From NCBI GenBank assembly GCA_963705375.1, contig OY970071.1, positions 240,001 to 272,000 on the forward strand: a DNA stretch of 32,000 nt, in the 5' to 3' direction. This document shows positions 1 through 32,000 of the stretch, piece by piece. The stretch's first letter is position 1; each line of letters begins with the position of its first letter. The translations under genes were made by a program, and so were the position numbers. Below the pieces are notes generated by a model, which saw only the letters and a program-made list of their open reading frames with translations, was not told where the DNA came from and searched no databases. The stretch comes from Candidatus Saccharimonadota bacterium (GTDB lineage Archaea; Micrarchaeota; Micrarchaeia; Micrarchaeales; Micrarchaeaceae).

Positions 1-1
1 T

Positions 2-361
2 CATTTTCTTAAGAATTATTGGGGCGCGATCGCATCATACGACAGCGCGTTGAAGATCTGTCCAGAATATGTTGCAGCTTTGGAAAACAAAGGGAAGGCA
101 CTTCACGCTGTTGGTATTGAAAGCAAGAACAAGACAACCAGCAACAAATACAATAAGGAAGCGATTGTAGTGTATGAAAAGGCGCTGGCGATACGCACCA
201 TAACTGACAAAGAGAAAGCTAGCCTGCTTTACAACGAAGGCAAGGCGTTCGAGTCTCTGGACATGACCACGGAGGCCAGGACGTGCCTTGAGAAGGTGGC
301 CGCGCTGGGCGGCATCGACAAAGCAGGGAGAGATGAACACGATTACTTTGATAGTGTATGA
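2..361 (+). CDS. TPR-repeat protein, 5'-truncated by the window edge
   Basis: The frame is open from nt 2, with no stop upstream of the TTG at 50. Translation HFLKNYWGAIASYDSALKICPEYVAALENKGKALH...YEKALAI...LLYNEGKAFESL shows TPR-like A/Y/G spacing. Confidence 0.55.
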   Translation, partial: HFLKNYWGAIASYDSALKICPEYVAALENKGKALHAVGIESKNKTTSNKYNKEAIVVYEKALAIRTITDKEKASLLYNEGKAFESLDMTTEARTCLEKVAALGGIDKAGRDEHDYFDSV

Positions 362-405
362 AGCATCTCCATGACGAAAAGGGCCCAGAACCAGAAAACA
401 CAGCC

Positions 406-421
406 ATATATATCTGAAAAT
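406..421 (+). promoter_or_regulatory. Putative archaeal TATA box (atatatatctgaaaat) for the ORF starting at 436
   Basis: A/T-rich box centred about 25 nt upstream of ATG 436. Near-identical motifs lie at 6583-6597 and 12881-12893. Confidence 0.45.
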
Positions 422-435
422 ACCCACATGGCAGC

Positions 436-1077
436 ATGCACAGAGTTTCTGACAGTCAAAATACACCCACATCCTCACCCCCGTTGTTTGTGGCGCAAAT
501 AACCAGCACCATAAGGATAACTGCGATTGAGGCCGCTTCACACAAAGGCGTATCTGCAATCGAAGTTTCGCCAAACCAGGCAGAGCTCATTTCAAGCGGA
601 GCATTCATGAGAGGGTGGCACAGGATCAGGCTCGATGAGCTTCTGAAGCAAATCTACGAAAACAAAAAACTCCTAGAGCTGGTCATTCATCACAACATAC
701 TTACGGCAGATAAAGATGTACGCCAGGAAGGGCCATGCAAGATTTTGGATAACGGGCTGCTCCGACTCCTTATAGATTCGCAAGGCAACTCATTCGAGGA
801 CACATCTCCTGAAGGAAGGCAAGACATCCTTAAGGAATACTATGCCCTGGAGAAAGCCAACAAGGCAGCGTGGGCGCACAACGGTAAAGGAACTGTTTTT
901 GTCAAAGCGATCCACAGCGAAGACATCTACAGGCTGTCTGGCGGCGTTGGAGGTTTGCGCATAGATGCCGGAGCAGATAAGGGCGTGGCAGTCTGGGTAA
1001 AGAACGAACCGGAACCTGATGTCAAGCGCCACGGCGGCAAGTTGCTCAGAACGCACACGAACAACCTGCGGCGCTGA
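436..1077 (+). CDS. Hypothetical protein
   Basis: 213-aa ORF with a TATA-like box about 25 nt upstream. No recognisable motif. Confidence 0.45.
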   Translation: MHRVSDSQNTPTSSPPLFVAQITSTIRITAIEAASHKGVSAIEVSPNQAELISSGAFMRGWHRIRLDELLKQIYENKKLLELVIHHNILTADKDVRQEGPCKILDNGLLRLLIDSQGNSFEDTSPEGRQDILKEYYALEKANKAAWAHNGKGTVFVKAIHSEDIYRLSGGVGGLRIDAGADKGVAVWVKNEPEPDVKRHGGKLLRTHTNNLRR

Positions 1078-1140
1078 AGTATCTGCTATTTATTTAGGCA
1101 TATCTTTTCGAATACTCTCATACGCACTCAGGGTAAGCGA

Positions 1141-1887
1141 ATGACTACTGCAAAGGAGATAATTGGCGAACTGAGCAGAATGTTTCCGAGCAAGCTTAGC
1201 TCAGAGTGGGACACCACTCAAGGCCTGATAGCAGGAAACATCTCCAAGAACGTAGAGAGAGCGGTCTTGAGCCTTGAGTTCAGAGAGAACCTCACGGGAA
1301 AAGGCGCAGACATGTTTATCTTCCATCACCCTCCTATTTTCGGGCCCAAAAGAGAAAAGACCAATCCGTTCTATAAAGCATGGAAGCGAAAAGGAGAGGT
1401 GGTCTACGCGATCCATTCAAGGATGGACCGGACAGGCTTTTCGAACATAGCGATAGCGGAAAGGCTGTTCGGAAGGAACGGATATTCTGCAGTGAAAGTT
1501 CTCGATGACGGCACCGCAATAATCGAATTGAAGCGCAGTTCACCTTTCAAAGAGATAACAAGCAGAATAAAGAGCTGGCTAAAGCTGAAGAAAGTCAGCG
1601 CAATACTGAAGAAAGGCACAGTCAAAAGAATAGGGATACATGGCGGCGAGGGCTTCAACCGCGGACACGTCGCGCTTGCAGCCAAGAAGGGCATAGACCT
1701 GTACCTTGCAGGAGACATCTCGCACCACCTTGCAGAACACGCCCATTTCTTTGACATCGACTTCGTAGACATCGGGCATTTCAGCGAGCAGGAGGGCATG
1801 AAAAGGCTTGCAGGCGTGCTTAGCAAGAAATTCCCAGGCGTGCGTTTCGAGTACGTCGAGCAACGGCCGTTATGGTCGATGGAATAG
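1141..1887 (+). CDS. NIF3 (DUF34) family dinuclear-metal-centre protein
   Basis: Motifs FIFHHPPIF, YAIHSRMD, GIHGGEG and AGDISHHLAEHA match the conserved His/Asp metal-ligand pattern of the NIF3/YbgI family. Confidence 0.85.
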   Translation: MTTAKEIIGELSRMFPSKLSSEWDTTQGLIAGNISKNVERAVLSLEFRENLTGKGADMFIFHHPPIFGPKREKTNPFYKAWKRKGEVVYAIHSRMDRTGFSNIAIAERLFGRNGYSAVKVLDDGTAIIELKRSSPFKEITSRIKSWLKLKKVSAILKKGTVKRIGIHGGEGFNRGHVALAAKKGIDLYLAGDISHHLAEHAHFFDIDFVDIGHFSEQEGMKRLAGVLSKKFPGVRFEYVEQRPLWSME

Positions 1888-2007
1888 ACGCCGAACTGAA
1901 ACGGAAAAGACAGCAGGGTACTCCGAAATGGTCGTGTTGTGCCGTGCCAAGAAACCAGGTAACAGAAACATAGAAATATCTAGACGACAACAGACATAAC
2001 AGAGCTT

Positions 2008-2577
2008 ATGCACATTACAAGGACCGGCCATCAAGCAGAGCTACCTAAAGGCTTAGATAGGCTGAAAAACAGTTCCGAGTACTCTGAGGACAATACTGTT
2101 TTTGTGTGTCAACATGAGGCAGCGATACTGGACGCCAGAATAAGCAGCGTCAAGGGCCTGTATACGTCTGGCGCCGGTTCGTGCGCCATACTGATAGCAA
2201 TACAGAAAGATCCAAAAACAAATGATGTGGGAAGGGTAGGAATGGCACACATAGACGTTTTTATAGATTCTGAACAGATCGCACATTTCTTGGATGAGGT
2301 AAAAGGCGCCAACGGTCATCTAGAGGTTTACGTCATAGGAGGTGAGAAACGAGTTGTTTCGTGCATCGCCGAAGCGTGCGGAGACAGTAAAGCGCAAATA
2401 AAATGCCGCACAGCAAACTTACAACAGAACAGAGAAGATTCTGCAATTGTTGATTGTACCGGCACTGTTTATTACGGCAAAAGAAAAGACCTGGATGCCT
2501 TGTTTGACAAGGAGAAGATGAAACGCATGGTGCCCGAGATCATTAAAGGAATACCTCTCTCGGTAATAACTGTCTAA
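2008..2577 (+). CDS. Hypothetical protein with a CheD-like Cys/His deamidase-type motif arrangement
   Basis: SGAGSCAILIAIQKD...VGMAHID...EVYVIGGEK has the same order and spacing as the CheD signature (GSC...GxxH...GGA). TATA-like agaaatatct lies about 30 nt upstream. Confidence 0.5.
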   Translation: MHITRTGHQAELPKGLDRLKNSSEYSEDNTVFVCQHEAAILDARISSVKGLYTSGAGSCAILIAIQKDPKTNDVGRVGMAHIDVFIDSEQIAHFLDEVKGANGHLEVYVIGGEKRVVSCIAEACGDSKAQIKCRTANLQQNREDSAIVDCTGTVYYGKRKDLDALFDKEKMKRMVPEIIKGIPLSVITV

Positions 2578-2865
2578 CTGCAAGCCAGCATGAAGACTTT
2601 CAGGGGCACGCTTTTGAATTCCTCCTCTCTTGCGATTTTAATCCAGACCATACCGCCATCTCAAACTGCTATGAATCCGAAAGGCTAAAACTCTTGTGAA
2701 AATATGCAAAAGAAGACGAAACCCTGAGAGGATGTGGTTGCGATGCTCCTGGATGCGTAGCGCACATGGCGAGAGTGGCGCGATGATGAGGGACTTGCAC
2801 GCGCTGCCGAGTGCATTATTGCAGGATTAAATACTTAACCAGGCCAGAGGTTCCTGGTGTTAGTG

Positions 2866-3357
2866 ATGCGGGCAAGCGGCGGAGCTTCGGCAAGTGCTCC
2901 TGAACGGTTCAGGCTCATCGCAGGCGTGTACCTTCTGCTCATGAAACAGAACAAGATCCTTCTTCTGAGGAGATTCAACACAGGGTATGAGGACGGCAAA
3001 TACACCACGATAGCAGGCCACATGGACGGCAGAGAGTCTGTCGTCGAAGCCGCGGCGCGCGAGGCGATGGAAGAGGCAGGCATATCGATAAATCCGGATG
3101 ACCTGGAAGTCGTGCACGTGATGCACAGGCGCCACAATCCTGACAGCAAACATTACCAGGAATTCATACTGTTCTTCCTTACAGCAAAAAAGTGGAAGGG
3201 CGAACCGACGCTTGTGGAGAAGGACAAGAGCGACGATATCGGATGGTTCGACATGGAAAATCTGCCGGATAACATCGTCCCGCATGTAAAAGAGGTCATA
3301 CTTAACTCGAGGAAAGGCATTACCTTCTCAGAGTTCGTGGATCCTTATCCTTATTGA
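2866..3357 (+). CDS. NUDIX hydrolase
   Basis: Canonical Nudix box GHMDGRESVVEAAAREAMEEAGI (GX5EX7REUXEEXGU). ATG at 2866 is preferred over the GTG at 2857. Confidence 0.85.
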   Translation: MRASGGASASAPERFRLIAGVYLLLMKQNKILLLRRFNTGYEDGKYTTIAGHMDGRESVVEAAAREAMEEAGISINPDDLEVVHVMHRRHNPDSKHYQEFILFFLTAKKWKGEPTLVEKDKSDDIGWFDMENLPDNIVPHVKEVILNSRKGITFSEFVDPYPY

Positions 3358-3782
3358 CTGGTGTCTTGGCTGCAGCACTTCGAGCAGAAAGGCGCACATT
3401 AAGTGCGAAGACATTCGAAAAGCTATTTAATGGTTTTTCATCTAAATTACCTGTAAGGTCTTAATGGCTCGGTATCCAATAAACGGTGCGAGTGCCTTAC
3501 TGTCCTTATTCCTTCCCCTTTCATTTGGAAACGCGATAGTTTCTCTTTCCAGGCTAGAGTCGCCTTCAACGGTGCGTGAATGGTGATTTTAGATGGTATC
3601 TCAATATTAATCAAAAATGTATGTGTCGTTGTTTCAAGGGTACGCATATTTTCTGAATCTACGTCAAAAGCATGCGAATGCGCCCATGCCGATTCTGATT
3701 CTAACTTCGCGGTAAGTGCAGCGTCTGCTGCGTTCGCTGCACCGAATATCAGAAAGTCAATCTTGCGCTATGGAGTGGTGAA

Positions 3783-4247
3783 ATGATGAAAACAACAAAG
3801 AACCAAACAACAGGAAGCGAAGCGATGGAAAGGCTGGAGCAGCTGGCCCAGTGTGCCAAACACAACCCTCGTGAAGCGGTCGACATCAAGGTGGACTACG
3901 TGCGTGATGGCGTGGAGCACAGCGCCGTTGTGAAGCTCCATGACGTCAAGCCGTTCAAGTACATACTGTGCACGTATATGATCGGGCATTTCATAGACGA
4001 TCGCGAAGCGATAATGAGGATATGTGTTGCCGACAAGACGACAGGCGAGTTCTCTGAGGAAGTCTACCATAATCCGAAGATATGCCCGACTTACAATGTC
4101 AGCGATCCGAAAGAGATCGGACGTCTAAGGGCATCAAGTTTCGGGAATGACGTGGCACAGCGTCTGGAAGAAGAAGGGACAGACAAGGAAGCCGAACAAT
4201 TACGCGTGAAGGCGTTTTTGAGGTACGACGTGCCGATCGATTTGTAA
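3783..4247 (+). CDS. Hypothetical protein
   Basis: 154-aa ORF preceded by a GGTGA Shine-Dalgarno-like element (ggagtggtgaaATG). Confidence 0.55.
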   Translation: MMKTTKNQTTGSEAMERLEQLAQCAKHNPREAVDIKVDYVRDGVEHSAVVKLHDVKPFKYILCTYMIGHFIDDREAIMRICVADKTTGEFSEEVYHNPKICPTYNVSDPKEIGRLRASSFGNDVAQRLEEEGTDKEAEQLRVKAFLRYDVPIDL

Positions 4248-4329
4248 TGCCCGGCACCATGCGAACGTAACGAGGCCTGCTAATTATGGATGCATTACAG
4301 AAGCATGCGCCTGGCGAGTCTCGGGCATG

Positions 4330-4956
4330 TCACGTCGATACGTCCGGCAGGGCGTTAAGGTTCACTATGTCGATCTTTATCCCTGCAGAACCAAGCACTT
4401 TTGCAAGTGCATCCATCGGCAGGCTGAACCGCTCCATTCCGTAGATATAACTAGACATGGGCGTAAAGAGGGTGGCCGAGACCCTGTCCTGTGGGTTGTA
4501 GCATCCGGCCCACTCTGTCACGGGCCTGGTTGTGATATAGGACTCTATCTCTGCAGCTGTAAGTTTTTTGCATCTGATAAAAGTGGTCCTGGTTGTGGTT
4601 GTTTCTTCTCCGTTTCTCAAGTCTATCGTGCACATCCCAGTGACCATCTTTATTCTTTTCGTGGACTCCATCCTTAGCATGAGTCGTGCATCATCCAAAT
4701 CTTTGGGTTTTTGCAATTCAGTCCCATCAAGTATTCCGAATGTATCTGCTGCGATCACTATTGCTTCGCCTTTGCACATTGACGCTACTGTGCGTGCTTT
4801 CAGCCGTGCGATCTCCTCTGCCTTCTTTACAGAATCTGATGCATCGACCGACCTTTCGTCCACATTGCTCGGCACCACCTCGAACTGCACGCCTAGTGAT
4901 CGAAGTATGTCTCTGCGGTTCTGCGACCCTGATGCCAGTATTATTTTGGTCGTCAT
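4330..4956 (-). CDS. maf: Maf-family nucleoside triphosphate pyrophosphatase
   Basis: N-terminus IILASGSQNRRDILRSLGVQFEVVPSNVDE and overall length are typical of Maf/YhdE. The start lies 1 nt after the stop of the upstream radical SAM gene. Confidence 0.9.
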   Translation of the reverse strand: MTTKIILASGSQNRRDILRSLGVQFEVVPSNVDERSVDASDSVKKAEEIARLKARTVASMCKGEAIVIAADTFGILDGTELQKPKDLDDARLMLRMESTKRIKMVTGMCTIDLRNGEETTTTRTTFIRCKKLTAAEIESYITTRPVTEWAGCYNPQDRVSATLFTPMSSYIYGMERFSLPMDALAKVLGSAGIKIDIVNLNALPDVST

Positions 4957-4957
4957 G

Positions 4958-6460
4958 TCAATCAGTCCTCAGATAATTGCCATAGAACTCCTGCAATGTC
5001 CCAATTATGTGCCCCTTCACATCCTTGCTTGGGATTTCCGCTATCGTAATGTCGTCCTGGACCCACGCGCCTTTCCCAAAGCCGTACCGGGGATCACCTC
5101 CATTATCTGAAGGATCAAAATAATCAAACCTGCCCTCAAGCTCTGGCCTCAGTTCCACAAGCCTTTGGTATTCGACAGTTCCAGGATACGGCTTGAACTG
5201 GTAGACCGCAACGTCAGTGAGCCCTTTGTCCTTCAACAGCATAATGAAGTCCCGTGTCTCCTTTATCTGCTCTTCTGTTTCACCAGGGAAGCCCATGATG
5301 AAGAATCCTTTCGTCTGGATCTGGTGCCTTGCCAGTTTCTCGATTGCTATGACTGCCTGCTCCTTTGTAATACCCTTCCGTATCCTCTTGAGCATCACGT
5401 CGTTGCCGCTTTCTATCCCCAGTGCCAGCTTCCAGAGCCCAGTCTCCTTTGCAAGCTCAGCCACCTCGTCACTGAAATCGCCCCTTAAGACGACAGGTAC
5501 ACGCGTGAGCCCTCTCCACACGAAACTGCCATTCATGCCGCGCCTCTGCAGTTCGCCATGGAACTGCCGGATGCTCTCCCCACTTACGAATGCCATGTCG
5601 TCAAGGAAGTGAATGGCGTCTGCCTTCAGGCCGTTGACAACATATTCCACTTCGTCGACTATCCTTGACATGCTCGGCCTAAGGTATGTCGGGCCCCTGC
5701 ACCTGTTGTTCATGATCGGCGATGCGCAGAAAGTGCACTCGAACGGGCACCCTGTCGTAACATACAGCGTGGCTTCGCGTATTGTCTTGTCACGACCTTC
5801 CAGCCGAATGGCGTGCGCGTATATGGGCTCTTCGACATACATTTCCTGCCTCACTATCGGAATAGTTTCAGGATTGACCCTTTTTGCATAATCGATCCTG
5901 TGGCCTATCTCTTGCCCGTTGTAGTATATCCCAGAGCCTTCTGATTTCGGCATACCAGTTAGCGCCGCTCCAAGAATCTCGCCTATCGCAAGCTCTCCGT
6001 CTCCACGCACTATGGCGAATGCATTAGGGAAGTTACCGTGGGCAATCTGCGGAGACAATGTCGCGTGCACCCCTCCAAGCACATACGATATCTCCAGCCT
6101 GTCGCACGCGTTCGCGATTTCCTTGCCCTCCAATACATTCACCGATGTCGGGTTTATCCCGATCATCTTCGCACCACTTATCTTTATCTGCTCTACGATT
6201 TCATCCAGGTCGAGCTTAAGCTTGTGCGCGTCAAGTATTCCCGCATTGAAGCCGAAAAACTCCCTTGCCGACACCACCACACGCAAGAGGCCCCATGGAG
6301 GCACCTCATCCTCAGGTATTATGCCCTGTTGGAATGTGGATGGCACGTTTATCGCTACAAAATCAAACTGATCTGAGGAATGCGGACGGACTAGGCAGTT
6401 CAAGGACTGCGTATGGGCACGGCTCAGTTCGTCTTCTGGTTGTGGTTTAGTCAGGAACAC
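4958..6460 (-). CDS. B12-binding-domain radical SAM protein
   Basis: CxxxCxxC cluster motif GCPFECTFCASP. The N-terminal Rossmann-like segment (KMIGINPTSVNV...YVLGGVHATL) is typical of COG1032 cobalamin-binding rSAM enzymes. GTG start with a TATA box (ctaaatataataag on the minus strand) about 35 nt upstream. Confidence 0.9.
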   Translation of the reverse strand: MFLTKPQPEDELSRAHTQSLNCLVRPHSSDQFDFVAINVPSTFQQGIIPEDEVPPWGLLRVVVSAREFFGFNAGILDAHKLKLDLDEIVEQIKISGAKMIGINPTSVNVLEGKEIANACDRLEISYVLGGVHATLSPQIAHGNFPNAFAIVRGDGELAIGEILGAALTGMPKSEGSGIYYNGQEIGHRIDYAKRVNPETIPIVRQEMYVEEPIYAHAIRLEGRDKTIREATLYVTTGCPFECTFCASPIMNNRCRGPTYLRPSMSRIVDEVEYVVNGLKADAIHFLDDMAFVSGESIRQFHGELQRRGMNGSFVWRGLTRVPVVLRGDFSDEVAELAKETGLWKLALGIESGNDVMLKRIRKGITKEQAVIAIEKLARHQIQTKGFFIMGFPGETEEQIKETRDFIMLLKDKGLTDVAVYQFKPYPGTVEYQRLVELRPELEGRFDYFDPSDNGGDPRYGFGKGAWVQDDITIAEIPSKDVKGHIIGTLQEFYGNYLRTD

Positions 6461-6582
6461 TCAATCACGTCGTGCCTCTCCCTTATCGTCTTATTATATT
6501 TAGCGAGAAGGCTATTAAAGTCCTAGGGGACCTTACTATTCTGACGTAGTTTGTCCTTTGCCAGGAGCCGCACCAAAACAGA

Positions 6583-6597
6583 TTTATATCTGAAAAT
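6583..6597 (+). promoter_or_regulatory. Putative TATA box (tttatatctgaaaat) for the CDS at 6611
   Basis: Lies about 24 nt upstream of ATG 6611. Shares tatatctgaaaat with the box at 406-421. Confidence 0.45.
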
Positions 6598-6610
6598 CTC
6601 AAAAAGCAGC

Positions 6611-7156
6611 ATGGCCTTCAAGAGCATCATACTGTCAGGGCATCCTGGCTCAGGAAAATCCGCGCTGGCAAACGCATTGTCCAACGAGTACGGCTGGCCA
6701 GTATATTCCATCGGCGGACTGTGGAGGGAGAAGTACAAAAAAGAGCACCCACAGAACGACATAACATTTGAGGACTTCTGGAGCCAGACCAACAAAGAGG
6801 ACAACATAAAGATCAACGAAGAGGCGAAGGTGCTATTCGAGAGAGGAAGCATCATCGGGGAATCAAGGTACACTATGATCTTGGACAGCTCTATCTGCTT
6901 GCTGGTGTTCATTACCGCAGACATGAACACAAGAGTAAAACGCGTGCATGGGCGCCCAGAATACAGGAGGATGTCTAAACAAGAGCTTGCTGAAACGCTG
7001 GAAAGGCGCGGGCAGGACGAACTGGACAGAGGCCACGAGCTCTATGGCGACGATTATGACTACCGGAACCCGCAAAACTACCATCTTGTCATCGACACGA
7101 CCCACATGACTGTAGAGCAGGAAGTCAAGGCTGTGCTCGGCATGATGAGGACATAA
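6611..7156 (+). CDS. P-loop nucleoside monophosphate kinase, archaeal cytidylate-kinase-like
   Basis: Walker A motif SGHPGSGKS immediately after Met-21 of the tracked ORF. Layout resembles archaeal-type CMP kinase (ESR..., FITADMNTRVKRV, YGDDYDYRNPQNYHLVIDT). Start moved to ATG 6611 to fit the promoter. Confidence 0.65.
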   Translation: MAFKSIILSGHPGSGKSALANALSNEYGWPVYSIGGLWREKYKKEHPQNDITFEDFWSQTNKEDNIKINEEAKVLFERGSIIGESRYTMILDSSICLLVFITADMNTRVKRVHGRPEYRRMSKQELAETLERRGQDELDRGHELYGDDYDYRNPQNYHLVIDTTHMTVEQEVKAVLGMMRT

Positions 7157-7286
7157 TCACCGGACCTGCGCACTTACGCGATCTGACATCCAGAAAAGAG
7201 AGAAAGAGGACGAACGCTTCACGCTTGGAACTGCATTCAAACTCGCTTTTTATCGCTATGTGAATACCACTCCTTGTTTACCTGCA

Positions 7287-8156
7287 CTAGTTTCTTGATT
7301 TGTGTGGGATCTTCCTGTTCGAATGTGCCTCTCCCGGCACGCCTGCACGTGGTTCTGCTTGTGCGGCAGAATTCGTATTTTGCTCGGGTGTGCGTTCGGA
7401 TCTGAGGCTTATTTTGCCCGTATGCACCTCTCTCTTAGCGGGTTGTTCTGCGTTAGCTTTCTCGGAGTTCAGCCGTTCCATTATTCTGGGCAGTCCCAGC
7501 GCTTCAGACAATACGACGAACTTGGTCGCCAAGAACTGTTCCAATTCAGCATCCAACGGTTTTGCCAGTTCTGCGGCGTACCCATCATACCGGAGCGAAT
7601 CTTGTATAAACTTTGCGTATTCGCCATCTGTTATCACAAACATCGGCGTATTTTTGTTGCTGTCTGCAAGGTCCCTTATGTTGTCTAACATGGCCTGTTC
7701 CCGTATCCCGTTGATCGTGGATCTTGCGAACATTAGAGCTCTGCCTATCGAAATGCGCTCTTCCCCCTCAGCAGCATCGAATCTGGCCTTCAGCGCCACT
7801 TCCTCTTCATAAGATTCTTTTAGCAGCTCCAGATCCTCTCTGCGTTCATCCCCTACATCTATCGGATGAATTTCTATCTCGTGCCTTCTTTTTAAGTCAG
7901 TCAATAAGGAGAGGAGGTCAAATGTCCAATCCGAGAAGCCCGTCAGCTTTGACAAAGCCTTTATCGTTTGCTCGGAGTAGGTGTCTATCGCGCCAAACAC
8001 CCGGTTCCAAGACGCAGTATTCGGGGCATCCAACAGCACAAAAACCACACCATCTCTATCGGCCATGCCATCGTGAATGCTTTCAAGCATCTCGCCTATC
8101 TCTTTCACACCAGCAAGGTTAGAGCGATTAGCGGGATATAACTGTATCTTTGTCAT
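7287..8156 (-). CDS. Hypothetical protein
   Basis: 289-aa ORF with a TATA box (gtataaatataac on the minus strand) about 30 nt upstream. The C-terminal roughly 60 aa are low-complexity. Confidence 0.55.
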   Translation of the reverse strand: MTKIQLYPANRSNLAGVKEIGEMLESIHDGMADRDGVVFVLLDAPNTASWNRVFGAIDTYSEQTIKALSKLTGFSDWTFDLLSLLTDLKRRHEIEIHPIDVGDERREDLELLKESYEEEVALKARFDAAEGEERISIGRALMFARSTINGIREQAMLDNIRDLADSNKNTPMFVITDGEYAKFIQDSLRYDGYAAELAKPLDAELEQFLATKFVVLSEALGLPRIMERLNSEKANAEQPAKREVHTGKISLRSERTPEQNTNSAAQAEPRAGVPGEAHSNRKIPHKSRN

Positions 8157-8221
8157 AATGTCACATGCAGCCTTTTGTCTGAGTTATATTTATACCTTGT
8201 TTGCCTAAAAGCCGCTTCGAT

Positions 8222-8326
8222 GCCCACTAAGAGGTGCAAGCGCGGAAAAGGCAAAGTCGCGCAAAGTCTGAATTGGCATGTGCCCTTAAATTCCAATTTT
8301 TCTTCTAAAAATCATGATGGGCCTGA
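8222..8326 (+). repeat. Repeat module R1: gene-tail remnant, hairpin, T-rich tract and copy of the tRNA-Val 3' end
   Basis: Colinear with 9471-9569. Shared blocks are gcaagcgcggaaaag, ctgaat, cttaaat, tcttctaaa/tcgtctaag and gatgggc. Hairpin aattgg/ccaatt lies at 8271-8298. The module ends in gatgggcctga, identical to the sequence at the 3' end of tRNA-Val (10803-10813). Confidence 0.7.
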
Positions 8327-8395
8327 TGTTCAAGCGGCCGGAAGCTCGATTTAGAGAGGATACTACATAATATGCTCTGATGCTGTTCGAACAGT

Positions 8396-8465
8396 GCACC
8401 TACAAAACCGCAAAGCCCAACAGACAAGCAGACAAAAAACCAAGAATATAAATATCTCCTAAAAT
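8396..8465 (+). promoter_or_regulatory. Upstream module U1: CA-rich block plus TATA box for the CDS at 8485
   Basis: acaaaaccgcaaagcccaacagacaagcagacaaaaaacc followed by aatataaatatctcctaaaat. Related CA-rich blocks lie at 9678-9720 and 10025-10062. The 14-mer atatctcctaaaat recurs at 26810-26823. Confidence 0.5.
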
Positions 8466-8484
8466 GCAAGCAATATGCGATTAA

Positions 8485-9507
8485 ATGCCATCAGCAGAAA
8501 AAACAGCAATATATAGAACAGAAGCGACTGTGTCGAGTGTAGATGAGCTCACCAGCTTGCCGCTGAGCGTGATTAAAGCTACGATCAAGGAAGATGAAGA
8601 CACCATGCATGACGAGAGAGTATTCGTAAGGCACATGAACGACTACTGCAGATTCGAAGAGGATACCAAAGTAGGTGGATTTGTTGAGGATTCGGCCATC
8701 GTAGGGGATAGGGCATATATCGGCGCAGACTGCCTGGTATTAAATATGGCCCAAGTACGAGACTACGCCAGAATAAGAGGAGGCACTTGGATCTACGAAA
8801 ATGCGATCTTATACGACAATGCCCAGGCCTATTACGGTTCTATGGTTTTCGGGAACTCTTTTATATACGAAAATGCGCTTGTGGCTAGAGCTTGGGTCGC
8901 CGGACAGACCAAACTTCATGGCAACGTCAGAATCTGCGGCATTGCAGTCCTTGGAGACCTGGACATGAGCATAGATTATGAATTCACAGATGAAAAGCAG
9001 ATATCTAGATACGTAATCCGAACTGAAAAACTCAGAAAAGAGCTTGACCATATAGGCAAGGGCAGCATTAAAAAATGGAAAGAAGAGTGCGAACTCGCCG
9101 TGAAACAACATGAGGAAAAAAGGCTCGAACTCCTCAGGGAACAAGATGAGCAGCCTCAGTTAGCAGCATACACTACAGACAAAGTTAGCGCTAAGCTTGA
9201 ATTCTTATGCAGCAAGTTGCCAATGCAAAAAGCCGAGATTTTGAACGAGCCAAGGATCGTGGGTTATTCTTTAAAAAGAATGTCCGATAGGATAGAGTTC
9301 TTGGAACTGCTCGGAGAGCCCCTACCTGCAACTTTGGATAGCCTTCGTGCAATGTTATCCCCTTCAGATAAAAAGTTCCTAGGGCAATACGAAGCCACAG
9401 AACGTGAAACATCTTTGACGGACCTATTACGCGTCGAGGTGAAGGACCTTTCTGTTGAAAAGGCACTTGACCTACTTAAAAGAGCAAGCGCGGAAAAGAC
9501 AGAGTAG
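8485..9507 (+). CDS. Hypothetical protein: N-terminal left-handed beta-helix repeats, coiled-coil segment, C-terminal mTERF-like helical repeats
   Basis: Five consecutive 18-residue turns (VEDSAIVGDRAYIGADCL / VLNMAQVRDYARIRGGTW / IYENAILYDNAQAYYGSM / VFGNSFIYENALVARAWV / AGQTKLHGNVRICGIAVL). The C-terminus AKLEFLCSKLPMQKAEILNEPRIVGYSLKRMSDRIEFLELLGEP resembles mTERF motifs. Confidence 0.6.
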   Translation: MPSAEKTAIYRTEATVSSVDELTSLPLSVIKATIKEDEDTMHDERVFVRHMNDYCRFEEDTKVGGFVEDSAIVGDRAYIGADCLVLNMAQVRDYARIRGGTWIYENAILYDNAQAYYGSMVFGNSFIYENALVARAWVAGQTKLHGNVRICGIAVLGDLDMSIDYEFTDEKQISRYVIRTEKLRKELDHIGKGSIKKWKEECELAVKQHEEKRLELLREQDEQPQLAAYTTDKVSAKLEFLCSKLPMQKAEILNEPRIVGYSLKRMSDRIEFLELLGEPLPATLDSLRAMLSPSDKKFLGQYEATERETSLTDLLRVEVKDLSVEKALDLLKRASAEKTE

Positions 9508-9569
9508 GCAACGCCTGAATCAGCGTGCGCTCTTAAATGCTGATTTGTCGTCTAAGAATCGGGATGGGC
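9471..9569 (+). repeat. Repeat module R2, overlapping the 3' end of CDS 8485..9507
   Basis: Colinear with R1. Hairpin aatcagc/gctgatt at 9518-9545 carries compensatory changes relative to R1. The module ends in gatgggc (9563-9569). Confidence 0.7.
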
Positions 9570-9794
9570 GGGAGGGACACGCCACCTAAACTCCCATGTA
9601 TTTTCTTCGTTAATTGATATTAAAGATGAAGCTCGGCGAACTATGTGTGCAACGAGCACCTCCGCGCCTGTATGCTTGCAAAACCACGAACTTCCACAAA
9701 CAAACTGCCACAAAACGATTTTTGTCCCAAACTCTCAGAAATAGAAGCAAATAAATATTTGGAAAAAAACAATGTGTGTAGTGATATTACGGAG

Positions 9795-10073
9795 ATGTTT
9801 AAAAAAGATAAAGAAGACAAACCCGATGAGCCAACTGAGCTAGCTACGGCGCTTGGCATGAGAAAGGAAAGCGAAATGGAAGATAACGACGCCATGTCAG
9901 AAGCCGCACACGAGTTATGCATCGCATCTAATGAACTTGCACAGACAATCGAACTGGATAGACACATCCCTGAAGGAGACAAAAAGAAAAAAAGATTGAT
10001 GAAGAATGATGTAGCGGAGTCCTTACAAAACCACAAAACTCAGCAAACAAACTGTAGAAAAACTAACCTATAA
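9795..10073 (+). CDS. Hypothetical small acidic/lysine-rich protein; start uncertain
   Basis: The tracked ORF starts at 9645, but its first 50 codons overlap the repeated upstream module and a TATA box (aaataaatattt, about 9749-9762). ATG 9795 fits a leaderless transcript. Confidence 0.35.
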   Translation: MFKKDKEDKPDEPTELATALGMRKESEMEDNDAMSEAAHELCIASNELAQTIELDRHIPEGDKKKKRLMKNDVAESLQNHKTQQTNCRKTNL

Positions 10074-10085
10074 GTATCTGGATAA

Positions 10086-10634
10086 ATGAAGATGACAACA
10101 CGTGATATGATGCCGGAAAATAGAACGATTGGAAATGGATCATCGTTTAAGGAAGTAAATTGCAACTTCGACGATGTGGCTGTATTCGTGGCCGAAACAG
10201 AGTCGAATTATGACGATTCTATGAGCCTTTTGAAGCAGAACGGCCTGGAACCGCTGACGCATGAGTTAGCACTAGCGCTCGCATCCAGATACTCTGAGCT
10301 TGAGGATCCATTGAAAGGCAAAGAGTTCTATTTGGCCGAAAGACGTTTCAATGAATCCGGATGCCATACTTTTGATGATGGAGGCCAAATTAGTCCAGAT
10401 AAAGTAGGTAAGTTTTTTGGTGCGAACGCAGATATGGAGGAAAAGGTCTGGTGTGAGGGAGGAAAGAATCCATTGAGGTTGAGCGTGCTTACGGACGACG
10501 ACGCCAGTTTACAAAATGCGCGTTTCTCACTCTCTGCGAACTTAGCGCCTCTGGACCGTGTGTCTGTAGTGGTCGGATTTAAAATCTATGAAGAGGATGC
10601 GTCAGATATTGAGGACATGTTAAGAACAACATAA
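10086..10634 (+). CDS. Hypothetical protein
   Basis: 182-aa ORF. The TATA-like ctataagtatctgg at 10069-10082 suggests the true start may be Met at 10107/10110. Confidence 0.5.
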   Translation: MKMTTRDMMPENRTIGNGSSFKEVNCNFDDVAVFVAETESNYDDSMSLLKQNGLEPLTHELALALASRYSELEDPLKGKEFYLAERRFNESGCHTFDDGGQISPDKVGKFFGANADMEEKVWCEGGKNPLRLSVLTDDDASLQNARFSLSANLAPLDRVSVVVGFKIYEEDASDIEDMLRTT

Positions 10635-10762
10635 GAGTGAACTCTTTGTCTTCTGCCCAGGTTTGCATGGAGCAATCCTGCAAACTATAGTTGGGAATTA
10701 AAACTCTTTATAGTATAACTTCGCATCGGCCTACGAGCACCTTAAACTTGGTTCAAGTATTT

Positions 10763-10809
10763 GCAACGCGCGTTTCTGAACGCTAATTAGTCTTCTAAAT
10801 CGGATGGGC
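10763..10809 (+). repeat. Repeat module R3: short copy abutting tRNA-Val
   Basis: gcaacgcg...ctgaa...gtcttctaaatcggatgggcc aligns with the ends of R1 and R2 but lacks the hairpin segment. Confidence 0.55.
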
Positions 10810-10876
10810 CTGAGGAGAATCGAACTCCTAATCTTCACCTTGTGAAGGTGACGTCTTGCCATTCGACCACAAGCCC
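10805..10876 (-). tRNA. tRNA-Val(CAC): tRNA-Val (anticodon CAC), no encoded CCA
   Basis: Manual fold of the minus strand: acceptor GGGCTTG/CAGGCCC (7 bp, one G-T pair), anticodon stem TCACC/GGTGA with loop TTCACAA, T arm AGGAG-TTCGATT-CTCCT, discriminator A. Confidence 0.9.
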
Positions 10877-10915
10877 TGCAATAGTTATTAATAGTGGTGT
10901 ATTTATTATAAATTG

Positions 10916-11443
10916 ATGCGTTTCTACACAGGCAAAGGGGATGGCGGCTACACTCAGATCACCGGATCGCACCGACTCAAGAAGGACGACCCTGTCGTCT
11001 GCGCGCTCGGCGATATAGACGAGCTCAACAGCGCAATCGGCTTCGCATGCGCTAACATCACAGACGAGCATCTGGACGAGATACTCGAAGGCGTGCAGAA
11101 CACTCTTTTCATTGTCGGCGCCACGATCGCATCTGACGGAAAGGACACCAAGGGCAAGAAGCACATCTCTATGAGGTTGAAAGATCTTGAAGAGGCGATT
11201 GAAGAATTAGGGGCAACGCTTCCCACACTAAAGAAGTTTGTGCTGCCGACAGGATCCGTCAGCGCATCGTGCCTTCATCTCTCAAGGACGATATGCAGGA
11301 GGGCGGAACGCTCTTTTGAAGCGTTGAATCATAAGGACAAGACTGTTGGCGCTTATCTTAATCGTCTGTCTTCGTTCCTTTTCGTCGCTGCTCTGTACAT
11401 GAACAGGAAAGAGGGTGTCGAGGAAGTCAATCCCGCTTATTAG
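10916..11443 (+). CDS. PduO/MMAB-type ATP:cob(I)alamin adenosyltransferase
   Basis: N-terminal YTGKGDGGYT ATP-binding motif, LGDIDELNSAIG and FVLPTGS...HLSRTICRRAER are characteristic of the PduO-type ATR family. Confidence 0.85.
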   Translation: MRFYTGKGDGGYTQITGSHRLKKDDPVVCALGDIDELNSAIGFACANITDEHLDEILEGVQNTLFIVGATIASDGKDTKGKKHISMRLKDLEEAIEELGATLPTLKKFVLPTGSVSASCLHLSRTICRRAERSFEALNHKDKTVGAYLNRLSSFLFVAALYMNRKEGVEEVNPAY

Positions 11444-11452
11444 CCGCGCAGA

Positions 11453-11920
11453 TCATACGCTGAAGTACTCCTTGAATTTCTGGGTCGTCTCTATACGCTT
11501 TGTCCTGCCCTTCCTTTGTGCGGTTATGAACTCCTTCTCGGTGAGCTCCTTTATGTGATCGTAAGTTGCGCTGCCGAACGCCTTCACAATGCTGTTCTGC
11601 ATTATCGGCTCGTTCCTGCCTATGTATGCGAGTATGCGCAGTGCCGACTTTGATATCTCAGGAGCGCCTGCAAGCTCGCTCACCTTGCCTGCGTAAGCTG
11701 CCTTGACTGCCAGCGCATACTTGCCGCTGACGTTAACCATCGTAAGGGCGCTAGCGCCGCTCTCGTATTCTTTTATCAGTTCGTCCATCAGCTTCTTGAC
11801 ATAGCCCATTGATGCGACGCCCATCACCTTTGCGATCTCGTCCAGGCTCATCGCCCTTCCCGATACGAAAAGCGCCGCTTCGGCAAGCCTCATGTGCTCC
11901 GACTCTTTCTGATCAGGCAT
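11453..11920 (-). CDS. scpB: Segregation and condensation protein B
   Basis: AEAALFVSGRAMSLDEIAKV and SKSALRILAYIGRNEPIMQNSIVKAFG match the two winged-helix signatures of ScpB. Overlaps scpA by 8 nt. Confidence 0.85.
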   Translation of the reverse strand: MPDQKESEHMRLAEAALFVSGRAMSLDEIAKVMGVASMGYVKKLMDELIKEYESGASALTMVNVSGKYALAVKAAYAGKVSELAGAPEISKSALRILAYIGRNEPIMQNSIVKAFGSATYDHIKELTEKEFITAQRKGRTKRIETTQKFKEYFSV

Positions 11921-12629
11921 TCTCTCCCTCTGTAAGTTTTATGAATATATCGTCAAAGAAAATCTCCTGCATCACAGCGACAGTCCGCCTGTGAGCAAGG
12001 AAGAGCATCGGCACGAACAGATCTATCACAACCGACGTGATTGAGTCGTACCTTTTCGATATCTGCGAGAAGCTCACCATGCCTTCCTTGTCCGCGTTGC
12101 TCTTTATCAGCATGTATGCAGCGGATATCTTTTCATCTATATCGTCTTTTACAACTGGAAACGTCAAAGGCATTGTTCGCTCGCTCACTACGTGTGCCCT
12201 CTTCTCGGTTATCTTCATCGCGTCGTTCAGCGCGTCCATCAGTTCTTGAAGCGTCACTTTCCGTCCAGGCTGGAGCCTGTTTCTTGGCACAAGCGCCTCG
12301 ACTTCCGGAATGATGCGGTCCATATGCACCACGTCATCAACGATCTCTTGCGGCACTTCGAATACGCTGAGGCTTTCGCTTTTCATGCGCAGCAGTATAG
12401 AAGCGGCAAGCATTATGTTCGCGGGCACGTGAAGGTCTAGAACGCGCATCTGCTTGACCACGGATATGTAGCCGTCAACAATCTTTGCGAGGTCTATCGC
12501 CCACGGGTCTATTCTCTCCTTTTCTACAAGCTCCATCAGCAGCTCACGCCATGTCGCGTTCTTCACAAGTTCCTCTAGGCTGAACTCTGCGAGTGTCTTC
12601 TGTTCTGTAGTAGTCTGGATTGCTGCCAC
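11913..12629 (-). CDS. scpA: Segregation and condensation protein A (kleisin)
   Basis: ERIDPWAIDLAKIVDGY...ANIMLAASILLRMKS is the typical ScpA N-terminal motif. Sits in an operon with scpB. Confidence 0.85.
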   Translation of the reverse strand: MAAIQTTTEQKTLAEFSLEELVKNATWRELLMELVEKERIDPWAIDLAKIVDGYISVVKQMRVLDLHVPANIMLAASILLRMKSESLSVFEVPQEIVDDVVHMDRIIPEVEALVPRNRLQPGRKVTLQELMDALNDAMKITEKRAHVVSERTMPLTFPVVKDDIDEKISAAYMLIKSNADKEGMVSFSQISKRYDSITSVVIDLFVPMLFLAHRRTVAVMQEIFFDDIFIKLTEGENA

Positions 12630-12880
12630 TTAGATACCTGGTCGGATATCAAGGAGATTTACGACAAGCGCATATAAATAGCTTGTGTGGATGAAGGACG
12701 CCCGTCTGTTTCTCAGGCACTTTTGCATGTGGCATGTGCAGCAATAGCGGTGCCGTTCGGTATATCGTTATCGGCCAGCAGGCAGTTGCGCTTGCACAGG
12801 CATTGCGTGCCGAAGTCTGGAAGTCTGCTTTCCTGTATCGCGTCATAGTCTACGCGCAATATCCTCAACAAATAAAAAAC

Positions 12881-12893
12881 TATATATATCTGG
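12881..12893 (+). promoter_or_regulatory. Putative TATA box (tatatatatctgg) for the CDS at 12926
   Basis: A/T-rich box preceded by an A-rich BRE-like aaataaaaaac. Same TATATCTG core as the boxes at 406 and 6583. Confidence 0.4.
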
Positions 12894-12925
12894 AGGCCAG
12901 ACGCCTATCCTGCGTGCAATGCATA

Positions 12926-13486
12926 ATGCACGCAATAGTGATACCGATGAAAACAAAAGATATTAAGCAGGGCGAAAGAACTGAGCAACTTGACATAAAC
13001 AACATTACCGGGTCAATTGAGCAGTTATTTGGCATGATTCGCAAGGGTCCTGAGAAACTTGAAGAAGTGAAGACGGGTATTCTAAGCGAGTTTGCCGAGG
13101 ACGGCGATACGACACAAGAAGACATACTGGCAGCATCAAAGATTATCGATGCGGCTAACGCCGCAATTGCTGTTTTTTCTAAAAGGGGAAGCGCACAAGA
13201 AGCATATGATGCACTCATAGGCAAACTTGGCAGTCCTTTGGAAGAATCTGAACCTGCCGAGGGACAACGCTATGTGAGTTATGCGGAGCAAATCGGTTTC
13301 GCAGCCGGAATTGCGCTAGCGTTTTTCGAGCCGCGCAAAAGCAACAGTGCAGACACCGACATCGAAATGAGCGCACTGAGAAGGGCATTTGTGGACTACT
13401 GTATCGAAGAGACGCCTAGGCGATTCAGCGGCATGACGGTGGATCCCGAAGCTATTGTCGAAGAGCACCGCAATTCTCCAGATTAA
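12926..13486 (+). CDS. Hypothetical protein
   Basis: The tracked ORF begins at 12734 but runs through the promoter. ATG 12926 (or 12947) is the first start downstream of the TATA box. Confidence 0.5.
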   Translation: MHAIVIPMKTKDIKQGERTEQLDINNITGSIEQLFGMIRKGPEKLEEVKTGILSEFAEDGDTTQEDILAASKIIDAANAAIAVFSKRGSAQEAYDALIGKLGSPLEESEPAEGQRYVSYAEQIGFAAGIALAFFEPRKSNSADTDIEMSALRRAFVDYCIEETPRRFSGMTVDPEAIVEEHRNSPD

Positions 13487-13530
13487 TTGCAGCATTTGCC
13501 TGTCCGGAATCCTGCATCATCTGTGATAAA

Positions 13531-13887
13531 ATGCCCAAGCATCCACACCATAAAGAAACTAGGGTCAACAATGGCCCGGAGGATGGCATCGAAAGAACTG
13601 CCAGGAGAGATGATCCAGTAAGCACCAACAAATGTCCGGATTGCAATTACCGTTTGGAGGCACATGCAGAGATCTCTGCGCCTTTGTCACATGCAGTGCC
13701 AAGAGCTGGCGACGTATCCATATGTTTTAGTTGCGGCTGCCTTCTCCGTTTCGACAGCCCCGAAGACATGCATAAACTTACTGGAGAGGAGTTCAGGGCG
13801 CTGCCTATCGATCTTCAAATACACATCCTGTTTATCCGCGATCAGCTGAGAATACTCAATATGCGGCGCCATGAAACAGAGAACTAG
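13531..13887 (+). CDS. Hypothetical zinc-ribbon protein
   Basis: CPDC...x34...CFSCGC four-cysteine arrangement. Lies 45 nt downstream of the preceding CDS. Confidence 0.45.
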   Translation: MPKHPHHKETRVNNGPEDGIERTARRDDPVSTNKCPDCNYRLEAHAEISAPLSHAVPRAGDVSICFSCGCLLRFDSPEDMHKLTGEEFRALPIDLQIHILFIRDQLRILNMRRHETEN

Positions 13888-14008
13888 AATTGATTTAGTC
13901 ACATGACGCGAGTCATTCTTGACAGGCCATGCCAGCGCATGTCTGGCGATAAACACTCTTAACAGCAAAAGCTAAATACCAGAATAATCTGACACGGAGT
14001 GTGGTAAC

Positions 14009-14200
14009 ATGAGCCGAGAAAAGACAAAAATAGAAGAAGGCGATGCGGAGCCGCGGTGTAGAATTCATGTGGACCGCGAACTGGACATGCAACCGGTATC
14101 TACAAACACTGTCAGCTCAGACTCGGCATGGAAGGAGAACCATGACAGGGCAGTGAAGGCCATGGAAATGCTGAGGAACCAGCAGGACAAGCAAGAGTAG
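14009..14200 (+). CDS. Hypothetical small protein
   Basis: 63-aa ORF with TATA-like aagctaaatacc about 30 nt upstream. Confidence 0.3.
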   Translation: MSREKTKIEEGDAEPRCRIHVDRELDMQPVSTNTVSSDSAWKENHDRAVKAMEMLRNQQDKQE

Positions 14201-14357
14201 ATATCCTGTGAGTGCACCTTCCTTTTGGAAGGGCGACATGGCAGTAGGGCGCCTGACAACACACACCGCAAAGAACCATCTCCAAAATATCCAAGCCAGT
14301 CCCACAAAGGCACCCTGCCACCATGGCACTACATGCCTAAACACGTGGTATTCTGCG

Positions 14358-15398
14358 CTAGCGTTTTTCTCCTGCAGGCGCTCTGAGGTATTCTTCTATC
14401 AATTTGACGTCTTTCAGGTCTTTTTCTTTATGAGACGATCTTTTCCATACCAGAACTTCATCAAGCAAAACTACAGGCACACCGTCAATCATCTCTGCCT
14501 CTTCGACTAGCTTCTTTATGTCGGGCCTGTACTGTCCGCACCACCAATCCACATACAGCTCGATGTTGCCTTTGACAAGTATATTGGTGCCGTCTTGCAA
14601 TGCTTTCTCTTTCCATCCGGATTGTGTTTTCAGCCTATCGTACAGTTCCGGCAAGACTACTACGTCTATGTCCCTGCAGTCCCTAATCCCATGTGCAGCC
14701 AGAGGCACGGAGCCGAACAGGGCATACTCGCCCAATGGCAGATTCAGGACTCTTACAATTTCAAGTATCTCGTTAAATTTCATGGGCACTTCAGCAGCCT
14801 CTTCCACGAAACGGCTCCAGTTCCGTATCGTGCATCGCCCGAAACCAGATACTTCCGAAAGCCGGTCTTCTGTCTTGTGCTCTTCGGCACACGTTGCGGC
14901 GATGTAGACCGCTGCGGCTGCCGCGACATTCGGCTTCCCAAGAAGGCGCGTGCGCATCGGCTTTAGCCGCATCGCATTTGCAAGAAGCTGCATCGCGGGC
15001 TTGGTGACCTCATCTCCGAGCCCTAACGCGTTCGCATAACTAGCTACATAGTGCGCTTGCAGCACTTCCGAACAAGTATCGAATATCTCGCTTTTAGCAA
15101 CGCCTGATGCGCTTTCCAGCTCATTGAGTATCCTTAGTCTTTCGGCCGGTTCCATCTCTCCACACGAAGCAAAAAGCACTGCCTGTATAATCAACTCTGC
15201 ATTCTTTCCTTCGATTAATCCGAGCTCCACGCACTCCCTATACGTGCTTTCTGCATTCTTTATGACGTCTTCAGAAAGTTCAAGCGCTCTTGACATTGCA
15301 CTTATACGCTCAGACGGATTTGCCTGCTCTGTCCTAAGTATGTCCTTTGCTATCCGTCCTTTTGTTGCAGTTTCCCTATTCTTCTCTGCGCGGGGCAC
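14358..15398 (-). CDS. TFB/TFIIB-like cyclin-core protein fused to a nucleotidyltransferase (Pol-beta superfamily) domain
   Basis: Two cyclin-type repeats: IKNAESTYRECVELGLIEGKNAELIIQAVLFASC and GKPNVAAAAAVYIAATCAEEHKTEDRLSEVSGFGRCTIRNWSRFVEE (compare TFB GK.P..AAAAIYIA...TQ.EVA...GVTEVTIRNRYKEL). No N-terminal CxxC Zn ribbon. C-terminal FGSVPLAAHGIRDCRDIDVVV is the G-S...DxD NTase motif. GTG start with a TATA box about 30 nt upstream. Confidence 0.75.
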   Translation of the reverse strand: MPRAEKNRETATKGRIAKDILRTEQANPSERISAMSRALELSEDVIKNAESTYRECVELGLIEGKNAELIIQAVLFASCGEMEPAERLRILNELESASGVAKSEIFDTCSEVLQAHYVASYANALGLGDEVTKPAMQLLANAMRLKPMRTRLLGKPNVAAAAAVYIAATCAEEHKTEDRLSEVSGFGRCTIRNWSRFVEEAAEVPMKFNEILEIVRVLNLPLGEYALFGSVPLAAHGIRDCRDIDVVVLPELYDRLKTQSGWKEKALQDGTNILVKGNIELYVDWWCGQYRPDIKKLVEEAEMIDGVPVVLLDEVLVWKRSSHKEKDLKDVKLIEEYLRAPAGEKR

Positions 15399-15471
15399 CT
15401 TATCACAAGTACGGCTCGGCCTTCCTCATATTTATTTGTGCCGTTTGGTCGTTGCAGAACAGGACAATACT

Positions 15472-16389
15472 TCAGTACATCTGCTCGAGACGCTTTATCC
15501 TGTCGTCTATCGGCGGGTGTGTCGAGAAGAGACCGGAGAAGCCGCCCTTGAGAGGATTCGAGAAGTACAGACTCGAGGTTATGTCGTTCGCATGCATGAC
15601 AGACTGCGACTGCGGATTGCTTGTGTAGTCGCGTATGTTCTTCAGCGCACCTGCAAGAGCGTGCGGATCCCTTATCAGCCGTGCCCCGTTCGCGTCCGCC
15701 ATATACTCTCTTCTTCTTGAGATGGCGAGCCTGAGAAGCAGCGCGAATAGCGGAGCCAAGATGCCTATGAGCAGCGCAATCACTATGAAGATGTCGCCAT
15801 TGTCCCTTCGTCCATTTCCACCTCCAGCCCTGAATCCTCCGAACAGCACGCTGTTCCTTATCAGGCCTGCGATCAGACCTATCGCACCCGCGAACGCTAC
15901 CGCTACAAGCATGTACAGTATGTCGTTGTCTGCAACATGGGACAGCTCATGCGCGAGCACGCCCTGAAGCTCACGCTTGTCCATCATTGAGAGAAGGCCT
16001 GTTGTCACAGCGACATACGCATGGTTCCGGTCCCTTCCGGTCGCGAAAGCATTCGGGTTCGGATCGTTTATTATGTAAACTCCAGGAGCCTTCACCTGTA
16101 TCGCGCTTGAAAGCCCTTCAACAACATCATACAGATAGTGGTACTGTTTGGGATCTGCCTTCTGAGCTCTTGAGATCGCGAGCACCATCTTGCCGCCCAT
16201 GAAATATGCGAACAATGCATACACGACTATAAGCACCGCACCGATGATCATGCCGCTTACTGGGTCAGCACCAATGAAGAGCGAGAAAAGCAGTATGACA
16301 AAGGTAAACAGTGCAAAGAACACCAGGAAGAGCAGCACCGACTTGAGCCTGTTCTTCGCTATTTCATCGAAAAAGCTTGCCATGAGCAT
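15472..16389 (-). CDS. htpX: HtpX-family M48 zinc metalloprotease
   Basis: HELSHV zinc-binding motif, four hydrophobic segments and a typical HtpX C-terminus (FSTHPPIDDRIKRL). Confidence 0.9.
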   Translation of the reverse strand: MLMASFFDEIAKNRLKSVLLFLVFFALFTFVILLFSLFIGADPVSGMIIGAVLIVVYALFAYFMGGKMVLAISRAQKADPKQYHYLYDVVEGLSSAIQVKAPGVYIINDPNPNAFATGRDRNHAYVAVTTGLLSMMDKRELQGVLAHELSHVADNDILYMLVAVAFAGAIGLIAGLIRNSVLFGGFRAGGGNGRRDNGDIFIVIALLIGILAPLFALLLRLAISRRREYMADANGARLIRDPHALAGALKNIRDYTSNPQSQSVMHANDITSSLYFSNPLKGGFSGLFSTHPPIDDRIKRLEQMY

Positions 16390-16432
16390 ATACCCTTTGC
16401 CATTTGCTGTCCTGCCGGTGTTTCCTTAGGGA

Positions 16433-17074
16433 CTACGCGGCACCTTTCTTGCCCTTGCCTTTCTGTGGTGCGCCAGCATCTCCGGACATGTCTCCAAAGT
16501 CAACCTTTACGGGCTGCTTCTCAGCTTCTGAGGCCACCTTGAAGTAGTCGTCAGGCTTGAAGCCAAACATGCTCGCGAAAATGTTGCCGGGGAACTGCTG
16601 CAGCGCGTTGTTGTAATCAAGTACGTAATCGTTGTAAGAGGTCCTGACATAGGATATCTTGTCCTCAGTGCCTTCCAGCTGATCCTGCAGCTCCTTGAAG
16701 TTTGCAGACGCCTTGAGGTCAGGATAGCTCTCAGCCACGGCGAATATCGACTTGAGCGACTTGGTGAGCTGGTCGTTGGCCTTGAGTTTCTCATCGGCAG
16801 TGCCGGTGACTATCGAGGCCCTTAGCTTTGTGACTTCGGTGAGCACGCTCTTCTCGTACTTTGCATAGCCCTTCACAGTCTCTATCAGGTTCGGGATCAG
16901 GTCGTACCTCCTCTTGAGCTGCACGTCTATCTGAGACCATGCGTCCTGCACTCTGTTCCTCTTTGAGACGAGCCCGTTGTAGCTGAGAATGACAATGACA
17001 AGCAGCAGCACTATTATTGCCAGCAATGCCGTTGCGAGGCCTCCGAGATCCAGCAGAACAATTAAGGGCATCAT
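16433..17074 (-). CDS. lemA: LemA family protein
   Basis: N-terminal TM helix followed by YNGLVSKRNRVQDAWSQIDVQLKRRYDLIPNL, the LemA signature. Sits immediately upstream of htpX, the usual pairing. Confidence 0.9.
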   Translation of the reverse strand: MMPLIVLLDLGGLATALLAIIVLLLVIVILSYNGLVSKRNRVQDAWSQIDVQLKRRYDLIPNLIETVKGYAKYEKSVLTEVTKLRASIVTGTADEKLKANDQLTKSLKSIFAVAESYPDLKASANFKELQDQLEGTEDKISYVRTSYNDYVLDYNNALQQFPGNIFASMFGFKPDDYFKVASEAEKQPVKVDFGDMSGDAGAPQKGKGKKGAA

Positions 17075-17192
17075 GCACTCACGACACTACACCTGAATCA
17101 AAGTATTTAACTGTTGCTTCTTCTTTCGCTTTGCTTTTTGCTTTCGAAAAGGCATAAATATTTATCAAACTGCAAGATACGTCAGTGGTAGG

Positions 17193-17627
17193 ATGGAAAA
17201 AAGCACATCGAGAGATTCGGAAGCATTAAGGGCAGACGCAAAGAGACTCGAAGCTAATTATTGGACAAAATCGGACGCAGCAGAGCTGTACATAAAGGCG
17301 GGAACAAAGCAGGACCTCCTACATGCAGCTGATCTTTATGATGTGTCGTGGATGTTTTTTGATGCGGCTAAGGCGCGCGTAAAGGCAGGAGTGCCTCCAG
17401 AAGAGGCATTCACGAAGGGCGCGAAGCTGTGCGAGCATGCAGGATACTTCGAGCTTGCAGCCATCATGTTGACAAAAGCAGGACTGGTACCTGATAAGGC
17501 ATGGGAACTGGAGGCGAAGCTGTGCGAGCGGCAGGGAGATACTCGTCCACTCTCTGATTCAGCCAATCGCGCATCCAGAATGCGCTCACCGGATTGGAGA
17601 GCGGATTGGCTAAAGAAATTCCAATGA
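17193..17627 (+). CDS. Hypothetical helical-repeat protein
   Basis: 144-aa ORF with TATA cataaatatttatc about 30 nt upstream. Repeated KAG-containing helical units (ELYIKAGTKQD / KARVKAGVPPEEA / IMLTKAGLVPDKA). Confidence 0.5.
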   Translation: MEKSTSRDSEALRADAKRLEANYWTKSDAAELYIKAGTKQDLLHAADLYDVSWMFFDAAKARVKAGVPPEEAFTKGAKLCEHAGYFELAAIMLTKAGLVPDKAWELEAKLCERQGDTRPLSDSANRASRMRSPDWRADWLKKFQ

Positions 17628-17669
17628 CTTGCTCATAAAGTATGGCAAAATCCGTAATGCCTGATGCAG

Positions 17670-18620
17670 CTAGTCTCTTCGCAGTAACGATTCGTAGTGG
17701 CTTGCAAGGCATTTTTCAAAGGCAGCTCTCTTCTCATCGTTTTTATAGATGCTTGCTATCATATCCGCAACGCCGTTGGAGTCCGCGCTTATGAGTTCAA
17801 GGCTTGCAATCTCCTTTACGACCTTTTCAGGAGCTTCTCCGAGATCGAGAGCCTCCATTGCGATGATCGAATACAGTATCGCCGCGTTGCCCTCCGCATT
17901 CATCTTGCTTCTGTTCGCGTTTGCCCAGTCTGCCCACAGCTGATAGTCGTTCACAAGGCTTCGGGCTTCTCTGTCGCATTGCTCGCCCTTCACGAACTCC
18001 TTTATTGCGACCTTGCCTATTGAGCCGCCTTCGAACGCATTCCAGTCAGACCACGCTTTTTTGCTTTCAGGCAGCAACTCCGGGATCTTTTTCAAAGCTA
18101 CAGACTCTATTGAGAGGTCTTCCTCTGCATGCACTTCAGACACACGCGTTATGTTCGCGGCTTTTAGGCATTCTTCAAAAGCTGCCTTCTTTTTCTCGTC
18201 ATTATAGAAGAGGGTTACTGCATCGGCGATTTTTGCTGGACTCGTTTTAACCAATGCAGAATCTGTAAGCTCTTGTACGACTTTTTCAGGCTCTTCGTTA
18301 GAATCGAGGGCTTTCATCACAATGATCGCATACAATATCTCTTCTTTGCCCTCATCGTTATTTTTGGCACGGTTTGCAGCCAGCCACTTATTCCAGTTTA
18401 TGGAATTGTTAATAAGACGGCTCTTGCCTATGCGTTCGCATGTCGCACCATTTATAAAATCTTTTATCTTGCCTTTCCCAACAGCACCCTCTACAAAATC
18501 TTTCCAAGCCGGTGGCGTTTTCATATCAGGGAAACACTCTTGGAACGTCCTCAAGGCGACGACTTCAAGCGTTATTTCTCCTTTTATCGGTTTTTCGTAA
18601 GCTTTGGGTATGTTGTGCAT
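17670..18620 (-). CDS. Hypothetical protein made of two tandem roughly 150-aa repeats
   Basis: The halves align: W.DF..G..GK..IK.F..G..C.R....L.N....W..W..ANR.K.N.EG...ILY.II.M.ALD..E.PEKVV.E...........AD.....Y...EK.AAFE.CL. Confidence 0.6.
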   Translation of the reverse strand: MHNIPKAYEKPIKGEITLEVVALRTFQECFPDMKTPPAWKDFVEGAVGKGKIKDFINGATCERIGKSRLINNSINWNKWLAANRAKNNDEGKEEILYAIIVMKALDSNEEPEKVVQELTDSALVKTSPAKIADAVTLFYNDEKKKAAFEECLKAANITRVSEVHAEEDLSIESVALKKIPELLPESKKAWSDWNAFEGGSIGKVAIKEFVKGEQCDREARSLVNDYQLWADWANANRSKMNAEGNAAILYSIIAMEALDLGEAPEKVVKEIASLELISADSNGVADMIASIYKNDEKRAAFEKCLASHYESLLRRD

Positions 18621-18680
18621 GCTATCGGCTCTGAACGGTCTGATTATCCAGATATTTGGATGTTGCTGTTTGCTATCTTT

Positions 18681-18923
18681 TTACCTCTTCTTGACCAGCT
18701 TTTCGAACTTTTCCCCGGTCCAGATTCTCGGAAAGTTCTTGCTCTCTATCTCTATCTGGTCCTCGCGCAGGAATGCACCAGTGATCCGATCTTTCGGCGC
18801 TGCACTCAATGCGACTTTGGCGGATTTTTGCATGGCCTTCTCCTCTTTTTCAGGCCCTGCAACGATTTTGTTATCGCTCATGTTGTCACGGGTTATGTTG
18901 AGAACATCCACATATTTAGGCAT
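18681..18923 (-). CDS. Hypothetical small protein
   Basis: 80-aa ORF on the same strand, between two other orphan ORFs. Confidence 0.35.
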   Translation of the reverse strand: MPKYVDVLNITRDNMSDNKIVAGPEKEEKAMQKSAKVALSAAPKDRITGAFLREDQIEIESKNFPRIWTGEKFEKLVKKR

Positions 18924-19102
18924 TGTTGTATGCGCATTTTACATGCGAATTAGAAGGAATAGAAAACCGGATAAGCAACACTGGTCGCCACCGCCAAGAA
19001 CGGCACCAGCTCCCGTTGTAGGTCAGCCGTTTTTAGATTGTTGCCTTGCTGGTCCGAGCATTCAGAAAATATAAGAAAACGCAGATGGCGAAACTGACGC
19101 GT

Positions 19103-19414
19103 TTACTGATCTTCCTTCAGCTTGGAGTCAGACATACTTTCAAGATTCGGGGGCATACGTGTCCCAAGCTTTGGGTTTATCTTGAACCAGAACTCAAATA
19201 CTGCGCCTGGTTCGACGTTGTCTGTCCATGGGACCCACTTTCCGCCTTCTGTTACGTCGGCTTCTTTTTTGGCAGGCTTAGGCGTGCCGCGACGCAGCAT
19301 GTCCAATGCTTGTGAGAACAGCAGGGCCATCTCCGTCTTTTGCAATTCAATTATTTCTTCGAATTTCACGTCAGAAACGCGTCCTGATTTAACCATTTTT
19401 GTTTCGTCGGGCAT
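19103..19414 (-). CDS. Hypothetical protein
   Basis: 103-aa ORF with a TATA-like element (aatatactac on the minus strand) upstream. Confidence 0.45.
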   Translation of the reverse strand: MPDETKMVKSGRVSDVKFEEIIELQKTEMALLFSQALDMLRRGTPKPAKKEADVTEGGKWVPWTDNVEPGAVFEFWFKINPKLGTRMPPNLESMSDSKLKEDQ

Positions 19415-19592
19415 ATAGCATCACTTGTGTAGATTCCGTAGTATATTGTGGGCGTTCCTGATATTTATGCGCTACTATTTCTGTCAATTTATACACTAAA
19501 CTTTGCGTTTTTGTAACTACCGACGAGGATACGTTTTGGAGTCGTCAGAGACGTGCACACCAGGCGCAAGGACAGATTCTGCAGTACAAACC

Positions 19593-19601
19593 TTGCTTTT
19601 G
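19593..19601. repeat. Target-site duplication (TTGCTTTTG), left copy
   Basis: An identical 9-mer sits at 20859-20867, immediately outside the inverted repeats. Confidence 0.85.
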
Positions 19602-19617
19602 GATTCTGGGACAAAAG

Positions 19618-20613
19618 TCATCCATAACCGATTCTGAATAAGTTGTGAAGTGTTGCAGTACAACTTATTGCTGTATCGATTCTGTCATTTCTTTTCTGCC
19701 ATATTTTCCACCCAACCATCCGTTTATCTACAGACCAACCATTCTCAGACTTCTCCCTTTTGTAGTACTCTATCAAGTAGGACAGAGGATCCTTCATCAT
19801 CCGTCTGAATATCTTCCTCCATCTAGACGGGCCATTTATTGTTGTGTTGCTCTTTGGGATTATGTACAAAACAGTTTTGTCGTCAAAATACTTCAAAGTT
19901 GATTGGTAACTATAGTACCTGTCTAACCTTGCACTATTGACTGTTATCCCTGTGGCCACCTCTACATTTCTGAGCAGCTTCATTGCATTTTCGAATGCTT
20001 CCTTTTCAGATCGTATACCCGAGCCATAACATATGTACAACCCATTCTTTATGTCGATGAGATTGAACGAATACACGAATTTCCTGTACCCTTCTTTATC
20101 GACTTGTGTACGGTAATGTTTCGTTACTGTTAGTGTGTAACCCGTTCCGTCTCCGCTCACATCTATTTTCTTATCACATTTTCGTTTTATCGTCAGAATA
20201 AACATGTTGTGCAAAACAATTCGCACCAGTTCATCAGAATACATCCTTTCGACAGTTTTGTAACTAATGTCAATGCCACAAAATGCGCCAAAAAGGGACA
20301 TCAGTCCGGCCATTGGTCTGTTGTTTTTGCAGAAAATCGATTTTAGGATAAGCGCAACCACCTTCTGTTGGAGAGACAATTTTGCAGGTCTTCCGAATTT
20401 GGATACCTTCATCTCAATAGAGTCTATTGCTGATTTTGTAAGAATGTTCAACTCTTTCGCGACATATCTTATCCTATTTGCATATTCTTCTTCATATGTT
20501 TTCCAGTCAGTGTGTTTTTCTGCCGTTTTTTCGCCGTAAATCTCAATCAGTTTCTTGAACTCCTTGAAAAATCTTCGGAACTGTCTATTCGTTAACCTTT
20601 TGGTTTTTGCCAT
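19618..20613 (-). CDS. DDE transposase
   Basis: DVSGDGTGY (first Asp region). The C-terminal YYKREKSENGWSVDKR fits the Y-2-R-3-E-6-K signature of IS4-like DDE transposases. The stop codon overlaps IR-L. Confidence 0.8.
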   Translation of the reverse strand: MAKTKRLTNRQFRRFFKEFKKLIEIYGEKTAEKHTDWKTYEEEYANRIRYVAKELNILTKSAIDSIEMKVSKFGRPAKLSLQQKVVALILKSIFCKNNRPMAGLMSLFGAFCGIDISYKTVERMYSDELVRIVLHNMFILTIKRKCDKKIDVSGDGTGYTLTVTKHYRTQVDKEGYRKFVYSFNLIDIKNGLYICYGSGIRSEKEAFENAMKLLRNVEVATGITVNSARLDRYYSYQSTLKYFDDKTVLYIIPKSNTTINGPSRWRKIFRRMMKDPLSYLIEYYKREKSENGWSVDKRMVGWKIWQKRNDRIDTAISCTATLHNLFRIGYG

Positions 20614-20676
20614 GATATTATTATTGAAAGGAAAAGTATTTAAATATATATTAATATATATTATACGGTGTGGTAA

Positions 20677-20838
20677 ATGAGGAAAATTGAAGTAATAAAG
20701 AACAAACTTAAAATCGGAGACGATGTTGTAGTTGTTTTTGAGAAACCTGTAACTCGGTTCGGAACAGGAGCAAAAATCGATTGTCCTAAAGAGTACATTG
20801 GCAAGATGGTTTACGTCATGGTGCGGAAATCAAAGTAA
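20677..20838 (+). CDS. Small transposon-associated protein (DUF2080-like)
   Basis: 53-aa ORF below the track cutoff: MRKIEVIKNKLKIGDDVVVVFEKPVTRFGTGAKIDCPKEYIGKMVYVMVRKSK. The FG.gAkI.cPKeyIGK.VyV pattern recalls archaeal transposon-encoded DUF2080 proteins. Ends 2 nt before IR-R. Confidence 0.55.
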   Translation: MRKIEVIKNKLKIGDDVVVVFEKPVTRFGTGAKIDCPKEYIGKMVYVMVRKSK

Positions 20839-20858
20839 TCGACTTTTGTCCCAGAGTC

Positions 20859-20867
20859 TTGCTTTTG
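20859..20867. repeat. Target-site duplication (TTGCTTTTG), right copy
   Basis: Identical to 19593-19601. Confidence 0.85.
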
Positions 20868-20911
20868 AAAAAGGATAAATACTTGCGAACTGTAAGGTTT
20901 GCCGTGAGAGT

Positions 20912-21400
20912 ATGGTGTATAAACAGCCGACCAAAGAGCAAGTGCAGAAAGCAGAGCATGAGCAGCACTGGCAAGAATGGGAGCAAGAGCAGAACGATAA
21001 ACAGCAGCAAAAGCACATAGAGGATGCTGCTTATTTCGCGAGTATTGGAGCCTTTCCAAATGCCGCATACTGTGCGGCGGCTGCCGGGCTGGCCAATTTT
21101 AAGGTGGCGTACGAATGGGCTGCAGATAAGGAAGACGCAGCTGGAAATCACTGGGATGCTGTAAAAATACGCACACGGGACGCAGGTTGGACGTTAGCAG
21201 CGGCGTACAAGAAGAGCTGGGAGTCTGCAGAGGCAATGGCAGTAAAGAAAGATAGTGAGGGAAAGCCTGATGAGGCGCAGAAGCGGCGCGATATCGCAGA
21301 AGAGATGCGCAAGAAAGCCGCACAGGAATTCGCCGCATTCAAGGAGCTGATGCGGGACGCTGACGAAAGTGCACACCAAGATGAGGGCGCTGCACCGTGA
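20912..21400 (+). CDS. Hypothetical Gln/Glu/Ala-rich protein
   Basis: 162-aa ORF with TATA ggataaatactt about 30 nt upstream. Confidence 0.5.
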   Translation: MVYKQPTKEQVQKAEHEQHWQEWEQEQNDKQQQKHIEDAAYFASIGAFPNAAYCAAAAGLANFKVAYEWAADKEDAAGNHWDAVKIRTRDAGWTLAAAYKKSWESAEAMAVKKDSEGKPDEAQKRRDIAEEMRKKAAQEFAAFKELMRDADESAHQDEGAAP

Positions 21401-21480
21401 TGTAGCAAAGCATTCACTCAAACGCGGTCACGGATCGTTGCAACAGAATCAAGGAGGCTAGGCAAGCTATCCGATGACGT

Positions 21481-22515
21481 CTAGCGCTTCTTCAGGATCC
21501 GGTACGCTATCGACATCTCGACTTCTGTGGAGGAATAGGGCCGCACCTCCCGTTTGTCCATGAACTCGACTGTGTGGTGATGCGCATCTGCATGCTCCTT
21601 TATGACATGCCATATGTCCTCGAACGCGCTACCGACAGTGCCGAAGCTATATATGTCGATGATGGCCTTGCGCTTCGATACTGCACATGCCTCGTCAAGG
21701 AACTTGAGGCTCGACATGGGGAGAGGCATTATCACGCGGTCCGCCCAGCATTTGTACTTTGAGTAGGCGCGCTTGACATCTCCAAGAACGGGTTTCACGT
21801 TCGGAGTCTTGTTGAGCCTTATGTTCTCTATCATCGATTCGTAGCCGTGCCTGTTGAGCTCTATCGCGACTACGCGCGTCTTCGGGTGCGCCTTCGCAAT
21901 CTCTATCGCGAACGGCCCCACGCCTGCGAACATCACCATCACCTGCTCCTTATCTCTTACCTCTGAAACCATCCTTGCGCGCTCGTACGCGAGCCTGCTC
22001 GAGAAGTAAACCTTCCTGACATCGAACTTGAACACGCAGTTGTTCTCCTTGTGAAGCGCGGCGTACGTCCTGATGCCGGCAACGTACCGCATCTTCCTTG
22101 TGCGGTACCTGCCAGAGATTGGTCCTGCCTTTGCAAGCACTGTCGTTATGCTCTTGTTAGTCTGCATGAGCGCCTTTGCTACTAGCCTTTCCTTTCCTGT
22201 GCTTAGTTTGGAGCCTATTATCGCTATCGAACCTAGCTGCTCGTATCCGCGTTCGAGAAGCGCCATATCCTTGCTGTTGAGGATTGAATGCAGCATCTCA
22301 TCATAGCTCTTTGACGTTCTCTTTCTCCTGGCACCTCCAGACACTATACGCACAGCATCAGGAAGCTTTTTATTCTTTTTAGCAGCATCTAGTACAGGAA
22401 AATAGACATAGCCGGGGCTATGCTCTGCAGGCATCGAGCTGTCCATGAGGTGCATGTGCGCCAACAGCAGCTTTGTCCTCTCTGCATCCTTCATTGGCAC
22501 CTTTGCGTATGTCAT
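21481..22515 (-). CDS. trm5: tRNA (guanine37-N1)-methyltransferase Trm5 / Met-10+ family
   Basis: HKENNCVFKFDVRKVYFSSRLAYER and the SAM-binding motif MFAGVGPFAIEIAK...VVAIELN...ADRVIMPLP are characteristic of Trm5/Taw22. Confidence 0.85.
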   Translation of the reverse strand: MTYAKVPMKDAERTKLLLAHMHLMDSSMPAEHSPGYVYFPVLDAAKKNKKLPDAVRIVSGGARRKRTSKSYDEMLHSILNSKDMALLERGYEQLGSIAIIGSKLSTGKERLVAKALMQTNKSITTVLAKAGPISGRYRTRKMRYVAGIRTYAALHKENNCVFKFDVRKVYFSSRLAYERARMVSEVRDKEQVMVMFAGVGPFAIEIAKAHPKTRVVAIELNRHGYESMIENIRLNKTPNVKPVLGDVKRAYSKYKCWADRVIMPLPMSSLKFLDEACAVSKRKAIIDIYSFGTVGSAFEDIWHVIKEHADAHHHTVEFMDKREVRPYSSTEVEMSIAYRILKKR

Positions 22516-22565
22516 CCAATCAAAACGATTATAAGATGCTATGAAGTAACATTTAAAGTGATTGT

Positions 22566-23015
22566 TTGTATTTTGTAGTGAAAGTTACATCGGGCCAGGA
22601 GCACATTGCAGCCAACATGCTGCAGAACAAGAGCTCCAAGACCGATCTGCCAATATACGCCGTGATAGTCGTAGCAGGGATGCGCGGCTACCTGATACTT
22701 GAGGCAGAGGACGAGGTTTCAGCAAGGCAGTTCGTGACCCGCGGCAGGAACATACGCGGAATACTGCCGAAGTCTCTAAGCGAAGAAGAGGTCAGCAAGC
22801 TCATAGAGATGCGCAGCCAGGCGATGACCATAGAGCACGGCGACACTGTCGAGTTCACGACAGGCCCGTTCAAGGGCTACAAAGCCAAGGTGCTGCGCGT
22901 GGACGAGCTCAAAGAAGAGATAACGGTAGAGCTCATGGACGTCGTTGTGCCGATCCCGATAACAACTAAGATGGCCACCGCAAGGGTGGTCCAGAAAGCA
23001 AACAAAGCAGGTTGA
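22566..23015 (+). CDS. spt5: Transcription elongation factor Spt5 (archaeal NusG)
   Basis: NGN domain start YFVVKVTSGQE (compare IFAVKTT.GQE). KOW motif GDTVEFTTGPFKGYKAKVLRVD. TTG start; immediately upstream of uL11. Confidence 0.9.
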   Translation: MYFVVKVTSGQEHIAANMLQNKSSKTDLPIYAVIVVAGMRGYLILEAEDEVSARQFVTRGRNIRGILPKSLSEEEVSKLIEMRSQAMTIEHGDTVEFTTGPFKGYKAKVLRVDELKEEITVELMDVVVPIPITTKMATARVVQKANKAG

Positions 23016-23020
23016 ATAAT

Positions 23021-23488
23021 ATGCCAGAAACAATAATCAGTGGACTCATAGCTGGAGGGAAGGCGACTTCAGGGCCGCCATTCGGTCCGGCTCTCGGACC
23101 TCTCGGAGTTAACATAAGCAAGATAATCGAGGAGATCAACGACAAGACCAAGCAGTTCGACGGCATAAACGTGCCGGTCAAGGTGATCATCGACACTGCC
23201 ACGAAGACATACAAGGTCGAAGTCGGAATGCCTCCAACAAGCGCATTGATACTGAAGGAACTCGGCATCAAGCTAGGCGCCAAGGCCAAGGGCGAAATAG
23301 TAGGAAACCTCACACTGGCGCAGGCGAAGAACGTCGCAAACGCGAAAGATACGCGTATTTATGGAAAGACGCTTGGGGCAAAAGTGAACCAGGTGCTCGG
23401 CACGTGCAAGAGCATGGGCGTCACCTGCGAAGGCGAGGATCCAAGAGCCATCATAAAGAAGATAAACAGCGGCGAGATAAAACTGTGA
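23021..23488 (+). CDS. rpl11: 50S ribosomal protein uL11
   Basis: GGKATSGPPFGPALGPLGVNI is the universal L11 motif. ATG 23021 is preferred over TTG 23012. Confidence 0.95.
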   Translation: MPETIISGLIAGGKATSGPPFGPALGPLGVNISKIIEEINDKTKQFDGINVPVKVIIDTATKTYKVEVGMPPTSALILKELGIKLGAKAKGEIVGNLTLAQAKNVANAKDTRIYGKTLGAKVNQVLGTCKSMGVTCEGEDPRAIIKKINSGEIKL

Positions 23489-23672
23489 TCTTTTCCTTAG
23501 GCACAGAAACGATGTGCCTTGCTGAGACGATACGCAGCTCCGCATTAGATGCTTCGCATCAAAAGGAAGATCGGCAGAAAGCAAAGTTGCTTTTCCTTTT
23601 TACAGAATGCCAGGCAGAAAGTTCAATCTGAACGCTTATATATTTGAGCGCAAAAATGACAGTGGGGATGAA

Positions 23673-24275
23673 ATGCTGGCACAGAAGTCATATTCCCAGC
23701 TGGTGCGTGAGATCACCGAAAAGGTCCAGTCAGAACCTGCCGCACTCAGAAGCTTCTTGAGAACGGACGATGCCGAACAGAAGCTCTGGACTGCGCTCGC
23801 ATCATCAGGCGCCCCATACAATATTGCGCACAACATCATCACGTTCATATTCTACGACATACCGAACACTTCGTTCCTAAAGTTCGCGTCGACCAACGAA
23901 ACCGAATCGGATGTCTTCCGCAGCGACACGTACGAGTCTGCGCGCGCCGTCGCACAGAAACACCTGCAAGACGAACACATGGACGCATCTTCATGGGACT
24001 CGATGTTCGGCAGAGCGTACGAGGCAGCATGGAACGGAGGCTGGGACATGCTGTGCACCGTTGTAAGGGAGGCCGCGCACTACGCCACGCTGATTGCGAT
24101 GCACGGCTGGAAATCGATGTTTGCAGAATACGCCGCGCGCGATGCTGAGCTCAAGGTGACTTACATGCTTCTCGACTTCGAATGCAAAAGCGAGTACCAG
24201 ACATATGTGGAGAGCGCTGGGATGCCTGGAGCCGCGGTCTCGGCGTGCTGTGCGATGTTGATGGCATACTCATAA
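23673..24275 (+). CDS. Hypothetical protein
   Basis: ORF in the 23607 frame. ATG 23673 lies about 30 nt downstream of the TATA box cttatatatttg (about 23634-23645). Confidence 0.5.
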   Translation: MLAQKSYSQLVREITEKVQSEPAALRSFLRTDDAEQKLWTALASSGAPYNIAHNIITFIFYDIPNTSFLKFASTNETESDVFRSDTYESARAVAQKHLQDEHMDASSWDSMFGRAYEAAWNGGWDMLCTVVREAAHYATLIAMHGWKSMFAEYAARDAELKVTYMLLDFECKSEYQTYVESAGMPGAAVSACCAMLMAYS

Positions 24276-24338
24276 AGTTTGTAGGGACGCAACCACCACA
24301 GATTACGCTGTGACTTCGATCAAAAACGTGTTGACTTG

Positions 24339-25313
24339 ATGCTTCTTGACAGGATATACGGCCGTTTCGACATAAGCGATGGCGTGCTGCTAGAGCTGAT
24401 GGACTCGCCGTCGCTAAAGAGGCTGAATGGAGTTTCGCAGCACGGCTATCCCGCAGAGACCAAGACATCATTCCCGCACTATACCAGATACGAGCACAGC
24501 GTAGGCGTGATGCTTCTCCTGAGGATGCTAGGCGCAGGGCAGGAGGAGCAGATAGCAGGCCTGCTGCATGATGTGTCGCACACCGCGTTTTCGCACATAA
24601 TAGACTGGCTGTTCGGGGACCCTTCCAAGGAAGACTACCAGGACAGCACGCTGAAAGGCTACATACAGGACTCGGCACTAGGCAGGATACTGGCGAAATA
24701 CGGCTTCGATGCGGAAGCGATAAGCGAGATGGAGAATAGTGGAAAGTACTCTCTTCTCGAAAGGGACGCTCCGGACTTGTGCGCAGACAGGATAGACTAT
24801 GCGCTGAGGGACAGCCGCAGCTTTCTCGGTGTCGACGTTACGGAGTGCGTACGCAGCCTCGCAGTCCGTGACGGCGAGATCGTGTTCACGTCAAGAAATT
24901 CCGCGAAGCTGTTCGGAGGTTGGTACATGAAATGCCAGAAGGAATTCTGGGCAGGCAACGAGGCGAAATTAAGGTATTACCTGATCTCGGAAGCGCTGCG
25001 GCTCGCCATGGGCAAACGCATACTGAACCAGAAAGATCTGTACAAGGATGAGAGCGAGATCATAAGCATGCTGAGAAAGTCAAAAGACAAGGAGGTGTTG
25101 GAGAAACTGGAGGCCGGGCTCGGCGAGCTCAGGTTCGTCGTCTCCGACAGTGGACCGATAGAACTCAGAAAGAAGCTAAGGTATGTCGACCCCAAGTTCC
25201 TGTCCGAAGGCATGCCGGTAAGGCTGAGCGAAGTCGATGACGGTTACAGAGAACTCATAGAAGAAGAGAAGAAGAGATCCCTAAAGCCCGTCAGAGTGAA
25301 GTTGGTGAAATGA
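24339..25313 (+). CDS. HD-domain phosphohydrolase (COG1078 / SAMHD1-like dNTPase family)
   Basis: D.IYG.F......L.....S..KRL..VSQHG........TRYEHSVGV...AGLLHDVSHTAFSH...CADRIDYALRD matches the HD superfamily signature of COG1078. Confidence 0.85.
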   Translation: MLLDRIYGRFDISDGVLLELMDSPSLKRLNGVSQHGYPAETKTSFPHYTRYEHSVGVMLLLRMLGAGQEEQIAGLLHDVSHTAFSHIIDWLFGDPSKEDYQDSTLKGYIQDSALGRILAKYGFDAEAISEMENSGKYSLLERDAPDLCADRIDYALRDSRSFLGVDVTECVRSLAVRDGEIVFTSRNSAKLFGGWYMKCQKEFWAGNEAKLRYYLISEALRLAMGKRILNQKDLYKDESEIISMLRKSKDKEVLEKLEAGLGELRFVVSDSGPIELRKKLRYVDPKFLSEGMPVRLSEVDDGYRELIEEEKKRSLKPVRVKLVK

Positions 25314-25986
25314 TTCCCGAAAGAAAATCTGACGTGGCTAAAATATACCTCAAATTAAGGGGCAGATTCGGCCTCAGGGGATGGTGGCACGGTACAGGAG
25401 AAGAGATAGTCAGAGGTGTAATACTAACCCCGCAGACATCCTAGAAGAATGTCGAAAAGGCGATGGCAAACCTGAAAAGTGATGGGAAACTCGGTCTGAA
25501 GGAGATTGCGCACACAGACACCAAGGCACTTGAACGGCTAATAAGGCCTAGCGGATTCTACAGGCATAAGAGCAAAAGACTAAAACACATCTCGTCGTAC
25601 ATCTGCAAAAAGTATCTGGGCGTTGACCAATTCTTTGATAAAGATGCAAACGAATCGAGAAGAGAGTTGCTCTCGCTCCACGGCATAGGCAATGAGACCG
25701 CAGACAGCATTGCGCTATACGCTGCAGGTAAGCCCCTGTTCGTAATCGACGCGTACACCAGAAGGCGGTGCACATGATAGATCCCAGCGTGCCAGAGAAC
25801 GCAGACTATGATTCGCTGCGCGAATACTTTCAGGAGAACCTGAAAAAGGACATATTTCTTTATCAAGACTTCCATGCCCAGTTCGTGGAACTCAGAAAGA
25901 GGCACTGCAAGACAAAGCCTGGCTGCGCAGGGTGCCCTCTGAACGATATGTGTACCTACCGAAAGTCTGCGATGCCAGTGTCGTGA
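25310..25986 (+). pseudogene. Endonuclease III-domain (HhH-GPD, COG2231-like) gene disrupted by an in-frame TAG and a frameshift
   Basis: ATG 25310 overlaps the HD gene stop (ATGA). ...WWHGTGEEIVRGVILTPQTS*KNVEKA has TAG (25442-25444) where family members carry Trp (TGG). The HhH motif LLSLHGIGNETADSIALYA is intact. The frame shifts by 1 nt around 25760-25768 (DAYTRR | AVHMID...). The C-terminal CKTKPGCAGCPLNDMC Fe-S-type motif is in the second frame. Confidence 0.75.
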
Positions 25987-26041
25987 AGACGCACTCTAAA
26001 CCTTTAAATATTCCTGTCTCTATGATTTTATTACAGATGCT

Positions 26042-26722
26042 ATGCAAGATCCTAAGATCCAGTCGCCAGAAGTGCCAGGCGCTCTTGATACAGGCAGTAA
26101 TGAAACAGGCGAAACAGTTGTCAGCGAATCAATACTGCTTCAAAAAGAAGCAGTAGAAAAAGGGAGTGCCAATGAGACTACTGGGTCTGTTGTGGTAATG
26201 CCTTCTTTGCTGGAACAAGCAAGGAATAAAGTTGTACAAGAAGGGCTTAAAACAGCAGTAAAAACAACGCAAGAAATTGTTGACATGTTAAGGGCTCATA
26301 TTGGTAAGCATGTTGAAGTCAAAACGCATGAAATATGCAATGAGGGAATAGACTATGGTCATCCAATTGAGAGAGACATAACATATAAGGGCACACTGAA
26401 AGATGTGGATCCCTTACTAAAAAACATAACTATGGAGAATTATACTTTAGAGGATAGTGTGTATGAGGGTTTGGTAATGGATCCGAAAAAGAAACCGGCA
26501 AGCATTGAAGGATATCTTGACCACACTCAGAAAGGACAGATCGCCTTCGAAGCAGGATATCAAAGGATACGTTCTATATCCTCTGAAGATAAAGAAATAT
26601 ACCAAGAGAAAGACATGCCGCGATCCGAAAAAGAAGATGAATGGGACGCAAGATCCGCAGCTGCAATGGCAGAGCTAGAAAAAGAATTTGAACATTGGAA
26701 GGAGACTGCTGCTGAAAAATAA
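26042..26722 (+). CDS. Hypothetical protein
   Basis: 226-aa ORF with TATA cctttaaatattcc about 30 nt upstream. AT-rich compared with the housekeeping genes. Confidence 0.5.
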   Translation: MQDPKIQSPEVPGALDTGSNETGETVVSESILLQKEAVEKGSANETTGSVVVMPSLLEQARNKVVQEGLKTAVKTTQEIVDMLRAHIGKHVEVKTHEICNEGIDYGHPIERDITYKGTLKDVDPLLKNITMENYTLEDSVYEGLVMDPKKKPASIEGYLDHTQKGQIAFEAGYQRIRSISSEDKEIYQEKDMPRSEKEDEWDARSAAAMAELEKEFEHWKETAAEK

Positions 26723-26778
26723 CTCTTATGTACGAAGCTACGTCCACGCTTTCAGGATGAGTACAAAATTGCAATCTT

Positions 26779-26827
26779 GCTAAAACAAACTACCAAAATA
26801 AAGGCATACATATCTCCTAAAATAGCA
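26779..26827 (+). promoter_or_regulatory. Fourth copy of the upstream/TATA module (U4) with no convincing downstream CDS
   Basis: gctaaaacaaactaccaaaataaaggcatacatatctcctaaaatagca shares aaacaaact with U2/U3 and the 14-mer atatctcctaaaat with U1. The downstream ATG CCG TCC (compare ATG CCA TCA at 8485) stops after 7 codons. Confidence 0.45.
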
Positions 26828-27307
26828 TTGTGGCGTGCAAATTGAAATATGACAAACGGCATTTAATGCCGTCCAGGCTTTCGGAATAGAAAGAGATGCT
26901 GTGATTCAAGAGCTTCTGGATAAAGAGATCATGTCCAAAGTCGGCGCCGAAAAAGCAGTTGCAAATCGCAATATACCAATTTGGAAGCAAGATCAGATAG
27001 CGGAGAGTTTGAGATAGCATATTTGAAAGAAAGGTGTTTTACCTATCAGAGGATGCACCAACCCTTGGGGGGTTGCACCTTTCGAGGAATTCCATATGTT
27101 GCTTATTTCGCAATATGCCCTACGGCTTGCCGTGGGGTTATTTACAATGCCACAAAAAAGCAAACATCCAAATGATGCAGAAAGAACTGCTGCGGAGGCT
27201 AAGCGTCTAGGCGCTGTGGGAAGAGTGCTCCTCGATAATAACATGACAATAGATGTCTCAACCACTTAAATGAAGGGCGGGCTAGCAATCCTGTATTCGC
27301 TGCTTCT

Positions 27308-27562
27308 ATGGTTGAAAGAGCGAAGGGACTTCCCGAGTCTGACAAAGAAGTGCGCAATGACTTTAATTCCGTATTTGCAGACATACCAGAAGCGGCTTCT
27401 GTGTTGATTGTCGAAGTGGAGCAGCCCATCGGACATAAAAAACCAAAAGAAACGCCCAAGCGCCGCGATGAGGAACCAGCTATCAATCATGATTTTGTCT
27501 ATGCTCTAGGTATCAAGGCATTGGTGCCCCCTCTATCAGAACAAGAAGGAAGAAGTGCTTGA
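27308..27562 (+). CDS. Hypothetical small protein (weak call)
   Basis: 84-aa ORF in an otherwise ORF-poor AT-rich stretch. No motif or clear promoter. Confidence 0.25.
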   Translation: MVERAKGLPESDKEVRNDFNSVFADIPEAASVLIVEVEQPIGHKKPKETPKRRDEEPAINHDFVYALGIKALVPPLSEQEGRSA

Positions 27563-27685
27563 GAGCTTCAAGAGAATGCACAAGCTAGCAGCAATACGTA
27601 GCGAACATGGCACGCGTGTGAGTGCGTTCGGTGATAACAGAAAGCGCTTGGTCCGAATCCAAAGTCAGGGCACCTGAGACGTAGA

Positions 27686-28228
27686 TCATAAGAGCCTTGC
27701 TCCGCAGTTATCGCAGAATTTGGTCCCTGGGCCGTGCTTATGGCCGCACTTCGGGCACAGAGCGTATGCGTTCATGTCCGCATTGTCTGTCTGACCGTGC
27801 TGTTCGCCCTTTGAAATATGCTCTTCCACCATCGCTATTTTCTTGTTCAGATAGTCTGCAAGCCCCTTCGCGTCCCTGTGGTGCAAGCCGTCTATCTGGC
27901 CTTCCTCCTTGCCCATCGACAACAGGCCTTTGCTCCGGTCATAGCCTTGCACGCGTATAAACACTGCAGAAGAGAATATTCCGCTCTCAAACCTCACGCT
28001 TGTTATCTGCCTGTACTGGATCACTTCGTAGTCCTTTCTCAGCCCGAATGTGGCTTTGTTGACTATGAATACGCGCTTGTTGGTGCACACCACCGATGTC
28101 GGAGTTGTCAAAGACCCTCCAGGCCCTATCCTGCGCTGCCGCACAGTCTCTTCTACGACCTCATCATCCCATAGCTGCTCCTTTACAAGCAGCGCGTCAC
28201 CCGCATTTACTGTCATTATATCGCTCAT
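27686..28228 (-). CDS. Bacterial-type PH (bPH_2/YdbT-like) domain protein with a C-terminal zinc ribbon
   Basis: VVCTNKRVFIVNKATFGLRKDYEVIQYRQITSVRFESGIFSSAVFIRVQG resembles the bPH_2 core. The C-terminus is CPKCGHKHGPGTKFCDNCGARL. Confidence 0.6.
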   Translation of the reverse strand: MSDIMTVNAGDALLVKEQLWDDEVVEETVRQRRIGPGGSLTTPTSVVCTNKRVFIVNKATFGLRKDYEVIQYRQITSVRFESGIFSSAVFIRVQGYDRSKGLLSMGKEEGQIDGLHHRDAKGLADYLNKKIAMVEEHISKGEQHGQTDNADMNAYALCPKCGHKHGPGTKFCDNCGARLL

Positions 28229-28367
28229 AGTGTGCTAGTTCTGGTGCAGCAAGTTTTAAGTAAGCTACCTTGTAGCACTCTCCGGCACTCATCCACGCAT
28301 TCCAGGTTCGTGCAGTCTAAATACCTTTTCAATCAAATCCCTCTGCAATCATAGTTGCGGTGTGTGT

Positions 28368-28943
28368 ATGATACTCTCGACAAAACTGGTGCTGGCGCTG
28401 AACAAGAGATACAACCTGATAGAGAACCTCTCTGACAGGGAGCAATCGAATGCGGAAGGCGTAGGCATAGACATACGCGTTGGCGAAGTCTACAGGCTCG
28501 AGGGCGATGGCTTTCTTGGCGTGACCGATAGGAAGACGCCGACAGAGACGAAGTTCGCGGACATAAAGGCCGGCGACAAAGAGGTTATACTGGAACCACA
28601 CGATTACGTTCTTGTCAAGACCATGGAGAAGGTGAACATACCTTCAGAGAAAATACCAATAGAGGAAGGAAAAGAGCCGGCACACATAATGCTTGATGTG
28701 CATCCCAGGAGCACGCTCCAACGCAGCGGAATATATCTGATGGCTACGAAGACTGATCCGGGCTATTCCGGAGAACTGGTGTTCGCGCTCGCCAACCTCA
28801 GCAACGGCTCTTTCAGGCTTGAGCTCGGCGCAAGGATCGCGAACATAACATTCGAGCAGGTCGCCGGAGACATAGTGCGATCATATGAAGGGCAGTGGAA
28901 GGGCGGCAGGGTTTCCGCAAATAAAACTGAGAAGCAGAATTGA
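28368..28943 (+). CDS. dcd: dCTP deaminase / dUTPase-superfamily protein
   Basis: MILS... N-terminus, GIDIRVG, HPRSTLQRSGI and TDPGYSGELVFALANLS match the Dcd family. ATG 28368 is preferred over GTG 28362. Confidence 0.8.
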   Translation: MILSTKLVLALNKRYNLIENLSDREQSNAEGVGIDIRVGEVYRLEGDGFLGVTDRKTPTETKFADIKAGDKEVILEPHDYVLVKTMEKVNIPSEKIPIEEGKEPAHIMLDVHPRSTLQRSGIYLMATKTDPGYSGELVFALANLSNGSFRLELGARIANITFEQVAGDIVRSYEGQWKGGRVSANKTEKQN

Positions 28944-29040
28944 CTGTCATGCTTTGTCGTAAAATCGGCAAACGCAGTTCAGCCTAAATAAACGCTTGTT
29001 GCACACCCTTTTAGAGCATGCTTCATCTCAAAACGGCACA

Positions 29041-30771
29041 TCACGGCACATATGTCATGATGTTTCCAGAGTCCTCATCAGCCCAATAGATTCTGTTGTT
29101 GTGTATTGTGATACCTATCGGGAAGTCCTGACCCGATGCTATAGTTATGGAATTTTCGTTCCCGATCATACCGTGTGGCATCTCCATGACGGTGCCGGCC
29201 CCATAATCTAGCCAATAGATGTTGCCGTTGCTATCTGAAATTATTTTATCAGGTTGGTTGCTTCCAGAATAAACAGTTATTGCATTGTCTACGCCAATCA
29301 TTCCATGCGGCATTTCAGTCACAACCTGATTATAATCGTCGGTCCAGAACCGGTTGCCGTTGTTATCAACAGTTATGCCAAAAATGCTTGACATACCTCC
29401 AGTTGAATAAATAGTTATTGCATTGTCGTTGCCGAACATTCCATTAGGCATCTCAATAACGTTGCCTGAGCGCTGGCCAGTCCAGTACACATCACCGCTG
29501 CTGTCGACAGTTATGCCTGTGGGGTCATAAGCACCCACTGACGCGAGGGTTATTGCGTGGTCGTTGCCAACCATTCCATTCGGCATCTCCATCACATTAC
29601 CAGTATCCAGTTCTGTCCAGTAGGCGTTGCCGTTTCTGACAACTAGACCGGCAATGCCTGCCGATGCTCCGCTTTCAGTATAAAGTGTGGTGGCAGTCGT
29701 GCCCCCAACGGGCATCTCCATTATACCGTCTAATCCGATGGCAATTCCGTCTGTCCAGTACAAGTTACCATTATCGTATGCTATATTGTAGTCGGACATG
29801 CCAGTATAAATTGTATTCTGGCTTGCGGCACCTGTAGTGCCGCTAGGCAATTCCATTATGCTGGAGTTCAGATCGTTTATCCAGTATACGTTTCCGCTGC
29901 TATCTATTGTAATGGCTAGAGGAAATGTTCCCGGATTACTAGATAAGACCAACACTCCATGGAAAGGTGTGAAAGTTGCGTGTTCATTGACTGCTCGCGC
30001 AGGCATGGCGAACGTCCAGGGATTCATGCTGTTTGAGGTGGTGCCCGTCCAGCTAGAGAAGGCATAGTAGTCTGAACTTGCTACGGCATTAAGTGTTATC
30101 GTTTCACCTGAAACATAGTTGTTTGAAGAGCAACCGACAGAATTGGTTGGAGAAGCATCGACATAAGACCCGCCAGTGCCATACGAAAGCGAGAGAGCAT
30201 AGCACGTTGGAGAGCCCCCACTTATTGTTGTGGTGCTGCTACCAGTTGTGGTGCTTCCGCCACCTCCGCCGCTGCTTCCGAAGCCAAACGCTGTGACCTT
30301 CGCGTTTATCGATGCGATCTGGACAACAAGGCCCGACTGGCCGCTCTGATTGTACTGCAACCACAAGTTTCCGGAGAACGGCGTGCCGATCGCACTAGAA
30401 GACAACGAACACGGGAAGTCGACATTTTGCTGCGCACCTGCTGCGAGTGCAATATTCGCAGAGCTGAAACTGGAAGGCGCGGAAGAGCCGCTAGAGCATG
30501 CGACGCCGGTAACAGTTATCGGATGTGAAGAGCCTATCGTTGTGGACAACAGGCCATTGGAAAGCAGGACGGGATTGCTGCACAAATAGCCTACGCGCGT
30601 CGAGCATGCGCCGCTCGCGGCACTCGCGCCGCTGTTGAAAACGCCCAAGCTGAACAGGGAAGCGAGCACGACGGCGATTATTAGGATGGCCCATCCGTAC
30701 GTCATGAGGTACTCCATCGCAGACTGTGCCCTTATTCTGGAATTGGGATCATTCAGCAATTCTCTATGCAT
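29041..30771 (-). CDS. Class III signal peptide (type IV pilin-like) protein fused to an Ig-like repeat and a YWTD/NHL-type beta-propeller
   Basis: N-terminus RIRAQSAMEYLMTYGWAILIIAVVLASLFSLGVF, then a Cys-containing pilin-like domain and a G/S/T linker. An InlB-B-repeat-like segment follows (YVSGETITLNAVASSDYYAFSSWTG). It ends in about 7 repeats of ...D..GN.YW.D...G.V.EMP.GM.G.DNAIT. Confidence 0.8.
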   Translation of the reverse strand: MHRELLNDPNSRIRAQSAMEYLMTYGWAILIIAVVLASLFSLGVFNSGASAASGACSTRVGYLCSNPVLLSNGLLSTTIGSSHPITVTGVACSSGSSAPSSFSSANIALAAGAQQNVDFPCSLSSSAIGTPFSGNLWLQYNQSGQSGLVVQIASINAKVTAFGFGSSGGGGGSTTTGSSTTTISGGSPTCYALSLSYGTGGSYVDASPTNSVGCSSNNYVSGETITLNAVASSDYYAFSSWTGTTSNSMNPWTFAMPARAVNEHATFTPFHGVLVLSSNPGTFPLAITIDSSGNVYWINDLNSSIMELPSGTTGAASQNTIYTGMSDYNIAYDNGNLYWTDGIAIGLDGIMEMPVGGTTATTLYTESGASAGIAGLVVRNGNAYWTELDTGNVMEMPNGMVGNDHAITLASVGAYDPTGITVDSSGDVYWTGQRSGNVIEMPNGMFGNDNAITIYSTGGMSSIFGITVDNNGNRFWTDDYNQVVTEMPHGMIGVDNAITVYSGSNQPDKIISDSNGNIYWLDYGAGTVMEMPHGMIGNENSITIASGQDFPIGITIHNNRIYWADEDSGNIMTYVP

Positions 30772-30822
30772 TTGGGTCTTGATAAAAGTGGACAGAACAT
30801 ATTTATAGGCATATGACCTTCT

Positions 30823-30842
30823 CTGCGGGCTAAAGCCCGCAG
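30823..30842. repeat. Subterminal hairpin of the IS200-type element (ctgcgggc-taaa-gcccgcag)
   Basis: Perfect 8-bp stem with a 4-nt loop. Confidence 0.7.
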
Positions 30843-30849
30843 TATCTCA

Positions 30850-31302
30850 TCACGCCGCGAGCGTCATCTGACAGGATACGTCTTGCCTCCTGATGTAATT
30901 CTGTACCGTCTTCTCGTCGCGAGGCCCAACACTTCCGTTGCTGTATCCTGCACTCCAGAAGTGACCTTGCAGATACCGCAGCCTATGGTTAGGTATTTCC
31001 TTGAAAACCACATACGACGAATATCCCTTCAGCAGTTGTACTGCAGTTGCAATCGACATTGTATTTGGAATGCCTGTTTCGAGATGTATGTGTGCGTAAT
31101 CATCGCCAAATGACATTTCCTTTATTGAGATCTTGTACCTTTCTGCAACGTTGTAGAGGGCACCACGTATTGCCGCCACGGTTTTCGGGTTCTTGAACAT
31201 CTTGTATCGGTACTTCGTAACGAAGACAAGGTGCTGGAAGTTGTATTGATGACCGACGCTGTCGGCAGATGGTTCTTTATTTGCAGCGGTTCCACTATTC
31301 AT
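30850..31302 (-). CDS. tnpA: IS200/IS605 family Y1 (HUH) transposase TnpA
   Basis: FQHLVFVTKYRYKMF, HUH motif YAHIHLE, and a C-terminal SAGYS...YIRRQ region carrying the catalytic Tyr. ATG 31302 is preferred over the TTG at 31332. Confidence 0.85.
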   Translation of the reverse strand: MNSGTAANKEPSADSVGHQYNFQHLVFVTKYRYKMFKNPKTVAAIRGALYNVAERYKISIKEMSFGDDYAHIHLETGIPNTMSIATAVQLLKGYSSYVVFKEIPNHRLRYLQGHFWSAGYSNGSVGPRDEKTVQNYIRRQDVSCQMTLAA

Positions 31303-31403
31303 GTTATCACGTATCGGCAGTTTGCGGCGCAAATTTTTCCGTGCCGCGGCTGCCTTACGCAGAAATCTACAGGAAAAGTATTTCAGTAACTGTGCAATTC
31401 ATT

Positions 31404-31421
31404 CACGACCTAAAGGTCGTG
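31404..31421. repeat. Subterminal hairpin of the IS200-type element (cacgacc-taaa-ggtcgtg)
   Basis: Perfect 7-bp stem with a 4-nt loop. The loop and closing pairs (cCTAAAGg) match the hairpin at 30823-30842. Confidence 0.7.
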
Positions 31422-31519
31422 GTATTCTTGCCCTAAGAATAATAAGAAAATGGCACTTGTACCCTACAGGACTCTGCGACGTACTGTGGCTGCGACTACG
31501 ATGCTCCAGACTGCGTGCC

Positions 31520-32000
31520 TTAGCTTTGCCCGGCAACTTTTGTGTTCACCGTACCGACCTGTGAGATGAGGCCTGTAAACGGCCCATGGCTATATTCGAT
31601 CCACAGCGTTCCGGAGAAAGGTGCACCCAGAGAGTTCGAAGATAGGACACATCTGAACGCGACGTTTGCCACCTGTGAAGGCTGAAGGTCGAGCGTCGTC
31701 TGTGAGAAAGTGGAAGGTTCCGCAGAGCTGTTGGAGCATCCAAGGCCGGTGACCGTCATAACACCGGTGATGGTCGATTCCCCGATCGAGGTCAGCAGAA
31801 GGCCATTGCTATCCAGCACAGGCGTGCCGCAAAGGTAGCCGACCTTGCCGATGCATGCGTTTAGGCCACTACTACCTGGACTGGAGAACACGCCCAAGCT
31901 GAACAGACCGATAAGCACAAGAGCGATGGCGAGGATCGCCCAGCCATACGTCATCAAGAATTCCATCGCCGACTGAGCGCCCAGTTTTTGTTTGATAGAG
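31520..32000 (-). CDS. Class III signal peptide (type IV pilin-like) protein, 5'-truncated by the window edge
   Basis: The frame stays open to nt 32000 (...KQKLGAQSAMEFLMTYGWAILAIALVLIGLFSLGVF). The mature domain is paralogous to the N-terminal domain of 29041..30771 (VGYLC, VTG..CS, PFSG.LW, conserved Cys positions). Confidence 0.75.
   Translation of the reverse strand, partial: SIKQKLGAQSAMEFLMTYGWAILAIALVLIGLFSLGVFSSPGSSGLNACIGKVGYLCGTPVLDSNGLLLTSIGESTITGVMTVTGLGCSNSSAEPSTFSQTTLDLQPSQVANVAFRCVLSSNSLGAPFSGTLWIEYSHGPFTGLISQVGTVNTKVAGQS

Follow-up and report, generated by a model that had tools for sequence, protein, structure and literature searches.

The window analysed here, a stretch of 32 kb from the genome of a tiny symbiotic archaeon (Micrarchaeota), carries a tRNA-Val(CAC) gene on the minus strand at 10805..10876, which was identified by ARAGORN and by the Rfam tRNA model (67.6 bits) and whose 3′ end lies at 10805. 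The 2.6-kb stretch between this gene and a 289-aa gene without a family (7287..8156, minus strand) is a small and old variable islet with three direct junction copies, named R1, R2 and R3. The plus strand of the islet encodes P340 (8485..9507), a small protein of 92 aa (9795..10073) and P182 (10086..10634). The GC content of the region is 0.44 (0.43-0.46 inside the islet), against 0.49-0.52 outside.

Module R1 (8207..8328, plus strand) is composed of a left arm and a core, TGGGCCTGAtG, at 8318-8328. Its arm contains, in this order, a remnant of a P340-like C-terminus, CTGAAT, a hairpin, CTTAAAT, five T residues, TCTAA and AATCATGA. Module R2 (9455..9575, plus strand) has the core TGGGCggGAGG at 9565-9575, and its arm starts with the true 3′ end of P340 (KRASAEKTE and the stop codon), followed by CTGAAT, a hairpin, CTTAAAT, TCTAAG and AATCGGGA. 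The sequence-only reading had described the ASAEK tail as the real C-terminus of the CDS 8485-9507 and as an orphaned remnant in R1, and this proved correct: the R1 tail is in frame at 8209-8271, ends in GASAEKAKSRKV and a stop codon, and comes after a TAA at 8206-8208. Module R3 (10767..10815, plus strand) presents a shortened left arm (CTGAA..TAATTAGTCTTCTAAATCGGA, with the hairpin absent) that is fused to the 3′ end of the tRNA; no remnant of the P340 tail was found upstream of it.

The alignment of R1 and R2 covers about 115 bp with 73-76% identity, in two colinear segments of 75 nt (72%) and 35 nt (80%) with an offset of 1247/1248. The proposed colinearity of the two modules held under formal local alignment, in which 8207-8322 and 9455-9569 scored 82, whereas shuffled sequences averaged 18.9 (z=28). 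In addition, an nhmmer model built only from R1 and R2 matched R3 (10767-10815) independently at E=4e-4, while its next match had E=0.32 in a search space of 64 kb; no module beyond R3 was found by this model elsewhere in the 32-kb window. The left arm and the core are thus homologous in the three modules (z=28; z of about 6.4; independent HMM match), and a block of 15 nt, GCAAGCGCGGAAAAG, is perfectly kept, even in the non-coding R1. The motif gatgggc occurs at 8316, 9563 and 10803, with spacings of 1247 and 1240 bp. The divergence between R1 and R2 (27%) is close to the DNA divergence between lineages (18-26%), which indicates that the repeats are old and the events behind them ancient, and nothing suggests current mobility.

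The core common to all modules is TGGGCCTGAGG (10805-10815, plus strand), the final 11 nt of tRNA-Val. R1 and R2 match it at 9/11 positions each and R3, which is the tRNA itself, at 11/11; a further copy in the related locus L002 reads TGGGtCTGgGG, and the majority consensus of the three copies outside the tRNA (R1, R2 and L002) is the exact 11-mer. The claim of three homologous modules, each with the 3′ end of tRNA-Val copied as its last part, is therefore upheld, and the islet is bordered by direct repeats that are near-identical to the 3′ part of a tRNA, with a short repeat of 11 nt. The bare number of core-like sites is not enriched, since a 14-mer core with up to three mismatches occurs four times in the window against 2.35 expected.

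The similarity of the modules breaks off at the core, and the sequence to its right is different in each: intergenic DNA orthologous to that of L002 in R1, unique DNA (GGGACACGCC...) in R2 and the tRNA body in R3. This anatomy, with a left arm, a core and an unrelated right side, is that of att-type junctions. The right flank of R1 (TTCAAGCGGCCGGAAGCTCGATTTA, 8329..8353, plus strand) has 81-84% identity to the right side of the L002 module (blastn E 7e-9), and is by this orthology ancestral chromosomal DNA or DNA of an older element. The colinearity that had also been seen to the right of the core (gaagctcg, gcacct) did not exceed chance (p of about 0.26), with the exception of a CA-rich block described below. 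Some other identities of these repeats were discarded. The right flank of R1 is not a pseudo-tRNA, as its likeness to the tRNA stops by eye at 11 nt and no tRNA model matched it; the ATGATGG..CTGA of R1 is not a C/D-box sRNA, as its boxes are not kept in R2 or L002, their spacing is wrong and Rfam gave no match. A template/variable repeat pair of a DGR was rejected as well, because the R1/R2 substitutions are not adenine-specific and the window encodes no reverse transcriptase.

The arms of the hairpin are AATTGG/CCAATT in R1 (8271-8276/8293-8298) and AATCAGC/GCTGATT in R2 (9518-9524/9539-9545), with a stem of 6-7 bp and a loop of 14-17 nt. They differ by two adjacent double-sided changes, an outcome that arose in about 0.2% of neutral simulations at the observed 27% divergence. 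As to the idea that the structure itself is selected, the compensatory arms speak for it, and against it are the ordinary stability of the hairpin (z of about -1) and its absence from R3. No terminator-like sites were found, and the tRNA was the only Rfam match with E<=1 in 8100-10900.

P340 is composed of a YdcK-like beta-solenoid (residues ~45-165), a long coiled coil (170-222) and a helical C-terminus with a weak mTERF match. A homologue with 49% identity was found; searches in PADLOC, NCBIfam, PHROGs and PDB sequences revealed nothing beyond a generic beta-solenoid, and the predicted model (pLDDT 70) had no significant fold match in the PDB. The homologues of lineage C are in tRNA-free loci without the module, and no module was found at the P340-homologue loci L033-L036; a weak echo of the arm, CTGAAT...CCTTAAA, follows the homologue in L008/L033. 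The inverted gene pair of L008 results from a palindrome in the assembly and has no biological meaning. P340 lies between the ancestral right flank of R1 and the small gene, and the orthology of this flank to L002 means that the gene is not located at the tRNA but within a structure that is older.

The small gene has a conserved promoter (9736-9794) and is frameshifted at its 3′ end here. Its orthologues occur in three lineages and are adjacent to tRNA-Val in L002/L012-14 and L009-11. The DNA identity of this region to L002 is 80-81%, against 74-82% for core genes, so that the gene is ancestral and vertically inherited rather than a cassette; a recent horizontal transfer of the region was rejected on the same comparison. 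P182 has no family or homologue in the PADLOC, NCBIfam, PHROGs and PDB sequence searches, and its AlphaFold model (pLDDT 35) is unusable. There is no copy of the core on its left side, and R3 lies 130 nt beyond it. The statement that all the enclosed genes are orphans was wrong for two of the three, P340 and the 92-aa gene; P182 is the only true orphan. No coding similarity between units 1 and 2 was detected by blastn or tblastx, and hidden paralogy was thus rejected. At the left border, the 289-aa gene, which has no Pfam or PDB match, stands in place of a block of lineage C (I42-inhibitor/151-aa/XPD-helicase) located there between a cytidylate-kinase-like gene and the small gene.

The CA-rich block indeed occurs three times, at 8399, 9675 and 10022. 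P1 (8395..8469, plus strand) includes the block, a TATA box (aatataaatat) and the 5′ leader of P340; P2 (9672..9716, plus strand) has no TATA box directly after it; and P3 (10019..10090, plus strand), with the TATA box cctataagtat, is the predicted promoter of P182. Blocks P2 and P3 bracket the segment of the small gene. In P340 and P182, the CA block and TATA box are found 25-35 nt before the start codon, and the P1-type combination is also present upstream of the P340 homologues in L008, L033 and L034, including tRNA-free loci. For the P340 gene family this shared block is the predicted promoter, and it does not belong to an attachment site.

The sequence-only reading had pointed to the tRNA-Val locus of relatives as informative, and variation in gene presence was found there. 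In five related Micrarchaeota lineages the synteny is kept 5′ of the tRNA and breaks down at its 3′ end. The loci L002, L003, L004/5 and L009-14 all have an intact tRNA, and none of them has P340 or P182. L002 has the fourth copy of the module, caaatccggaTGGGTCTGGGG, with a left-arm remnant of 25 nt that abuts the stop codon of the XPD gene (modC HMM E=0.045). The tRNA junctions of L002, L010, L003 and L004 are "virgin", that is, without the AATCNGGA arm, which suggests that the arm adjacent to the tRNA in the window arrived with the P182 unit. L009 carries an IS in the same spacer. In L003, which is closely related to L002 and L010, the flank is completely different; L003 also has the tRNA-Val allele of the window.

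As had been noted from the sequence alone, there is no integrase in the window: Pfam scans of about 39 ORFs revealed no integrase or recombinase except for an IS200-type Y1 transposase, which is unrelated and 20 kb away from the islet. Searches of viral contigs with the proteins and four DNA motifs gave chance seeds only; the islet genes were on none of the viral or plasmid-like contigs searched, the core and the right arm were on none of the viral ones, and no contiguous attP, free or integrated elsewhere, was found among these.

Partial tRNA duplications bordering integrated elements are general in archaeal genomes, and the documented cases repeat about 44 bp of the tRNA around units of 9-23 kb (PMC9897764). 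The islet resembles the remnants of tRNA-integrated archaeal genomic islands and proviruses, such as PYG1 of Pyrococcus yayanosii, and of tandem or successive integrations at a single tRNA, in its direct repeats with the tRNA 3′ end, one of them within the intact tRNA and the rest distal to it, in the lower-GC lineage-specific genes between the repeats and in the break of synteny at the tRNA 3′ end; the decay of such elements also leaves integrase-less relics. On the other hand, here only 11 nt are repeated and the units, which hold one or two genes, measure ~0.8-1.2 kb; the islet has neither an integrase nor a fragment of one; one distal copy precedes an ancestral gene; and the homology falls mostly beyond the tRNA, in the sequence that follows the cargo gene on its 3′ side.

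We tentatively favour an origin of the islet by att-like recombination at the tRNA 3′-end core, followed by erosion. Each unit would consist of a CA-block/TATA promoter, one gene and a left arm, the last being the sequence found after a P340-type gene (CTGAAT, hairpin, CTTAAAT, T-rich tract, TCTAA and AATCNGGA). Related small units may have been joined to targets bearing the core by a recombinase that acted in trans or has since been lost; afterwards the array would have been eroded and rearranged by deletions and by homologous exchange among its repeated modules and CA blocks, and one unit may have been cut down to the 110-bp remnant R1. The repeat anatomy, the abrupt break at the core, the variation among relatives and the shared promoter were observed, and we infer from there the making of the junctions by a site-specific recombinase and this order of events. 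This att-like origin is favoured by the homologous arms and cores, including the copy in L002, by the "virgin" junctions of relatives, the unrelated gene contents, the low GC of the islet and the loss of synteny at the tRNA 3′ end; it is weakened by the window without an integrase, the negative searches of viral and plasmid-like contigs, the 11-nt repeat, units of only about 1.2 kb, the age of the repeats, the ancestral small gene, the position of P340 away from the tRNA, the missing left core copy of P182 and the homologues of P340 at tRNA-free loci in lineage C. The earlier proposal of cassette insertion stands as regards module homology, core ends, lower GC and presence/absence variation, and fails as simple successive insertion at the tRNA. 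A serial [module]-gene-[module]-gene(s)-[module]-tRNA build-up does not agree with an ancestral small gene, a P340 that is off the tRNA, a P182 lacking a core to its left, and old repeats.

An origin by tandem segmental duplication, with no site-specific recombinase, is unlikely but deserves serious attention. An ancestral segment, running from the right flank through the CA promoter and a P340-like gene to the 3′ arm and the first 11 nt of the tRNA end, would have been duplicated once, with a breakpoint 11 nt inside the tRNA, and amplified by unequal crossing-over; the gene contents would then have been lost or replaced, and P340 deleted in the L002/L010 lineages by homologous recombination between CA blocks. 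The near-equal spacings (1247 and 1240 bp) and unit lengths, the repeated promoter blocks, the remnant of a P340 paralogue in R1 with the same 3′ flank, the lack of an integrase in the window and a repeat age similar to that of the lineages are all in line with it, and recombination of CA P1 with CA P2 can turn the layout of the window into that of L002. Tandem copies should begin alike, however, and what follows the core on the right in R1 is unrelated to what follows it in R2, with an abrupt divergence after the tRNA-like core; the two units have no detectable coding similarity, and acquisition fits better with the low GC of the islet and with the lack of P340 and P182 in all relatives. The chance similarity of AT-rich intergenic DNA, for which the unenriched count of core 14-mers (4 against 2.35) speaks, has a practically negligible probability, in view of the R1/R2 score (z=28), the tRNA junction as the sole other match of the R1+R2 model, and the L002 copy at an orthologous position.

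Distinctly unlikely is the module as a functional cis element that would serve P340-type genes as a 3′ UTR, a terminator or a processing signal, and whose tRNA match would be secondary. The hairpin would then be selected and the CA block a shared regulatory promoter, with copies kept because they regulate co-expressed genes. This would account for a hairpin maintained through two double-sided changes (about 0.2% under neutrality), for the perfect conservation of GCAAGCGCGGAAAAG in the non-coding R1, for the CA block and TATA box upstream of P340 homologues in other genomes, and for the weak CTGAAT...CCTTAAA echo after the L008/L033 homologue. It leaves unexplained the end of the similarity at the 11-nt tRNA core and the contact between arm and tRNA; moreover, no gene precedes R1, R3 is hairpin-less and 130 nt past P182, the stability of the hairpin is ordinary (z of about -1) and there is no terminator-like or Rfam match. 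Integrons and CALINs are present in Archaea (PMC9668308), and like their arrays the islet has single-gene units with a diverged but structurally similar 3′ site, in which the hairpin is kept, and no integrase in cis, which such arrays may also lack. An integrase-less cassette array of this kind, or one similar to Xer/dif modules, served in trans and with the modules as structure- or sequence-specific recombination sites at the 3′ end of promoter-bearing cassettes, is nevertheless scarcely probable. The 2.7 kb hold one GTTRRRY and one RYYYAAC, unpaired and outside the modules, so that 8150-10850 has no R′′/R′ (RYYYAAC/GTTRRRY) pair of an attC; the stem measures no more than 6-7 bp and closes a loop of 14-17 nt; and no convincing dif-like 11-6-11 palindrome was seen by eye among the inverted repeats. 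Integron cassettes are promoterless, whereas each unit here has its own predicted promoter, and the anchor is the tRNA end instead of attI. The units are also only two or three and ancient, and the archaeal integron survey does not contain the term Micrarchaeota.

The islet looks like an eroded integration or duplication remnant at a tRNA, which is a genome scar of a known kind, rather than like an active new cassette system. We regard as very improbable a miniature cassette system of Micrarchaeota (DPANN) with the integrase in trans, in which units of ~1 kb would be captured and shuffled at any site with a core of 11-20 nt, AAATCNGGATGGGCCTGAGG. Each of these units would combine a single gene with a family-specific CA-rich promoter and with a hairpin arm on the 3′ side whose end mimics that of tRNA-Val, and there would be further docking sites besides the tRNA gene. 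The reading as an att scar would establish no new mechanism. If it is right, the streamlined 1-Mb genomes of DPANN archaea also take up foreign genes at the tRNA 3′ end, and the scars outlive the recombinase and last over species-level divergence. It could then aid the annotation of "orphan" islets and the finding of the still-unknown mobile elements of such genomes, for which the core AAATCNGGATGGGCCTGAGG and the CA-block promoter may serve as search handles.

The tRNA-Val(CAC) gene (10805-10876) lies on the minus strand with its 3' end pointing toward the islet, whose left border is the 289-aa gene (7287-8156, minus strand). The three repeat modules of the islet, R1 (8207-8328), R2 (9455-9575) and R3 (10767-10815), are real and mutually related, because the alignment scores and a profile search agree on them. 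A repeat finder recovered the R1/R2 pair as 75 nt at 72% plus 35 nt at 80% identity, with an offset of 1247/1248; the local alignment of 8207-8322 with 9455-9569 scored 82, against 18.9 ± 2.2 for shuffles (z=28). R3 aligned with R1 and with R2 at z about 6.4 each, and an nhmmer profile derived solely from R1 and R2 matched R3 (10767-10815, E=4e-4) as its sole other match in the 32-kb window. The colinearity of R1 and R2 and the kinship of R3 claimed by the sequence-only reading are thus confirmed, as similarity well beyond AT-rich background and, within the 32-kb window, as something other than a generic terminator. Its ASAEK tail, the in-frame stop ahead of the R1 remnant and the two hairpins are all as described, and the repeat finder recovers its three copies of the CA-rich block.

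All module copies, the three of the window and a fourth in the related locus L002, were aligned on the T of TGGG. The left-arm end (A)AATCNGGA and the 11-nt core are common to the four copies. The core reads TGGGCCTGAtG in R1, TGGGCggGAGG in R2, TGGGtCTGgGG in L002 and TGGGCCTGAGG in R3, where it forms the actual 3' end of the tRNA gene; taken by majority, the R1, R2 and L002 cores reproduce the tRNA 3'-end sequence exactly. Directly right of the core the modules are mutually unrelated: R1 is followed by TTCAAGCGGCCGGAAGCTCGATTTA, which has its orthologue in the L002 copy (81-84% identity; E 7e-9 in blastn), R2 by GGGACACGCC..., and R3 by the tRNA body. The colinearity earlier proposed downstream of R1 and R2 holds for the CA block, which is homologous, and fails for everything nearer the core, where the shared gaagctcg and gcacct are at chance level (p about 0.26). 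In four related lineages (L002, L010, L003 and L004) the AATCNGGA arm is missing at the tRNA junction, so the tRNA-adjacent arm of the window arrived with the DNA on its left. A common left arm and core with different right arms is how recombination junctions are built at an att-like core.

Searches with the small protein and with the adenosyltransferase gene adjoining the tRNA, together with exact-protein look-ups, yielded five lineages. On the tRNA 5' side all of them keep the order tRNA-Val, adenosyltransferase, ScpB, ScpA, and on the 3' side the layout varies. Lineage B (L002, L012-14) presents XPD helicase, a hairpin, a module copy, the small gene and the tRNA; lineage C (L009-11) presents XPD, whose stop codon overlaps atccGGGCCTAA, a 40-nt spacer with GCACCT, the small gene and the tRNA; lineage D (L004/5) has a 2-thiouracil desulfurase gene directly at the tRNA; and L003 has unrelated sequence. 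A cytidylate-kinase-like gene (6610-7171) is the left-side anchor to lineage C. Between this anchor and the small gene, lineage C carries I42-inhibitor, 151-aa and XPD genes, and the window carries the 289-aa gene, R1, P340 and R2. Cassette content is not identical in all relatives: P340 and P182 occur at the tRNA-Val locus only in the window among the five lineages compared. Adenosyltransferase identity is 89-91% between B and C and 72-74% between these and the window. TFIIB, Spt5 and L11 are encoded in the window, in line with its origin in an archaeon of the Micrarchaeota type.

Some relatives present features of their own. In L009, an rve-family IS (3000-3995; 309-aa transposase, minus strand) lies within the small-gene promoter, in the XPD/small-gene spacer, flanked by duplicated acctaaaatcagaaat; sister contigs L010 and L011 lack it. 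The L003 tRNA-Val (197-268) is identical to that of the window (10805-10876) at 72/72 positions, and its neighbouring proteins are about 90% like those of L002/L010 and only 74% like those of the window; the L002/L010 tRNA-Val differ from this allele at 5-6 positions. An allele replacement at the tRNA may explain L003. In the lineage-C tRNA-Val of L010 (4276-4347) the acceptor stem is mispaired at C6.A67; its 5' strand would form a fully paired stem with a 3' end of the L004 type, and the 3' end of this tRNA may have been exchanged. L015 (780-1263) holds a truncated small-gene copy (47 aa) with different DNA on both sides and a Ni_hydr_CYTB neighbour; it is a second copy moved by rearrangement, or else the contig is chimeric.

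The small gene (9795-10073, plus strand) and its promoter share 80-91% DNA identity with L002, against 74-82% for core genes; the small gene is thus vertically inherited and older than the divergence of the window lineage from B and C. The repeats are also ancient, because R1 and R2 differ at 27% of sites, about equal to the between-lineage divergence, and L002 already holds a module copy with the right flank of R1. P340 sits within an older arrangement of core, TTCAAGCGG..., small gene and tRNA, rather than at the tRNA itself. P182 (10086-10634, plus strand) lies between the small gene and the tRNA; its right side is a left-arm-plus-core junction, no core copy was found on its left, where the stretch homologous to B and C runs as far as gtcctta and CA block P3 follows immediately. 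Compared with L002 and L010, the window small gene has lost 2 nt in its 3' part (region 9975-10073), so that its ORF runs through P3 to 10073 (92 aa vs 70-74 aa). Logan contigs of run ERR11594402 break at the small-gene promoter (9738-9764), at a 27-mer common to other lineages, and again at 10671, 37 nt past P182; these breaks may reflect assembly-graph branching from co-occurring relatives or variants.

The closest P340 homologue, P0003/P0157, has 49% identity over the N-terminal two-thirds; in lineage-C-associated samples it is flanked by a rotamase gene and EamA genes, away from any tRNA. Upstream of it stand the CA block, TATA box and leader known from P340 (nhmmer E 4e-11; alignment z 10-22), which argues that block and TATA are probably the promoter of the P340 gene family; no R module was found at these loci. 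P182 would use a copy of this promoter, and the CA blocks P2 and P3 (near 9672 and 10019; 82% identical) bracket the small-gene segment. A divergent paralogue pair of P340-type genes in L008 was rejected: the whole contig (1-5327) is palindromic with hardly a deviation, its arms 97-100% complementary around a centre at about 2437, and this most likely arose by fold-back during assembly. P340 (8485-9507) comprises a YdcK-like beta-solenoid, a coiled coil of roughly 50 residues and a helical C-terminal part that weakly matches mTERF (Pfam E 8e-7, above the gathering score), a combination unusual for an archaeon; its lineage C homologues lack the C-terminal part.

R1 and R2 each preserve a 6-7-bp stem, on either strand, with two neighbouring pairs changed on both sides. 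In a neutral simulation at 27% divergence all six pairs were kept in 6.4% of trials, and in 0.2% they were kept with two or more double changes, which gives moderate support for constraint on the hairpin, from two sequences chosen post hoc. The earlier proposal that the structure is selected gains from this simulation and loses from the absence of a hairpin in R3 and from stems of no exceptional stability (z about -1). The modules matched neither an Rfam family nor a terminator pattern.

We tentatively read the islet, with somewhat less than even confidence, as att-type scars of recombination at the tRNA-Val 3'-end core. Recombination would have joined related promoter-gene-arm units to core-bearing targets, with deletion and homologous exchange among repeats coming afterwards, and the recombinase would have acted in trans or since been lost. 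The main rival, which we consider rather unlikely, is that one illegitimate tandem duplication, whose breakpoint lay 11 nt into the tRNA, was multiplied by unequal crossing-over and later overwritten. The three gatgggc module ends lie at 8316, 9563 and 10803, and these spacings of 1247 and 1240 bp, near-equal despite unrelated gene contents, speak for a duplication, as does the P340-like remnant in R1; however, the gene contents of the units and the sequences right of the cores are unrelated. That modules and CA blocks are purely regulatory would account for hairpin and promoter but leaves the break at the core unexplained, and we hold it improbable. An array of the integron/CALIN type, which fails the attC motif test, is very improbable.

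The only mobile-element gene in the window is an IS200/IS605-type Y1 transposase ORF (30850-31332, minus strand; Pfam Y1_Tnp, E 4e-26), 20 kb from the islet. Low GC (0.38-0.40) also marks the stretches 19500-21000 and 26000-27000, which may be other variable islets; their ORFs 19618-20613 (minus strand) and 26042-26722 (plus strand) matched no Pfam family, and a weak CA-block HMM match lies at 26762-26823 (E 0.37).

Partial tRNA copies are common at the borders of integrated elements in Archaea, with documented cases of 44-bp repeats and 9-23-kb elements (PMC9897764). In contrast, the present locus is very small, devoid of an integrase gene within the 32-kb window, and very old, with a tRNA overlap of 11 nt instead of 44-bp repeats. 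By analogy with these elements, it would represent a further example of the known archaeal integrations at tRNA borders.

Follow-up and report, generated by a model that had tools for sequence, protein, structure and literature searches.

A ribbon-less TFB cyclin core joined to a predicted nucleotidyltransferase in a Micrarchaeota-like archaeon

In a 32,000-nucleotide stretch of contig OY970071.1 (hereafter the window), a single open reading frame links a transcription factor B (TFB)-derived cyclin core to a nucleotidyltransferase (NTase) domain. It lies on the minus strand (14358..15398), a correction to the earlier note, and encodes 346 aa from a GTG start with no internal stop. The reading that we somewhat favour is that of a genuine, lineage-specific fusion in a Micrarchaeota-like (DPANN) archaeon, in which an active NTase is attached to a degenerate partner module that derives from TFB.

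The TATA box and leaderless GTG start attributed to this gene in the earlier note are borne out, the start being near-leaderless. The TATA-like box AAATAAATAT (15428..15437, minus strand), read from the sequence, ends 29 nt before the GTG, and at least nine further genes of the window have the same AAATAT-type box ending 28-31 nt before their start codon. Transcription from this box would give a near-leaderless mRNA beginning at the GTG. The GTG opens a basic N-terminal tail (residues 1-26; 15321..15398, minus strand) that contains neither cysteine nor Zn ribbon and is modelled by AF2 as a helix with modest confidence (pLDDT 63-74). The tail is conserved in the orthologue of a related archaeon described below (KD[IM]LRT), the alignment with which begins at residue 1. 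The public NCBI/ENA gene model, P0001, starts at M35, counts 312 aa and is probably too short; inspection of the sequence upstream of M35 and of M206 found no AAATAT-type box ahead of either. Since M206 aligns with the region where free members of the NTase family naturally start, the NTase half might also be made as a separate product. The stop codon (14358..14360, minus strand) falls within a 16-nt sequence (14354-14369) that recurs at 13312-13327 as a perfect direct repeat.

The TFB-derived half is recognized by several searches. The Pfam model TFIIB (PF00382) matches it in two stretches at E=4.1e-19 (68.8 bits for a cutoff of 23.6), and residues 27-200 make up two cyclin repeats. Repeat 1 (about residues 27-118; 15045..15320, minus strand) corresponds to the best PF00382 stretch (residues 23-109) and aligns with 1d3u_B and 1tfb. 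Repeat 2 (about residues 119-203; 14790..15044, minus strand) corresponds to the second stretch, aligns with TFB cores and holds an AAAAAVYIAA motif and the helix-turn-helix CTIRNWSRF. The core of Pyrococcus woesei TFB (1d3u_B, 1ais_B) was matched at E=1e-10 in a PDB sequence search, and Foldseek on the full-length model returned 1d3u_B and TFIIB as top matches. Against the TFB model of NCBIfam, NF001658, residues 29-198 align with profile positions 128-302 of 312, and the whole protein scores 71.2 bits, below the curated cutoff of 384. In a BLASTP comparison with the canonical TFB P0005, residues 27-196 pair with P0005 residues 120-291; because the alignment begins at residue 120, nothing here corresponds to the ~119 residues with which a normal TFB opens.

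The earlier note had described this half as a TFB cyclin core devoid of Zn ribbon, B-reader and linker, and the description holds. The Zn ribbon, which P0005 possesses, is absent: the first cysteine is residue 56 and PF08271 has no match in the fused protein. It cannot hide upstream or in another frame because the gap between the htpX stop (15472) and the GTG is a mere 73 bp. The B-reader and B-linker are absent as well, the NF001658 alignment starting at profile position 128 and only the 26-residue tail preceding the core. A Zn-ribbon open reading frame at 13531-13887 was considered as a split-off TFB ribbon and rejected: it has no Pfam or PHROG match, runs on the other strand and does not occur in the relatives.

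The C-terminal half (residues 206-346; 14361..14783, minus strand) was assigned to the Pol-beta-type NTases by family alignment, AF2 modelling and Foldseek, in agreement with the motif quoted in the earlier note. It carries the GS...DxD...E signature as LFGS (G229-S230, 14709-14714), then 12 residues, D243-I-D245-VVV (D243-I-D245 at 14664-14672) and a third acidic residue, E280 (14559-14561), in the strand 279-282; K319...K326-D327..D330 follow at 14409-14444, all on the minus strand. The family gathers 629 matches, which are uncharacterised and mostly stand-alone proteins of ~135 aa. Across it S230, D245, E280, K319, K326, D327 and D330 are invariant, and G229 and D243, kept by at least 90% of relatives, are near-invariant. 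Since all family-invariant residues are kept, the domain is predicted to be catalytically competent and would transfer a nucleotide to some acceptor. The similarity of its fold to MenT and ANT(2'') makes a small molecule or the 3' end of an RNA or tRNA conceivable acceptors. Relatives fused to Maf, to NUDIX and inorganic pyrophosphatase, to CYTH and to MNT-HEPN suggest that the family handles nucleotides.

The domain has no Pfam match at E<=10 and no PDB sequence match, and PDB sequence searches with the domain alone or with a 69-member family profile gave nothing meaningful; fold comparison alone succeeded. Among the 69 relatives PF01909 matches 24 weakly (best 1.9e-5) and DUF7277 matches 22, and an HMM match to phrog_12854 was obtained (E=5.6e-8). 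The AF2 model of the domain (pLDDT 93) contains the alpha-beta-alpha-beta-alpha-beta core of the Pol-beta superfamily. Its top Foldseek matches in the PDB are ANT(2'')-Ia, MenT1, Cid1, PolX and MenT3, all NTases; the NTase fold is shared by each of the five matches at E<=0.001 and by almost every one of the top 50. The full-length AF2 model, built from a 9-row alignment (pTM 0.53), has no confident inter-domain packing.

The earlier note knew of no described TFB-NTase fusion, and none was found in any other organism among the 5.8 billion and 1.84 billion proteins searched, where it is present only as P0001/P0006. The full fused protein has no relative in the GTDB representative genomes; there, the NTase alignment retrieved two Micrarchaeota loci only, both with a free NTase. 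A metagenome scan with the TFB-part alignment gave no match and the one with the NTase alignment distant homologues only (33-38% identity). Nothing relevant was found in the literature on DUF7277, on TFB in Micrarchaeota or on natural ribbon-less TFB homologues.

The locus can be followed in relatives by its two anchors. On the left, a LemA-HtpX gene pair (15472..17074, minus strand; Pfam LemA E=1.8e-60, Peptidase_M48 E=4.3e-34) is upstream of the fusion gene and syntenic in loci L003, L008 and L007. On the right, scpA-scpB (11453..12629, minus strand) was recognized by Pfam and blastn synteny, positions 1647-1768 of L007 corresponding to window positions 12685-12561 at 89.6% identity. The htpX-scpA interval is different in each relative, and the 1.7 kb with orphan ORFs between scpA-scpB and the fusion gene are particular to the window genome. 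The base composition across the locus gives no foreign-DNA signal. Scans of viral contigs with either half gave no match and so lend no support to the idea that the insertion came from a virus.

The Micrarchaeota relatives L003 and L008 encode only the NTase, 11 bp after htpX. L007, from a related metagenomic archaeon (JGI 3300035696), contains the C-terminus of htpX, the gene for P0128, a 30-bp spacer, a 155-aa NTase and the sequence upstream of scpA. P0128 is a ribbon-less TFB paralog with three TFIIB repeats and its own stop codon. It is the orthologue of the N-terminal half, with which it shares 45-47% identity from residue 1, and occupies the same slot after htpX. Between the window and L007 the TFB part is 47% identical and the NTase 62%, against 77-85% for the flanking proteins. 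The TFB part is thereby the fastest-evolving gene of the neighbourhood, and both halves are accessory and fast-evolving. A dN/dS estimate between the window and L007 was ruled out by the saturation of synonymous sites at 47-62% amino-acid identity.

Codon-level comparison with L007 locates the fusion junction in EAAEVP (residues 200-205; 14784..14801, minus strand). The last TFB-homologous residues directly precede M206, which aligns with M13 of the free L007 NTase; in L003, L008 and L007 alike, the free NTase has an N-terminal tail of 12-14 residues that the fusion lacks. Missing from the window are about 402 nt found in L007, namely repeat 3, the stop codon, the 30-bp spacer and 12 NTase codons. 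With these elements gone, the fusion is the product of an in-frame deletion of ~0.4 kb. Since the halves are separate adjacent genes in L007, the architecture is derived and lineage-specific and not a conserved one. Comparison of the loci suggests the order of events. The ancestral locus would have been lemA-htpX-NTase, with an NTase of ~150 aa and Pol-beta fold. In a sub-lineage, a fast-evolving three-repeat ribbon-less TFB paralog with its own promoter would have come to lie between htpX and the NTase, as in L007. In the window lineage, the deletion would finally have produced the 346-aa protein made of tail, two cyclin repeats and NTase.

According to the reading that we favour, the TFB-derived half would not be an initiation factor: it should not recruit RNA polymerase because ribbon and B-reader are lacking, and its basic DNA- and TBP-facing surface appears to be lost, as detailed below. 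It would most likely serve as a dedicated partner module that targets or regulates the NTase. The partnership would predate the fusion, in the form of adjacent genes, and would have been made covalent by the deletion. It is not obligatory, since the close relatives L003 and L008 have the NTase without a TFB-like partner.

That the protein is instead a neutral or decaying by-product, left when an in-frame deletion happened by chance in a hypervariable interval, itself functionless and on the way to losing one or both halves, seems to us rather unlikely, even though several observations are consistent with it. The architecture is a singleton, the interval varies in every relative, and the TFB part has diverged fastest and lost its basic surface. 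Moreover, the deletion removed the most canonical repeat: repeat 3 is the one of P0128 that scores best against the TFIIB model, and its loss could equally signal decay. With the fusion in one genome and the TFB paralog in one other contig, selection for the fusion cannot be demonstrated. Decay is nevertheless at odds with the intact 346-codon frame, the preserved promoter and start, and the retention of every NTase invariant. The TFB part and P0128 also keep long conserved blocks in common despite their divergence, which points to purifying selection that lasted at least into the recent past.

A bolder form of the partnership can be proposed, which we hold to be improbable: the small NTase and the TFB paralog without a ribbon would form a previously unknown two-part DPANN system, here in one chain, that couples nucleotide chemistry to initiation. 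The TFB-derived cyclin/helix-turn-helix module would bring the NTase to the transcription machinery (TBP, TFB, promoter DNA or nascent 5' or 3' RNA ends), or would itself be the nucleotidylylated or regulating partner.

The chance is small that the protein acts as a TFB decoy or anti-initiation factor, whose ribbon-less core would sit on TBP-BRE/TATA complexes without recruiting the polymerase and so repress, the NTase acting locally or being a passenger. N-terminally truncated TFBs can still form TBP-TFB-DNA complexes without recruiting the polymerase, and both cyclin repeats are present here. The core is nonetheless acidic (net charge -8, pI 5.0), whereas those of P0005, P. woesei TFB and human TFIIB, which bind DNA, range from +7 to +11 (pI 9.4-9.8). 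Five conserved basic residues of repeat 1, at positions that we take to be contact residues, are gone, human TFIIB R169, K189, R193, K196 and K200 being replaced by G80, S103, D107, S110 and Q114; AKSEIFDTCSEVLQ stands where canonical TFBs have the basic helix of this repeat. Other residues that would fit a decoy are kept: R192 and R196 are the equivalents of human R286 and R290 in the helix-turn-helix of repeat 2, and G64/K65 those of G153/R154, which belong to the BREd loop of TFIIB (PMC4529316). V283 maps to C189 and RTQ(K/R)E to KTEDR. The orthologue P0128 has Q at the position equivalent to R286, the inter-repeat linker is ~12 residues shorter than in canonical TFBs, and the NCBIfam TFB score is far below its cutoff, all of which speak against a decoy. 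Given the acidic core and the loss of the five basic residues, binding of TBP and DNA by the TFB module is doubtful, and the earlier statement that it could bind them is weakened.

A toxin-antitoxin origin was also weighed, in which the NTase would be a MenT/AbiEii-type toxin and the TFB-derived helix-turn-helix protein its antitoxin or autoregulator, the two being fused into a self-neutralised chain; we give it little credence. The Foldseek matches to MenT1 and MenT3, the order partner-then-NTase with a 30-bp gap in L007, as in antitoxin-toxin operons, and the rapid evolution of both genes in a variable spot would fit such an origin. DUF1814 NTases carry four motifs, C-terminal K and D motifs included (PMC7450476); motifs I and II are present here, and the invariant K319 and K326-D327-x-x-D330 resemble III and IV at a different spacing. 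Neither the AbiEii/DUF1814 Pfam model nor the PADLOC models match, however, PADLOC detecting no defence system for either half. In the closest relatives, L003 and L008, the NTase follows htpX with no antitoxin candidate, most family members stand alone, and the fusion partners found elsewhere are nucleotide hydrolases and not antitoxins. A mad1 PADLOC match of P0128, weak and covering 20 residues only, was disregarded.

An assembly or sequencing artefact joining two genes is very improbable and largely refuted: the halves are indeed separate adjacent genes in L007, and the sequencing run ERR11594402 also holds a second related organism (contigs L005 and L006 both come from this run), but the 1.2 Mb NCBI contig and the per-run Logan contig L006 agree at 100% identity over 4371 bp. 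What sets both assemblies apart from L007 is an in-frame absence of ~400 bp and not a frameshift or a lost stop, and the junction has no repeat by which an assembler could be misled. The NTase part and its counterpart in the co-occurring organism are no more than 64% identical, so that the gene is not a chimera of the two.

If functional, the fusion would be a "Rosetta stone" between two uncharacterised families, a rare one of ribbon-less acidic TFB-core paralogs and a very large one of ~135-aa NTases spread over CPR bacteria, DPANN archaea and jumbo phages. It would offer a handle on the function of both halves and show how the fold of a general transcription factor can be reused to partner an enzyme. 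Should it be a mere deletion scar, it would still document the birth of a multidomain protein in a reduced genome, all three intermediate states being preserved in relatives.

Compared with known systems, the N-terminal half finds significant sequence and fold matches in the core of archaeal TFB and eukaryotic TFIIB (PF00382; 1AIS, 1D3U), from which the fused protein differs by the missing Zn ribbon, B-reader and B-linker, by its acidic instead of basic character and by the added C-terminal enzyme domain. P0128 differs from it by a third TFIIB repeat and its own stop, and the NTase follows 30 bp downstream as a gene in its own right. Sulfolobus TFB3 is truncated the opposite way, the N-terminal ribbon region being kept and most of the core lacking, whereas the fused protein keeps the core only and carries an enzyme. 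Natural TFB paralogs of this specialised kind, the subject of PMC6101594 and PMC6101591, no longer have the whole canonical architecture and serve as accessory rather than general factors. For the C-terminal half, the tRNA nucleotidyltransferase toxins MenT1 and MenT3 (DUF1814) and AbiEii are alike in the Pol-beta fold, the GS...DxD signature and C-terminal helices with conserved K and D (Foldseek TM of 0.56-0.58 to MenT1). They are distinguished by the lack of HMM-level similarity, the domain studied here being much smaller (~135 aa) and usually without a paired antitoxin: an adjacent TFB-like gene is found upstream of the NTase in L007 only and in neither L003 nor L008. The best Foldseek match in the PDB, ANT(2'')-Ia (5CFU, 4XJE; E=1.6e-4), is likewise a small single-domain NTase, but identity is 18%, the TM only 0.43-0.46, PF10706 does not match and nothing points to an antibiotic substrate. 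Finally, the ~140-aa proteins of jumbo phages (Ralstonia RP12, Erwinia PhiEaH1, Pseudomonas 201phi2-1) and phrog_12854, although viral, free-standing and uncharacterised, share the fold and size of the NTase domain with a TM of about 0.7.

The fusion gene is an unbroken open reading frame of 346 codons with a GTG start, located on the minus strand (window 14358..15398). A promoter box, AAATAAATAT, lies at 15428-15437 with 29 nt between its end and the GTG. Boxes of the AAATAT type are found 28-31 nt before this start (15398) and before those of at least nine other window genes (1141, 2008, 6460, 8485, 17074, 17193, 18620, 26042 and 30771). They precede most window genes having their own promoter; none was found upstream of htpX, which lies 43 bp behind lemA. 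This spacing implies that mRNAs in this organism are mostly leaderless. The public NCBI/ENA model P0001 is 312 aa long and starts at M35, differing over window 15296-15398, and such a start would truncate the first cyclin helix. The Logan gene call is 346 aa with the GTG at 15398. The longer model is favored because of the promoter spacing and because its N-terminus aligns from residue 1 with that of P0128, a TFB paralog encoded at the related locus L007. A 346-aa protein, translated from a near-leaderless mRNA that its own promoter drives, as the earlier note had read from the TATA box and GTG, is well supported. Separately, a 14-mer, CCTATAAGTATCTG, is common to L007 (93-106, before the TFB paralog) and to the window region 10067-10080, before the ORF 10086-10634; the match may reflect a promoter element in common, or chance.

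The N-terminal half is a TFB/TFIIB cyclin core. The Pfam TFIIB family PF00382 matches it in two stretches (E=4.1e-19). Among PDB sequences it matches the core chains 1d3u_B and 1ais_B of Pyrococcus woesei TFB (E=1e-10) and human TFIIB cores (E about 5e-6). Residues 120-291 of P0005, a canonical TFB with Zn ribbon, align to residues 27-196. In the NCBIfam TFB model, residues 29-198 align to profile positions 128-302 of 312; the score of 71 bits is well under the cutoff, which is 384. The full-length AF2 model (pLDDT 83, pTM 0.53) contains the expected ten helices, and the PDB entries closest to it are 1d3u_B and the TFIIB chains from pre-initiation complexes. No cysteine precedes residue 56, and a ribbon would not fit in the 73-bp gap to htpX. 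The protein thus truly lacks ribbon, B-reader and B-linker, and a frameshift is not the cause.

The net charge of residues 27-203 is -8 (pI 5.0); that of the equivalent cores is +7 in P0005, +11 in P. woesei TFB and +9 in human TFIIB (pI 9.4-9.8). In the HMMER alignment, human TFIIB R169, K189, R193, K196 and K200 correspond to G80, S103, D107, S110 and Q114 of the fusion protein, and the helix-turn-helix arginines R286 and R290 to R192 and R196; the functional roles of these seven human residues are background from the TFIIB literature. The TFIIB G153-R154 loop, which contacts BREd (PMC4529316), aligns to G64-K65. Canonical TFBs have an inter-repeat linker that is longer by about 12 residues. 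Judged from its sequence, the TFB-like module is degenerate and predicted to be unable to recruit polymerase. This part of the earlier interpretation holds; the proposed ability to bind TBP and DNA is doubtful, given the charge, the pI and the replaced basic residues of repeat 1.

Pfam and PDB sequence searches with the fusion protein left the C-terminal half (206-346) without a match; of the Pfam families named in the earlier note, the protein matched TFIIB and not those of nucleotidyltransferases (NTases). Structure prediction nevertheless placed this half among NTase folds, as that note had expected. Modelled alone with AF2, the domain reaches a pLDDT of 93. NTase-fold proteins account for all five Foldseek matches against the PDB at E<=0.001 and for nearly all of the top 50, led by ANT(2'')-Ia and MenT1 (E about 1e-4; TM up to 0.58) and followed by Cid1, PolX and MenT3/TglT. 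Structural twins (TM about 0.7) are uncharacterized jumbo-phage proteins, and phrog_12854 matches the domain at 5.6e-8. A four-homologue profile retrieves 629 proteins, and hundreds more came from the exhaustive search of representatives; they are mostly free-standing, 130-150 aa long and annotated as hypothetical, many of them from Patescibacteria. PF01909 gives weak matches in 24 of 69 relatives. In the 69-member alignment S230, D245, E280, K319, K326, D327 and D330 are invariant and G229, D243 and R324 nearly so; the signature is hG[GS]-x12-DxD, with one more carboxylate as the third and, towards the C-terminus, a K...R.KDxxD block. The fusion protein retains this catalytic set.

Its fusion partners in other organisms are Maf, NUDIX with inorganic pyrophosphatase, CYTH, PLD, RIO-like kinase, MNT-HEPN and BAAT/DLH hydrolases. 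The domain is inserted in a RIO/Bud32-like kinase (P0147), lies between NUDIX and inorganic pyrophosphatase (P0260), before an MNT-HEPN pair (P0241) or behind a BAAT/dienelactone-hydrolase (P0003/P0004). This small domain is very promiscuous and unstudied. Most partners act on nucleotides, a pattern that fits an active enzyme using NTP and releasing pyrophosphate. The window also has NUDIX, Maf and dCTP deaminase-like genes (2857-3357, 4330-4956 and 28362-28943); that NUDIX and Maf recur among the fusion partners is probably coincidence.

The fusion ORF lies 73 bp downstream of htpX (M48/HtpX protease, 15472-16389), itself preceded by lemA (16433-17074). On the other side, beyond 1.7 kb of orphan ORFs, are scpA and scpB, identified with Pfam. 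The remaining window genes have an archaeal look (Trm5/TYW2, ScpAB, NIF3), and the closest syntenic loci in public genomes are labelled Candidatus Micrarchaeota and Micrarchaeales. The window, whose public record is one contig of 1.2 Mb, therefore very probably comes from a DPANN archaeon of this group. Three locus states were observed among the window and its relatives. In L003 (ENA) and L008 (Micrarchaeota bin A14_bin-2569), lemA-htpX is followed after 11 bp by a free NTase of 151-153 aa, 61-64% identical to residues 206-346, then by a few small genes and scpA-scpB; no TFB-like gene was found at these two loci. The L007 contig (JGI 3300035696) opens with the HtpX C-terminus. Next comes P0128, a TFB paralog of 320-324 aa that lacks the ribbon but has three TFIIB repeats; its 45-47% identity to residues 1-203 sets in at the extreme N-terminus. 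The NTase is a gene of its own here (155 aa, 63% identical), 30 bp further on, and the contig end is 89.6% identical to the region upstream of scpA in the window. In the window itself, TFB paralog and NTase form a single ORF. At the codon level, homology to P0128 extends through ...EAAEVP (residue 205) and NTase homology begins at M206, which corresponds to M13 in the NTase of L007. The window lacks a counterpart to about 402 nt of L007, made up of the third repeat with its stop codon, then the spacer and 12 NTase codons. Since the unfused NTases at all three related loci (L003, L008 and L007) have an N-terminal tail that is missing in the fusion, sequence comparison indicates that the separate-gene state is ancestral and the fusion a derived in-frame deletion. 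This deletion origin is the main new result.

The htpX-scpA gap is, by the same comparison, a variable hotspot. Only about 35 bp separate the NTase gene end from the scpA upstream sequence in L007. In the window, the interval 12630-14357 holds three orphan ORFs, at 12734-13486, 13531-13887 (118 aa, CPDC...CFSC, zinc-ribbon-like) and 14009-14200, with no Pfam or PHROG match and no counterpart in L003, L007 or L008. A perfect 16-nt direct repeat, TGCGCTAGCGTTTTTC, occurs at 13312-13327 and 14354-14369, 1042 bp apart, the second copy overlapping the fusion-gene stop codon; by rough estimate, chance would produce about 0.001 such matches in 3.3 kb. The repeat could be the edge of an insertion lying downstream of this gene, or else a terminator-like element that is shared. 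Further along the window, an IS200/Y1-type transposase ORF is found at 30850-31332 (PF01797, E=4e-26), and L003 has an rve-type integrase near scpB. The ORF 8485-9507 (340 aa) matches the mTERF domain PF02536 (E=8e-7), unusual in an archaeon, as this family is best known from eukaryote organelles. The ORF 2008-2577 (189 aa) matches PF14736, protein N-terminal asparagine amidohydrolase (E=6e-7), a eukaryote-type N-degron enzyme family.

The fusion was seen solely as P0001 and P0006, from the same organism, in a word-indexed search of 5.8 billion proteins and an exhaustive search of 1.84 billion representatives, and its presumed novelty stands. The same searches gave one further ribbon-less TFB paralog, P0128, and nothing closer turned up when collections of genomes, metagenomes and viruses were scanned. 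Identity between relatives is 77-85% for the flanking proteins, about 62% for the NTase and 47% for the TFB-like part; the latter two are accessory genes that evolve fast and lie in a variable interval.

The NTase half is probably active, and the TFB-derived module would be its partner, targeting or regulating it, and not an initiation factor. The partner reading follows from genes that are adjacent in L007 and covalently fused in the window. We give this combined reading slightly better than an even chance, most of the uncertainty lying in its functional half. It is unlikely that the fusion is a neutral or decaying deletion product; the degenerate TFB-like part speaks for this reading and the kept catalytic residues against it. 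A TBP/BRE decoy, from a module retaining the two helix-turn-helix arginines and with doubtful TBP-DNA binding, is quite improbable; a fused toxin-antitoxin-like pair, from a domain family whose members are mostly free-standing, is marginally more so. An assembly or sequencing artefact, which the earlier note named as refuting if relatives had the two halves as ordinary separate genes, is very unlikely, although L007 does have them separate: the join is a 0.4-kb absence and not a base-level error, no repeat lies at the junction, the independent per-run Logan assembly L006 (ERR11594402) is 100% identical over 4371 bp covering the whole gene, and the second, related organism in that run has an NTase just 64% identical.

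Compared with known systems, the NTase domain belongs by no HMM test to DUF1814/AbiEii or to the ANT(2'') family. Overall, the observation of the earlier note is confirmed and its interpretation supported in part. The architecture is new, a singleton made from known folds that arose by simple deletion, and most of its value is as a clue to two uncharacterized families.
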